From the IMG/VR virus record IMGVR_UViG_2778261502_000007, positions 1 to 45,005 of that record: a stretch of 45,005 nt of DNA. The stretch is one strand, 5' to 3'. Source of the DNA: a virus. Lineage: Duplodnaviria; Heunggongvirae; Uroviricota; Caudoviricetes. A program made the position numbers and the translations under genes. A model generated the notes under the pieces. That model had not been told where the DNA came from. It ran no database searches and was given only the letters and a program-made list of their open reading frames with translations. Of the stretch, positions 1 through 45,005 are shown one piece after another; the first letter of the stretch is position 1, and every line of letters begins with the position of its first letter.

Positions 1-2733
1 CCCGGTTTCTTCATCAAACCCGAAATAGCTGATTTCAGATTTGCGATCCGGGTGGTTGAGTAGCCTTGCTGCATCAGTATTGTTTTGCAGTGCAGCGTGA
101 ATATTTTTTGCCTGTTCATACATATCTGAACTGATAAACGTTTTCCCGGCGTTTTCTTCTTGCTGGCGTTTTTGCCAGTCCTCCAGGGTAACCAGTTCCG
201 GGCGAATTTTCCGGGCGATTTCGGTTAATTGCTCTTTCGTGCCACTGATGTTGTAAGGCAAAGATTTAGCACGTTCTTTTTTCGCCAGTTCTGGATCTAT
301 AGTTTCAATTTGCTCCAGAAGTTGCTCCCGTGTTCCACTGGTTTTCAACAGAGGAGGGAGGGTTGCATTGTATTCTCTAATGCAGGCTTTCATTGCCGAT
401 GCAGTATGTTTCTCCTCCTCCGGAATACGCTGGAATTCCACCGGAAGCGAACCGTAAAGGATGCCTGTTTCTTCGGCTCCAGCACTTACCGACAGTGGCT
501 GGATAAGAGTGCTGTTGTAGCTTTCGATCCACTCTTTCATCTGCTCTGGTGTCATCAGTGCTGGCAGACTGGCATTGTGTTTTTTGATAATGGCGATCAG
601 TTCGTGAGAAGTGGTAACCACATGTTCAGGAACCGGTACCGGAATAGCATATTCATCAGCGAACTTATCCGTTTCCAGAACATAGCTGTGAATGATCCGC
701 CCACGCAGCAATGCATCACTTTCCTCACTCGGAATAGTTCCGGCAATGTGCCGTCCGTGGTAATACATCAGGCTGATACGAGCATCCTTCAGCATTGTGC
801 TGCTTATTCCATTGGCAGAGTGATAAACCTCGTTCGGGAGGTTTTCATAGCGGCCTGGTTCGAAATATGATGGCCACATGATTTCAGTTGCTACAGGAGC
901 TGACGCTTCACCAGTTTCATCACTGCAATTGTGATGCGGATCGCTGCCAGCGTTCTCCTTGTGCAGATGTTCAGCGCCTTCCATTTCCTCCGGATCTTTT
1001 TCCTGAGATTCATCCAGATTTTCTTCATTAAAGGTTTCCTGATACGTTGCGTCGCCCATTACCACAGCACAGTCAGGGCAGCTATCCCCGCCAGTCTGAC
1101 CGCAGGCATTGCAGACTTTTTCCGGTTCATGTTGCACTACTGGCTCAGGTTGTTTCACATCCGGGCTAGTTTTTTCAGTTTCTGGCGTGTTTTGTTCCGT
1201 TTCTGGCTGGTTCTGGTACACAGAATCGCGAGTCTGGATCCCCTTAACCCATTTCGGATCGTTCGGGTCGCTAATCCCTTCAACGAACTCACCACGCGAG
1301 GCCGCCAGCAATTTGTCTGCATCGACAGGATTTTTGGGCGGAATGTTTTTCCTGGCTTCATGGAGTTCTGCCCGCTTTTTCTGGTATTCCGCATCAACAG
1401 GGTTTACCTGTGACTGAGCATCCAGCGGCTGCGTGTCCTGATGATGTTCAGTTGCGTCCGGTTCCATTGTTTCAGCCGTTGCCTGTTTATCTGCCATTGT
1501 TCCAGATGGTTGTAGTTTTTCTTCATCATCCTGTTTTCCTTCTTCTGTTACACGCTGTGGTATCGGGGCAGAGGAGCGACCGCAGGCAATATCCACGATT
1601 TCCGGATCAGGGTTGGCATGATCGGTTTCAGTCAGTACTTTGTTCAGATATTCAGTGACGTGCGCGGGGATGACCTCGATCCCAATTGGTGCTTCTTTCA
1701 CGGACGCAACCACGATGGCGCGTGAATAATCCAGCCCGCCAGGCATAGTGATGAATTTGTCGCGGAAAACAGAAAAGGGCGGTTTATTTTCAGCGATAAT
1801 TTCCTCAATGCGTTTAGCGTGTGCTGGATGAAGGTTATAGATGTCCACGTCCATTGAACGGGCCAGTACGCCAGTGGCTACATCGCGCGCCAGTGACGTC
1901 AGATCGTGGACGAAACCTTCGCCGCGATCGGTGAGGTTCCCGCCGCCAGCATTAGCACCGGAAGCCGTGCGAGTGATGCGTGAAACACGATTCCCTTTTC
2001 GCCATTCTTTTGTCAGAAGACCGCGATCAATGTGTTCGGTATCCAGCCAGGCTGAAATGAAATTCTTAAATTCATAGGGCTGATGTTTTTTCGTGATAGA
2101 GAAAACTGCCTTAATTGCATCAGTCAGGCGGAGCAGGGCGGCATTATCCAGAGTTGTCGGTTCTGCCATGCCGCGTATGGCCAACAGCAGATTCTGGACA
2201 TAGCTGTTTTCCTGATCCATCTCAAGAGCAGTAATGTGTTCGCGTTGTTCTCGGGTGGCATGATGCAGGTATTTCCGATCCCCGGCCGCATACGTAAAAA
2301 TGTGCAGAAGACGCTGTGTGAAGCGCAAAGTAGATACAGAGACTTCGCAATCCTGGCAATCCCCGTGAGCGTCTGCCTGTGTGTTTTCTTCCTGGCCTCC
2401 CGCCGGTTCTTCGATTTCCGGTGCATTATCCTGATGGTGAACGTCGTCTGGCGCTGCTCCCGGTTTTAGTTCCCAGGTCATGGAGTCTTTGCTGAGTTGA
2501 TAGCGTTCACTCCAGGTAAAATCGATCTCACCTTCAGGGGGAAGGTCATTAACGACAGGAAAATTCGTGGCAACAGGTTTAAAATAGCTGCTCAGTTTTT
2601 TACCTGACTTAACGAGCAGGTAATCCAGAGTGGCACAGGTCGATTCAAAATCGTCGCTTGCCCACAGGACGACGTCAGGTTCACCGGATGATTTTTTCGC
2701 TTTCCGTAACAGGAAGAGTGGTTTTGTGCTCAT
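1..2733 (-). CDS. recE: RecE-like exodeoxyribonuclease VIII (5' portion; gene runs past window start)
   Basis: Minus-strand frame starts at ATG 2731-2733 with GAGG about 10 nt upstream and reads [26 protein letters not shown]..., later ...[30 protein letters not shown]..., matching Rac RecE as recalled. No ORF-track fragments in this frame, consistent with an open frame to the window edge. Confidence 0.75.
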
Positions 2734-2834
2734 TGTTTTTTAACCTCAACTCAGATTAAAATTCGTTTTGTTCAGTGAATGATCTTGCCGGATACACACT
2801 GTTCATAGCCTGCGCCATACGCAGGCTATTTCTT

Positions 2835-3110
2835 TCAGATTTCACCGTTTAATTTCATTGCAATCAGAGTTGCCAGAAATCCGGCTTTTTTTTCTGCGGG
2901 CAGATTCTTTCCGATGTGAACCAGGCACATTTTTGTGACACCTTCATCAAGTGTTTTTACGTTGCCTGATGGACCGTCGATATCAACCACAGTGAATGGG
3001 GTTTCTTTATTTTCTGTTTTAATCACGTAGCCAATGCGCTTTCCTTCCAGATTAACCTCGTGAACAATGTCATCGGTAGTTACAACAGTGGCTTCATAAC
3101 TGGTAATCAT
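2835..3110 (-). CDS. racC: RacC-like small protein (91 aa)
   Basis: Internal ATG of track ORF 2835..3158; product MITSYEATVVTTDDIVHEVNLEGKRIG...; sits between recE and ydaE as in Rac. Confidence 0.6.
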   Translation of the reverse strand: MITSYEATVVTTDDIVHEVNLEGKRIGYVIKTENKETPFTVVDIDGPSGNVKTLDEGVTKMCLVHIGKNLPAEKKAGFLATLIAMKLNGEI

Positions 3111-3184
3111 GTTTTTCTCCTTAATTAAGGTTGAGCGAATCCCTGCCATTGCTGGCATAAATTCAGTTTCGAATAGTCAGTTAA

Positions 3185-3355
3185 TTAAAGTTCGTGTGCC
3201 ATCTGGTCTTTTTCGACACATATTTCACTACAATATTTTTTCATTTCCGTCGTTGGGATAACTCCACGCATGAAATGAAGTGGTCTTTTAATGCTTTTGC
3301 TTTCTTCAACTTCTTTATCGCAAAGGTGGTAAGCACATTTTATTTTCTTAGTCAT
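3185..3355 (-). CDS. ydaE: YdaE-like Cys-rich small protein (56 aa)
   Basis: Hand translation [56 protein letters not shown]; below track size cutoff; start overlaps kilR stop (ATGA). Confidence 0.55.
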   Translation of the reverse strand: MTKKIKCAYHLCDKEVEESKSIKRPLHFMRGVIPTTEMKKYCSEICVEKDQMAHEL

Positions 3356-3576
3356 CACCATGACTCCGCCTTTACAGGTAAACCATCACGACCGAGGAAG
3401 ACTTTGATCATGCAGTCAGTAATGCATGTTTTTGTGGTCAGGCTACGGATATAAAGTTTCCTCTTTTTAATATTATTTGCCGAGGCAATATATGTCCGGC
3501 CTTCATGAAGAACATAATCGCCAGGAGTCACACACTGACGTGGTATTTCATCAGTTCCGAAGTGATGTGCAATCAT
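3355..3576 (-). CDS. kilR: KilR-like division inhibitor (73 aa)
   Basis: Track ORF 3355..3588; second ATG ([15 protein letters not shown]...) has GGAG 7 nt upstream; ends ...PVKAESW. Confidence 0.6.
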
Positions 3577-3921
3577 AATTATCTCCATTTTTACAAATGA
3601 ACTTTGTTGATGCGGCGCCTGGTGCCTCCAGGTGACTGCAACCAGTTAACAATTACAGTCGGCTTTCCCACCCAAACCAATAAGGACTAACATGACTTTT
3701 AACTGTGCCGCGTGCGCTTAGCCGCATTCACCGCATCACAAAATTCACTTTAAAAAGGGCGGACATCAGTCGAACTTCAAGAAAAAACTGATGCCGCCAA
3801 GACTACACACAGCAGTGTTGTTATTCACAACCGGAGGCGCACTCCCACCATTTAAATTTAACAGACAAGACCGACTCTTTATGGATATCGGAAATGCGCC
3901 TTCGTGTTGTATGCCTGTCTT

Positions 3922-3949
3922 TTTACCACTTCAGGCTCGGTGGTATACT
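3922..3949 (+). promoter_or_regulatory. Sigma70-like promoter with extended -10 (TTTACC, 16 nt spacer, TGgTATACT)
   Basis: Motifs read directly, about 33 nt upstream of ATG 3982. Confidence 0.4.
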
Positions 3950-3981
3950 GGAGTTTCCACACAACCAGTAGGGAATTACTT

Positions 3982-4215
3982 ATGCCTATTCAATCTCAAC
4001 ACAAAAATATTGATTATCTTTCCGCCAGATTAGAGGCTACCGCGCTTGTTCTTGAAGAACTTGTTAAACTTCTTACGCCAGAGCAGCGTGAAAAACTGAA
4101 TCTGGCAATTGCCGGGCGTTGCCCAGGCGTGAAAAATGCGTCTCTCAGGAATAGAAATTCTCCCGCATATCAATTATTACAGTTCATCAATGATCGCGTC
4201 GGCTGCAGCGATTAA
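3982..4215 (+). CDS. Hypothetical 77 aa protein at sieB-equivalent position
   Basis: Internal ATG of track ORF 3904..4215 (MPIQSQHKNIDYLSARLEATALVLEEL...); own promoter; convergent with leftward operon. Confidence 0.5.
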   Translation: MPIQSQHKNIDYLSARLEATALVLEELVKLLTPEQREKLNLAIAGRCPGVKNASLRNRNSPAYQLLQFINDRVGCSD

Positions 4216-4482
4216 TTTTTCTAATGCCTCTTCGACATGATAATTATATGGTTGTAGTGACCTGAAATCTGCAATTGCATCAGCCAGGTTTCGTGCCATT
4301 ACGGCTGGCGCGATTTTTTTTGCTGCTGATACCCGGCTGGCGAGTTCCAGTGCGAGACGTGCCTGCCCTGGAGTTAACTCTCTTTCCTTTGCCATTGTTG
4401 ATGCCTGTACAGACAATTCATACGCCAGACAAAATACAGCATTATTCGTTTCTAGCGGATCAATACCCTGAGTAAATGTCAT
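4177..4482 (-). CDS. Hypothetical acidic 101 aa protein, first gene downstream of OL-like operators
   Basis: Track ORF 4177..4527; ATG at 4482 (MTFTQGIDPLETNNAVF...) preceded by GGGGAGAG; no Arg-rich motif. Confidence 0.5.
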   Translation of the reverse strand: MTFTQGIDPLETNNAVFCLAYELSVQASTMAKERELTPGQARLALELASRVSAAKKIAPAVMARNLADAIADFRSLQPYNYHVEEALEKLIAAADAIIDEL

Positions 4483-4649
4483 CTCATCTCTCCCCTTAAC
4501 GCCGGGTGGCGGAACTAACTGCTGCACTGCAAAATTTGAATCCCGCCGTCATGTTCATACGCCTCGGGCTGGCTACTTAACCCCTTACCACTGCCTGGTA
4601 ACTCGAAGTATTGCCCTGCGTTCTGTGGGGCGGGGTGGGTTGATAGGTA

Positions 4650-4695
4650 TATAATGTACTTTATGTTCATTGTTGTAAAGTACTTTAAGTACATT
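4650..4695. promoter_or_regulatory. OL-like operator cluster (three GTAC-core sites)
   Basis: ATGTACT at 4654-4660, AGTACT at 4679-4684, AGTACA at 4688-4693; GTAC cores spaced 24 and 9 bp; same motif as 5190-5268. Confidence 0.4.
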
Positions 4696-4769
4696 TTGTA
4701 TGTAAAAAAATGAGATGGGATAAAGTGAAGCACAAACCCGGAGGGGGACGCTACCGGATTTATGCTGGT

Positions 4770-5189
4770 TTAAGAGGCTTTTTGTTTTTTCTTTCGTGCT
4801 AACTCTTCGTAAATTGCATTGTACTTCTGTTTTTTCTCCTCAAGAGTTTTTAAAAGTTCATCTGTCTCACTGTCAGGGAGCTCGTCCAGAAGGTCAATGA
4901 TGATTTTTTGTCTTGGATTTAACTCCTGATAGAAACGTACCTGTCCACTTTCTTCTGTATCCTCTCCCAAAAGATAGGTTGGTGTTGTTCCAATTAGTGT
5001 TGCTAATTCCCTTAATTTCTCTCGGCGAGGAATTGTTTCGCCATTAAACCATTTGCTAACCGCTTTTGGTGTTAATTTCATTCGACGGGCAATTTCTGCC
5101 TGCCTTCCATGTTGTTCATAACCAGCGTTTTCACAGGCTAGCGCAAGCCTACTGGCGAACTCTTTACGCGCTTTATCTTCATGAACCAT
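4770..5189 (-). CDS. XRE-family HTH repressor (CI/DicA/RacR-like), 139 aa
   Basis: HTH segment QAEIARRMKLTPKAVSKWFNGETIP; C-terminal charged helical tail; divergent from Cro-like gene. Confidence 0.75.
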   Translation of the reverse strand: MVHEDKARKEFASRLALACENAGYEQHGRQAEIARRMKLTPKAVSKWFNGETIPRREKLRELATLIGTTPTYLLGEDTEESGQVRFYQELNPRQKIIIDLLDELPDSETDELLKTLEEKKQKYNAIYEELARKKKQKAS

Positions 5190-5268
5190 AAGTTCAATGA
5201 TATTCGCTCTTGAATGTACTGTCAGTTCTGTTATAACATGTACTCAAAGTTCACATTGTGAGGGTGAT
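5190..5268. promoter_or_regulatory. OR-like divergent promoter/operator region
   Basis: 79 bp between divergent repressor and cro-like starts; two ATGTACT sites (5214-5220, 5238-5244) spaced 24 bp. Confidence 0.5.
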
Positions 5269-5523
5269 ATGAACCAGAAAACACTTGAAGATGTAATCAA
5301 AACTGTTCGCGTTTCTGTTGTGGCCGACGTTTGTGGTGTCAGCCAAAGAGCAATCTACAAATGGATGGATAACGGAAAATTGCCTCGCACAGAATATACC
5401 GGCGAAACAAATTACGCTGAAAAAATCGCTCATGCATCAAACGGATTATTTTCTGCCGATGCAATTTTAACTATTGGCAGAAATAAAACTACTACGAAAA
5501 AGCGGATGGGAGTTGATTCATGA
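5269..5523 (+). CDS. Cro/YdaS-like HTH protein (84 aa)
   Basis: Internal ATG of track ORF 5197..5523; HTH VADVCGVSQRAIYKWMDNGKLP. Confidence 0.65.
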   Translation: MNQKTLEDVIKTVRVSVVADVCGVSQRAIYKWMDNGKLPRTEYTGETNYAEKIAHASNGLFSADAILTIGRNKTTTKKRMGVDS

Positions 5524-5942
5524 AAATCAAGCATGAGCACATCGAATCAGTGTTGTTAGCCCTGGCAGCCGAAAAAGGGCAGGCATGGGTAGCCAATGCA
5601 ATTACTGAAGAATATCTGCGCCAGGGGGGCGGCGAATTGCCCCTGGTTCCAGGCAAGGACTGGAACAATCAGCAGAATATCTATCACCGTTGGTTGAAAG
5701 GTGAAACGAAAACGCAAAGAGAAAAAATTCAGAAGCTGATCCCAGCAATTCTGGCAATCCTTCCGCGCGAGCTGCGTCACCGACTCTGCATCTTCGATAC
5801 CCTGGAACGCCGTGCATTACTGGCGGCGCAGGAAGCGTTGAGTACGGCGATTGATGCGCATGATGATGCAGTCCAGGCCGTTTACCGGAAAGCGCATTTC
5901 AGCGGCGGCGAGTCGTCCGGCGATTCTGTCGTAGTGCATTGA
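5520..5942 (+). CDS. ydaT: YdaT-like protein (140 aa; CII-position regulator)
   Basis: ATGA overlap with upstream gene; length and position match Rac ydaT as recalled. Confidence 0.55.
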   Translation: MKIKHEHIESVLLALAAEKGQAWVANAITEEYLRQGGGELPLVPGKDWNNQQNIYHRWLKGETKTQREKIQKLIPAILAILPRELRHRLCIFDTLERRALLAAQEALSTAIDAHDDAVQAVYRKAHFSGGESSGDSVVVH

Positions 5943-5986
5943 TTGAAATTAATCGTGCCGGACTGTTTTGTTCGGTATCAGTTAAA

Positions 5987-6430
5987 TGTAACGCTCACAG
6001 CGTTACAGGGTGAAAACAATATGGCTTCAAACTGGATAAAGCTCGAGGTTATTACGCCGGATAAGCCGGAAATATTCAGGCTTGCTGAGATTCTGAATAT
6101 TGATCCAGATGCCGCATTAGGGAAAGTCATTCGCTTCTGGGCATGGGCGGATCAACAAATGATAGACGGTAACGCAGAGTGTAACGCACGCGGCGTTACA
6201 AAAAGCGCAATTGATCGCATCACTTTTATGGCTGGTTTTGCTGATGCGTTAATTCAGGTTGGATGGCTGGTCGAAACTAATGGTGTGTTGTCGCTTCCTA
6301 ACTTTGAGCGCCATAACGGGAAAAGCTCTAAAAAACGGGCGGTTACAAACGAGAGAGTTACAAAAATACGCGAACTGAAACGAAAAGGTAACGCTGCCAG
6401 CGTTACACAAACGGATCAAAAAGCGTTACC
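5987..6430. repeat. Iteron-like GTAACGC / GCGTTAC repeat cluster (candidate origin)
   Basis: Perfect palindrome TGTAACGCTCACAGCGTTACA at 5987-6007; related inverted pairs near 6181-6199 and 6388-6407; half-sites near 6169, 6342, 6357, 6423. Confidence 0.45.
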
Positions 6431-6809
6431 AGAGGAAGAGGAAGAGGAAGATATAAATACTGATCTCCCTCTAAATCTCCCTCACCAAAAACGAGCGACT
6501 AAAAAATTCGACCCGTTGTCAGTTGCTCTGCCTGAGTGGTTGCCGGAAACACTCTGGCATGAGTGGGTTCAATTCAGGCAGGCATTGCGAAAACCGATTC
6601 GAACGGAGCAGGGCGCTAACGGGGCGATACGGGAGCTGGAAAAATTCCGCCAGCAGGGTTTTACCCCTGAGCAGGTGATTAGACACAGCATTGCCCATGA
6701 ATACCAGGGCTTGTTCGCGCCGAAAGGCGTTCGGCCTGAGACGTTGCTTCGACAGGTTAACACCGTCTCGTTTCCGGACAGTGCGATCCCACCAGGCTTC
6801 AGGGGGTAA
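6021..6809 (+). CDS. ydaU: Replication initiator-like protein (YdaU/O-like)
   Basis: Track ORF 5943..6809 begins with TTG; ATG 6021 (MASNWIKLEV...) has GGGTGA upstream; immediately upstream of DnaC-like gene; start uncertain. Confidence 0.5.
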   Translation: MASNWIKLEVITPDKPEIFRLAEILNIDPDAALGKVIRFWAWADQQMIDGNAECNARGVTKSAIDRITFMAGFADALIQVGWLVETNGVLSLPNFERHNGKSSKKRAVTNERVTKIRELKRKGNAASVTQTDQKALPEEEEEEDINTDLPLNLPHQKRATKKFDPLSVALPEWLPETLWHEWVQFRQALRKPIRTEQGANGAIRELEKFRQQGFTPEQVIRHSIAHEYQGLFAPKGVRPETLLRQVNTVSFPDSAIPPGFRG

Positions 6810-6815
6810 CGAAGC

Positions 6816-7562
6816 ATGAAAAATATTGCGACAGGCGGCGTTCTGGAACGTATCCGCAGACTGGCCCCGCCACATGTAACCGCGCCATTCAGGACGGTGG
6901 CGGAGTGGCGCGAGTGGCAACTTGCAGAAGGCCAGAAACGTTGTGAGGAGATCAACCGTCAGAATCGTCAGTTGCGGGTGGAAAAAATCCTGAATCGCTC
7001 CGGCATCCAGCCGTTGCACCGCAAATGCTCGTTTGCGAATTACCAGGTGCAGAACGACGGCCAGCGATACGCGTTGAGTCAGGCGAAATCTATCGCTGAC
7101 GAACTGGTTACCGGATGCATAAATTTCGCGTTCAGCGGAATGCCTGGTACCGGAAAAAACCATCTGGCGGCGGCTATCGGGAATCGCCTGCTGAAAGATG
7201 GCCAGACAGTGATTGTGGTTACCGTGGCGGATGTCATGAGTGCTCTACACGCCAGCTATGACGATGGGCAATCAGGCGAAAAATTTTTGCGGGAACTGTG
7301 CGAAGTGGATCTGCTGGTTCTTGATGAAATTGGCATTCAGCGCGAGACAAAAAACGAGCAGGTGGTGCTGCACCAGATTGTTGATCGCCGGACAGCGTCG
7401 ATGCGCAGCGTGGGGATGCTGACAAACCTGAACTATGAGGCCATGAAAACATTGCTTGGCGAGCGGATTATGGATCGCATGACCATGAACGGCGGGCGCT
7501 GGGTGAATTTTAAATGGGAGAGCTGGCGCCCGAATGTTGGTCAGCCAGGAGTTGAAAAGTAA
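6816..7562 (+). CDS. ydaV: DnaC-like helicase loader (248 aa)
   Basis: Walker [14 protein letters not shown], Walker [10 protein letters not shown]; strong SD upstream. Confidence 0.8.
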
Positions 7563-7584
7563 TTTTTACCGGGAGGAAATTTTA

Positions 7585-8346
7585 ATGGAGACCGTTTTTG
7601 ACGCACTGAAAGCAATGGGAAAAGCCACGTCGGTAGAACTGGCAGCGCGACTTGATATCAGTCGTGAAGAAGTGCTGAACGAGCTGTGGGAACTGAAAAA
7701 GGCTGGCTTCGTTGATAAAAGCGTATACACCTGGCGTGTGGCTGATAACAACGTTCAGCAGGAACAGCCAGCACAGGCAGTACTGCCGGAAGAAACCACT
7801 ACGGCAACAGTGACGAAAATTTCGGAGAGCGATTTAACTTCGACGATTGAACAGCGTGGTCCACAAACGGCGGATGAACTGGCTACGCTGTTCGGTACAA
7901 CATCCCGCAAAGTGGCTTCAACGCTGGCAATGGCAATCAGCAAAGGTCGTCTGATTCGCGTTAATCAGAACGGTAAATTTCGTTACTGCATGCCGGGCGG
8001 TAATTTACCAGCAGAGCCGAAAGTTAAATCGATAGCGGAAACCGATGGTAAAGCCTTTCCTCAACCAGCAGGTGTTGCGTTACCGGTACAGGAAGCTGCA
8101 ACACAGGAAGATATTAAAACAGAAACTGTAGCGGACATTGTGCAGTCGTTGCCATCGTTCACCGAAACACAAGCGGATGACCTGGTTTTGCCATCGCTGC
8201 ATATGGCAAATCGCGAACTGCGTCGGGCGAAAAATCATGTCCAGAAGTGGGAGCGTGTCTGCGCCGCGCTGCGGGAACTGAACAAGCACCGGGATATTGT
8301 TCGACAGATTGTCTATTCCTCCAGTCGTATTGTGTCGGACAAGTGA
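7585..8346 (+). CDS. Hypothetical protein with two tandem winged-helix-like segments
   Basis: ATG 7585 after GGGAGG; segments [30 protein letters not shown] and [32 protein letters not shown]. Confidence 0.5.
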
Positions 8347-8361
8347 TTGCCGGAGGCGCTT

Positions 8362-8784
8362 ATGGCAAAAGTATTTACACAAGAAGAGCGGGAAAAAATT
8401 AAGGGGCAGGTTGTTGAACTCGTGCGCCAGAGTGGGCGCGAGACGTTACGACAACTGGAAGCCAAGACAGGTGCGACAAGATATTTAATGAGCGTTCTCG
8501 CCAGAGAGCTGGTTGCCAGTGGCGATGTATACAATTCTGGCTACGGGTTATTTCCCTCTGAACAGGCTCGTAAGGACTGGCAAAACGCCCGCAAAAAACT
8601 CTCGAGGGCAAAGGCGAAGAAACCGGCTGTGGTTGATCCGGGCTTTATCTGGTCGTTACCAGATGGAGAAATACGTCGTTATGACAGGCGTCTAAACATA
8701 ATCTGTCGCGAGTGCCGGAAGAGCGAAACTATGCGGCGTGTACTGGCGTTCTACCAGGGGAATTTTCAGGAGGTGTTATCGTGA
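8362..8784 (+). CDS. Hypothetical 140 aa protein
   Basis: ATG 8362 with GGAGG 6 nt upstream; track ORF starts at TTG 8347. Confidence 0.45.
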   Translation: MAKVFTQEEREKIKGQVVELVRQSGRETLRQLEAKTGATRYLMSVLARELVASGDVYNSGYGLFPSEQARKDWQNARKKLSRAKAKKPAVVDPGFIWSLPDGEIRRYDRRLNIICRECRKSETMRRVLAFYQGNFQEVLS

Positions 8785-9332
8785 GTGAAATTAACCATCA
8801 GGTACTACGTGAGATAGCAAAACAGGCAACACAGGGCGAATGGGTCGCATTTATTTCGACGGGTACTGGTACGTATGCGGTGCATACGCCCGGTGATAAA
8901 CGATGTGAAGACGTTATCAAATGGCCCGGTTTTGACGGACAGAAAAACGCAGAGAACAACGCTCGTTATATCGCAGCTTTCAACCCTGCAGTAGTGCAGG
9001 CGCTGCTGGATGAGCGGGAAGCCCAAAACAAGCATATAGGAGAGTTGGAGGCTAATCTTGTGGCGCTGGCGGCGGAGAATGCAGAGGTGAAGGCGATATG
9101 TGATGACCGTCGCAGGTTTATCATGAATGTGGTGCAACTTGGGCATATCAAAGCGCCAGCAATGAAAACAAAATCGGGGCTTGAAACAATTCGTATTGCT
9201 ATATCACCACAAAAGCCCACTCCGGCCACCGATGTTTTTCTGGCTGAAGTGCGGGCGTTGCGTTTAACGACCTTTGCGCGGCGTTTGTCAGGCACGCAAA
9301 AGTTGCAGGGCTGGATGATGTCGATACCGTAA
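8781..9332 (+). CDS. Ead/Ea22-like protein
   Basis: GTG start after AGGAGG; N-terminus SEINHQVLREIAKQATQGEWVAF plus coiled-coil segment resemble Ead/Ea22 family as recalled. Confidence 0.45.
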   Translation: MSEINHQVLREIAKQATQGEWVAFISTGTGTYAVHTPGDKRCEDVIKWPGFDGQKNAENNARYIAAFNPAVVQALLDEREAQNKHIGELEANLVALAAENAEVKAICDDRRRFIMNVVQLGHIKAPAMKTKSGLETIRIAISPQKPTPATDVFLAEVRALRLTTFARRLSGTQKLQGWMMSIP

Positions 9333-9491
9333 CGCTTAATGAAGCAACGGATGCGCTGCTGCATTGTGTGGAACAGCTTCGCGCTCCAGAATAATTAAAT
9401 TTAGTACTGTAAATAAAATTTAATCCTTAACCGGAGGGATTCCTGCAACCTCAATACATCAGGAGTCCGTCCGAAAGGGCGGTAATGAAAA

Positions 9492-10469
9492 ATGACAGAA
9501 TTAACCAAAGAGCAATTAATCGAAGAAGCCAAATTAAAAATAGCGATTGCGAAATGCCACCCCAATTCAGGGATGGCACGGGTAGAGGGCGAGTTATTCA
9601 AAATTGCACTGGCATCGCTGGAAGCAGAACCGATAGCGTGGGTATGCGGAGAAAACATAATCCTGTTTAATCCTGACACAGTTGAAGCATACGCAAAACG
9701 CGCGGAGATATCGCCTAAACCACTATATGCCGCGCCGCCAGTTCCTGTAATACAGGCTGATGTCGCGCAAGCAATTGAAAATCTCAAGCAGAAGTTAGTG
9801 GAATGCAATCGCTATAACTACTGCGCAGATGCAGTTAAAGGTGTTGAGGATGCCAGCCGCGTCTTTGCACTCCAAAATCAAAATATGTCAGCACCGATAA
9901 CGCCGGAGGCCATTGAAAACGCAATTGAATACATCCGCAGTATCGCTTTTCACATCGATGAAGACGATTACCACGGCAAACATATTGCGTATTTCATGCG
10001 ACAAGCATTGGCCTGGCTGGAAGGGCATTCATGCTGCGATGACAGACAAGGTAAAGCCGACAATCAACCAGTACGCGGTAACCAGGCTGCCGAATTCAAT
10101 AACGGTAATGAGTGGAACGGCAATCCTGATATTGATGACGCAATCATCATGCTCGACCGCATAGATACGCTGGAAAGTTGCGATGATGACCGTATTGAAG
10201 CGGTTAAGGCCGTTTTGCGTGGACTGGCTGGCAACTCTCCGGTAACTCCGGATGGTTGGATAAGCTGTAGTGATGCTGTTCCTGCGGAATACTGCGATGT
10301 GATTCTTTGCGATGATCTCGGGAATGTATTCCCCGGTTCCTGGGATAAGGTTTTTTGCCCCACTCGTGGCGGGAATAAGATGGCTTTTGTGGACAAAGAC
10401 GGCGTCGAAGTAGAGAGCTCAACTCACTGGATGCCGCTACCGGAACCATCGCAGGAGGTGAATCAATGA
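9492..10469 (+). CDS. DUF551-like protein (325 aa)
   Basis: C-terminal ...HWMPLPEPSQ motif recalled for DUF551. Confidence 0.5.
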   Translation: MTELTKEQLIEEAKLKIAIAKCHPNSGMARVEGELFKIALASLEAEPIAWVCGENIILFNPDTVEAYAKRAEISPKPLYAAPPVPVIQADVAQAIENLKQKLVECNRYNYCADAVKGVEDASRVFALQNQNMSAPITPEAIENAIEYIRSIAFHIDEDDYHGKHIAYFMRQALAWLEGHSCCDDRQGKADNQPVRGNQAAEFNNGNEWNGNPDIDDAIIMLDRIDTLESCDDDRIEAVKAVLRGLAGNSPVTPDGWISCSDAVPAEYCDVILCDDLGNVFPGSWDKVFCPTRGGNKMAFVDKDGVEVESSTHWMPLPEPSQEVNQ

Positions 10470-10549
10470 GCTGGCCTGAAGCATTCACAACGGTAGGAAT
10501 TGCAATGGCGGTGGCGCTGGTGGTGTATTCGATTTGCCGCTGGGGATAA
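10466..10549 (+). CDS. Candidate 27 aa single-TM peptide
   Basis: ATGA overlap with DUF551 stop; MSWPEAFTTVGIAMAVALVVYSICRWG; below track cutoff. Confidence 0.25.
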   Translation: MSWPEAFTTVGIAMAVALVVYSICRWG

Positions 10550-10679
10550 AAACGATTTGCGGGAAAAGGATAGTTAAGTAGAATTGCTGCGGGTGCTTGA
10601 GGCTGTCTGCCTCGGGCATGCCACTGTAAGGCAGACAGAGAAAAGCCCCAGTTAACATTACGCGTCCGGCAAGACGCTT

Positions 10680-10760
10680 AACATTAATCTGAGGCCAATT
10701 TCATGCTTTGCACATGTAGGTTAGCCTCTTACGCGCCGGAAGGCAAGGAGAAGCAGGCTA
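10680..10760 (-). ncRNA. Sok-like antisense RNA (approximate)
   Basis: Inferred from hok family organisation only; boundaries not determined. Confidence 0.3.
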
Positions 10761-10915
10761 TGAAGCAGCAAAAGGCGATGTTAATCGCCCTGATCGTCAT
10801 CTGTTTAACCGTCATAGTGACGGCACTGGTAACGAGGAAAGACCTCTGCGAGGTACGAATCCGAACCGGCCAGACGGAGGTCGCTGTCTTCACAGCTTAC
10901 GAATCTGAGGAGTAA
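10760..10915 (+). CDS. hok: Hok/Gef-family type I toxin (51 aa)
   Basis: MKQQKAMLIALIVICLTVIVTALVTRKDLCEVRIRTGQTEVAVFTAYESEE; in-frame upstream leader from 10703; structured 5' region with 9 bp inverted repeat CTGTCTGCC...GGCAGACAG. Confidence 0.85.
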   Translation: MKQQKAMLIALIVICLTVIVTALVTRKDLCEVRIRTGQTEVAVFTAYESEE

Positions 10916-11381
10916 GAGACCTGGCGGGGGATAAATCCCTCGCCACCTCTGATGTGTCAGGCATCCTCAACGCACCCGCACTTAACCTGCTTTGGCGGGT
11001 ATATTTTATCTGTGAATGTTTTTATAAAAATAATGCCCACGCACAGCATAAAACAAAAAGTATTACAGATAAAAAAGGAACGTAATGTGCAGATTTGTTG
11101 TTTTCCATATTTACTCACCTTAATATGATTAACCCTGATAGGGTTGTTATTTCAGCGGTTTTCAAATGAGATATTATGGTGATCTGACAAATTTGCATAA
11201 CATTAAAATTTAATTTGTTTAACCGCTTTTAATAATAAGCGTTGTTTGTATCCCAGCAATCTGTTGTTTGGTTTTTATTCCATTAAGGTGGGGGCTTTAC
11301 ACTGGAACCAGTTTATTTATACTTTATACGTCAGCCTGAACAACTGGCATCTGCTGCACTGCGCCATCGAGAGATTGAGAA

Positions 11382-11981
11382 ATGGCGCATATACAACTGG
11401 TCAAACAAACCTCTTCTGGTTTACTTCTCCCGGCGACGCCGGAGAGTTGCGATTTTCTGCATCAAATCAAAATAGGTGAGTGGATACACGCAGACTTTAA
11501 GCGTGTGCGTAACTACGCATTCCACAAGCGTTTTTTCAAACTCCTGCAACTCGGATTCGATTACTGGACTCCGGTCGGTGGGGCGATCACGCCTCGTGAA
11601 CGAACACTGGTGTCAGGTTTCGTTGATTACCTGTGTGACTCGGTAGGCAGGGAACATACGCCAGCCCTGAGCGAAGCCGCAGAGCAATATCTGAATACAG
11701 TTGCGACACGCAGAACCCGGGATACGGCATTGCTAAAGTCGTTTGAGGCTTTTCGCGAGTGGGTAACCATTCAGGCTGGATTTTACACCGAACATTTTTA
11801 TCCGGACGGTAGCCATGGGCGTCGGGCGAAATCCATCGCTTTTGCGAATATGGACGAAACCGAGTTTCAGCAGGTTTATAAATCTGTACTGAATGTGCTG
11901 TGGAACTGGATTCTGTTCCGTAAATTTTCCTCTCCGGAACAAGTCGAAAATGTGACTGCACAGCTGCTGGAGTTTGCGTGA
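11382..11981 (+). CDS. Conserved nin-region protein (possibly DUF1367-like)
   Basis: 199 aa; family from memory, low certainty. Confidence 0.45.
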   Translation: MAHIQLVKQTSSGLLLPATPESCDFLHQIKIGEWIHADFKRVRNYAFHKRFFKLLQLGFDYWTPVGGAITPRERTLVSGFVDYLCDSVGREHTPALSEAAEQYLNTVATRRTRDTALLKSFEAFREWVTIQAGFYTEHFYPDGSHGRRAKSIAFANMDETEFQQVYKSVLNVLWNWILFRKFSSPEQVENVTAQLLEFA

Positions 11982-12271
11982 TGGCAGATTTACGTAAAGC
12001 GGCGCGGGGCCAGATGTGTCAGGTCAGAATTCCTGGGTACTGCAATCACAATCCCGAAACTTCCGTGCTGGCGGATTACAGACTGGCGGGGACGTGTGGA
12101 ACAGCGACAAAGCCACACGATATGCAGGCTGCAATTGCCTGTAGCTCATGCCACGATTTAATCGACGGGAGAGTAAAAACCAGCGATTACACCAAAGAAG
12201 AATTACGCCTGATGCATGCAGAAGGTGTTTTTCGCACACAAGAAATCTGGAGAAAGGAAGGTTATTTATGA
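11978..12271 (+). CDS. YbcO-like Cys-rich protein (DUF1364-like)
   Basis: MMADLRKAARGQMCQVRIPGYCNHNPETSVLA... with several Cys/His; ATGA overlap with Q gene. Confidence 0.5.
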   Translation: MMADLRKAARGQMCQVRIPGYCNHNPETSVLADYRLAGTCGTATKPHDMQAAIACSSCHDLIDGRVKTSDYTKEELRLMHAEGVFRTQEIWRKEGYL

Positions 12272-12819
12272 TTTACCCAACAAATACAGGAAAAAGCGGG
12301 GAACACCTTCGTCTCACCACGCTGGAAAGTGTCTGGATTCAGGGAAAACTGCGTATGTGGGGGCGCTGGTCGTATATTGGCGGCGGTAAGACGGGGAATA
12401 TGTTTAACCAGTTGCTGGCATCCAAAAAATTGACGAAAACAGCCATCAATGAAGTTCTGCGCAGGATGAAAAAAGCGGGGATTGATAAGACGGAACTGGA
12501 GGCATTTTTGCGGGAAATGCTCGACGGTAAGCAGAAAAGCTGGTTGTCTCATTGTACTGATGCCGAGGCGTTATGTATTGATCGGGTAATTAGCGAAGTG
12601 CTGGTCGAGTATCCGGGATTAATTAGCATCCTCCGACAACGATATGAAGGGCGGGGAATGAGCAAACTGAAAATGGCAGAGCAGTTAAATGAAAATCATC
12701 CTGACTGGACATTAATTACCTGTCGACGTCGTATCGATCAATGGCTGATGATTGCTGAATTTATGCTTTATAAACCAATGTTCACGGCACAAAAAAAACT
12801 ATTGCAAAGTGAGCAATAA
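12268..12819 (+). CDS. Q-family late antiterminator (183 aa)
   Basis: ATG 12268 after AAGGAAG; ...KLRMWGRWSYIGGG... resembles QuuD-type Q; followed by terminator, promoters and late genes. Confidence 0.55.
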   Translation: MIYPTNTGKSGEHLRLTTLESVWIQGKLRMWGRWSYIGGGKTGNMFNQLLASKKLTKTAINEVLRRMKKAGIDKTELEAFLREMLDGKQKSWLSHCTDAEALCIDRVISEVLVEYPGLISILRQRYEGRGMSKLKMAEQLNENHPDWTLITCRRRIDQWLMIAEFMLYKPMFTAQKKLLQSEQ

Positions 12820-12887
12820 GCTGCTTCAATTCAGTTACGCTTCGCAAAGCTGTATCGCGAGGTTAACCAGAAACGTGAACTTAAAAA

Positions 12888-12910
12888 CCCGCCACTGGCG
12901 GTTTTTTTTA
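12888..12910 (+). terminator. Intrinsic terminator downstream of Q
   Basis: CCGCC-ACT-GGCGG stem followed by T8. Confidence 0.5.
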
Positions 12911-13003
12911 TTCCTGAAGCCTGATTAAAAAATGCGCGATTAAATGGTCGTATAAAATATATTTTGTGTACATTTGTGACTGTTTTTAAATTTATATAAA
13001 AAG

Positions 13004-13072
13004 TTGACAAAATAGAAAACTAAAAATAAATTTACAAAACTTGACGCTGCGATGTATTGCAGTTTTATTATT
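13004..13072 (+). promoter_or_regulatory. Tandem promoter-like elements upstream of tRNAs
   Basis: TTGACA (13004-13009), 17 nt, TAAATT; second TTGACG at 13041 with AT-rich -10. Confidence 0.4.
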
Positions 13073-13141
13073 TAAACGTATTATTTGCCGCAGTTCTTCA
13101 GGGGGGAGTAATTGCGATATATTCCTGTCTGAGGAAATAAT

Positions 13142-13217
<76 letters not shown>

Positions 13218-13220
13218 TAT

Positions 13221-13295
<75 letters not shown>

Positions 13296-13660
13296 GCAAA
13301 ACAAATGAGGTATAGGTTTTTCAGCACTGGCGTTTTTTTCGCGGGAAAGGTCTCGTATATCCTTTATCGCTCTCCCGAATTATAATGGAGACCAGTTATG
13401 ATTTCGGTGCTGTGTTTTTTGATACTATCGGAATAGTGCATTATTGGTGGGATTTTTTTGATGTTTCCTGGCAGGGGCTGATTATGCACTATCCCGATGT
13501 TATTAACATCACAAAATGAGGTGAGCCCCATGTGCGGGGGTGGTTTAAGTGGTTGTTTAGCGGGGAAACTACAGTATCTGATGGTATGTCAGGTATTTCG
13601 GGAGGCACCCGACACCTCACCTATATTATAATAATACTCTTCAGCACTTACTGATTTGAC

Positions 13661-13688
13661 CACCGCCTTAACAGGCGGTTTTTTTTCG
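13661..13688 (+). terminator. Intrinsic terminator
   Basis: CCGCC-TTAACA-GGCGG plus T8. Confidence 0.5.
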
Positions 13689-13859
13689 GTAATTTGCAGA
13701 ATTGTACGCTGAATAAGCATTACATCGTTAAATTTATAACTTATTCCGAATATGCGGTGCTTGCTTATTGTTAGCTTGCTGACATTTCTGTATCTTGCTG
13801 CGCCGCAGGTTTCCCCTGTAACGACGCTTGTATGATGAATCATTTAAACTTTGTAATTT

Positions 13860-13891
13860 GCCAGCCAGTCTCTGGTGGCTGGCTTTTTTTT
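13860..13891 (+). terminator. Intrinsic terminator
   Basis: GCCAGCCA-loop-TGGCTGGC plus T8. Confidence 0.55.
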
Positions 13892-13945
13892 GCAAGGTGT
13901 TCTGATAGTTCTGTTCGTCAGACTGGATTCCCGCAGAACAAAAAG

Positions 13946-14027
13946 CCGTCACTAACTCATTGGGTAAGAGTGCATAACACATATTGTTGTTTTGTGGTGC
14001 GGGGTTCGAGTCCCCGGTGACGGTCCA
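13946..14027 (+). other. tRNA-like element (tRNA remnant or atypical tRNA)
   Basis: Canonical acceptor CCGTCAC/GTGACGG, T-arm CGGGG-TTCGAGT-CCCCG and 3' TCCA, but anticodon arm does not fold canonically. Confidence 0.3.
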
Positions 14028-14054
14028 CTTGTAATGGTAAATATACTTTTAACA

Positions 14055-14077
14055 GGCTCGCTTCGGTGAGCTTTTTG
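14055..14077 (+). terminator. Hairpin with UUCG tetraloop and T-run
   Basis: GGCTCGC-TTCG-GTGAGCT then TTTTT. Confidence 0.4.
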
Positions 14078-14110
14078 TATGAGTTCAATCCGGTTTATAT
14101 TGGCGAAAAA

Positions 14111-14148
14111 GGGCGCGGCTGTCGGATTAAAGCCGCGGGACAAAGTCC
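14111..14148 (+). repeat. Structured motif copy A
   Basis: GCGGCT-GTCGGATTAA-AGCCGC then GGAC-AAA-GTCC; followed by ATG at 14149. Confidence 0.5.
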
Positions 14149-15010
14149 ATGAAGAAGAATAAGTATCTGCCTCCTTCAGGAGACATGTTTATACTACTAA
14201 GCATTTAGAATGGTTTAAATCCTCAGATTAACCTTAATTTCAGATAAGGCTTATTTCATTTTTTCGCGCACACCCGGCGCACATCAAAAACCACATAACC
14301 TTTCAGGGGTGAGCTTACGGGATGATCAGTGTGACTTGAGCTGGTCACTCCGGGCGGAGGCTCATCCACTAAAAGGAAACGTCACGATGTTTGGGATTTT
14401 CAAAAGAAAACCCGTAAGCCCATTGTTGAAATAAAGATGATGGAAAACTACGTGATAATGGGCGGCCGGTGGGTGTTTTCATGTGGCAAGAATCATTTTT
14501 CAGATTATTACAGTTGAAGTGATTTTATTCCTTGTTATTATACACCTGTCTTCTGGGAGAGTTATCTTATTCCCCGATAAGAATCCATATGAAGAGTAAA
14601 AATCGTTCAGGAAACAGGATCGCTGATTTGTAATTGGCTAGTCAGTGGCTGGAATCGCTCTGGCAGTAGATGAGACTCACTTATATTAAGCACTGACGCT
14701 TTATTCGTGGTAAGTTTTCGTAACTGTCGCTTTTTGTTTTGTAATAAAAACAAAACATCACGGTGTTGGTGTTGTTATTTTACAATAGCGGGATGGTGTA
14801 TTTTCGGTAGAAATGTTGTGTTTCTTTGGAGAGTCGGAAATACATCATTCCGGTGTTGTAAATAACACCAAAGAGATGTTTCCCGGTATGAGAGTGGTTT
14901 ACATTGTTGCTTTTGGAACCACAATATCTGGCATAAAGTCAGATATTCAGGGAAGTCCACAACATCTCAATTTCACTACAATAAAAATGATTCATCTTCA
15001 GCATTGTTCA

Positions 15011-15036
15011 ACCGCCGCACTAGGCGGTTTTTTTTG
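15011..15036 (+). terminator. Intrinsic terminator
   Basis: ACCGCC-GCACTA-GGCGGT plus T9. Confidence 0.55.
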
Positions 15037-15120
15037 TGTTGAATTCAAAAAAATACACGGACACTGATAATGTCCGTGTGGCAATGCCATGTAAGTCAAC
15101 GATGAATATGACACAAAAAA

Positions 15121-15157
15121 AACGCGACCGTCGGATTAAGGTCGCTGGACAAAGTCC
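15121..15157 (+). repeat. Structured motif copy B (compensatory stem changes)
   Basis: GCGACC-GTCGGATTAA-GGTCGC then GGAC-AAA-GTCC; followed by GTG at 15158. Confidence 0.5.
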
Positions 15158-15397
15158 GTGAAGCATAACGAATTTCCGTTCCTCCCCCCGTTCGGGAAGT
15201 GCAAAAAGTATATAAATTAATTTTTCTCGTTTAAACAGGAAAGTTAATCTGAATTTCTGGTAATCCTTATTCCCGTACATTAATTCTTCGCTTTTCATAT
15301 CAGACTATGTCACACAAAAGGCATTTGCGGATTCCTTCGATGGGATGTTGTTTTTTACGGGCCGCTGGTGGCCTTTTTTATTTACAGGAGAAAAAGT

Positions 15398-15787
15398 ATG
15401 TCTGAACCCTTATCCGGTTCCGGCACGGCTGCGGCGCTCGGCGGGGCGACGGTATTCGGGCTCTTTACCGGAACGGATTTCGGGATTGTGTTTGGTGCGT
15501 TCGCCGGGGCGTTATTTGTGGCAACGATACCGCAGCAGCTTTCAGCCTGGCGGATAGCGGCGCATTTTCTGGTGTCGTTCATTATCGGCGTGCTGGGGGC
15601 AGAGGTTCTGGCATCCTGGCTGGTCAGGCATACAGAGTTTGACGGTGCACCTGTCGATGCATTGTGTGCAGTGCTGGTGTCAGTGGTGTCGGTGAAGATT
15701 CTGTCGTTCATCCACCAGCAGGATATCGCATCACTGGTGTCCGGCCTGTTCTCCCGCCAGCGGGGTGGGGGAGGCGGCAATGCCTGA
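15398..15787 (+). CDS. Holin-like multi-TM membrane protein (129 aa)
   Basis: ATG 15398 after AGGAG; several Gly/Ala-rich hydrophobic segments; first gene of lysis cassette. Confidence 0.5.
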   Translation: MSEPLSGSGTAAALGGATVFGLFTGTDFGIVFGAFAGALFVATIPQQLSAWRIAAHFLVSFIIGVLGAEVLASWLVRHTEFDGAPVDALCAVLVSVVSVKILSFIHQQDIASLVSGLFSRQRGGGGGNA

Positions 15788-16058
15788 TAACCTTTCTGGA
15801 TTGCTGAATGTAGCGTTATGCACGGTTATCGTGTTGACGCTTTTTTTTTATCGTCGTCATGATTCCAGACATAAACCGCTGATGTCATGGCTGGCTTGGC
15901 TGCTGATGCTGCTTTATGCCCTTGCGCCACTCAGCTATCTGTGTGGTCGTCTGTTAGCGGCGAACTGGCTGGTGGTGTTTTTTAATCTGCTGTTCTGCGT
16001 GCTGGTGATACGTGCACGTGGGAATGTTTCAAAAATCCTTGCATTACGAAGGTACTGA
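15780..16058 (+). CDS. Second holin/antiholin-like membrane protein (92 aa)
   Basis: ATG 15780 after GGAGG; three hydrophobic segments; overlaps neighbours. Confidence 0.5.
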   Translation: MPDNLSGLLNVALCTVIVLTLFFYRRHDSRHKPLMSWLAWLLMLLYALAPLSYLCGRLLAANWLVVFFNLLFCVLVIRARGNVSKILALRRY

Positions 16059-16059
16059 A

Positions 16060-16605
16060 ATGAAGTCGAAAGATGAAATTTTTGACGAAGTTCTGGGAAA
16101 AGAGGGCGGTTACGTCAACCATCCGGATGATAAAGGTGGTCCGACCAAATGGGGCATTACTGAAAAAGTCGCCCGGGCGCACGGATATCAGGGCGATATG
16201 CGTGACCTGACGCGCGGGCAGGCGCTGGAAATACTCGAGGCGGATTACTGGTACGGCCCACGTTTTGACCAGGTGGCAAATTTGTCCCCGGATATTGCCG
16301 CAGAGCTGTGCGACACAGGCGTGAACATGGGACCAACTGTGGCGTCCAGAATGCTTCAACGCTGGCTGAACGTTTTCAACCTGCGCGGGAAACTGTATCC
16401 GGATATGGATGCAGACGGACGTATCGGCCCACGGACTATTAATGCGTTACGGGCATATCTGAAAAATCGCGGCAGAGATGGAGAGTTGGTAATGCTGACC
16501 GCACTGAACTGTACGCAGGGGGACCGCTATCTGGAACTGGCAGAGAGACGGGAGGCCAACGAGTCGTTTGTCTACGGCTGGATGAAAGAGCGCGTGGCAG
16601 TTTAA
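16060..16605 (+). CDS. Endolysin, GH108-type muramidase-like
   Basis: Motif EGGYVNHPDDKGGPTKWGIT typical of GH108 N-terminus as recalled; position after holins. Confidence 0.65.
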   Translation: MKSKDEIFDEVLGKEGGYVNHPDDKGGPTKWGITEKVARAHGYQGDMRDLTRGQALEILEADYWYGPRFDQVANLSPDIAAELCDTGVNMGPTVASRMLQRWLNVFNLRGKLYPDMDADGRIGPRTINALRAYLKNRGRDGELVMLTALNCTQGDRYLELAERREANESFVYGWMKERVAV

Positions 16606-16704
16606 AAACTGACGCTGAAGTGCTGAACACCCTCAACTTATTTCGGCTCTATTCTGAATTTACGATGGGCAAAAGTCAGGGTAATGGCGTCAGATGGCAA
16701 AAAG

Positions 16705-16745
16705 CAAAAACCCCGGCTGCGGTAACAGTCCGGGGTTTTCTGTTT
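16705..16745 (+). terminator. Intrinsic terminator
   Basis: CCCCGG-loop-CCGGGG followed by TTTTCTGTTT. Confidence 0.5.
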
Positions 16746-16772
16746 CTGGCCTTGGGTAAGGCAAAGGAAAAC

Positions 16773-16955
16773 ATGAGGAATTATAAACTAATTCTGTTGA
16801 GGTTGACTATGAAAAACGGCCTTGAATTGAAAGCGCCTGTAACTGATGACATCAGCAGAGCGGTGGCTTTTGCCATTAAGTGGGTGGCTGTCGGTATCGC
16901 TGTGTCTCCGATGCTGTATGGGCTGGCAAAATTGATCGTTGCGCTGAAATCGTGA
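16773..16955 (+). CDS. Small membrane protein (60 aa; alternative start 16809)
   Basis: Internal starts of track ORF 16620..16955, both with SD; C-terminal hydrophobic helix. Confidence 0.4.
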   Translation: MRNYKLILLRLTMKNGLELKAPVTDDISRAVAFAIKWVAVGIAVSPMLYGLAKLIVALKS

Positions 16956-16977
16956 GTGGGGGAATTAAGGGGTAAAT

Positions 16978-17112
16978 ATGTCAGACAGCATTATAAAACT
17001 GGCGCGGATTCTCTGTGTGGTTGTTGGTCTTTCATTTTCAGCAATGTTGGTTGCTATTTTCATTTCCACCGCCTGGCGAGTATTGAGCTTATCCGGGTTG
17101 ATTGGTGGATAG
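16978..17112 (+). CDS. Small single-TM protein (44 aa)
   Basis: ATG after AAGGGG; MSDSIIKLARILCVVVGLSFSAMLVAIFISTAWRVL...; below track cutoff. Confidence 0.4.
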   Translation: MSDSIIKLARILCVVVGLSFSAMLVAIFISTAWRVLSLSGLIGG

Positions 17113-17116
17113 CGAG

Positions 17117-17299
17117 ATGAAGCGGAAGCACTGGACACACAGAATGCCACGAACGGCGGCGAAATGGGCACTGGTAGCGATACTGGTGCCTTTTTTATTG
17201 GTGGGATGCGTCAGCCTGGATAAGGCGCGCCAGCTTTTCGATACAGCTTCTCAGGTCTGTGAAATTGTCGACGGTGTTCGGCAGTGTATGCAGAACTGA
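17117..17299 (+). CDS. Small lipoprotein (60 aa)
   Basis: Signal peptide with lipobox LLVGC; two further Cys in mature part; not proline-rich. Confidence 0.5.
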   Translation: MKRKHWTHRMPRTAAKWALVAILVPFLLVGCVSLDKARQLFDTASQVCEIVDGVRQCMQN

Positions 17300-17473
17300 T
17301 CGCCTGTAAGAGCAGAATATTTTGCTGAAAAATGATGAGTGCGCCAGCGTACAGAAAGCATGAAATTCTGCTGCGTGTGCCAATTTTATCTTATTCATTC
17401 TAAATCTTGCCGAATCAAGATGAACTTTGATCAACTGCCCGGGCGGCAAGGGGCATTAAAACAGGAGAAAATT

Positions 17474-17581
17474 ATGTGGAAACCTACTGGTGACAAGTTA
17501 ATCACCGCATTGATTGACGGCAAGCCACAATACTTACGCATTGAAATGAGCGGTCAGCATACTCGTTTGATTCGTGAGTAA
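17474..17581 (+). CDS. Small 35 aa protein
   Basis: ATG after AGGAG; MWKPTGDKLITALIDGKPQYLRIEMSGQHTRLIRE. Confidence 0.3.
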   Translation: MWKPTGDKLITALIDGKPQYLRIEMSGQHTRLIRE

Positions 17582-17704
17582 CAGGCATTACAGCAGCCCT
17601 TCATGGTGAGGGGGTGCGATAATGCCAAAGCTCGTCATCGGCACCCGCCGCGCACCCAGCGCACTGGCCGATAGCGGGCTTTTTTATTCATAAAGCGAGG
17701 CTGT

Positions 17705-18493
17705 ATGAGCGAGAAATTGAAGATCGTCTATCGCCCGTTACAAGAACTGTCTCCGTATGCACACAATGCCAGGACACACAGCCCTGAGCAGGTGGCACAA
17801 CTGGTAGAAAGCATTAAGCAATTCGGCTGGACTAATCCGGTGCTGATTGATGAAAAGGGCGAAATTATTGCTGGTCACGGTCGCGTTATGGCGGCTGAAG
17901 TGTTCAGAATGGATTCCGTTCCGGTCATCGTTCTGTCAGGTCTGACGGATGATCAGAAAAAGGCGTACCGCCTGGCAGATAATCGCCTGCCGATGAATGC
18001 TGGCTGGGATGAAGATCTGTTACGGATGGAGCTGTCGGAGCTAATCAATGCTGATTTTGATATTTCCCTGACAGGATTCAGCCCGACAGAAATTGATGAA
18101 CTGTTGACGGATATTTTGCCAGGTACAGGAAATGAGGAGGAACCGTACACGACGAAAATTGATACGCCTGTTTATGAGCCGTCAGGCGATAAACCGGATA
18201 TCAGTGAACTGTACGACGATACGAAAACTCAGGAGCTGATCAGCCGGATACGTTCGGCGTCCCTTGATCCTGATATCGAAAAATTCCTCCTGTGCGCGGC
18301 AGAACGCCACACGGTGTTTAATTTCAGCAGAATTGCGGATTATTACGCTCACGCCCCCGCTGAAATTCAGCACCTTTTTGAGGAGTCGGCGCTGGTGATC
18401 ATTGATTACCAGCAGGCTATTGAAAATGGATTTGTCCGGATGACGCAGCACATGGTGGAGATCATGCATGGCGGGGAGGAGGAATATGCGTGA
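17705..18493 (+). CDS. ParB N-terminal-domain (ParB/Srx-like) protein
   Basis: ...NPVLIDEKGEIIAGHGRVMAAEV... matches ParB box pattern; acidic C-terminal half. Confidence 0.65.
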   Translation: MSEKLKIVYRPLQELSPYAHNARTHSPEQVAQLVESIKQFGWTNPVLIDEKGEIIAGHGRVMAAEVFRMDSVPVIVLSGLTDDQKKAYRLADNRLPMNAGWDEDLLRMELSELINADFDISLTGFSPTEIDELLTDILPGTGNEEEPYTTKIDTPVYEPSGDKPDISELYDDTKTQELISRIRSASLDPDIEKFLLCAAERHTVFNFSRIADYYAHAPAEIQHLFEESALVIIDYQQAIENGFVRMTQHMVEIMHGGEEEYA

Positions 18494-19418
18494 TGATTTT
18501 TGCGCCTTTATTCTGACTCACGGGCGACCGGACAAAGTTCTGACTTACCGGACGTTGCGTCGTGCTGGCTATACCGGGAAAATTTTTATCGTTGTTGATG
18601 ATGAAGATAAGACACGGCATCAGTACATAGCTGATTTTGGTGAACAGGTGCTGGTGTTTTCCAAAGCCGATATCGCCAGTCGTTTTGACGAAGCCGATAA
18701 TTTCGGTGACCGCCGCTCAATTTTTTACGCCCGTAATGCCTGTTTCGACCTGGCAAAACTGGTCGGGTGTAAATACTTCATTCAGCTCGATGATGATTAT
18801 CACGAGTTCCAGTTTCGGGTGGATCGCAACTATGACCAGGCCTATTTTCCGATAAGGAAACTGGATGCGATCCTTTCTGAAATGCTGGCGTATTACGAAT
18901 CAATACCCGCGCTTTCCATCGCTATGTCGCAGGGCGGGGATTTTCTTGGTGACAATGGCGCTCATGCTTCATGGGTGAAACGTAAGGCAATGAACAGCTT
19001 TATCTGTTCGGTTGACCGACCGTTCTCATTCATGGGACGCATTAACGAGGATGTGAATACGTACACGAATCTCGGTCGCCGTGGAGAATTGTTTATGACG
19101 ATCGGTGCTGTCCAGTTAGGGCAGAAACAGACGCAGAAAAACAGTGGCGGAATGACCGAGCTGTATCTGGATTCCGGAACCTACGTTAAAAGTTTTTACT
19201 CCGTCATGTATGCACCGTCATGCGTAAAAATCTCACTGATGGGCGCCAGCCATAAACGCATTCACCACCAGGTCACCTGGAACAACGCTGCAGTAAAAAT
19301 TCTTCACGAAAAATACAGGAAGAAGACACCCTGCATATCAATGGGGGTGACAAATGATTCCGTATTCGAAAGTCGAGTCTCTGGCAGCGTGCCGGATGAC
19401 TGCACAACAAATCGCTGA
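18486..19418 (+). CDS. GT-A-fold-like protein with DxD motif (possible glycosyltransferase)
   Basis: FILTHGRPDKVL...IFIVVDDED and YFIQLDDDYHEF fit GT-A beta-alpha-beta plus DxD pattern; no TM segments; start taken from track ORF 18468 codon offsets. Confidence 0.4.
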   Translation: MRDDFCAFILTHGRPDKVLTYRTLRRAGYTGKIFIVVDDEDKTRHQYIADFGEQVLVFSKADIASRFDEADNFGDRRSIFYARNACFDLAKLVGCKYFIQLDDDYHEFQFRVDRNYDQAYFPIRKLDAILSEMLAYYESIPALSIAMSQGGDFLGDNGAHASWVKRKAMNSFICSVDRPFSFMGRINEDVNTYTNLGRRGELFMTIGAVQLGQKQTQKNSGGMTELYLDSGTYVKSFYSVMYAPSCVKISLMGASHKRIHHQVTWNNAAVKILHEKYRKKTPCISMGVTNDSVFESRVSGSVPDDCTTNR

Positions 19419-19605
19419 CGTTCTGGATGTTGATCTGAATCGACTGAAAGAAAATCGGGAAGCAATGACAAATTTTTATGCGTCCATCCGTAAGGGCAGA
19501 GCGAAAGGTGAAGCCGAGTTACGGGCGGCATTGTTTAAGCTTGCCAGAAAAGGGGATGCCTTTGCTCTGCGCGAACTACTCAGGGTGGATAAAAATCAGG
19601 ACTAA
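19354..19605 (+). CDS. Small HTH protein upstream of terminase
   Basis: 83 aa, HTH-like MTAQQIADVLDVDLNRL; overlaps 3' end of previous gene. Confidence 0.35.
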   Translation: MIPYSKVESLAACRMTAQQIADVLDVDLNRLKENREAMTNFYASIRKGRAKGEAELRAALFKLARKGDAFALRELLRVDKNQD

Positions 19606-19608
19606 CTG

Positions 19609-20691
19609 ATGAGCAGACCGGACTGGGGGGCGTTGCAGCAGGAGTATATTGCTGAATACACCCGCTCCGGTATATCTCCGGTGGCATGGTGTGAAGCAAG
19701 GGGACTGAATTACGCAACAGCCCGTCGTTACATCAAAAAACCTCCGAAAAATGCGCAGGCAGAAGTGCGCAAAACTGCGCAAAAAGGTGCGCAAAAGAAA
19801 ACTGCGCAAAAGCGAACCGGCAAAACGGGGAAGGAAAAATCCAGAGTGGTTGTTTCTCCCGTTGCAGGAAATGATCAGGAAATTTTATTCAATCCCGATG
19901 AATTCGGCATCTCAGAGCAGCAGACGAAATTTGCGATGCTGGTTGCACAGGGGAGAAAACTCGTTGAGGCATATCGCCTGGCAGGATACGAGTCAGAGGG
20001 GAATGCGGCCTACGTAACTGCCAGCCAGCTCCTAAGAAATCCTAAGGTTTATCGGGCTATCTCATGGTTCCGCAATCAGTACCAGAAACGCTATACCGCA
20101 GACCTGGATTTACTGGTGAGTCAGTTGATGGCCATTGTCCAGGCCGACCCCAATCAGTTAGCACAATTTCGCCGTGTTAACTGCCGTTATTGCTGGGGCG
20201 AGAATCATCTCTACCAGTGGCGCGATATAGCAGAATTTGATAAGGCAGCGGCGCAGGCTTCCAGAGATGGCAAACCCGAACCGGAATATGGAGGCCTTGG
20301 CTTTGTTGATAACGCCATACCCAATCCGGACTGCCCGAAGTGCTGCGGTGAGGGAACGGGGCAGCTTTATATGGCTGATACCACTCTGCTTGATGGGGAT
20401 GCACGGCAATTATATGCAGGGGCAAAGCTCGGGAAATTTGGTGTTGAGATCCTGCTGGAGGATAAGTCTGCCGCCCGGCGCGAACTTATCAAGCTGATAA
20501 TGGCGACGAAAGGAAGTTCTGCTGGTGGTGCAACTGACAGTCGCAATGATCTGGAGCTTGAAGGACTGAGGCTTCGCAATGAAAAGCTGCGCACTGAGAT
20601 TGAAAACCTCAAAAAAGGCGTGGGTGGTGAGAATAACGAAATAATTATCCACAACTCTCTGCCGATGCCGGGAGTGGATAATGTCGATTGA
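19609..20691 (+). CDS. Terminase small subunit-like
   Basis: N-terminal HTH GISPVAWCEARGLNYATARRYIKK, basic linker, coiled-coil; overlaps terminase large subunit start. Confidence 0.55.
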   Translation: MSRPDWGALQQEYIAEYTRSGISPVAWCEARGLNYATARRYIKKPPKNAQAEVRKTAQKGAQKKTAQKRTGKTGKEKSRVVVSPVAGNDQEILFNPDEFGISEQQTKFAMLVAQGRKLVEAYRLAGYESEGNAAYVTASQLLRNPKVYRAISWFRNQYQKRYTADLDLLVSQLMAIVQADPNQLAQFRRVNCRYCWGENHLYQWRDIAEFDKAAAQASRDGKPEPEYGGLGFVDNAIPNPDCPKCCGEGTGQLYMADTTLLDGDARQLYAGAKLGKFGVEILLEDKSAARRELIKLIMATKGSSAGGATDSRNDLELEGLRLRNEKLRTEIENLKKGVGGENNEIIIHNSLPMPGVDNVD

Positions 20692-22009
20692 AATCTACCT
20701 CCCAAAACCTCATGAGGGGCAAATAGCTGCATGGACGGCGGCAATAGAGGAACGCTTCCACGCGGTATGCTGTGGTCGTCGCTGGGGTAAAACGGTGATG
20801 CTGGTGAATATCGCTACCAGTTTCGCGACGCGGAAATTTGCCGTTCCTACCACCGGGCAGCTTATCGCGGGTAGGGTGGGGATTTTTACCGCACAATACC
20901 GCCAGTACCAGGAAATCTGGGATGAAATTAGCGCCGTTCTGCAACCGCTGATCCTCAGCCAGTCAAAAAATGAAAAGCGCATCATTCTCCGTAATGGGGG
21001 GCGCATCGACTTTTGGGTAACGGACAATAACAAACTGGCCGGGCGTGGGCGTAAGTATCACGCTGTGCTGATTGATGAGGCCGCATTCACTAAATCGCCG
21101 GAAATGCTCGAGGAAATCTGGCCCCGCGCTATACGCCCGACGCTTGTCGATTACCGTGGCTGTGCCTGGGTATTTTCCACACCAAACGGTATCGACGAGA
21201 GCAATTTTTTCTACGCGATATGCCACGATGAATCCCTGGGATTTGTCATGCACCATGCGCCAACTTCATCGAATCCGTATATTCCGAAAGAAGAACTGGA
21301 GGAAACGGAGAAGAAATCCGATCCGCGCGTATGGCAGCAGGAATATCTTGCCGAGTTCGTGGACTGGTCCAAAGACGCGTTACTTGATGTCGATAAGCTG
21401 CTGGTGGATGGTCAGCCGGTTGACATGCCGCCGCACTGCGACATGATTTTCGCAGTGATGGATACGGCACTGAAAGGCGGGACCGAAAATGACGGTACAG
21501 GCGTGGTGTATTTCGCCTGGGAGTCAACATATTCGGACGAGCCAAAACTGACGATTATTGACTGGGATGTGACGCAAATTAAAGCGTCATTGCTTCCTGA
21601 GTATATCCCCGGTGTTTATGACAACCTCGAACGCCTGGCGAAATTATGCCGTCCGCGTCTGGGCAGCCAGGGAATTTTTATGGAAGACGCTGCGATGGGG
21701 GCGATCCTCAACCAGAAAGCGGAAACCGAAGGCTGGGATATGACGCCGATTAAATCGGCACTAACCAGCAAAGGCAAAGACGAACGGGCGGTGATGGCAT
21801 CCGGATATCACTATCAGGGGATGTGCAAAATCGTCCGGGAGGCTTACGACAAGACCGTTTCATTCAAACGCACCACTGCAAACCACCTCATTAAACAAAT
21901 CGCCGGGTTCCACCTGGCAGACAAAGACGCGCATAAACGTGCTGATGACCTTTTCGATTGTTATACCTACGGATTGATCATCGCGCACGGTAATTACGCG
22001 GCGTTGTAA
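20681..22009 (+). CDS. Terminase large subunit
   Basis: Walker A-like CCGRRWGKT, Walker B VLIDEAAF, C-terminal nuclease-like acidic residues. Confidence 0.75.
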   Translation: MSIEIYLPKPHEGQIAAWTAAIEERFHAVCCGRRWGKTVMLVNIATSFATRKFAVPTTGQLIAGRVGIFTAQYRQYQEIWDEISAVLQPLILSQSKNEKRIILRNGGRIDFWVTDNNKLAGRGRKYHAVLIDEAAFTKSPEMLEEIWPRAIRPTLVDYRGCAWVFSTPNGIDESNFFYAICHDESLGFVMHHAPTSSNPYIPKEELEETEKKSDPRVWQQEYLAEFVDWSKDALLDVDKLLVDGQPVDMPPHCDMIFAVMDTALKGGTENDGTGVVYFAWESTYSDEPKLTIIDWDVTQIKASLLPEYIPGVYDNLERLAKLCRPRLGSQGIFMEDAAMGAILNQKAETEGWDMTPIKSALTSKGKDERAVMASGYHYQGMCKIVREAYDKTVSFKRTTANHLIKQIAGFHLADKDAHKRADDLFDCYTYGLIIAHGNYAAL

Positions 22010-22022
22010 AAATCAGGATATT

Positions 22023-23462
22023 TTGATGGCAGAGATCGAGATTACTGGCGGCCTCGATTCAGCACTGATGCGTATTCTTGAGGCTGAAGAAATTCAGCCG
22101 GGAACCGATATCGGCTATGAATTGTGTAAGCTGCTGTGGCAATTCCATCCTCTGGGCGGAAAACTTGTCGAAAAACCCATACTGATGGCGATGTGTAAAC
22201 CGCGGCAGTATAACGTGGAGACAGACCCTGACGAGAGGGTTGTACGGCGTTTCCAGGAAGTATGGGAACGTATGAAGGTTAACGAGAAGATTAAAAATCT
22301 GTTTTTTTTGTCTCGTTGCTACGGTGCCGCAGCGATCGGCGTGGGCACCGACAGTGTTTCATGTCGAGAGCCGCTTCCGACATTCGGACTGACAGAAGAG
22401 GATGTGTATATCAACGCGTGGGATCCGTTGAACGCTTCCGGTTCGATGGTGACTGACCAGAACCCAAACAGCCCGTTTTTCCAGGAAGCCAATAAAAAGC
22501 TGAAGATTGGCGGAAAAGACTGGCATCCGTCGCGCACACTTAAAATCTTCAACGGCACACCGATTTATCTGGAGTTTCAGAGTTCAACGTTCGGATTCAC
22601 CGGGCGAAGCGTGTTTCAGCGAGTTCTTTATTCCCTGAAATCCTATATCAATACGATGGAGGCGAATGATCTCGTCAGCCAGAAGGCAGGCGTACTGGTG
22701 GCTAAAGTTGTGCAGAACAGTTCGAAAATTGACGGGATCATGGCTGCTGCCACGGGGCGTAAAAGGGAAAACGTGAAAGCCGCCAAAAATAAAGGCGTGT
22801 TGAGTATTGGAAAAGACGAAGACGTAAGTTCACTGAACCTGCAAAACATCGACGGGGCGCTGAATACTGCCCGCGACAACATCATTGCTGATATTGCCGC
22901 CGGGAGTGATGTTCCGGCCATTATTATCAAGGAAGAAGCGTTCAGTAACGGATTCGGTGAAGGTAAGGAGGACTCGAAAGCCATCAGCCAGTATATCGAT
23001 GGTGTGCGCCAGCAGATTGAGCCTGTGATGGATTATTTCGAACGCCTGGTGCAGTACATCGCCTGGAACGAGGAATTTTATCAGTCGCTGAAAAATGATT
23101 ACCCGGACATTATAACCGACGACTATAAAACCACGTTTTACCAGTGGCGACGTGAATTTACCGCGACGTGGCAGGAGCTGGTGGAGGAGTCGCCGGACAA
23201 ACGCCGGGAAAGCGACAGTAAAGTGATTCAACAGGCGATAGCACTTTTCTCTGCCGTGTCGCCACAGGTTGATCCTGAAAACCGCGCCGCCCTCGCTGAA
23301 TGGCTGGCAAGCCTTGTTAATGCCACGCAAACCTATGGCGAAGCTCCACTCATCATTGATGTGGACGCGCTGGCGAATTATGAACCACCGAAGCAGGAGA
23401 CGCCTGATGGCAATTTCCAGCCGGGCGGTGAGGAAGAAGAAACGGATCAGGACGCTGTATGA
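22023..23462 (+). CDS. Portal protein (putative)
   Basis: 479 aa directly after terminase large subunit; acidic C-terminus. Confidence 0.5.
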   Translation: MMAEIEITGGLDSALMRILEAEEIQPGTDIGYELCKLLWQFHPLGGKLVEKPILMAMCKPRQYNVETDPDERVVRRFQEVWERMKVNEKIKNLFFLSRCYGAAAIGVGTDSVSCREPLPTFGLTEEDVYINAWDPLNASGSMVTDQNPNSPFFQEANKKLKIGGKDWHPSRTLKIFNGTPIYLEFQSSTFGFTGRSVFQRVLYSLKSYINTMEANDLVSQKAGVLVAKVVQNSSKIDGIMAAATGRKRENVKAAKNKGVLSIGKDEDVSSLNLQNIDGALNTARDNIIADIAAGSDVPAIIIKEEAFSNGFGEGKEDSKAISQYIDGVRQQIEPVMDYFERLVQYIAWNEEFYQSLKNDYPDIITDDYKTTFYQWRREFTATWQELVEESPDKRRESDSKVIQQAIALFSAVSPQVDPENRAALAEWLASLVNATQTYGEAPLIIDVDALANYEPPKQETPDGNFQPGGEEEETDQDAV

Positions 23463-24240
23463 GGTTCTGACGGATGCCGTTAACTACTACGTAAATCACG
23501 GGTGGGATAGCGAAAAATCATTGCTCGAATGGTGCCGGAAACTCCGTGTAGCCGCTCAGCGAGAAACCCCTGATGATACCGTAGCCAGAAGACATCTCAC
23601 CGCTATCTACAGCCGTCTTGTCATCGACGGCGGGGCATTACGGGATCAGCCTCCTGATGGCCCTAAAAAAATCACTGTTGAAAAACTGAAACCTGAGTTT
23701 CGTAAGGAACTCGACAGGCGAATTTTCGCCAGTGCCAACCTGATAAAACTCAACCGCGAACAGGCTATCGAGAAAACCATACAGCGTTTTCAGGGATGGG
23801 TTACGTCCATTCCGCCTGACGGGGTGAGCGAAATTGATCGCCGGGAAGTGAAGTCCGGTTTTCAGAAGTCCCTGAAGGATATGGATTTTATCAGTCGCCG
23901 GGTGGCAATTGATCAGGGGTATAAGCTGGCAAGCAACGTTAAGTATCTGCTGGCTGTTCAGAGTGGAGCGATTGCTCTGCGCTGGCATTCTAACTGGCGG
24001 CGTCCGGGCTACAAATACCGACAGGACCACAAAGAGCGCGACGAGAAAATTTATCTCCTCCGCAATTCGTGGGCGCTGGAGCAGGGGCTGATTAAGCCCG
24101 TATATGGTTTTTATGACGAAATCACTGCTGCCGGGGAGGAGGTTTATTGCAGTTGCGATGCACTGCCGATCTACGCCCCTCAGAAACTACCCGACGAATT
24201 TTTAACGGAGAAGGGCAAACGTGAGTTTAACCGAGCTTGA
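23407..24240 (+). CDS. Head morphogenesis / minor capsid protein (putative)
   Basis: ATG 23407 after AGGAGA; position after portal; start uncertain. Confidence 0.4.
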   Translation: MAISSRAVRKKKRIRTLYEVLTDAVNYYVNHGWDSEKSLLEWCRKLRVAAQRETPDDTVARRHLTAIYSRLVIDGGALRDQPPDGPKKITVEKLKPEFRKELDRRIFASANLIKLNREQAIEKTIQRFQGWVTSIPPDGVSEIDRREVKSGFQKSLKDMDFISRRVAIDQGYKLASNVKYLLAVQSGAIALRWHSNWRRPGYKYRQDHKERDEKIYLLRNSWALEQGLIKPVYGFYDEITAAGEEVYCSCDALPIYAPQKLPDEFLTEKGKREFNRA

Positions 24241-25543
24241 AGTGGCAGAACGCATCAGGGACGGAACCGTACCGTCTCCAGTGAAATTCTCCAACATGTG
24301 GCTGGTGAATTTGCGAATAACCGGAACCGGGCTTGCCTATCGCGCCGGGCTGAAAGAGCACGTCTGGCGTGATCCAAAGCTCTATCTGAACGAGGAGTTT
24401 TTAAGGCGATGCAATGGCCTTCCGGTTATCGCAAACCATCCTGACGACGCAGTTCTGACGGAGGAGGATTTTAAATCGCGGATCGTCGGTAGCGTCATGC
24501 TGCCGTATATCCGGGGTGATGAGGTATGGGCGGTGTGCCGCGTTTACCTCCAGAGCATTGTTGAAGAAATCACTGAGGGGGATGTTTCGACAAGCCCGTC
24601 GGTGGTGTTCAACAGCACATCAGGAAATGTGGAAGTACAGGAAGGTGACACCAATTTTTTAATCGAAGGCGTTCCTTTCCTTGTTGATCACATTGCCCTG
24701 GTGACGAAAGACCACGGCTCGCTGGGCGTGTGGGATAAAGACCGGATCCCCGCAGGGGTTGAAGTGACAAACACAGGTGAAATCGAGATGGAAAAAGAAG
24801 AACTCCAGGCCCTGTTACAGGGGGTTGTGAGCGATGCCCTGCAAGGCATTAATCAGAAAATCGATGGTGTCGTTACGCGCATGGACTCTCTGGAACAGCG
24901 GGACAAAGCGCGGGCGGACGCCGAAGAACAGGCGAAAAAAGAGGCCGGAGAAAAGGCCAAAGCCGATGAAGCCGCAGAGGAACAGCGTAAAGCTGATGAA
25001 GCTGCGGCAAAGGAGGCGGAAGAAAAAGCCAAAGCTGACGAGGCAGCAGCCAAAGATGCTGAGGAGAAAGCAAAGGCTGATTCCGAAGCGGAAGAACAGC
25101 GTAAGGCTGACGAGGAGGCAGAAAAAGAACGCAATGACTCTGCCCTGGCAGAAGCGCAGGCAAAAGCCGACTCCGCATTCAGTGCCTGCGGTAAAAACGC
25201 GCCAGCACCGTTTTCTGGTGAAAATGCGCTGGACTACCGCAAGCGTGCGCTAATCGCTATGCAGAAACACTCTCCGGCACATAAGGACGTCAATATTCGC
25301 GCGATTGCGGATTCTGCAACGCTGGCTGTGCTTGAGGACGCAATTTTCAGTGCCGCCCGTCAGTCCATCGAAAAAGAAATGATGAGTACGCAGGGGCAAC
25401 TGCATAAACGTATCCGCAACGATGAAGCCGGGCGTCGCATTACTGAATATCAGGGCGATCCGAACGTCTGGCTGAGTGCCTTCAAAATTCCGGGGCGTCG
25501 TCTGGCAAAAATTAACACTCAAGGGAGCCTGAACAATGGCTGA
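24221..25543 (+). CDS. Scaffold/protease-like head protein with central coiled-coil repeats
   Basis: GTG start after GGAGAAGG; central KADEAAxxEEKAKADE tandem repeats; between portal and capsid. Confidence 0.4.
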   Translation: MSLTELEVAERIRDGTVPSPVKFSNMWLVNLRITGTGLAYRAGLKEHVWRDPKLYLNEEFLRRCNGLPVIANHPDDAVLTEEDFKSRIVGSVMLPYIRGDEVWAVCRVYLQSIVEEITEGDVSTSPSVVFNSTSGNVEVQEGDTNFLIEGVPFLVDHIALVTKDHGSLGVWDKDRIPAGVEVTNTGEIEMEKEELQALLQGVVSDALQGINQKIDGVVTRMDSLEQRDKARADAEEQAKKEAGEKAKADEAAEEQRKADEAAAKEAEEKAKADEAAAKDAEEKAKADSEAEEQRKADEEAEKERNDSALAEAQAKADSAFSACGKNAPAPFSGENALDYRKRALIAMQKHSPAHKDVNIRAIADSATLAVLEDAIFSAARQSIEKEMMSTQGQLHKRIRNDEAGRRITEYQGDPNVWLSAFKIPGRRLAKINTQGSLNNG

Positions 25544-26153
25544 TATTAACTTTCATCCGTTTAAAAACCGTGGAGCATTTGGTGGCCTTTTTAACGTCGA
25601 ATCCCGTGGGCTGATGCAGGGGGATGCGCAGGATGATCCGGTAATTCGTCTGCAACTTTGCTCCGGACGACTGAACAGCAAAATCACTGAACCGGTATGG
25701 GGTGGTGTCGGTGTTATCGAGTGCATCGCTACCGCGAAAGACAGTGTTAACGGCGCGGTTATCAAGCAGGCCACGAAGGACGCCTGTAACGCCTTTACGG
25801 TCTTTAATCAGGCATTTCATGGCATTACCACGTCGGATAATCCGGTGCCGTTATATCTCGCGGGTGGCTTTGTTCACTATTACCGCGTTGGCTCAGGCGC
25901 CCGCATTCCTCTCCCGGTCAGTGCAGAAGTTGTTGCGTTGGCTGATGGCAATAACACCGTTGCTGCCAGTGGTTTTGTGTGGGACCTGACAAATAACGTC
26001 ATTGATGTTTACACGGGAACGCCGGGGGCTAACCCGAAAGTGGACATTAAGTTGCTGATGGTTTCAGTTGAAGGAAACCTGACGGTGAAAAAAGAGGATG
26101 GCGGTAACGTTGTCTGGGAAATCGGCAAGCCGTGCGGCCTGTTTTTAATTTAA
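25536..26153 (+). CDS. Head structural protein (unassigned)
   Basis: 205 aa, immediately upstream of major capsid gene. Confidence 0.35.
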   Translation: MADINFHPFKNRGAFGGLFNVESRGLMQGDAQDDPVIRLQLCSGRLNSKITEPVWGGVGVIECIATAKDSVNGAVIKQATKDACNAFTVFNQAFHGITTSDNPVPLYLAGGFVHYYRVGSGARIPLPVSAEVVALADGNNTVAASGFVWDLTNNVIDVYTGTPGANPKVDIKLLMVSVEGNLTVKKEDGGNVVWEIGKPCGLFLI

Positions 26154-26167
26154 GGGGATATTAATTA

Positions 26168-27196
26168 ATGAGCGCATTTACTCCCGCGACTACTTTTGTG
26201 TCGCCGTCAATGGTGCTGCCGGAAATGATCGTGCAACAGAGCATGGCTTCCGGGGCGTTTGAAGTCCTGGCTGGTGGTGCTCCAGCGGTAAAAATCAGTT
26301 CCAGTGATTTGATGGTCTATCAGAAATATCTGCGCATGACCTCGCAGGCGCAGGTCAGCCAGTCTCTGCCGGGCCAGTTACCGTCTTCCAGTATCTCTGG
26401 CGGCTATGACGGGATGATGACTTACCGAATTTCTTCCCGTTCGCAATACAGCTATCTCGATACTGATGCAGCAGATCGCTGGGGCTATTCTCTGATTGAA
26501 GGCCTGCGCCTGGCTAACCGCCAGGGACACGCTCAAATGTTGCGTAATATGCTGCTGTATGGCGTGAATGCAGCTAATAACGAGGGGATCACCAACTCCC
26601 CGAATGCAGTGACGTTGAATCTGGGTAACGACAGCAAAGGCAATGATTCTTACACCACCTGGGACTCCGGCGAGATGGCTAAATTTATGCTTGGCCTGAT
26701 TGCTGACCAGAAAACCCGCATGTTGCTGCTGGGGCAGCCATTAACGACAGTCATTCTGAGTCCGCAGCGATTCATGAAGGCGCTGGAGTGGACAGGAATT
26801 GTTGAGCTGACCAGTTACCAGCGTCCTGGAGGCGGTACCGGAACAGTGGGGACGATGGTTAAAGACGTCGCTGATAAGGCGACAGGCGATGACATCATTT
26901 TCTGCCAGGATGACACGCTGATTGGTAAGGGGGCTGGTGGTAGTGACCTGATCATCGTTACGAACCCGACGATTGAGGTTCCGGAAGCGCGTCACGCTAT
27001 TAACACCAATATTTTCTCCACGCTGGTCCCTAACCAGCAGGCCGTCAACGTGATGTTCTGCGACATGGCAGCGCCGACGGAAATCCCGTCCCCTATGCCG
27101 GATGGCGGCCTGACCACGTTGTATACCATGCGTGCGACACCGGGCTGGAACTTCCGCCCGGAGGGGATCACCCTGTTGTCTGCCAAATACGCATAA
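26168..27196 (+). CDS. Major capsid protein (putative)
   Basis: 342 aa in capsid position, followed by strong intrinsic terminator. Confidence 0.5.
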   Translation: MSAFTPATTFVSPSMVLPEMIVQQSMASGAFEVLAGGAPAVKISSSDLMVYQKYLRMTSQAQVSQSLPGQLPSSSISGGYDGMMTYRISSRSQYSYLDTDAADRWGYSLIEGLRLANRQGHAQMLRNMLLYGVNAANNEGITNSPNAVTLNLGNDSKGNDSYTTWDSGEMAKFMLGLIADQKTRMLLLGQPLTTVILSPQRFMKALEWTGIVELTSYQRPGGGTGTVGTMVKDVADKATGDDIIFCQDDTLIGKGAGGSDLIIVTNPTIEVPEARHAINTNIFSTLVPNQQAVNVMFCDMAAPTEIPSPMPDGGLTTLYTMRATPGWNFRPEGITLLSAKYA

Positions 27197-27215
27197 ACGT
27201 TCAATCTGATAACGC

Positions 27216-27241
27216 GGGGAGCTAAATGCTCCCCTTTTTTG
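27216..27241 (+). terminator. Intrinsic terminator after capsid gene
   Basis: GGGGAGC-TAAAT-GCTCCCC plus T7. Confidence 0.6.
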
Positions 27242-27253
27242 TGGGAAAAATTT

Positions 27254-27724
27254 ATGAAGCTCTACATCGCTAACTGCTCACGTCAGCCGCACACGTTCAA
27301 CTACAAACTCCCCGAAAAAACGCAGTCGTTCGGTGTGACAATTCCGTCCGGACGTCAGCATATGATCGAAAATCAGTCCGATATTATCGACCACATCATC
27401 CGACAGCATGAGCCTTACGGATTCCAGCGTTGTGACAAGGTGGACAAGAATTTTTCCGGTATCTGCTATTCCATCGATAAACCTGTGAGCGTCGGTCGTA
27501 TTGAGGATTGCGCGGAGCAGAAAACGGAAAATCTGGAATCCATGTCAGAGGAAATTCTCGCGGCCAGCGCCGTATCGCTGAATAACGCAGTGGATCAGGC
27601 GGTGATTCAGAGCGGCGAAAAACCTCAACCGGGCGGTATTGAGATGGAAATCACCGGAGAAGCGATCAACACCGAACAGGAAAATCCGCCCAGCACAAAG
27701 CGAAATATTAAGGTTAAAAAATAA
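27254..27724 (+). CDS. Hypothetical head/neck-region protein
   Basis: 156 aa; acidic C-terminal tail. Confidence 0.35.
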   Translation: MKLYIANCSRQPHTFNYKLPEKTQSFGVTIPSGRQHMIENQSDIIDHIIRQHEPYGFQRCDKVDKNFSGICYSIDKPVSVGRIEDCAEQKTENLESMSEEILAASAVSLNNAVDQAVIQSGEKPQPGGIEMEITGEAINTEQENPPSTKRNIKVKK

Positions 27725-28164
27725 TGACCCTGTGTCCGTCACTGGAGGGGTTTATTCGCTTCGTTCGTGATGACATGAAAGTACCGGTTCACGCCATTGC
27801 TGACGATGATCCGACGCTGGAATGTTGCTTTCAGTCTGCGATGGAGCTAATCCCTCACGATCAGGGGCTGGAGCGTTTACCCATCATCTATGTGCGAACG
27901 GTTTATAACGCTGCCGCCTCATTCCTCCTGAATTTCGCCCCCGGCTCGTGGTTTGCCAACCTGCGAAAAAAACTCAATCTTGGGAGTCTGGTAACAGGAC
28001 TCGTCAGCGCGGCAGCAGACCAGGGGACATCGGGTTCGATCACCATCAGCGACGCGCTGAGTAATCTGTCTTTGCTGGATTTGCAGATGTTGCAGGATCC
28101 GTATGGACGACAGGTTATTGCGGTGCTGATGCAGATGGGCACGGTATGGGGGTACACGCCATGA
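27724..28164 (+). CDS. Head-tail joining protein (putative)
   Basis: Position and size only. Confidence 0.3.
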   Translation: MTLCPSLEGFIRFVRDDMKVPVHAIADDDPTLECCFQSAMELIPHDQGLERLPIIYVRTVYNAAASFLLNFAPGSWFANLRKKLNLGSLVTGLVSAAADQGTSGSITISDALSNLSLLDLQMLQDPYGRQVIAVLMQMGTVWGYTP

Positions 28165-28601
28165 AACTCTGTTTTGGTGTTATCGACCAGCCGTATGACT
28201 ACGGCGACGAACCGGGAAAAACCACGTTCGACGTGGCCTGTGACCTCGAGGAGAGATACGAAATTTTTACGCACTTCTGGGAAATGCATAAGGACGAGAT
28301 TATCCAGGAGGCAGGTACTGAACTGGCGTACCAGTTGGTCAATCACCTTAAGCATAAGGCTCCGCTACCAGGCGAGCATTTTCTGGAAGGGACTGAGAAG
28401 ATTTTCCATATTTTTCTTGAAACTGAAGAAATGGCCGGGATGACGATTAACGGAAACCCTGTGCCAACTCAGGCCGCGCTACTGGGCGTTAACTCCAGGC
28501 TTAAGGACAAATATACCGGGGAGCGGCGTCCGTCATTCATAGACGGCGGCCTGTTTAAGGGCAGCTTTATAGCGTGGATAGATAACAATGCCGAGTCTTG
28601 A
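28161..28601 (+). CDS. Head-tail joining / neck protein (putative)
   Basis: Position and size only; overlapping starts. Confidence 0.3.
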   Translation: MKLCFGVIDQPYDYGDEPGKTTFDVACDLEERYEIFTHFWEMHKDEIIQEAGTELAYQLVNHLKHKAPLPGEHFLEGTEKIFHIFLETEEMAGMTINGNPVPTQAALLGVNSRLKDKYTGERRPSFIDGGLFKGSFIAWIDNNAES

Positions 28602-29532
28602 TGAATTAGCCGAACAGCACAGTTCGCAGCTCTCATCCGTTCTTAAATCCGCAGTTGAAACCATCTCGTCAGACCAGGAAATCACATTCAGGCTTTATGT
28701 CCGGCAGGTTCTGCCGCTGGATGGTTTTGTCTATTGGGTTAATGCGGAAATCATCAGTTGCGATGAACTGTGTCGCCTGAATATTGAGTCACCAACTCGT
28801 CTGAAAATCAAAGGCAGCCTGCATCGTCAGGTTATTGCGATTCAGGACGAGTCTGTCTCGAAGGATGTGAACAACATTATTTTCACGCCTGTTCAGCAGG
28901 TTGATGATTTTAATGTGGAAAATCCCGATGCGATCTATCTCGGTGAGTACTGCGGCGTCCAGTTCGCTTTTTCACGAATGGAGAGCCGCTATCAGCAGTC
29001 GGGTATTTTTCATTATCGCGGCATGGCGATTTTACCAACTATGCGTTCTCAGATTATCGACTGCGAGGAGGATATCAGCGACGAGCAGATCATCTCCAAC
29101 AGCATCCCGATCTGGCTGCAAATGAAAGATGCCGCGACCGTGTATCCGTCTTACCTGGTACCTCAGAACCTTCGTCCTCCGTATATCGCGGTGGATGTTC
29201 GCAACAGCATTCCGTTGCAGGTGGCTCCCATTGTTTTCGGTGGTGAGCGATTCCAGCTCGTCCAGGATTCGGTTCGCCTGACGCTTTACGGATTCAGCAA
29301 CAAAATGGCGCTGGATCTTGTCGACTCGGTGGTGAACAGGGCGCTGGAGGAGGAAAAGTTTGGTGTAACTAATATTCCGGTGGTTCAGGACGCAAAGTCG
29401 GGACAGGTTGAAATCAACGCTCTGGCGAAGAAAAAGATTGTCGATTTTGACGTGAATTACTACCAGAGCACCGCCCGGGAAATATCCCGGCAGTTGATTG
29501 AAAAAGTTATTTGTAAATATGAGGTTAAATAA
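28588..29532 (+). CDS. Virion structural protein (neck or tail terminator candidate)
   Basis: 314 aa between head-tail genes and sheath. Confidence 0.3.
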   Translation: MPSLDELAEQHSSQLSSVLKSAVETISSDQEITFRLYVRQVLPLDGFVYWVNAEIISCDELCRLNIESPTRLKIKGSLHRQVIAIQDESVSKDVNNIIFTPVQQVDDFNVENPDAIYLGEYCGVQFAFSRMESRYQQSGIFHYRGMAILPTMRSQIIDCEEDISDEQIISNSIPIWLQMKDAATVYPSYLVPQNLRPPYIAVDVRNSIPLQVAPIVFGGERFQLVQDSVRLTLYGFSNKMALDLVDSVVNRALEEEKFGVTNIPVVQDAKSGQVEINALAKKKIVDFDVNYYQSTAREISRQLIEKVICKYEVK

Positions 29533-30869
29533 TGGGATTTAATATCGTCACGGTGAATGTGTCCCAGACCATCGGGGCTATACCCTCGAATTTGCAGCAG
29601 ATGTCTGCGGTTCTCTCGTTTGGCTCCACGACTAATGAGCCGGGGAAGCCTGTATTACTCACCAGCAATCAGGATATTAACGATCTGGTTAAAAATCCGA
29701 TTGCTGCGTTGTCGGCGGCTGCCGCAGGAAAATCTGCGGCAAACGTCACCGTTACGATGACGCTTCCGGAAGGGAGCAACATCCGACGCGAAAACAGTTC
29801 TGAGGTGAAAATTGTTGTTTCCGGGTGTTCGCCCGACGCGTGGAATGGCGAATATACTGCTACCGTCACGGATGAAAAAACACTGACCTGGACGATTGCT
29901 GATTCTCAGCTTTCCGGTTCGCCAGTGACACTGGGGCAGTTTTCCATTGTCGGCAGTGAAAATCTGGTGACGGCAGTAAACATGTTTTTTGCCCAGGGAA
30001 ATTCAGTTGGGATTTACCTGCTGGAGCTGGGAGTACAGAAAGGCGGGGTCAGTAAGGAAATCGCTGCACTGAAAGCTTATATGGAAGATCCGCTCCTGCG
30101 GTTTTATGCGTATCTGGTGCCGCAGCCGTGGGATGGTGACGCAGAATTTATCAGTCTGGCAAAACTCCACACCGCCAACGAAGCGATGCAGTATTTCTTC
30201 GTGCTGACGAAAACGCCGGACGACACGAATTACGTTTCGCCTTATGCCGGTATTAAGTCGGTTATTGCAACGGCGGATGATACGTACCCGGCGACAAACG
30301 CGGCAGCAGCCGTAATGTGGAACTATGTTTCCGCATCACCTTCAGAAATCAACAAGGTGCCGCCGATGGCATTTCGCTATCTGCAGGCGGTAAATGCCCA
30401 CAAGGGCAAAAATTCCATTCTGACCACGATGACGAAGCAGAATATTAACTACGTCGACACGGGGGCTGAGGGTGGAATTTCCAACACGATTCTGGTGAAA
30501 GGCGTTACCAGTGACGGTAACGATATGACGTACTGGTATTCCGTGGACTGGGTGCAGATTAATGTCGATATGCAGCTCGCCAACACGGTGATCAACGGCA
30601 GCAATAACCCAATTAACCCGCTTTACTACAACCAGGACGGGATCGACCGTCTACAGCAGGTCGCACAGGCGGTGTTCAATACGGGCGTATCTTACGGCCT
30701 GGTCAACGGTCAGCCTGTCGTCGATGCAGTGCCTTTCCGCCAGTATATCAACACTAATCCGAATGATTACGGTATCGGGCGTTATGCGGGCCTTTCGGCC
30801 TCCTATACGCCGATGCGCGGATTTGTCGAAATCATTTTTAACATCAATGTGACAATGCAGCTTTCGTGA
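29532..30869 (+). CDS. Tail sheath protein (putative)
   Basis: 445 aa followed by 147 aa tube-like gene, chaperone with frameshift, then tape measure. Confidence 0.5.
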   Translation: MGFNIVTVNVSQTIGAIPSNLQQMSAVLSFGSTTNEPGKPVLLTSNQDINDLVKNPIAALSAAAAGKSAANVTVTMTLPEGSNIRRENSSEVKIVVSGCSPDAWNGEYTATVTDEKTLTWTIADSQLSGSPVTLGQFSIVGSENLVTAVNMFFAQGNSVGIYLLELGVQKGGVSKEIAALKAYMEDPLLRFYAYLVPQPWDGDAEFISLAKLHTANEAMQYFFVLTKTPDDTNYVSPYAGIKSVIATADDTYPATNAAAAVMWNYVSASPSEINKVPPMAFRYLQAVNAHKGKNSILTTMTKQNINYVDTGAEGGISNTILVKGVTSDGNDMTYWYSVDWVQINVDMQLANTVINGSNNPINPLYYNQDGIDRLQQVAQAVFNTGVSYGLVNGQPVVDAVPFRQYINTNPNDYGIGRYAGLSASYTPMRGFVEIIFNINVTMQLS

Positions 30870-30880
30870 GGGACTGAACC

Positions 30881-31324
30881 GTGCCTAATCCAATGATCCC
30901 CGTTGGCACCCTTAACCGGGTTCGCGCCAGCGTTAAATTCACCTCTCATTCCGAACTGAATGTGTCCGCCTCATTTCTGGCAAAAGAAGGCGTCGAATTG
31001 TCCTTTCAGGGCAATATCACGGAGTTTTTACCTGCTATGACGGGAGCCGTGCAGTCGCCGCAGCCATACATGATTTTACAGGCGCGTGTTCATCTGCTGC
31101 GTAGCCAGGCGCTGGGAAAACAATTCAAGGCGCAATGGGAAAAGAACGCCACGATCGGCGACGCAAAAGTGTATAGCGACAGCACGGTATTCGGTGACTT
31201 CGATATCTATAACACGGCGATCACCAACGTGCAGGATATGACCTTCGCCGGGGGCGAGCCGGGTGTGGCCATCACCATTACCGGTACGTATTACATCAAC
31301 TCTGAAATGTGGGATCTGGTATGA
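30881..31324 (+). CDS. Tail tube protein (putative)
   Basis: 147 aa between sheath and chaperone. Confidence 0.5.
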   Translation: MPNPMIPVGTLNRVRASVKFTSHSELNVSASFLAKEGVELSFQGNITEFLPAMTGAVQSPQPYMILQARVHLLRSQALGKQFKAQWEKNATIGDAKVYSDSTVFGDFDIYNTAITNVQDMTFAGGEPGVAITITGTYYINSEMWDLV

Positions 31325-31938
31325 AAATCTCCCGAAATCTGAATCTGATTATTCCTGTCCGGACAGAAAAGGGTAATGGCTGGATCCATGCCACGCCGAT
31401 CAGCAAAGAGGTGTTTAAAGAGCATTTCTTCATTCTGAGTAAAACTTTTTCTGCCATTTTTTCTGAAGGTCTTGGCGTCGTTGCGGGTCCGCGTATCGCC
31501 TGCCTTATGCTGGAAAGGATCTCCTCAGATATGAATATCTGGGATGGCGAAAAGGGCGTTCGCAATACGCTCGTGAATGAAATCATTCGCCTTGCGAATC
31601 TGGTTTACCCAGCCGAAGGGAAAGGCTACGACACGATCCCGCTTGATATGGCGCTGGAGCGCGGCATCGTTGAATTTGATGATGTGGCAGGTGAACTCGT
31701 TTTTTTTACATGCGTCTCGTCGATAAACACACCGGAGCAGACGGAACAGATGATGCTGGCAGTCAGTGGAATGTGGAACAGTCGCATTTCATCCTTGAGT
31801 CTTACGGAATGGATTGCTTCATTGCCGACATTGAAGCCTGTCGCCAGTTCTGGCGCGACGGCGAGCACGTTATCAGCGACATCCTCGACTACTCAGCCGG
31901 AGACGGATTCAGCGACATCTGGGCAAATTCCGGTCTGA
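31309..31938 (+). CDS. Tail assembly chaperone
   Basis: Immediately upstream of tape measure; contains slippery heptamer. Confidence 0.55.
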   Translation: MGSGMKISRNLNLIIPVRTEKGNGWIHATPISKEVFKEHFFILSKTFSAIFSEGLGVVAGPRIACLMLERISSDMNIWDGEKGVRNTLVNEIIRLANLVYPAEGKGYDTIPLDMALERGIVEFDDVAGELVFFTCVSSINTPEQTEQMMLAVSGMWNSRISSLSLTEWIASLPTLKPVASSGATASTLSATSSTTQPETDSATSGQIPV

Positions 31939-32012
31939 ATGTAAAAACAGCAGCTCAGTTTCGTGAGCTGCGTAAATGCACGACGCCGGGAGGTGTATTG
32001 AATGTCAGGTAA
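31695..32012 (+). CDS. -1 frame extension of tail chaperone (frameshift product, candidate)
   Basis: -1 frame open from 31695, joins track ORF 31710..32012; slip site T TTT TTT at 31701-31707. Confidence 0.45.
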   Translation, partial: TRFFYMRLVDKHTGADGTDDAGSQWNVEQSHFILESYGMDCFIADIEACRQFWRDGEHVISDILDYSAGDGFSDIWANSGLNVKTAAQFRELRKCTTPGGVLNVR

Positions 32013-33990
32013 TCAGATGCCGGTTCTGACACTGGACGTTAATGAAGAACGTCTTAAGCGACTTGAGGCGATATTTGAAAAGTATCGCAACGGGCTGATG
32101 ATTGGCCCTGCCGGTACGCCTCTTAAAATACCTTCAAATACAGGTCCGGGAGGTGGCGTCCGGCAGACAACTACAGGCGGAGAAGCCAATCAGGCTCCCA
32201 GGAAACCATCTTCACCCGCGCCAGTTTCGGCTGCTTCCACTGATGGACGTTTAAGGGATGAAAAAGGGCGCTTTGTTGGAAGCGGGAAAACACCTGATTC
32301 GCTGGTGAGCAACTATAAAGGTCGCGGCGAAACGATGTTTGATAAGTACCTCAGCGGGCTGGGTAAAAACGCTCAGGGGACGCTGAAAACTTACAAACAG
32401 ATCAATTCAACGCTTAAAACGACTAATTCCCGGTTAAAAAGCCTGTTTAAAACCACGGTTTCGTGGGGGGCGAAAATAGCTGCAATAGGGGTTGCGGGGC
32501 CGTTTGGCTACGGCTATATGGCAAGTAAAGTCGCGGCACAGTATAGCGTAGCTCAGGGTTTAGGGATGGAAACCGCCCAAATGCAGGCCGCACGTGCCAC
32601 CTATTCGCCATATTTTTCTGGCACAGAAGAGCTGGTTCAGCATCTGGCTAACGCACAGAAAAACCCGAACGATCCAAACTATGCTGGCCTGGTTAGTCTT
32701 GGAATTGATCCGCGAGATGGTGCTGCAAAGAATCTGCCCAAACTTATGAGCGCGCTTGCATCTCTCGTTAAGCAATATAAAGGTTCAGGACTTACTCAGG
32801 GGATTCTCAACGGACAAGGGCTTGGATTTGTTGATGTCGCGACAACTAACCAGATGGAAGCGAATCTGGACAAGATCCCCCAACTGAATGAGAAATTTGC
32901 AGCAAATACCAGGTTACTCGGCACTTACCTCACGCCAGCTATGCAGTCAGGTTATCAGGACACGGTGAGTAACCTGATGGTAAATGGAAACAGAATATCA
33001 AATTCCTGGTATGCAGCTCTCGCCAGATATAACCCACTAATCAGAGGTGCATCAGATGGACTGACATCCAATATTGAAGGTTTTCTGAATGGTGGAAATT
33101 TTAAAAAAATTCTCACTGAGGCTGGCGAAGGGCTGGAGAAACTTGGTAAGTGGCTGAATAGCGAACAATTTAAAAATGATCTTGACGATTTTTCTCTGGC
33201 GGTGAGCCGGATTGCAAAAGCAATATGGTCAGCTATCAAATGGATCGGTGGGGAAGATAAATATCTCCCCGGAACCGGAGTTGGTGCTGAACAGGCAGAT
33301 CCAGTTCTTGCGGCATTTGGGAATAAATATCTCGGTGGTGCGTTGCCGGGAGCAAACCCGATGACAAATCAGTATACGGGTGAGTTTTATAAACAGGATG
33401 ATGTATATAAAAATTACCATATGCCTAATGATTTAAAGAGAAATATTCAGAACTTTGTAGAGCAAGCCAATAATACTTATCGACTTCCTAAAAATATGAT
33501 GTCAGCTATTGCGGAGGTTGAATCTTCGTGGAATCCTCTTGCAAGAGGAACTCCAGATGAAAAAGGTAGATTCGCTAAGGGGTTGTGGCAATTCTGGGAT
33601 AGCACCGCAAAACAGTATGGTCTGGTGGGTGATGATGTTTATGACCCAAATAAATCCACTCTTGCGGCTGGCCGCTTTTTAAATGATCTGAATCGGCGTT
33701 ATAAAGGCGATGTGGCAAAAATGCTTACGGCATATAACGGAGGTCGTATTGATAGAGATGGAAATCTAAGTTTGAGAATGGAGACTGTAAAATATTTAAT
33801 TAAATTATTGCCTCAGATACAGGGAGCCTTGGATCAACACCCTGGTATTATGAATCAGCTAAGAAATGCCAGAGATAACCTTCAGGGTGCTGGCAAAAAT
33901 GCCCGCGCAATAATTGAGCTTCAGGTGCGACAATCGCCGGGTTCCGACATACTGGCACAACTCGCCGGAACGCAACAAATACCGGGGTAA
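32002..33990 (+). CDS. Tail tape measure protein with lytic transglycosylase-like motif
   Basis: 662 aa, Gly-rich and helical; motif AIAEVESSWNPLARG...GLWQF resembles SLT catalytic region. Confidence 0.6.
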   Translation: MSGNQMPVLTLDVNEERLKRLEAIFEKYRNGLMIGPAGTPLKIPSNTGPGGGVRQTTTGGEANQAPRKPSSPAPVSAASTDGRLRDEKGRFVGSGKTPDSLVSNYKGRGETMFDKYLSGLGKNAQGTLKTYKQINSTLKTTNSRLKSLFKTTVSWGAKIAAIGVAGPFGYGYMASKVAAQYSVAQGLGMETAQMQAARATYSPYFSGTEELVQHLANAQKNPNDPNYAGLVSLGIDPRDGAAKNLPKLMSALASLVKQYKGSGLTQGILNGQGLGFVDVATTNQMEANLDKIPQLNEKFAANTRLLGTYLTPAMQSGYQDTVSNLMVNGNRISNSWYAALARYNPLIRGASDGLTSNIEGFLNGGNFKKILTEAGEGLEKLGKWLNSEQFKNDLDDFSLAVSRIAKAIWSAIKWIGGEDKYLPGTGVGAEQADPVLAAFGNKYLGGALPGANPMTNQYTGEFYKQDDVYKNYHMPNDLKRNIQNFVEQANNTYRLPKNMMSAIAEVESSWNPLARGTPDEKGRFAKGLWQFWDSTAKQYGLVGDDVYDPNKSTLAAGRFLNDLNRRYKGDVAKMLTAYNGGRIDRDGNLSLRMETVKYLIKLLPQIQGALDQHPGIMNQLRNARDNLQGAGKNARAIIELQVRQSPGSDILAQLAGTQQIPG

Positions 33991-33993
33991 AAG

Positions 33994-34662
33994 ATGTCAC
34001 TTAATTACTTTGGACAAGCTTTCAAACTGGCGTTTGAAGTTTCGCCCATTCTTTTAGTTGATGGCATAGCGTCGAAAATTCCCGGCGGGGTGATGCCGAT
34101 TGTTGTTCTGACCGAAGGACTAAGTATCGCGAACGGTCTGCTGCATGGAGAGATTCATACACGCTCGATGGCGGCATTCACGCCAATGGCCGGGACAACG
34201 CTGGTCCAGCAGGATATTTGCAACCTGAATTTCTATAACCAGGTAACGGCAGCGAATGCGACCGTCAGGAAGCCCAATCGGGTAGTCATGCAGATGATCC
34301 GTCCGGCATCAACGGAGGACGGTGGCTACACCACTAAGGGGATGACGTTTACGGCGCTGAAAATGGCGCTTGATATGCATAACCAGTATGGCGGTTGCTA
34401 CACCGTTCTGACTCCCTCGTTTATCTACACGCGCTGTCTGATGCGGTCGTTTATCGATACATCCGGTTTCTCTGAGCAGAACAAGCAGGTTCAGCACACC
34501 TGGCAGATTGAGTTTGAGCAACCATTATCGTCTGTCGAACAAACGGTAAAAACGCTGGCGAGCGTTCTGGATAAATTTGATAAAGGGATGCCGTCAGACG
34601 GGCCGCTATCGTGGTCAGGTATTAAGAACCAGGTCGTGCAGGAGTTTGGTATTGGCTTATGA
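33994..34662 (+). CDS. Tail/baseplate assembly protein (unassigned)
   Basis: Position after tape measure. Confidence 0.35.
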   Translation: MSLNYFGQAFKLAFEVSPILLVDGIASKIPGGVMPIVVLTEGLSIANGLLHGEIHTRSMAAFTPMAGTTLVQQDICNLNFYNQVTAANATVRKPNRVVMQMIRPASTEDGGYTTKGMTFTALKMALDMHNQYGGCYTVLTPSFIYTRCLMRSFIDTSGFSEQNKQVQHTWQIEFEQPLSSVEQTVKTLASVLDKFDKGMPSDGPLSWSGIKNQVVQEFGIGL

Positions 34663-34925
34663 CAACGTTAATTCCTTTCAAACCAGACGGGCGAGGTCCG
34701 TTTCAGTTCACGGCCAGAATCGGAGAATATGAAACATTCGCCCGCGTTCCGTTTAACCTGTATGCAAATCGTTACTACCTGGAACTGAAAGACAGTTCTG
34801 GAGACGTGATTGTTTACATGCCGCTGATTGCGTCACCTGACAGTTACGACATCAATCTGGCGCTGCCTTGCTCACCGGGGAAACTTGTTTTTCGCGAAAG
34901 TACGAATCAGTTTGAGGTTTCGTAA
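34659..34925 (+). CDS. Small tail/baseplate protein
   Basis: 88 aa, overlapping starts. Confidence 0.3.
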   Translation: MTTLIPFKPDGRGPFQFTARIGEYETFARVPFNLYANRYYLELKDSSGDVIVYMPLIASPDSYDINLALPCSPGKLVFRESTNQFEVS

Positions 34926-35932
34926 TGCGTTATTACCGACTGGAAATTATTAATCCTAAAACAGGCAAGCCGCCAGTGGATAGCAATGGAAAACCCATTG
35001 GACCTTTTGATACCAGTGAAACACCAGGATGTGGGTTGCATGTTGAATTTGACTTTGAAGTAACCGGCCTGGATGTAGTCTGTTCGGGCACGATGCTGAC
35101 GATCTATGGATTACCAATTGACATGCTGAAGCAAAGTGTAAGCTTGCAGGGGGGGCTGGTCCGTATGAAAGCAGGCTTTGTTCAGGGGTTACCACTGGCA
35201 AATAAGGATCAACAGGGGGAGGTAATCTATGGTGAAATTTATCTGGCCTATGCCAACTGGATCGGCACGAACCAGACTTTAAACCTGGTAATAAATCCAA
35301 GCATACGCAAAACCGATGACGGTAAACCTTTTTCAATTGAGGGGCAGGGGGAAGCAGGCGAAAGGGTTGGCGATGTTTTAGTCCGCGCTTTGCAAAAAGC
35401 ATATCCCAATAAATTGATTGATTGCACAGTCAGCGACAACCTGGTTTTGCCAGAGCCGTGGACGGGTAAATATACGGAGATTGGTTCTCTGGCTATGGTC
35501 GTAAAAAACGCTTCTATTGCGATGATGCGTAATGAAAGGTATAGCGGAATCGCGATCAGTATTCTTTCCGACAGAATACGAATCTACGATAACGCATCAG
35601 CAAAGTGGGGTGAGCCAAAAACAATTCATGCCCATGAACTGGTCGGGCAGCCGACATGGATAGCGCCGTTTACCGTCAGCTTCAAATGCCCGATGAGGGG
35701 CGATATCAGATGTGGTGATGTGGTTAATTTGCCGGAGGGGCTTTATTCGGGCGCCGCGTCGATAGTGATGGCTAATACAATGGCTCCTGGCGTTATCTCC
35801 AAAAACTCGACCACGTTTACCGGGAAATTTCTTGTGAAATCGGTCAGACACATTGGTTCGTATCTGACAGCCGATGGCGATGCCTGGGTGACGGTATTCG
35901 AGGCATATGCTGAGAACTGGGCGAGGGTGTAA
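34925..35932 (+). CDS. Baseplate hub-like protein (gpD/Mu P-like, putative)
   Basis: 335 aa, position relative to spike. Confidence 0.35.
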   Translation: MRYYRLEIINPKTGKPPVDSNGKPIGPFDTSETPGCGLHVEFDFEVTGLDVVCSGTMLTIYGLPIDMLKQSVSLQGGLVRMKAGFVQGLPLANKDQQGEVIYGEIYLAYANWIGTNQTLNLVINPSIRKTDDGKPFSIEGQGEAGERVGDVLVRALQKAYPNKLIDCTVSDNLVLPEPWTGKYTEIGSLAMVVKNASIAMMRNERYSGIAISILSDRIRIYDNASAKWGEPKTIHAHELVGQPTWIAPFTVSFKCPMRGDIRCGDVVNLPEGLYSGAASIVMANTMAPGVISKNSTTFTGKFLVKSVRHIGSYLTADGDAWVTVFEAYAENWARV

Positions 35933-36645
35933 TGTCAAACGCTCAAAAATTACCGTTTCTCCGAACGCTGTCGGAGATGATGACCAGTTCTGGTAACCAG
36001 CAAGCCGAGCTTAAAGGTCGTGAATTGCCCTGCCATGTTGTAGATGTCAGTGGGCAGATAGTGACCGTTCAGTTTGATATGTTGCCAGAGGGGATCAACT
36101 TTCCGCAGATAACAATCCCTGTCGCCACATTCCCGTATATCCGTTACCCGATACAGCCGGGTGATCGAGGAGTAACAATTTCCGCTGATGTATCCCTGCG
36201 CGGTGTGTCCGGGTTGGGAACAGGTATGGCGACACTCTCTTACTCGATGTCGCTCACTCCACTATTTTTCGTGCCACTGGCAAACAAGGAATGGTCCGAC
36301 GAAGATCCGCAAAAAATCGTTTTGTACGGTCCTGACGGCGCAATTCTCAAAACAGAGGATGGCAGTAGCTCGGTAACGGTGGCTCCGGAAGAAATCAGGC
36401 AAAAGTCGAAAGCTGTTTACCTCGAGGCCGAAGATATTTTCCTGAACGGGAAAATTCACCTCAACGGACCGATCGTCCAGGACAAAGCCCAGATGAAGGA
36501 TACAACCGCTTCGCTGATTGGTCCTCTCAAGGTCGAGAAGGATGCAGTTATCAACGGCGTGAGCGTCAGCGGCCACAGTCACGATGTGACTGGCGTTCAA
36601 AGCGGCGGCAGCACGATTACGTCGAAGCAACCAAATCCGGGTTAA
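35932..36645 (+). CDS. Baseplate spike-like protein (gpV-like, putative)
   Basis: 237 aa; beta-rich C-terminus. Confidence 0.35.
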   Translation: MSNAQKLPFLRTLSEMMTSSGNQQAELKGRELPCHVVDVSGQIVTVQFDMLPEGINFPQITIPVATFPYIRYPIQPGDRGVTISADVSLRGVSGLGTGMATLSYSMSLTPLFFVPLANKEWSDEDPQKIVLYGPDGAILKTEDGSSSVTVAPEEIRQKSKAVYLEAEDIFLNGKIHLNGPIVQDKAQMKDTTASLIGPLKVEKDAVINGVSVSGHSHDVTGVQSGGSTITSKQPNPG

Positions 36646-36682
36646 TACCGGTTTATTTCACTTTAAATTCTATCCATAAAGC

Positions 36683-36725
36683 GAAAGCCCCGAACTGTTG
36701 CAGCAGTTGGGGCTTTTTGTTTCTG
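36683..36725 (+). terminator. Intrinsic terminator inside tail operon
   Basis: GCCCC(G)AACTG-loop-CAGTTGGGGC plus TTTTTG. Confidence 0.5.
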
Positions 36726-36771
36726 ACCTTGAATACGGCAAGGGATAATTACGTATGTTTGGAGGTCTTCC

Positions 36772-36939
36772 GTGATTAATTTTAGCGGAGGAGACTGGAT
36801 TGTGGAAGCTCTAAAATTGCTCGAAAGAAGTCCGGTTCTAAGAAGAATGTTTTATACAGTTCTTATAGTTATCGGAGGGTTTGCTGTTGCTAAATCTCTT
36901 CCGGGAATCGCAGAGATCATAAAGGTTCTAAATGGATAG
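36772..36939 (+). CDS. Small hydrophobic protein in AT-rich patch (about 55 aa; alternative GTG 36800)
   Basis: GTG starts each after GGAGG; segment MFYTVLIVIGGFAVAKSL; local AT-richness. Confidence 0.3.
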   Translation: MINFSGGDWIVEALKLLERSPVLRRMFYTVLIVIGGFAVAKSLPGIAEIIKVLNG

Positions 36940-37002
36940 CGAACTGATTCCTAAGGCTAAGACAACTCCGCAAGGAGCAGATAAAGCTGTGAGGATAATC
37001 GT

Positions 37003-37350
37003 ATGAGAACATGGGGCCGCGTCACCGACGCGAACGGCAACAAAAAATGGGTTGCTGTAGAATCTGACGCCAACGGTGATTTCTCCTACGGCTGGCTGAC
37101 GACGCTCATTCAGACGTTAAAGCTGGGGTTGGGGGAGTCGCCGTTTTACGCGAATTACGGTATTCCAGCGCAGCAGTGCATCGTGCAGCAAATTTACCCG
37201 GACTACTATGTGAACATGGTTCAGCAACAGTTTGCCGGGTATTTTGCATCACTGGCAATTTCAAGGGGAGATGGGACTGAGAACCCCACCTATAACATCG
37301 ATGTTGTGTTTTTTAATGGGACCAGCTACCGTACGCAGGTTCCGACATGA
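37003..37350 (+). CDS. Baseplate wedge gp25/W-like protein (putative)
   Basis: 115 aa; GESPFYANYGIP resembles gp25-family PFxPxFG motif; SD GAGGATAA. Confidence 0.4.
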   Translation: MRTWGRVTDANGNKKWVAVESDANGDFSYGWLTTLIQTLKLGLGESPFYANYGIPAQQCIVQQIYPDYYVNMVQQQFAGYFASLAISRGDGTENPTYNIDVVFFNGTSYRTQVPT

Positions 37351-37403
37351 AAGCATGTTTTTACTTGCCTGATGCAGTCGGTGACTCTAAACTCTGCGGA
37401 CTT

Positions 37404-37452
37404 TTGTATCTGGCTAAAGTAAAAATCGTGGTATATAGTCGTTAACAACGAC
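37404..37452 (+). promoter_or_regulatory. Extended -10 promoter plus 15 bp perfect palindrome operator
   Basis: TGGTATATA at 37429-37437; GTCGTTAACAACGAC at 37438-37452; GAGGGA SD; ATG 37466. Confidence 0.5.
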
Positions 37453-37465
37453 TGAGGGACAAGAC

Positions 37466-38038
37466 ATGGCAATAGGTTACGCATTCGCATTGGCGGCAAT
37501 TACGCAGCAGGTTAATCAGATTAATGAATCTGTTAATGGTGCGTTTCTTCCGTTGATCTCAAATGCCTGTGAAATGCCGCAGAGACTTAATGCTGAAGAA
37601 GCTTTCAGACGTTGTTCTGCAATTGCCGGGCTATCTCAGGAAGTTGAAAACACTGCTACCGCAGGAATGCGTCATCTTGAAGCGTTCCGTGATGGAAAGT
37701 TAGTGGCGGATAACCTTCCAGAGGATTTTTTGCCGCATCTTGACGGTTTGGCAAAAGCATGTCGCGGTGCGAAAATTCACATCGTGGAGATGTTTTCGGT
37801 CGCGGAAAAATCGCCGATGTGGCAGGGGCATTTGGGCATACTTCGTCCGCTGAAACGGAAGTATGTACGCGCCTTAACTGCCGTTGAAAATACTGCTGTT
37901 CAACTGGCCGCAGAAGTTAAACAGGTTTTACCTGCGCGGCCAGAATCTTTACCATCTCAAGTTACTCGCGAAGAGGCGATTAATCTGATTACAGCATCCC
38001 ACAAAATGCTGGGCGTCAACACACCGAAATGGATGTGA
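37466..38038 (+). CDS. Hypothetical 190 aa protein, upstream partner of YafO-like gene
   Basis: Predicted helical, no recognisable DNA-binding motif; stop 1 nt before next start. Confidence 0.5.
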   Translation: MAIGYAFALAAITQQVNQINESVNGAFLPLISNACEMPQRLNAEEAFRRCSAIAGLSQEVENTATAGMRHLEAFRDGKLVADNLPEDFLPHLDGLAKACRGAKIHIVEMFSVAEKSPMWQGHLGILRPLKRKYVRALTAVENTAVQLAAEVKQVLPARPESLPSQVTREEAINLITASHKMLGVNTPKWM

Positions 38039-38039
38039 T

Positions 38040-38456
38040 ATGGCGAAGGTCAGTATAACAGGTGAGTTGTGCCATCTCGCGGCTGCGCACAAATACGCGC
38101 AAATGCTGGCAGATTTTCTTTCAAATGGTTCACAATACTGGTGTTTTGGTTCGCTTGGTGGTTTCGAAAGAAATTATGATGCGATGGCCGCGAACATCAG
38201 AAAAATACACTTAAAGTTACCTGGTGATAAACCATGGCCTCCAGATGCGCCGTTAAGTGCAAGAACCTGTGATAATTTCCTTGTTTTCGCACAGCACCTT
38301 TACGATGATGAGCACTACCAGATTCTTGCAATCATAAACCCTGATGCACATCAGCGTGTGGATGCGATGCTTCCACGACTGGTAAGGCTTGCAGAGGAAA
38401 AATTTATTGAACTTTCCTCTGATGAGTTAGCCAGGCTAAAAACCTATGACGCTTGA
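38040..38456 (+). CDS. YafO-like toxin family protein (138 aa)
   Basis: Pattern ADFLS...FG...IRKIHLKL...PWPPD...FLVF...DDEHYQILAIINPDAH parallels E. coli YafO as recalled (ADFIS...HIHL...PFPP...HLVY...DEQAWLLIAILKPEPH). Confidence 0.5.
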   Translation: MAKVSITGELCHLAAAHKYAQMLADFLSNGSQYWCFGSLGGFERNYDAMAANIRKIHLKLPGDKPWPPDAPLSARTCDNFLVFAQHLYDDEHYQILAIINPDAHQRVDAMLPRLVRLAEEKFIELSSDELARLKTYDA

Positions 38457-38457
38457 A

Positions 38458-45005: not shown

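Follow-up and report, generated by a model that had tools for sequence, protein, structure and literature searches.

A TAGT-family glycosyltransferase and its conserved partner protein upstream of a phage terminase: a candidate two-subunit DNA glycosyltransferase

The TAGT family unites trypanosome base-J glucosyltransferase (JGT), the beta-glucosyl-HMC-alpha-glucosyltransferase (beta-alpha-GT) of phage T6, the 5mYOX-associated phage GT-A enzymes and human GREB1. It is the one glycosyltransferase family in which most characterised members glycosylate DNA, as is the case for JGT, the T6 enzyme and the 5mYOX-associated phage enzymes. In a mining study, about 65% of the contigs that carry related phage glycosyltransferases (GTs) lacked a hydroxymethyl-base enzyme, and these were set aside as being of unclear function. 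A second relevant system is ParB176, which activates the thymine dioxygenase 5mYOX176 on double-stranded DNA (O'Toole et al., PNAS 2026, PMC13229309). This protein consists of a nucleotide-binding domain (NBD), a short helical segment, a disordered linker of ~50 aa and a C-terminal domain (CTD), without any DNA-binding domain; both the NBD and the CTD are required, and the gene lies beside that of a DNA-modifying enzyme, often near the terminase (PMC13229309). Moreover, a passage in PMC4738411 that cites Iyer 2013 describes a 'ParB-terminase locus' (Tls) predicted to modify DNA during packaging. Our literature search returned no usable description of a ParB-GT-terminase module, nor of a ParB domain in M.EcoGII.

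Here we describe such a module in a Caudoviricetes prophage of E. coli, using a stretch of 45,005 nucleotides (IMG/VR record IMGVR_UViG_2778261502_000007; hereafter the window) that extends from the region of immunity and replication as far as the tail genes. The interval 17705-19418 is filled by two ORFs on the same strand, which we call ORF A and ORF B, and the features of the locus are as follows.

17705-18493, + strand: ORF A, ParB/Srx-fold protein of 262 aa
17705-18109, + strand: ORF A residues 1-135, a ParB/Srx nucleotide-binding-type domain followed by a helix-helix segment
18146-18184, + strand: ORF A motif Y148-T149-x-K151-I-D-T-P155-V-Y157-E-P-S, predicted to be disordered (alignment; pLDDT <50)
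18185-18493, + strand: helical, acidic CTD of ORF A, without a Pfam family
18468-19418, + strand: ORF B as the mechanical, program-made frame
18475-18493, + strand: junction read from the sequence, with SD GGAGGAGG (18475-18482), the GT ATG at 18486 and the ParB TGA at 18491-18493 (ATGCGTGA)
18486-19418, + strand: ORF B, TAGT-family GT-A glycosyltransferase of 310 aa
19354-19605, + strand: TerS-like ORF of 83 aa (PHROG 309 'terminase small subunit', E 2.5e-22)
19609-20691, + strand: TerS (Pfam and PHROG; Terminase_2 / Terminase_6N and PHROG 51 / PHROG 2 cover TerS and TerL)
20681-22009, + strand: TerL (Pfam and PHROG)
22023-23462: portal (Pfam/PHROG scans)

The true start of ORF B is likely the ATG at 18486, where PGAP places the start in relatives, including L001, and ahead of which lies the SD GGAGGAGG. 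ORF A and ORF B are translationally coupled, with an overlap of 8 nt in the form ATGCGTGA, and an overlap of the ParB and GT genes also occurs in L080, phage c5, HHTV-2 and phi jlb1. Downstream, the 83-aa ORF, for which PGAP sets the start at about 19396, resembles part of a small terminase subunit and directly follows the GT gene in nearly all enterobacterial loci. The gene order is thus ParB, GT, 83-aa ORF, TerS, TerL and portal, and a ParB gene and a predicted modifying enzyme stand immediately upstream of the terminase, as in the Tls described previously. A sequence-only reading of this DNA had placed a ParB-like gene and a GT-A-like DxD gene at 17705-19418, just upstream of the terminase, and our analysis confirmed both ORFs, their families and their position.

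ORF B is a member of the TAGT family. A profile search matched Pfam TAGT (PF20691) with E 3e-35 and 122.4 bits (cutoff 27.5), aligning residues 14-228 with model positions 4-205 of 205, which is the whole domain, and PHROG 842 was matched with E 1.4e-102. The R...DDD...ED motif is intact, comprising R14, DDD at residues 102-104 (18789-18797), which is invariant in a 13-sequence alignment (A1), and N-E-D-V at residues 187-190 (19044-19055). In line with this, the AF2 model predicts the GT-A Rossmann-like fold of the TAGTs with a DxD site, although the models of the two ORFs, each made for a single protein with a shallow alignment, reach moderate quality (pLDDT 61 and 64). The TAGT match and the predicted glycosyltransferase fold agree with the earlier description of this protein as GT-A-like. 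Its globular model and composition further suggest that ORF B is soluble. The protein is near-neutral to basic, and its last ~20 aa form a tail specific to E. coli. A PDB sequence search with the GT profile gave no match, and no PADLOC or NCBIfam model matched ORF B.

Among enterobacterial IMG/VR loci, GT identity remains at 62-83% where that of TerS drops to 37-48%, and because the GT stays so similar where TerS diverges, it is likely to be under strong purifying selection. Identity across bacterial phyla is 49-59%. These proteins form a distinct and highly conserved GT clade, in which the 142 newly retrieved cluster representatives that were compared share at least 39% identity, as against about 25% to the TAGTs of T4-like phages. 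Relatives of the GT are fused to a SAM methyltransferase, a sulfotransferase, a second TAGT domain or a P-loop kinase-like N-terminus, the last assigned from its Walker A motif, and such sugar-tailoring fusions fit a decorated glycan that is built on a polymer. A scan of viral contigs seeded with the distant GT homolog P0371 found nothing. In some dairy phages the GT has decayed and the ParB gene is retained.

The N-terminus of ORF A has the ParB/Srx fold, as indicated by matches to Pfam ParB_N (E 4e-6; 27.2 bits, cutoff 26.3) and to PHROG 620 'ParB-like partition protein' (E 2.9e-88). Its box II reads GHGR instead of GERR, so that the last Arg is kept and the Glu and first Arg are replaced. 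The enterobacterial orthologs have N21, R23, S36 and N93 in common. The AF2 model and alignment together suggest an NBD at residues 1-95, helices at 103-134, a disordered segment at 136-165 and a CTD at 166-255. This layout matches the published description of ParB176; the two differ in that ORF A adjoins a TAGT and has no cognate 5mYOX beside it, the scan of window ORFs having found no TET_JBP. With a pI of 4.5 and a net charge of -26, ORF A is a strongly acidic protein, and the Pfam scan detected no HTH, no ParB C-terminal dimerisation domain and no recognisable DNA-binding domain. A role for ORF A as the ParB of a ParABS partition system finds no support: the HTH was not detected, the annotation of a related prophage in E. 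coli HBUT-L lists no ParA, and the score against TIGR00180 is 34.5 bits (cutoff 58.45).

The C-terminal 115 aa of ORF A consist of the motif Y-[TS]-x-K-x3-P-x-Y and the helical domain. In alignment A4, Y148, P155 and Y157 do not vary among orthologs of bacterial and archaeal-virus origin, and in a logo of 83 unique sequences, picked by a pattern that itself fixes Y, P and Y, the +1 position is T or S in 82 and the K is present in 75; in 4 loci an I or L stands in place of the P. The same CTD piece also occurs alone, in proteins of 96-159 aa. The ParB N-module, on the other hand, resembles the N-termini of DNA methyltransferases (PADLOC, 1.6e-37; PHROG 498, 3.4e-50) and was found in 380 phage records, many of the matches sampled being annotated as DNA methyltransferase. 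It is an exchangeable module that ORF A has in common with phage DNA adenine methyltransferases, and 5mYOX thymine dioxygenases are activated by a related ParB protein encoded as a separate polypeptide. ParB-N-fused DNA adenine methyltransferases (PHROG 498, PADLOC MTase_II) have the same N-terminal module at 44-56% identity, occupy the same position before the terminase and are likewise predicted to modify DNA at packaging. They differ in that their catalytic domain is fused and in that they methylate an exocyclic amine, a reaction for which the base need not be modified beforehand, whereas in the pair described here the catalytic subunit is separate and is reached via a dedicated CTD.

The constant partner of the GT clade is the CTD of ORF A and not the ParB fold. 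The ParB-GT order is kept in all 81 IMG/VR loci, with ParB/CTD directly upstream, and since it recurs there and across phyla the adjacency is not due to chance. ParB/CTD also directly precedes the GT in 17 of 19 diverse loci; the remaining two are L095, which encodes the motif just upstream, and L091, a fragment of 1.2 kb. Another set had the CTD scored in 52 of 65 loci, the 13 without it reflecting greedy ORF picking, as most of these apparent exceptions do encode the motif shortly before the GT. Comparison of hit lists from a phage collection showed that each of the 28 records with the CTD also has a GT of the same clade. CTD-only partners, which have no ParB fold, accompany the GT in many phages, so that the NBD required in ParB176 is dispensable in many relatives of ORF A, and the TAGTs of T4-like and Porphyromonas phages have no CTD partner. 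We also looked for a Rosetta-stone protein that joins the CTD to the GT; the only one found, P0080, is a probable read-through and is not counted as evidence. This CTD with its Y-[TS]-x-K-x3-P-x-Y peptide was previously undescribed. The dependence of a GT on a small dedicated partner for its activity or specificity is known from lactose synthase (beta4Gal-T1 with alpha-lactalbumin) and from GtfA/GtfB, although these offer an analogy only, having no sequence or fold relationship to ORF A/ORF B, and differ in that the partner in the ORF A system is often fused to an NTP-binding ParB module.

The sequence-only reading had paired the GT with a ParB/Srx-fold protein and called the two not a standard packaging pair. 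The ParB/Srx-fold protein is indeed present, but the element linked to the GT is the CTD, and few other cargoes are as common at this position. Of 5426 complete E. coli genomes, 889 (16%) carry the pair; it is also present in E. coli W, and it recurs in phages whose hosts are Proteobacteria, Firmicutes, Bacteroidota, Actinobacteria and haloarchaea. The K-12 gene ynaK is a remnant of the pair, and induced phages that carry it have already been sequenced; paired alignments could draw on more than 150 natural examples. Its neighbours in relatives are terminase or replication genes, the latter exemplified by polA and the beta-clamp in L096 and L165 and by primase and helicase in Vibrio phage pv27, and in L086 DNA methyltransferases adjoin the pair. 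The GT lies in a late operon without flippase or Gtr-type neighbours. Virulent and temperate phages across domains of life keep the pair in late or replication operons.

We tentatively favour, with slightly less than even confidence, the explanation that the pair is a two-subunit, late-expressed DNA glycosyltransferase whose acceptor is other than a hydroxymethylpyrimidine. According to this model, ORF A and ORF B would act as one translationally coupled enzyme made with the late genes, in which ORF B would be the catalytic GT-A subunit, drawing on a nucleotide-sugar donor and on the metal chemistry of its DxD site. The last 115 residues of ORF A may dock on the GT and complete or gate the acceptor site, the two proteins thereby forming a physical complex, and the ParB/Srx module may serve as an accessory that ties the enzyme to double-stranded phage DNA around packaging. 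The product would be glycosylated phage DNA, which could evade restriction or mark the genome; an anti-restriction role is offered here as a conjecture. The context of the pair is DNA-centred, since its ParB module is common to DNA methyltransferases and its neighbours are terminase or replication genes, but this link to DNA applies to part of the family, because in many phages the partner works without a ParB module.

Several observations count against DNA as the target. The characterised DNA-acting TAGT relatives all need 5hmU, 5hmC or a sugar already attached, and the acidic nature of ORF A, together with its lack of a DNA-binding domain, was likewise counted against it. To our knowledge, canonical DNA has no hydroxyl acceptor, which also speaks against DNA glycosylation. 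No TET/JBP, thymidylate-synthase-like hydroxymethylase or C5-methyltransferase was detected by Pfam among the window ORFs scanned, including 20 early-region and lysis ORFs. Some 140 neighbouring proteins of relatives were scanned in all, and none of these enzymes was seen among the 25 commonest of the 49 families formed by 111 neighbours from 12 diverse loci, or in a Pfam scan of 30 further neighbour proteins. The annotation of phage c5, a complete genome of 31.8 kb in which no unannotated ORF exceeds 208 aa, lists none of them either, and that of the HBUT-L prophage names no enzyme for a hydroxymethyl base. A radical SAM protein follows the GT in 7 loci, but it is of a generic kind and is not found in the window. 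ORF B thus resembles other TAGTs in its full-length HMM match, GT-A fold, R...DDD...ED motif and phage-encoded position near DNA-metabolism genes, and differs from them in having no accompanying TET/JBP, hydroxymethylase or primary GT and in the CTD partner that comes with its clade. As no hydroxymethylpyrimidine-forming enzyme was found with the module, its acceptor on DNA would have to differ from the classical 5hmU/5hmC, and DNA glycosylation is plausible but unproven. The suggestion of the sequence-only reading that the pair modifies DNA hence holds in part: the mostly DNA-acting GT family and the precedent of a ParB activator support it, while a hydroxymethyl-base source was not detected. 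The more specific proposal that the TAGT and CTD subunits directly glycosylate a canonical base or another position of double-stranded DNA, independently of hydroxymethylation, seems to us quite unlikely.

The strongest alternative, which we regard as unlikely but deserving of weight, is that the GT glycosylates a protein, either the Tyr or Thr/Ser of its partner's Y-[TS]-x-K-x3-P-x-Y motif or some other protein of phage or host, so that the partner would be a substrate or would confer specificity. Glycogenin, which glucosylates its own tyrosine, provides a model for such an activity, and the candidate acceptor in ORF A would be the motif peptide EEPYTTKIDTPVYEPSG. This possibility is in agreement with the near one-to-one co-occurrence of the two proteins, with partners as small as about 100 aa, with the conserved Tyr and Thr/Ser (82/83) in an acidic segment predicted to be disordered, and with the fact that no DNA acceptor is apparent. 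Moreover, GREB1 of the same family is reported to be a protein O-GlcNAc transferase, and phage GTs and O-methyltransferases in structural operons have been proposed to modify capsids. Protein glycosylation nevertheless gives no reason for the frequent fusion of the small protein to a methyltransferase-type ParB module, leaves the placement of the pair by terminase and replication genes without explanation, and does not account for K151, P155 and E-P, which are conserved beyond the need of an acceptor site alone.

A very unlikely alternative is a toxin-antitoxin-like pair in which the acidic upstream protein would inhibit or regulate the GT by covering its active site, and the GT would hit a host molecule during takeover or abortive infection instead of modifying the phage genome. 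An acidic small protein encoded first, a start/stop overlap and a near-neutral to basic enzyme do resemble type II toxin-antitoxin systems, and the disordered conserved peptide could occupy the active site. However, toxin-antitoxin modules are usually mobile and variable, whereas this pair keeps its place in late or replication operons across domains of life; the partner lacks a DNA-binding domain for autoregulation, the GT has no PADLOC match, and the dairy phages with a decayed GT keep the ParB gene.

Slightly less credible again is classical TAGT chemistry, in which 5hmU, 5hmC or a sugar thereon would be the acceptor and the base gene would lie outside the window, in another prophage or in the host. 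This chemistry is the only one demonstrated for DNA-acting family members, and ParB-like proteins do co-occur with 5mYOX enzymes, but the enzymes reported to accompany 5mYOX in ParB-dependent clusters are kinases, GATases and AADTs, not GTs, and no base gene was detected in the 45-kb window, the HBUT-L prophage annotation, the relatives from many phyla or c5. Finally, that the two proteins are functionally unrelated, with ORF A serving as a nuclease in packaging or partition and ORF B altering the cell envelope in lysogenic conversion, is hardly credible in view of the translational coupling, the near-universal co-occurrence, the CTD-only forms without a ParB fold, the absence of a detected ParA partner or HTH and the late-operon GT without flippase or Gtr-type neighbours, even though databases carry the labels 'ParB-like partition nuclease' and 'chromosome partitioning protein' and TarP exemplifies GT-A enzymes of prophages that act on polymers of the cell wall.

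The pair is a well-defined and very common member of the GTs that come without a hydroxymethyl enzyme, and it is available in a tractable host. If its target is protein, a branch of a 'DNA glycosyltransferase' family would glycosylate protein, which bears on the disputed role of GREB1. If, as we tentatively favour, the target of the two-subunit enzyme is DNA, it would represent a new modification chemistry with a bearing on restriction evasion, type IV targets, sequencing artefacts and enzyme tools. Should this modification be independent of hydroxymethylation, the sugar would in some relatives then be methylated, sulfated, phosphorylated or extended, and about one in six complete E. coli genomes, as well as both bacterial and archaeal viruses, would carry a new class of DNA modification.

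The window is an E. coli prophage of the Rac-like lambdoid type and shares about 95% identity with those of strains W, LY180 and HBUT-L from the lysis genes to the terminase. In it a glycosyltransferase (GT) gene follows a ParB-like gene, and our comparisons indicate that the actual partner of the GT is the C-terminal domain of the ParB-like protein. The layout, from left to right, is as follows.

Left part of the window: immunity/replication region (HTH repressors, YdaT, IstB-like loader, DUF1627, DUF977, Q-like antiterminator)
13142-14027, after the Q-like antiterminator and before the lysis genes: three tRNA-like genes (tRNA-Thr(TGT), tRNA-Gly(TCC), a 'tRNA-Tyr' call)
Before ORF A: lysis genes (two holins and a GH108 endolysin)
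17705-18493, + strand: ORF A, ParB/Srx-fold protein of 262 aa
18486-19418, + strand: ORF B, TAGT-family GT
3' of ORF B, in order: an 83-aa TerS-like ORF (orf83), TerS, TerL, portal (22023-23462) and the remaining virion genes

The ARAGORN 'tRNA-Tyr', 82 nt long with an unusual ATA anticodon at position 36, could be a pseudo-tRNA or an erroneous call. A 35-aa ORF at 17474-17581 (MWKPTGDKLITALIDGKPQYLRIEMSGQHTRLIRE) is preceded by a good Shine-Dalgarno sequence (AACAGGAGAAAATT), and a GC-rich hairpin at 17640-17690, then TTTTTTATT, lies immediately 5' of the ORF A ribosome-binding site; owing to its long loop, this hairpin escaped the terminator scan. The portal matches Pfam Phage_portal_3 (E 6.9e-15) and carries the PGAP name 'anti-CBASS protein Acb1 family protein' in related prophages, probably because the name was over-propagated or because the family model takes in a portal-fused domain.

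The sequence-only reading had described a ParB-like protein and a GT-A-like DxD protein just before the terminase, and every particular of this holds in the Pfam, PHROG and motif matches. ORF B was called mechanically at 18468-19418, and its real start is most likely the ATG at 18486, which is preceded by a Shine-Dalgarno sequence (GGAGGAGG), overlaps the ORF A stop codon as ATGCGTGA and is the PGAP start in relatives. Pfam TAGT ('TET-associated glycosyltransferase') covers the protein end to end (E 3e-35), and R14, DDD 102-104 and E188-D189 are invariant in the alignment of relatives. By sequence, fold and motifs ORF B is thus a bona fide TAGT member; it misses the contextual hallmark of the family, association with a source of hydroxymethylpyrimidine.

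ORF A matches Pfam ParB_N slightly over threshold and PHROG 620 at 2.9e-88, and phmmer aligns Spo0J to its residues 7-93, with GHGR rather than GERR as box II. It belongs to the ParB/Srx superfamily but is not a partition ParB, since it is without an HTH domain and a ParA partner and falls under the TIGR00180 cutoff. The N-terminal parts of a PADLOC Type II methyltransferase model (1.6e-37) and of PHROG 498 'DNA methyltransferase' (3.4e-50) both match residues 10-144. A tblastn search with residues 1-135 retrieved 380 phage records, and among the matches listed many are N-termini of adenine DNA methyltransferases with 44-56% identity, closer to the ParB module of ORF A than are the corresponding modules of orthologous partners from other phyla. 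The ParB fold is also the least conserved part of the partners in the alignment across all lineages found, and judged by these sequences the module is a shared, exchangeable accessory.

What is constant in the partner lies further downstream. Residues invariant across lineages fall in two places in the alignment, a peptide, Y148-[T/S]-x-K-x3-P155-x-Y157 in ORF A, which sits in a segment predicted to be disordered, and the helical domain after it (consensus ...FLxxAAxRHxVFNFxKIAxYYAH...SALVIIDxxxAIxxGY); together they form the C-terminal domain (CTD) of about 115 aa. Many phages have, ahead of the GT, a gene for this domain alone, with a product of 96-159 aa (for example gp328 of Vibrio phage pv27, which matches the profile at E 4.5e-54, and the partners at loci L096 and L098). 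Such CTD-only partners occur in at least 15 of 76 diverse loci, and in most seemingly partner-less loci the motif is encoded just 5' of the GT gene. When hit lists from the annotated phage collection were compared, all 28 records with the CTD also carried a GT with 39% identity or more, and in the same collection the distant TAGTs from one Porphyromonas phage and from Aeromonas phages of the T4-like group had no CTD beside them. The domain has no Pfam family and no convincing structural neighbour. Partner and GT genes overlap at start and stop in E. coli, the high-GC phage at locus L080, phages c5 and phi jlb1, and HHTV-2.

The pair had been called non-standard, which is wrong on frequency because the pair is abundant and widespread: of 5426 complete E. 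coli genomes, 889 carry the 1.7-kb pair with at least 80% of its length covered, the pair occurs in many phyla, and 691 clusters scored E < 1e-30 when 1.84 billion cluster representatives were searched with a profile. Beyond E. coli, one-genome-per-species and phage collections place the GT clade, with proteins 39-59% identical to the one in the window, in Serratia, Pantoea, Superficieibacter, Thiotrichales, Hyphomonadaceae, Prosthecochloris, Bacteroides, Dysgonomonas, Lachnospiraceae, Faecousia and Saccharibacteria, in Lactobacillus phages c5, phiLdb, PMBT4 and phi jlb1, Nocardia phage NTR1 and 190-kb Vibrio phages, and in the haloarchaeal virus HHTV-2. The order ParB-GT-orf83-TerS is constant in 81 IMG/VR loci, even with a TerL of another family, and GT identity there is 62-83% where ParB stands at 53-68% and TerS at 37-48%. 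Another ~680 complete E. coli genomes retain fragments of the pair, as a 5' piece of the ParB gene only. In one listed case this piece adjoins ydaY. PGAP names truncated ORF A copies ynaK, and ynaK of K-12-type Rac appears to be a 5' relic of the module (window 17705-17960 against L185 2919-3176; search hits H100, H101). In the virulent dairy Lactobacillus phages Ld17, LL-Ku and Ld25A (H54-H57, H65-H66) the ParB-like gene is kept and the GT is split in two or reduced to a 45-aa remnant, so the module is dispensable under those conditions; E. coli TUM9757 (L185) shows the reverse, an intact GT and a truncated ParB gene.

The sole recurrent neighbours of the GT are the partner at -1 and, downstream, the small TerS-like protein, TerL, portal and a Mu-F-like protein. 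Away from the terminase the pair lies among replication genes (DNA polymerase A and beta-clamp in L096; beta-clamp in L165; primase, exonuclease and helicase in pv27), and in L086 C5-type and N6A-type DNA methyltransferases precede it. Within the clade the GT is fused to a class-I SAM methyltransferase (C- or N-terminal), to Sulfotransfer_2 (a carbohydrate-type sulfotransferase) or to a second TAGT domain, and three members begin with about 180 extra residues that contain a Walker A motif (GxxxxGKS/T) and have no Pfam match, which we read as a putative P-loop kinase (fusion and extension members: cluster representatives P0248, P0252, P0275, P0286, P0260, P0267, P0265, P0291, P0293 and P0268; L100 3581-5275). 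The fusions to tailoring domains suggest that the sugar, once transferred, is decorated further. Directly 3' of the GT, seven metagenomic phage loci encode a radical SAM protein of 319 aa with generic matches only, namely weak viperin, MoaA and SPASM-type ones (L121 6199-7158; equivalent gene in L122-L125); it could tailor the sugar or prepare the acceptor. A Dysgonomonas prophage (L087 4242-5516) encodes a PAPS-reductase/DUF3440 protein 5' of the pair; it may resemble IbrA of the IbrA/IbrB pair, which would be another pairing of a ParB-like protein with an enzyme. One IMG/VR phage (L165 4179-6849) has two tandem TAGT genes after the beta-clamp gene, one distant and one of the window clade, with an ORF of 148 aa and a CTD-only partner between them.

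All characterised DNA-acting TAGT members need a hydroxyl that normal DNA is without: the base-J glucosyltransferase acts on 5hmU, enzymes linked to TET/JBP-type dioxygenases (5mYOX) on 5hmC, and the T6 enzyme on glucose already on 5hmC. No TET/JBP dioxygenase, thymidylate-synthase-type (ThyS) hydroxymethylase or C5-methyltransferase was found among the window ORFs scanned, in the annotation of a related prophage, in the 25 commonest families among 111 neighbours from 12 diverse loci, or in 30 further neighbours including representatives of recurrent neighbour clusters. In the complete 31.8-kb cos phage c5, ParB and GT are the first two genes past the cos site and the largest unannotated ORF is 208 aa. 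A GT-mining group found about 65% of GT contigs without 5mYOX and ThyS and held them not obviously DNA-modifying; the ParB-GT module belongs to this unexplained majority.

The best-supported model, to which we give not quite even credence, is a two-subunit enzyme acting on DNA, in which catalysis would fall to ORF B, the CTD would be indispensable as a non-catalytic subunit or as a specificity element, and the ParB/Srx module would be an optional add-on that couples the enzyme to double-stranded DNA late in infection, before or during packaging. This coupling is proposed from the analogy of methyltransferases fused to a ParB module and dioxygenases activated by a ParB protein. The ParB proteins reported to activate phage thymine dioxygenases do so specifically on double-stranded DNA (PMC13229309), and ORF A resembles them in having an N-terminal ParB part, a short helical segment, a disordered linker and a CTD, with no DNA-binding domain, but has a different partner enzyme. 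Family, shared ParB module and genomic contexts favour a DNA target. Against it stand the strong acidity of the partner (pI 4.5, with the GT near neutral to basic) and the fact that unmodified DNA offers no acceptor. The main rival, protein glycosylation, most economically of the partner's own invariant Tyr or Thr/Ser, seems somewhat unlikely to us; it accounts for the one-to-one pairing and the absent DNA acceptor, but leaves the ParB/methyltransferase connection and the DNA-centred contexts unexplained. Three readings rank below both: an inhibitor/toxin-like arrangement is very unlikely, classical glycosylation of hydroxymethylated bases with the precursor supplied in trans is highly improbable, and unrelated functions for ORF A and ORF B are hardly credible.

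The module is not categorically new, because the ParB-terminase locus type was already predicted computationally, as PMC4738411, citing Iyer 2013, indicates, and both genes are annotated ('ParB/Srx family' and 'GREB1-related', after the recent PGAP name 'GREB1-related protein' for ORF B). As far as the literature could be checked, the CTD partner with its conserved peptide, the stand-alone CTD protein and the consistent lack of a precursor-forming enzyme in everything scanned appear undescribed. If the two-subunit model with a DNA target is right, the acceptor chemistry would have to be new for the TAGT family, a combined claim that we regard as decidedly doubtful; the deciding experiment is cheap in E. 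coli and would be informative whichever way it falls.
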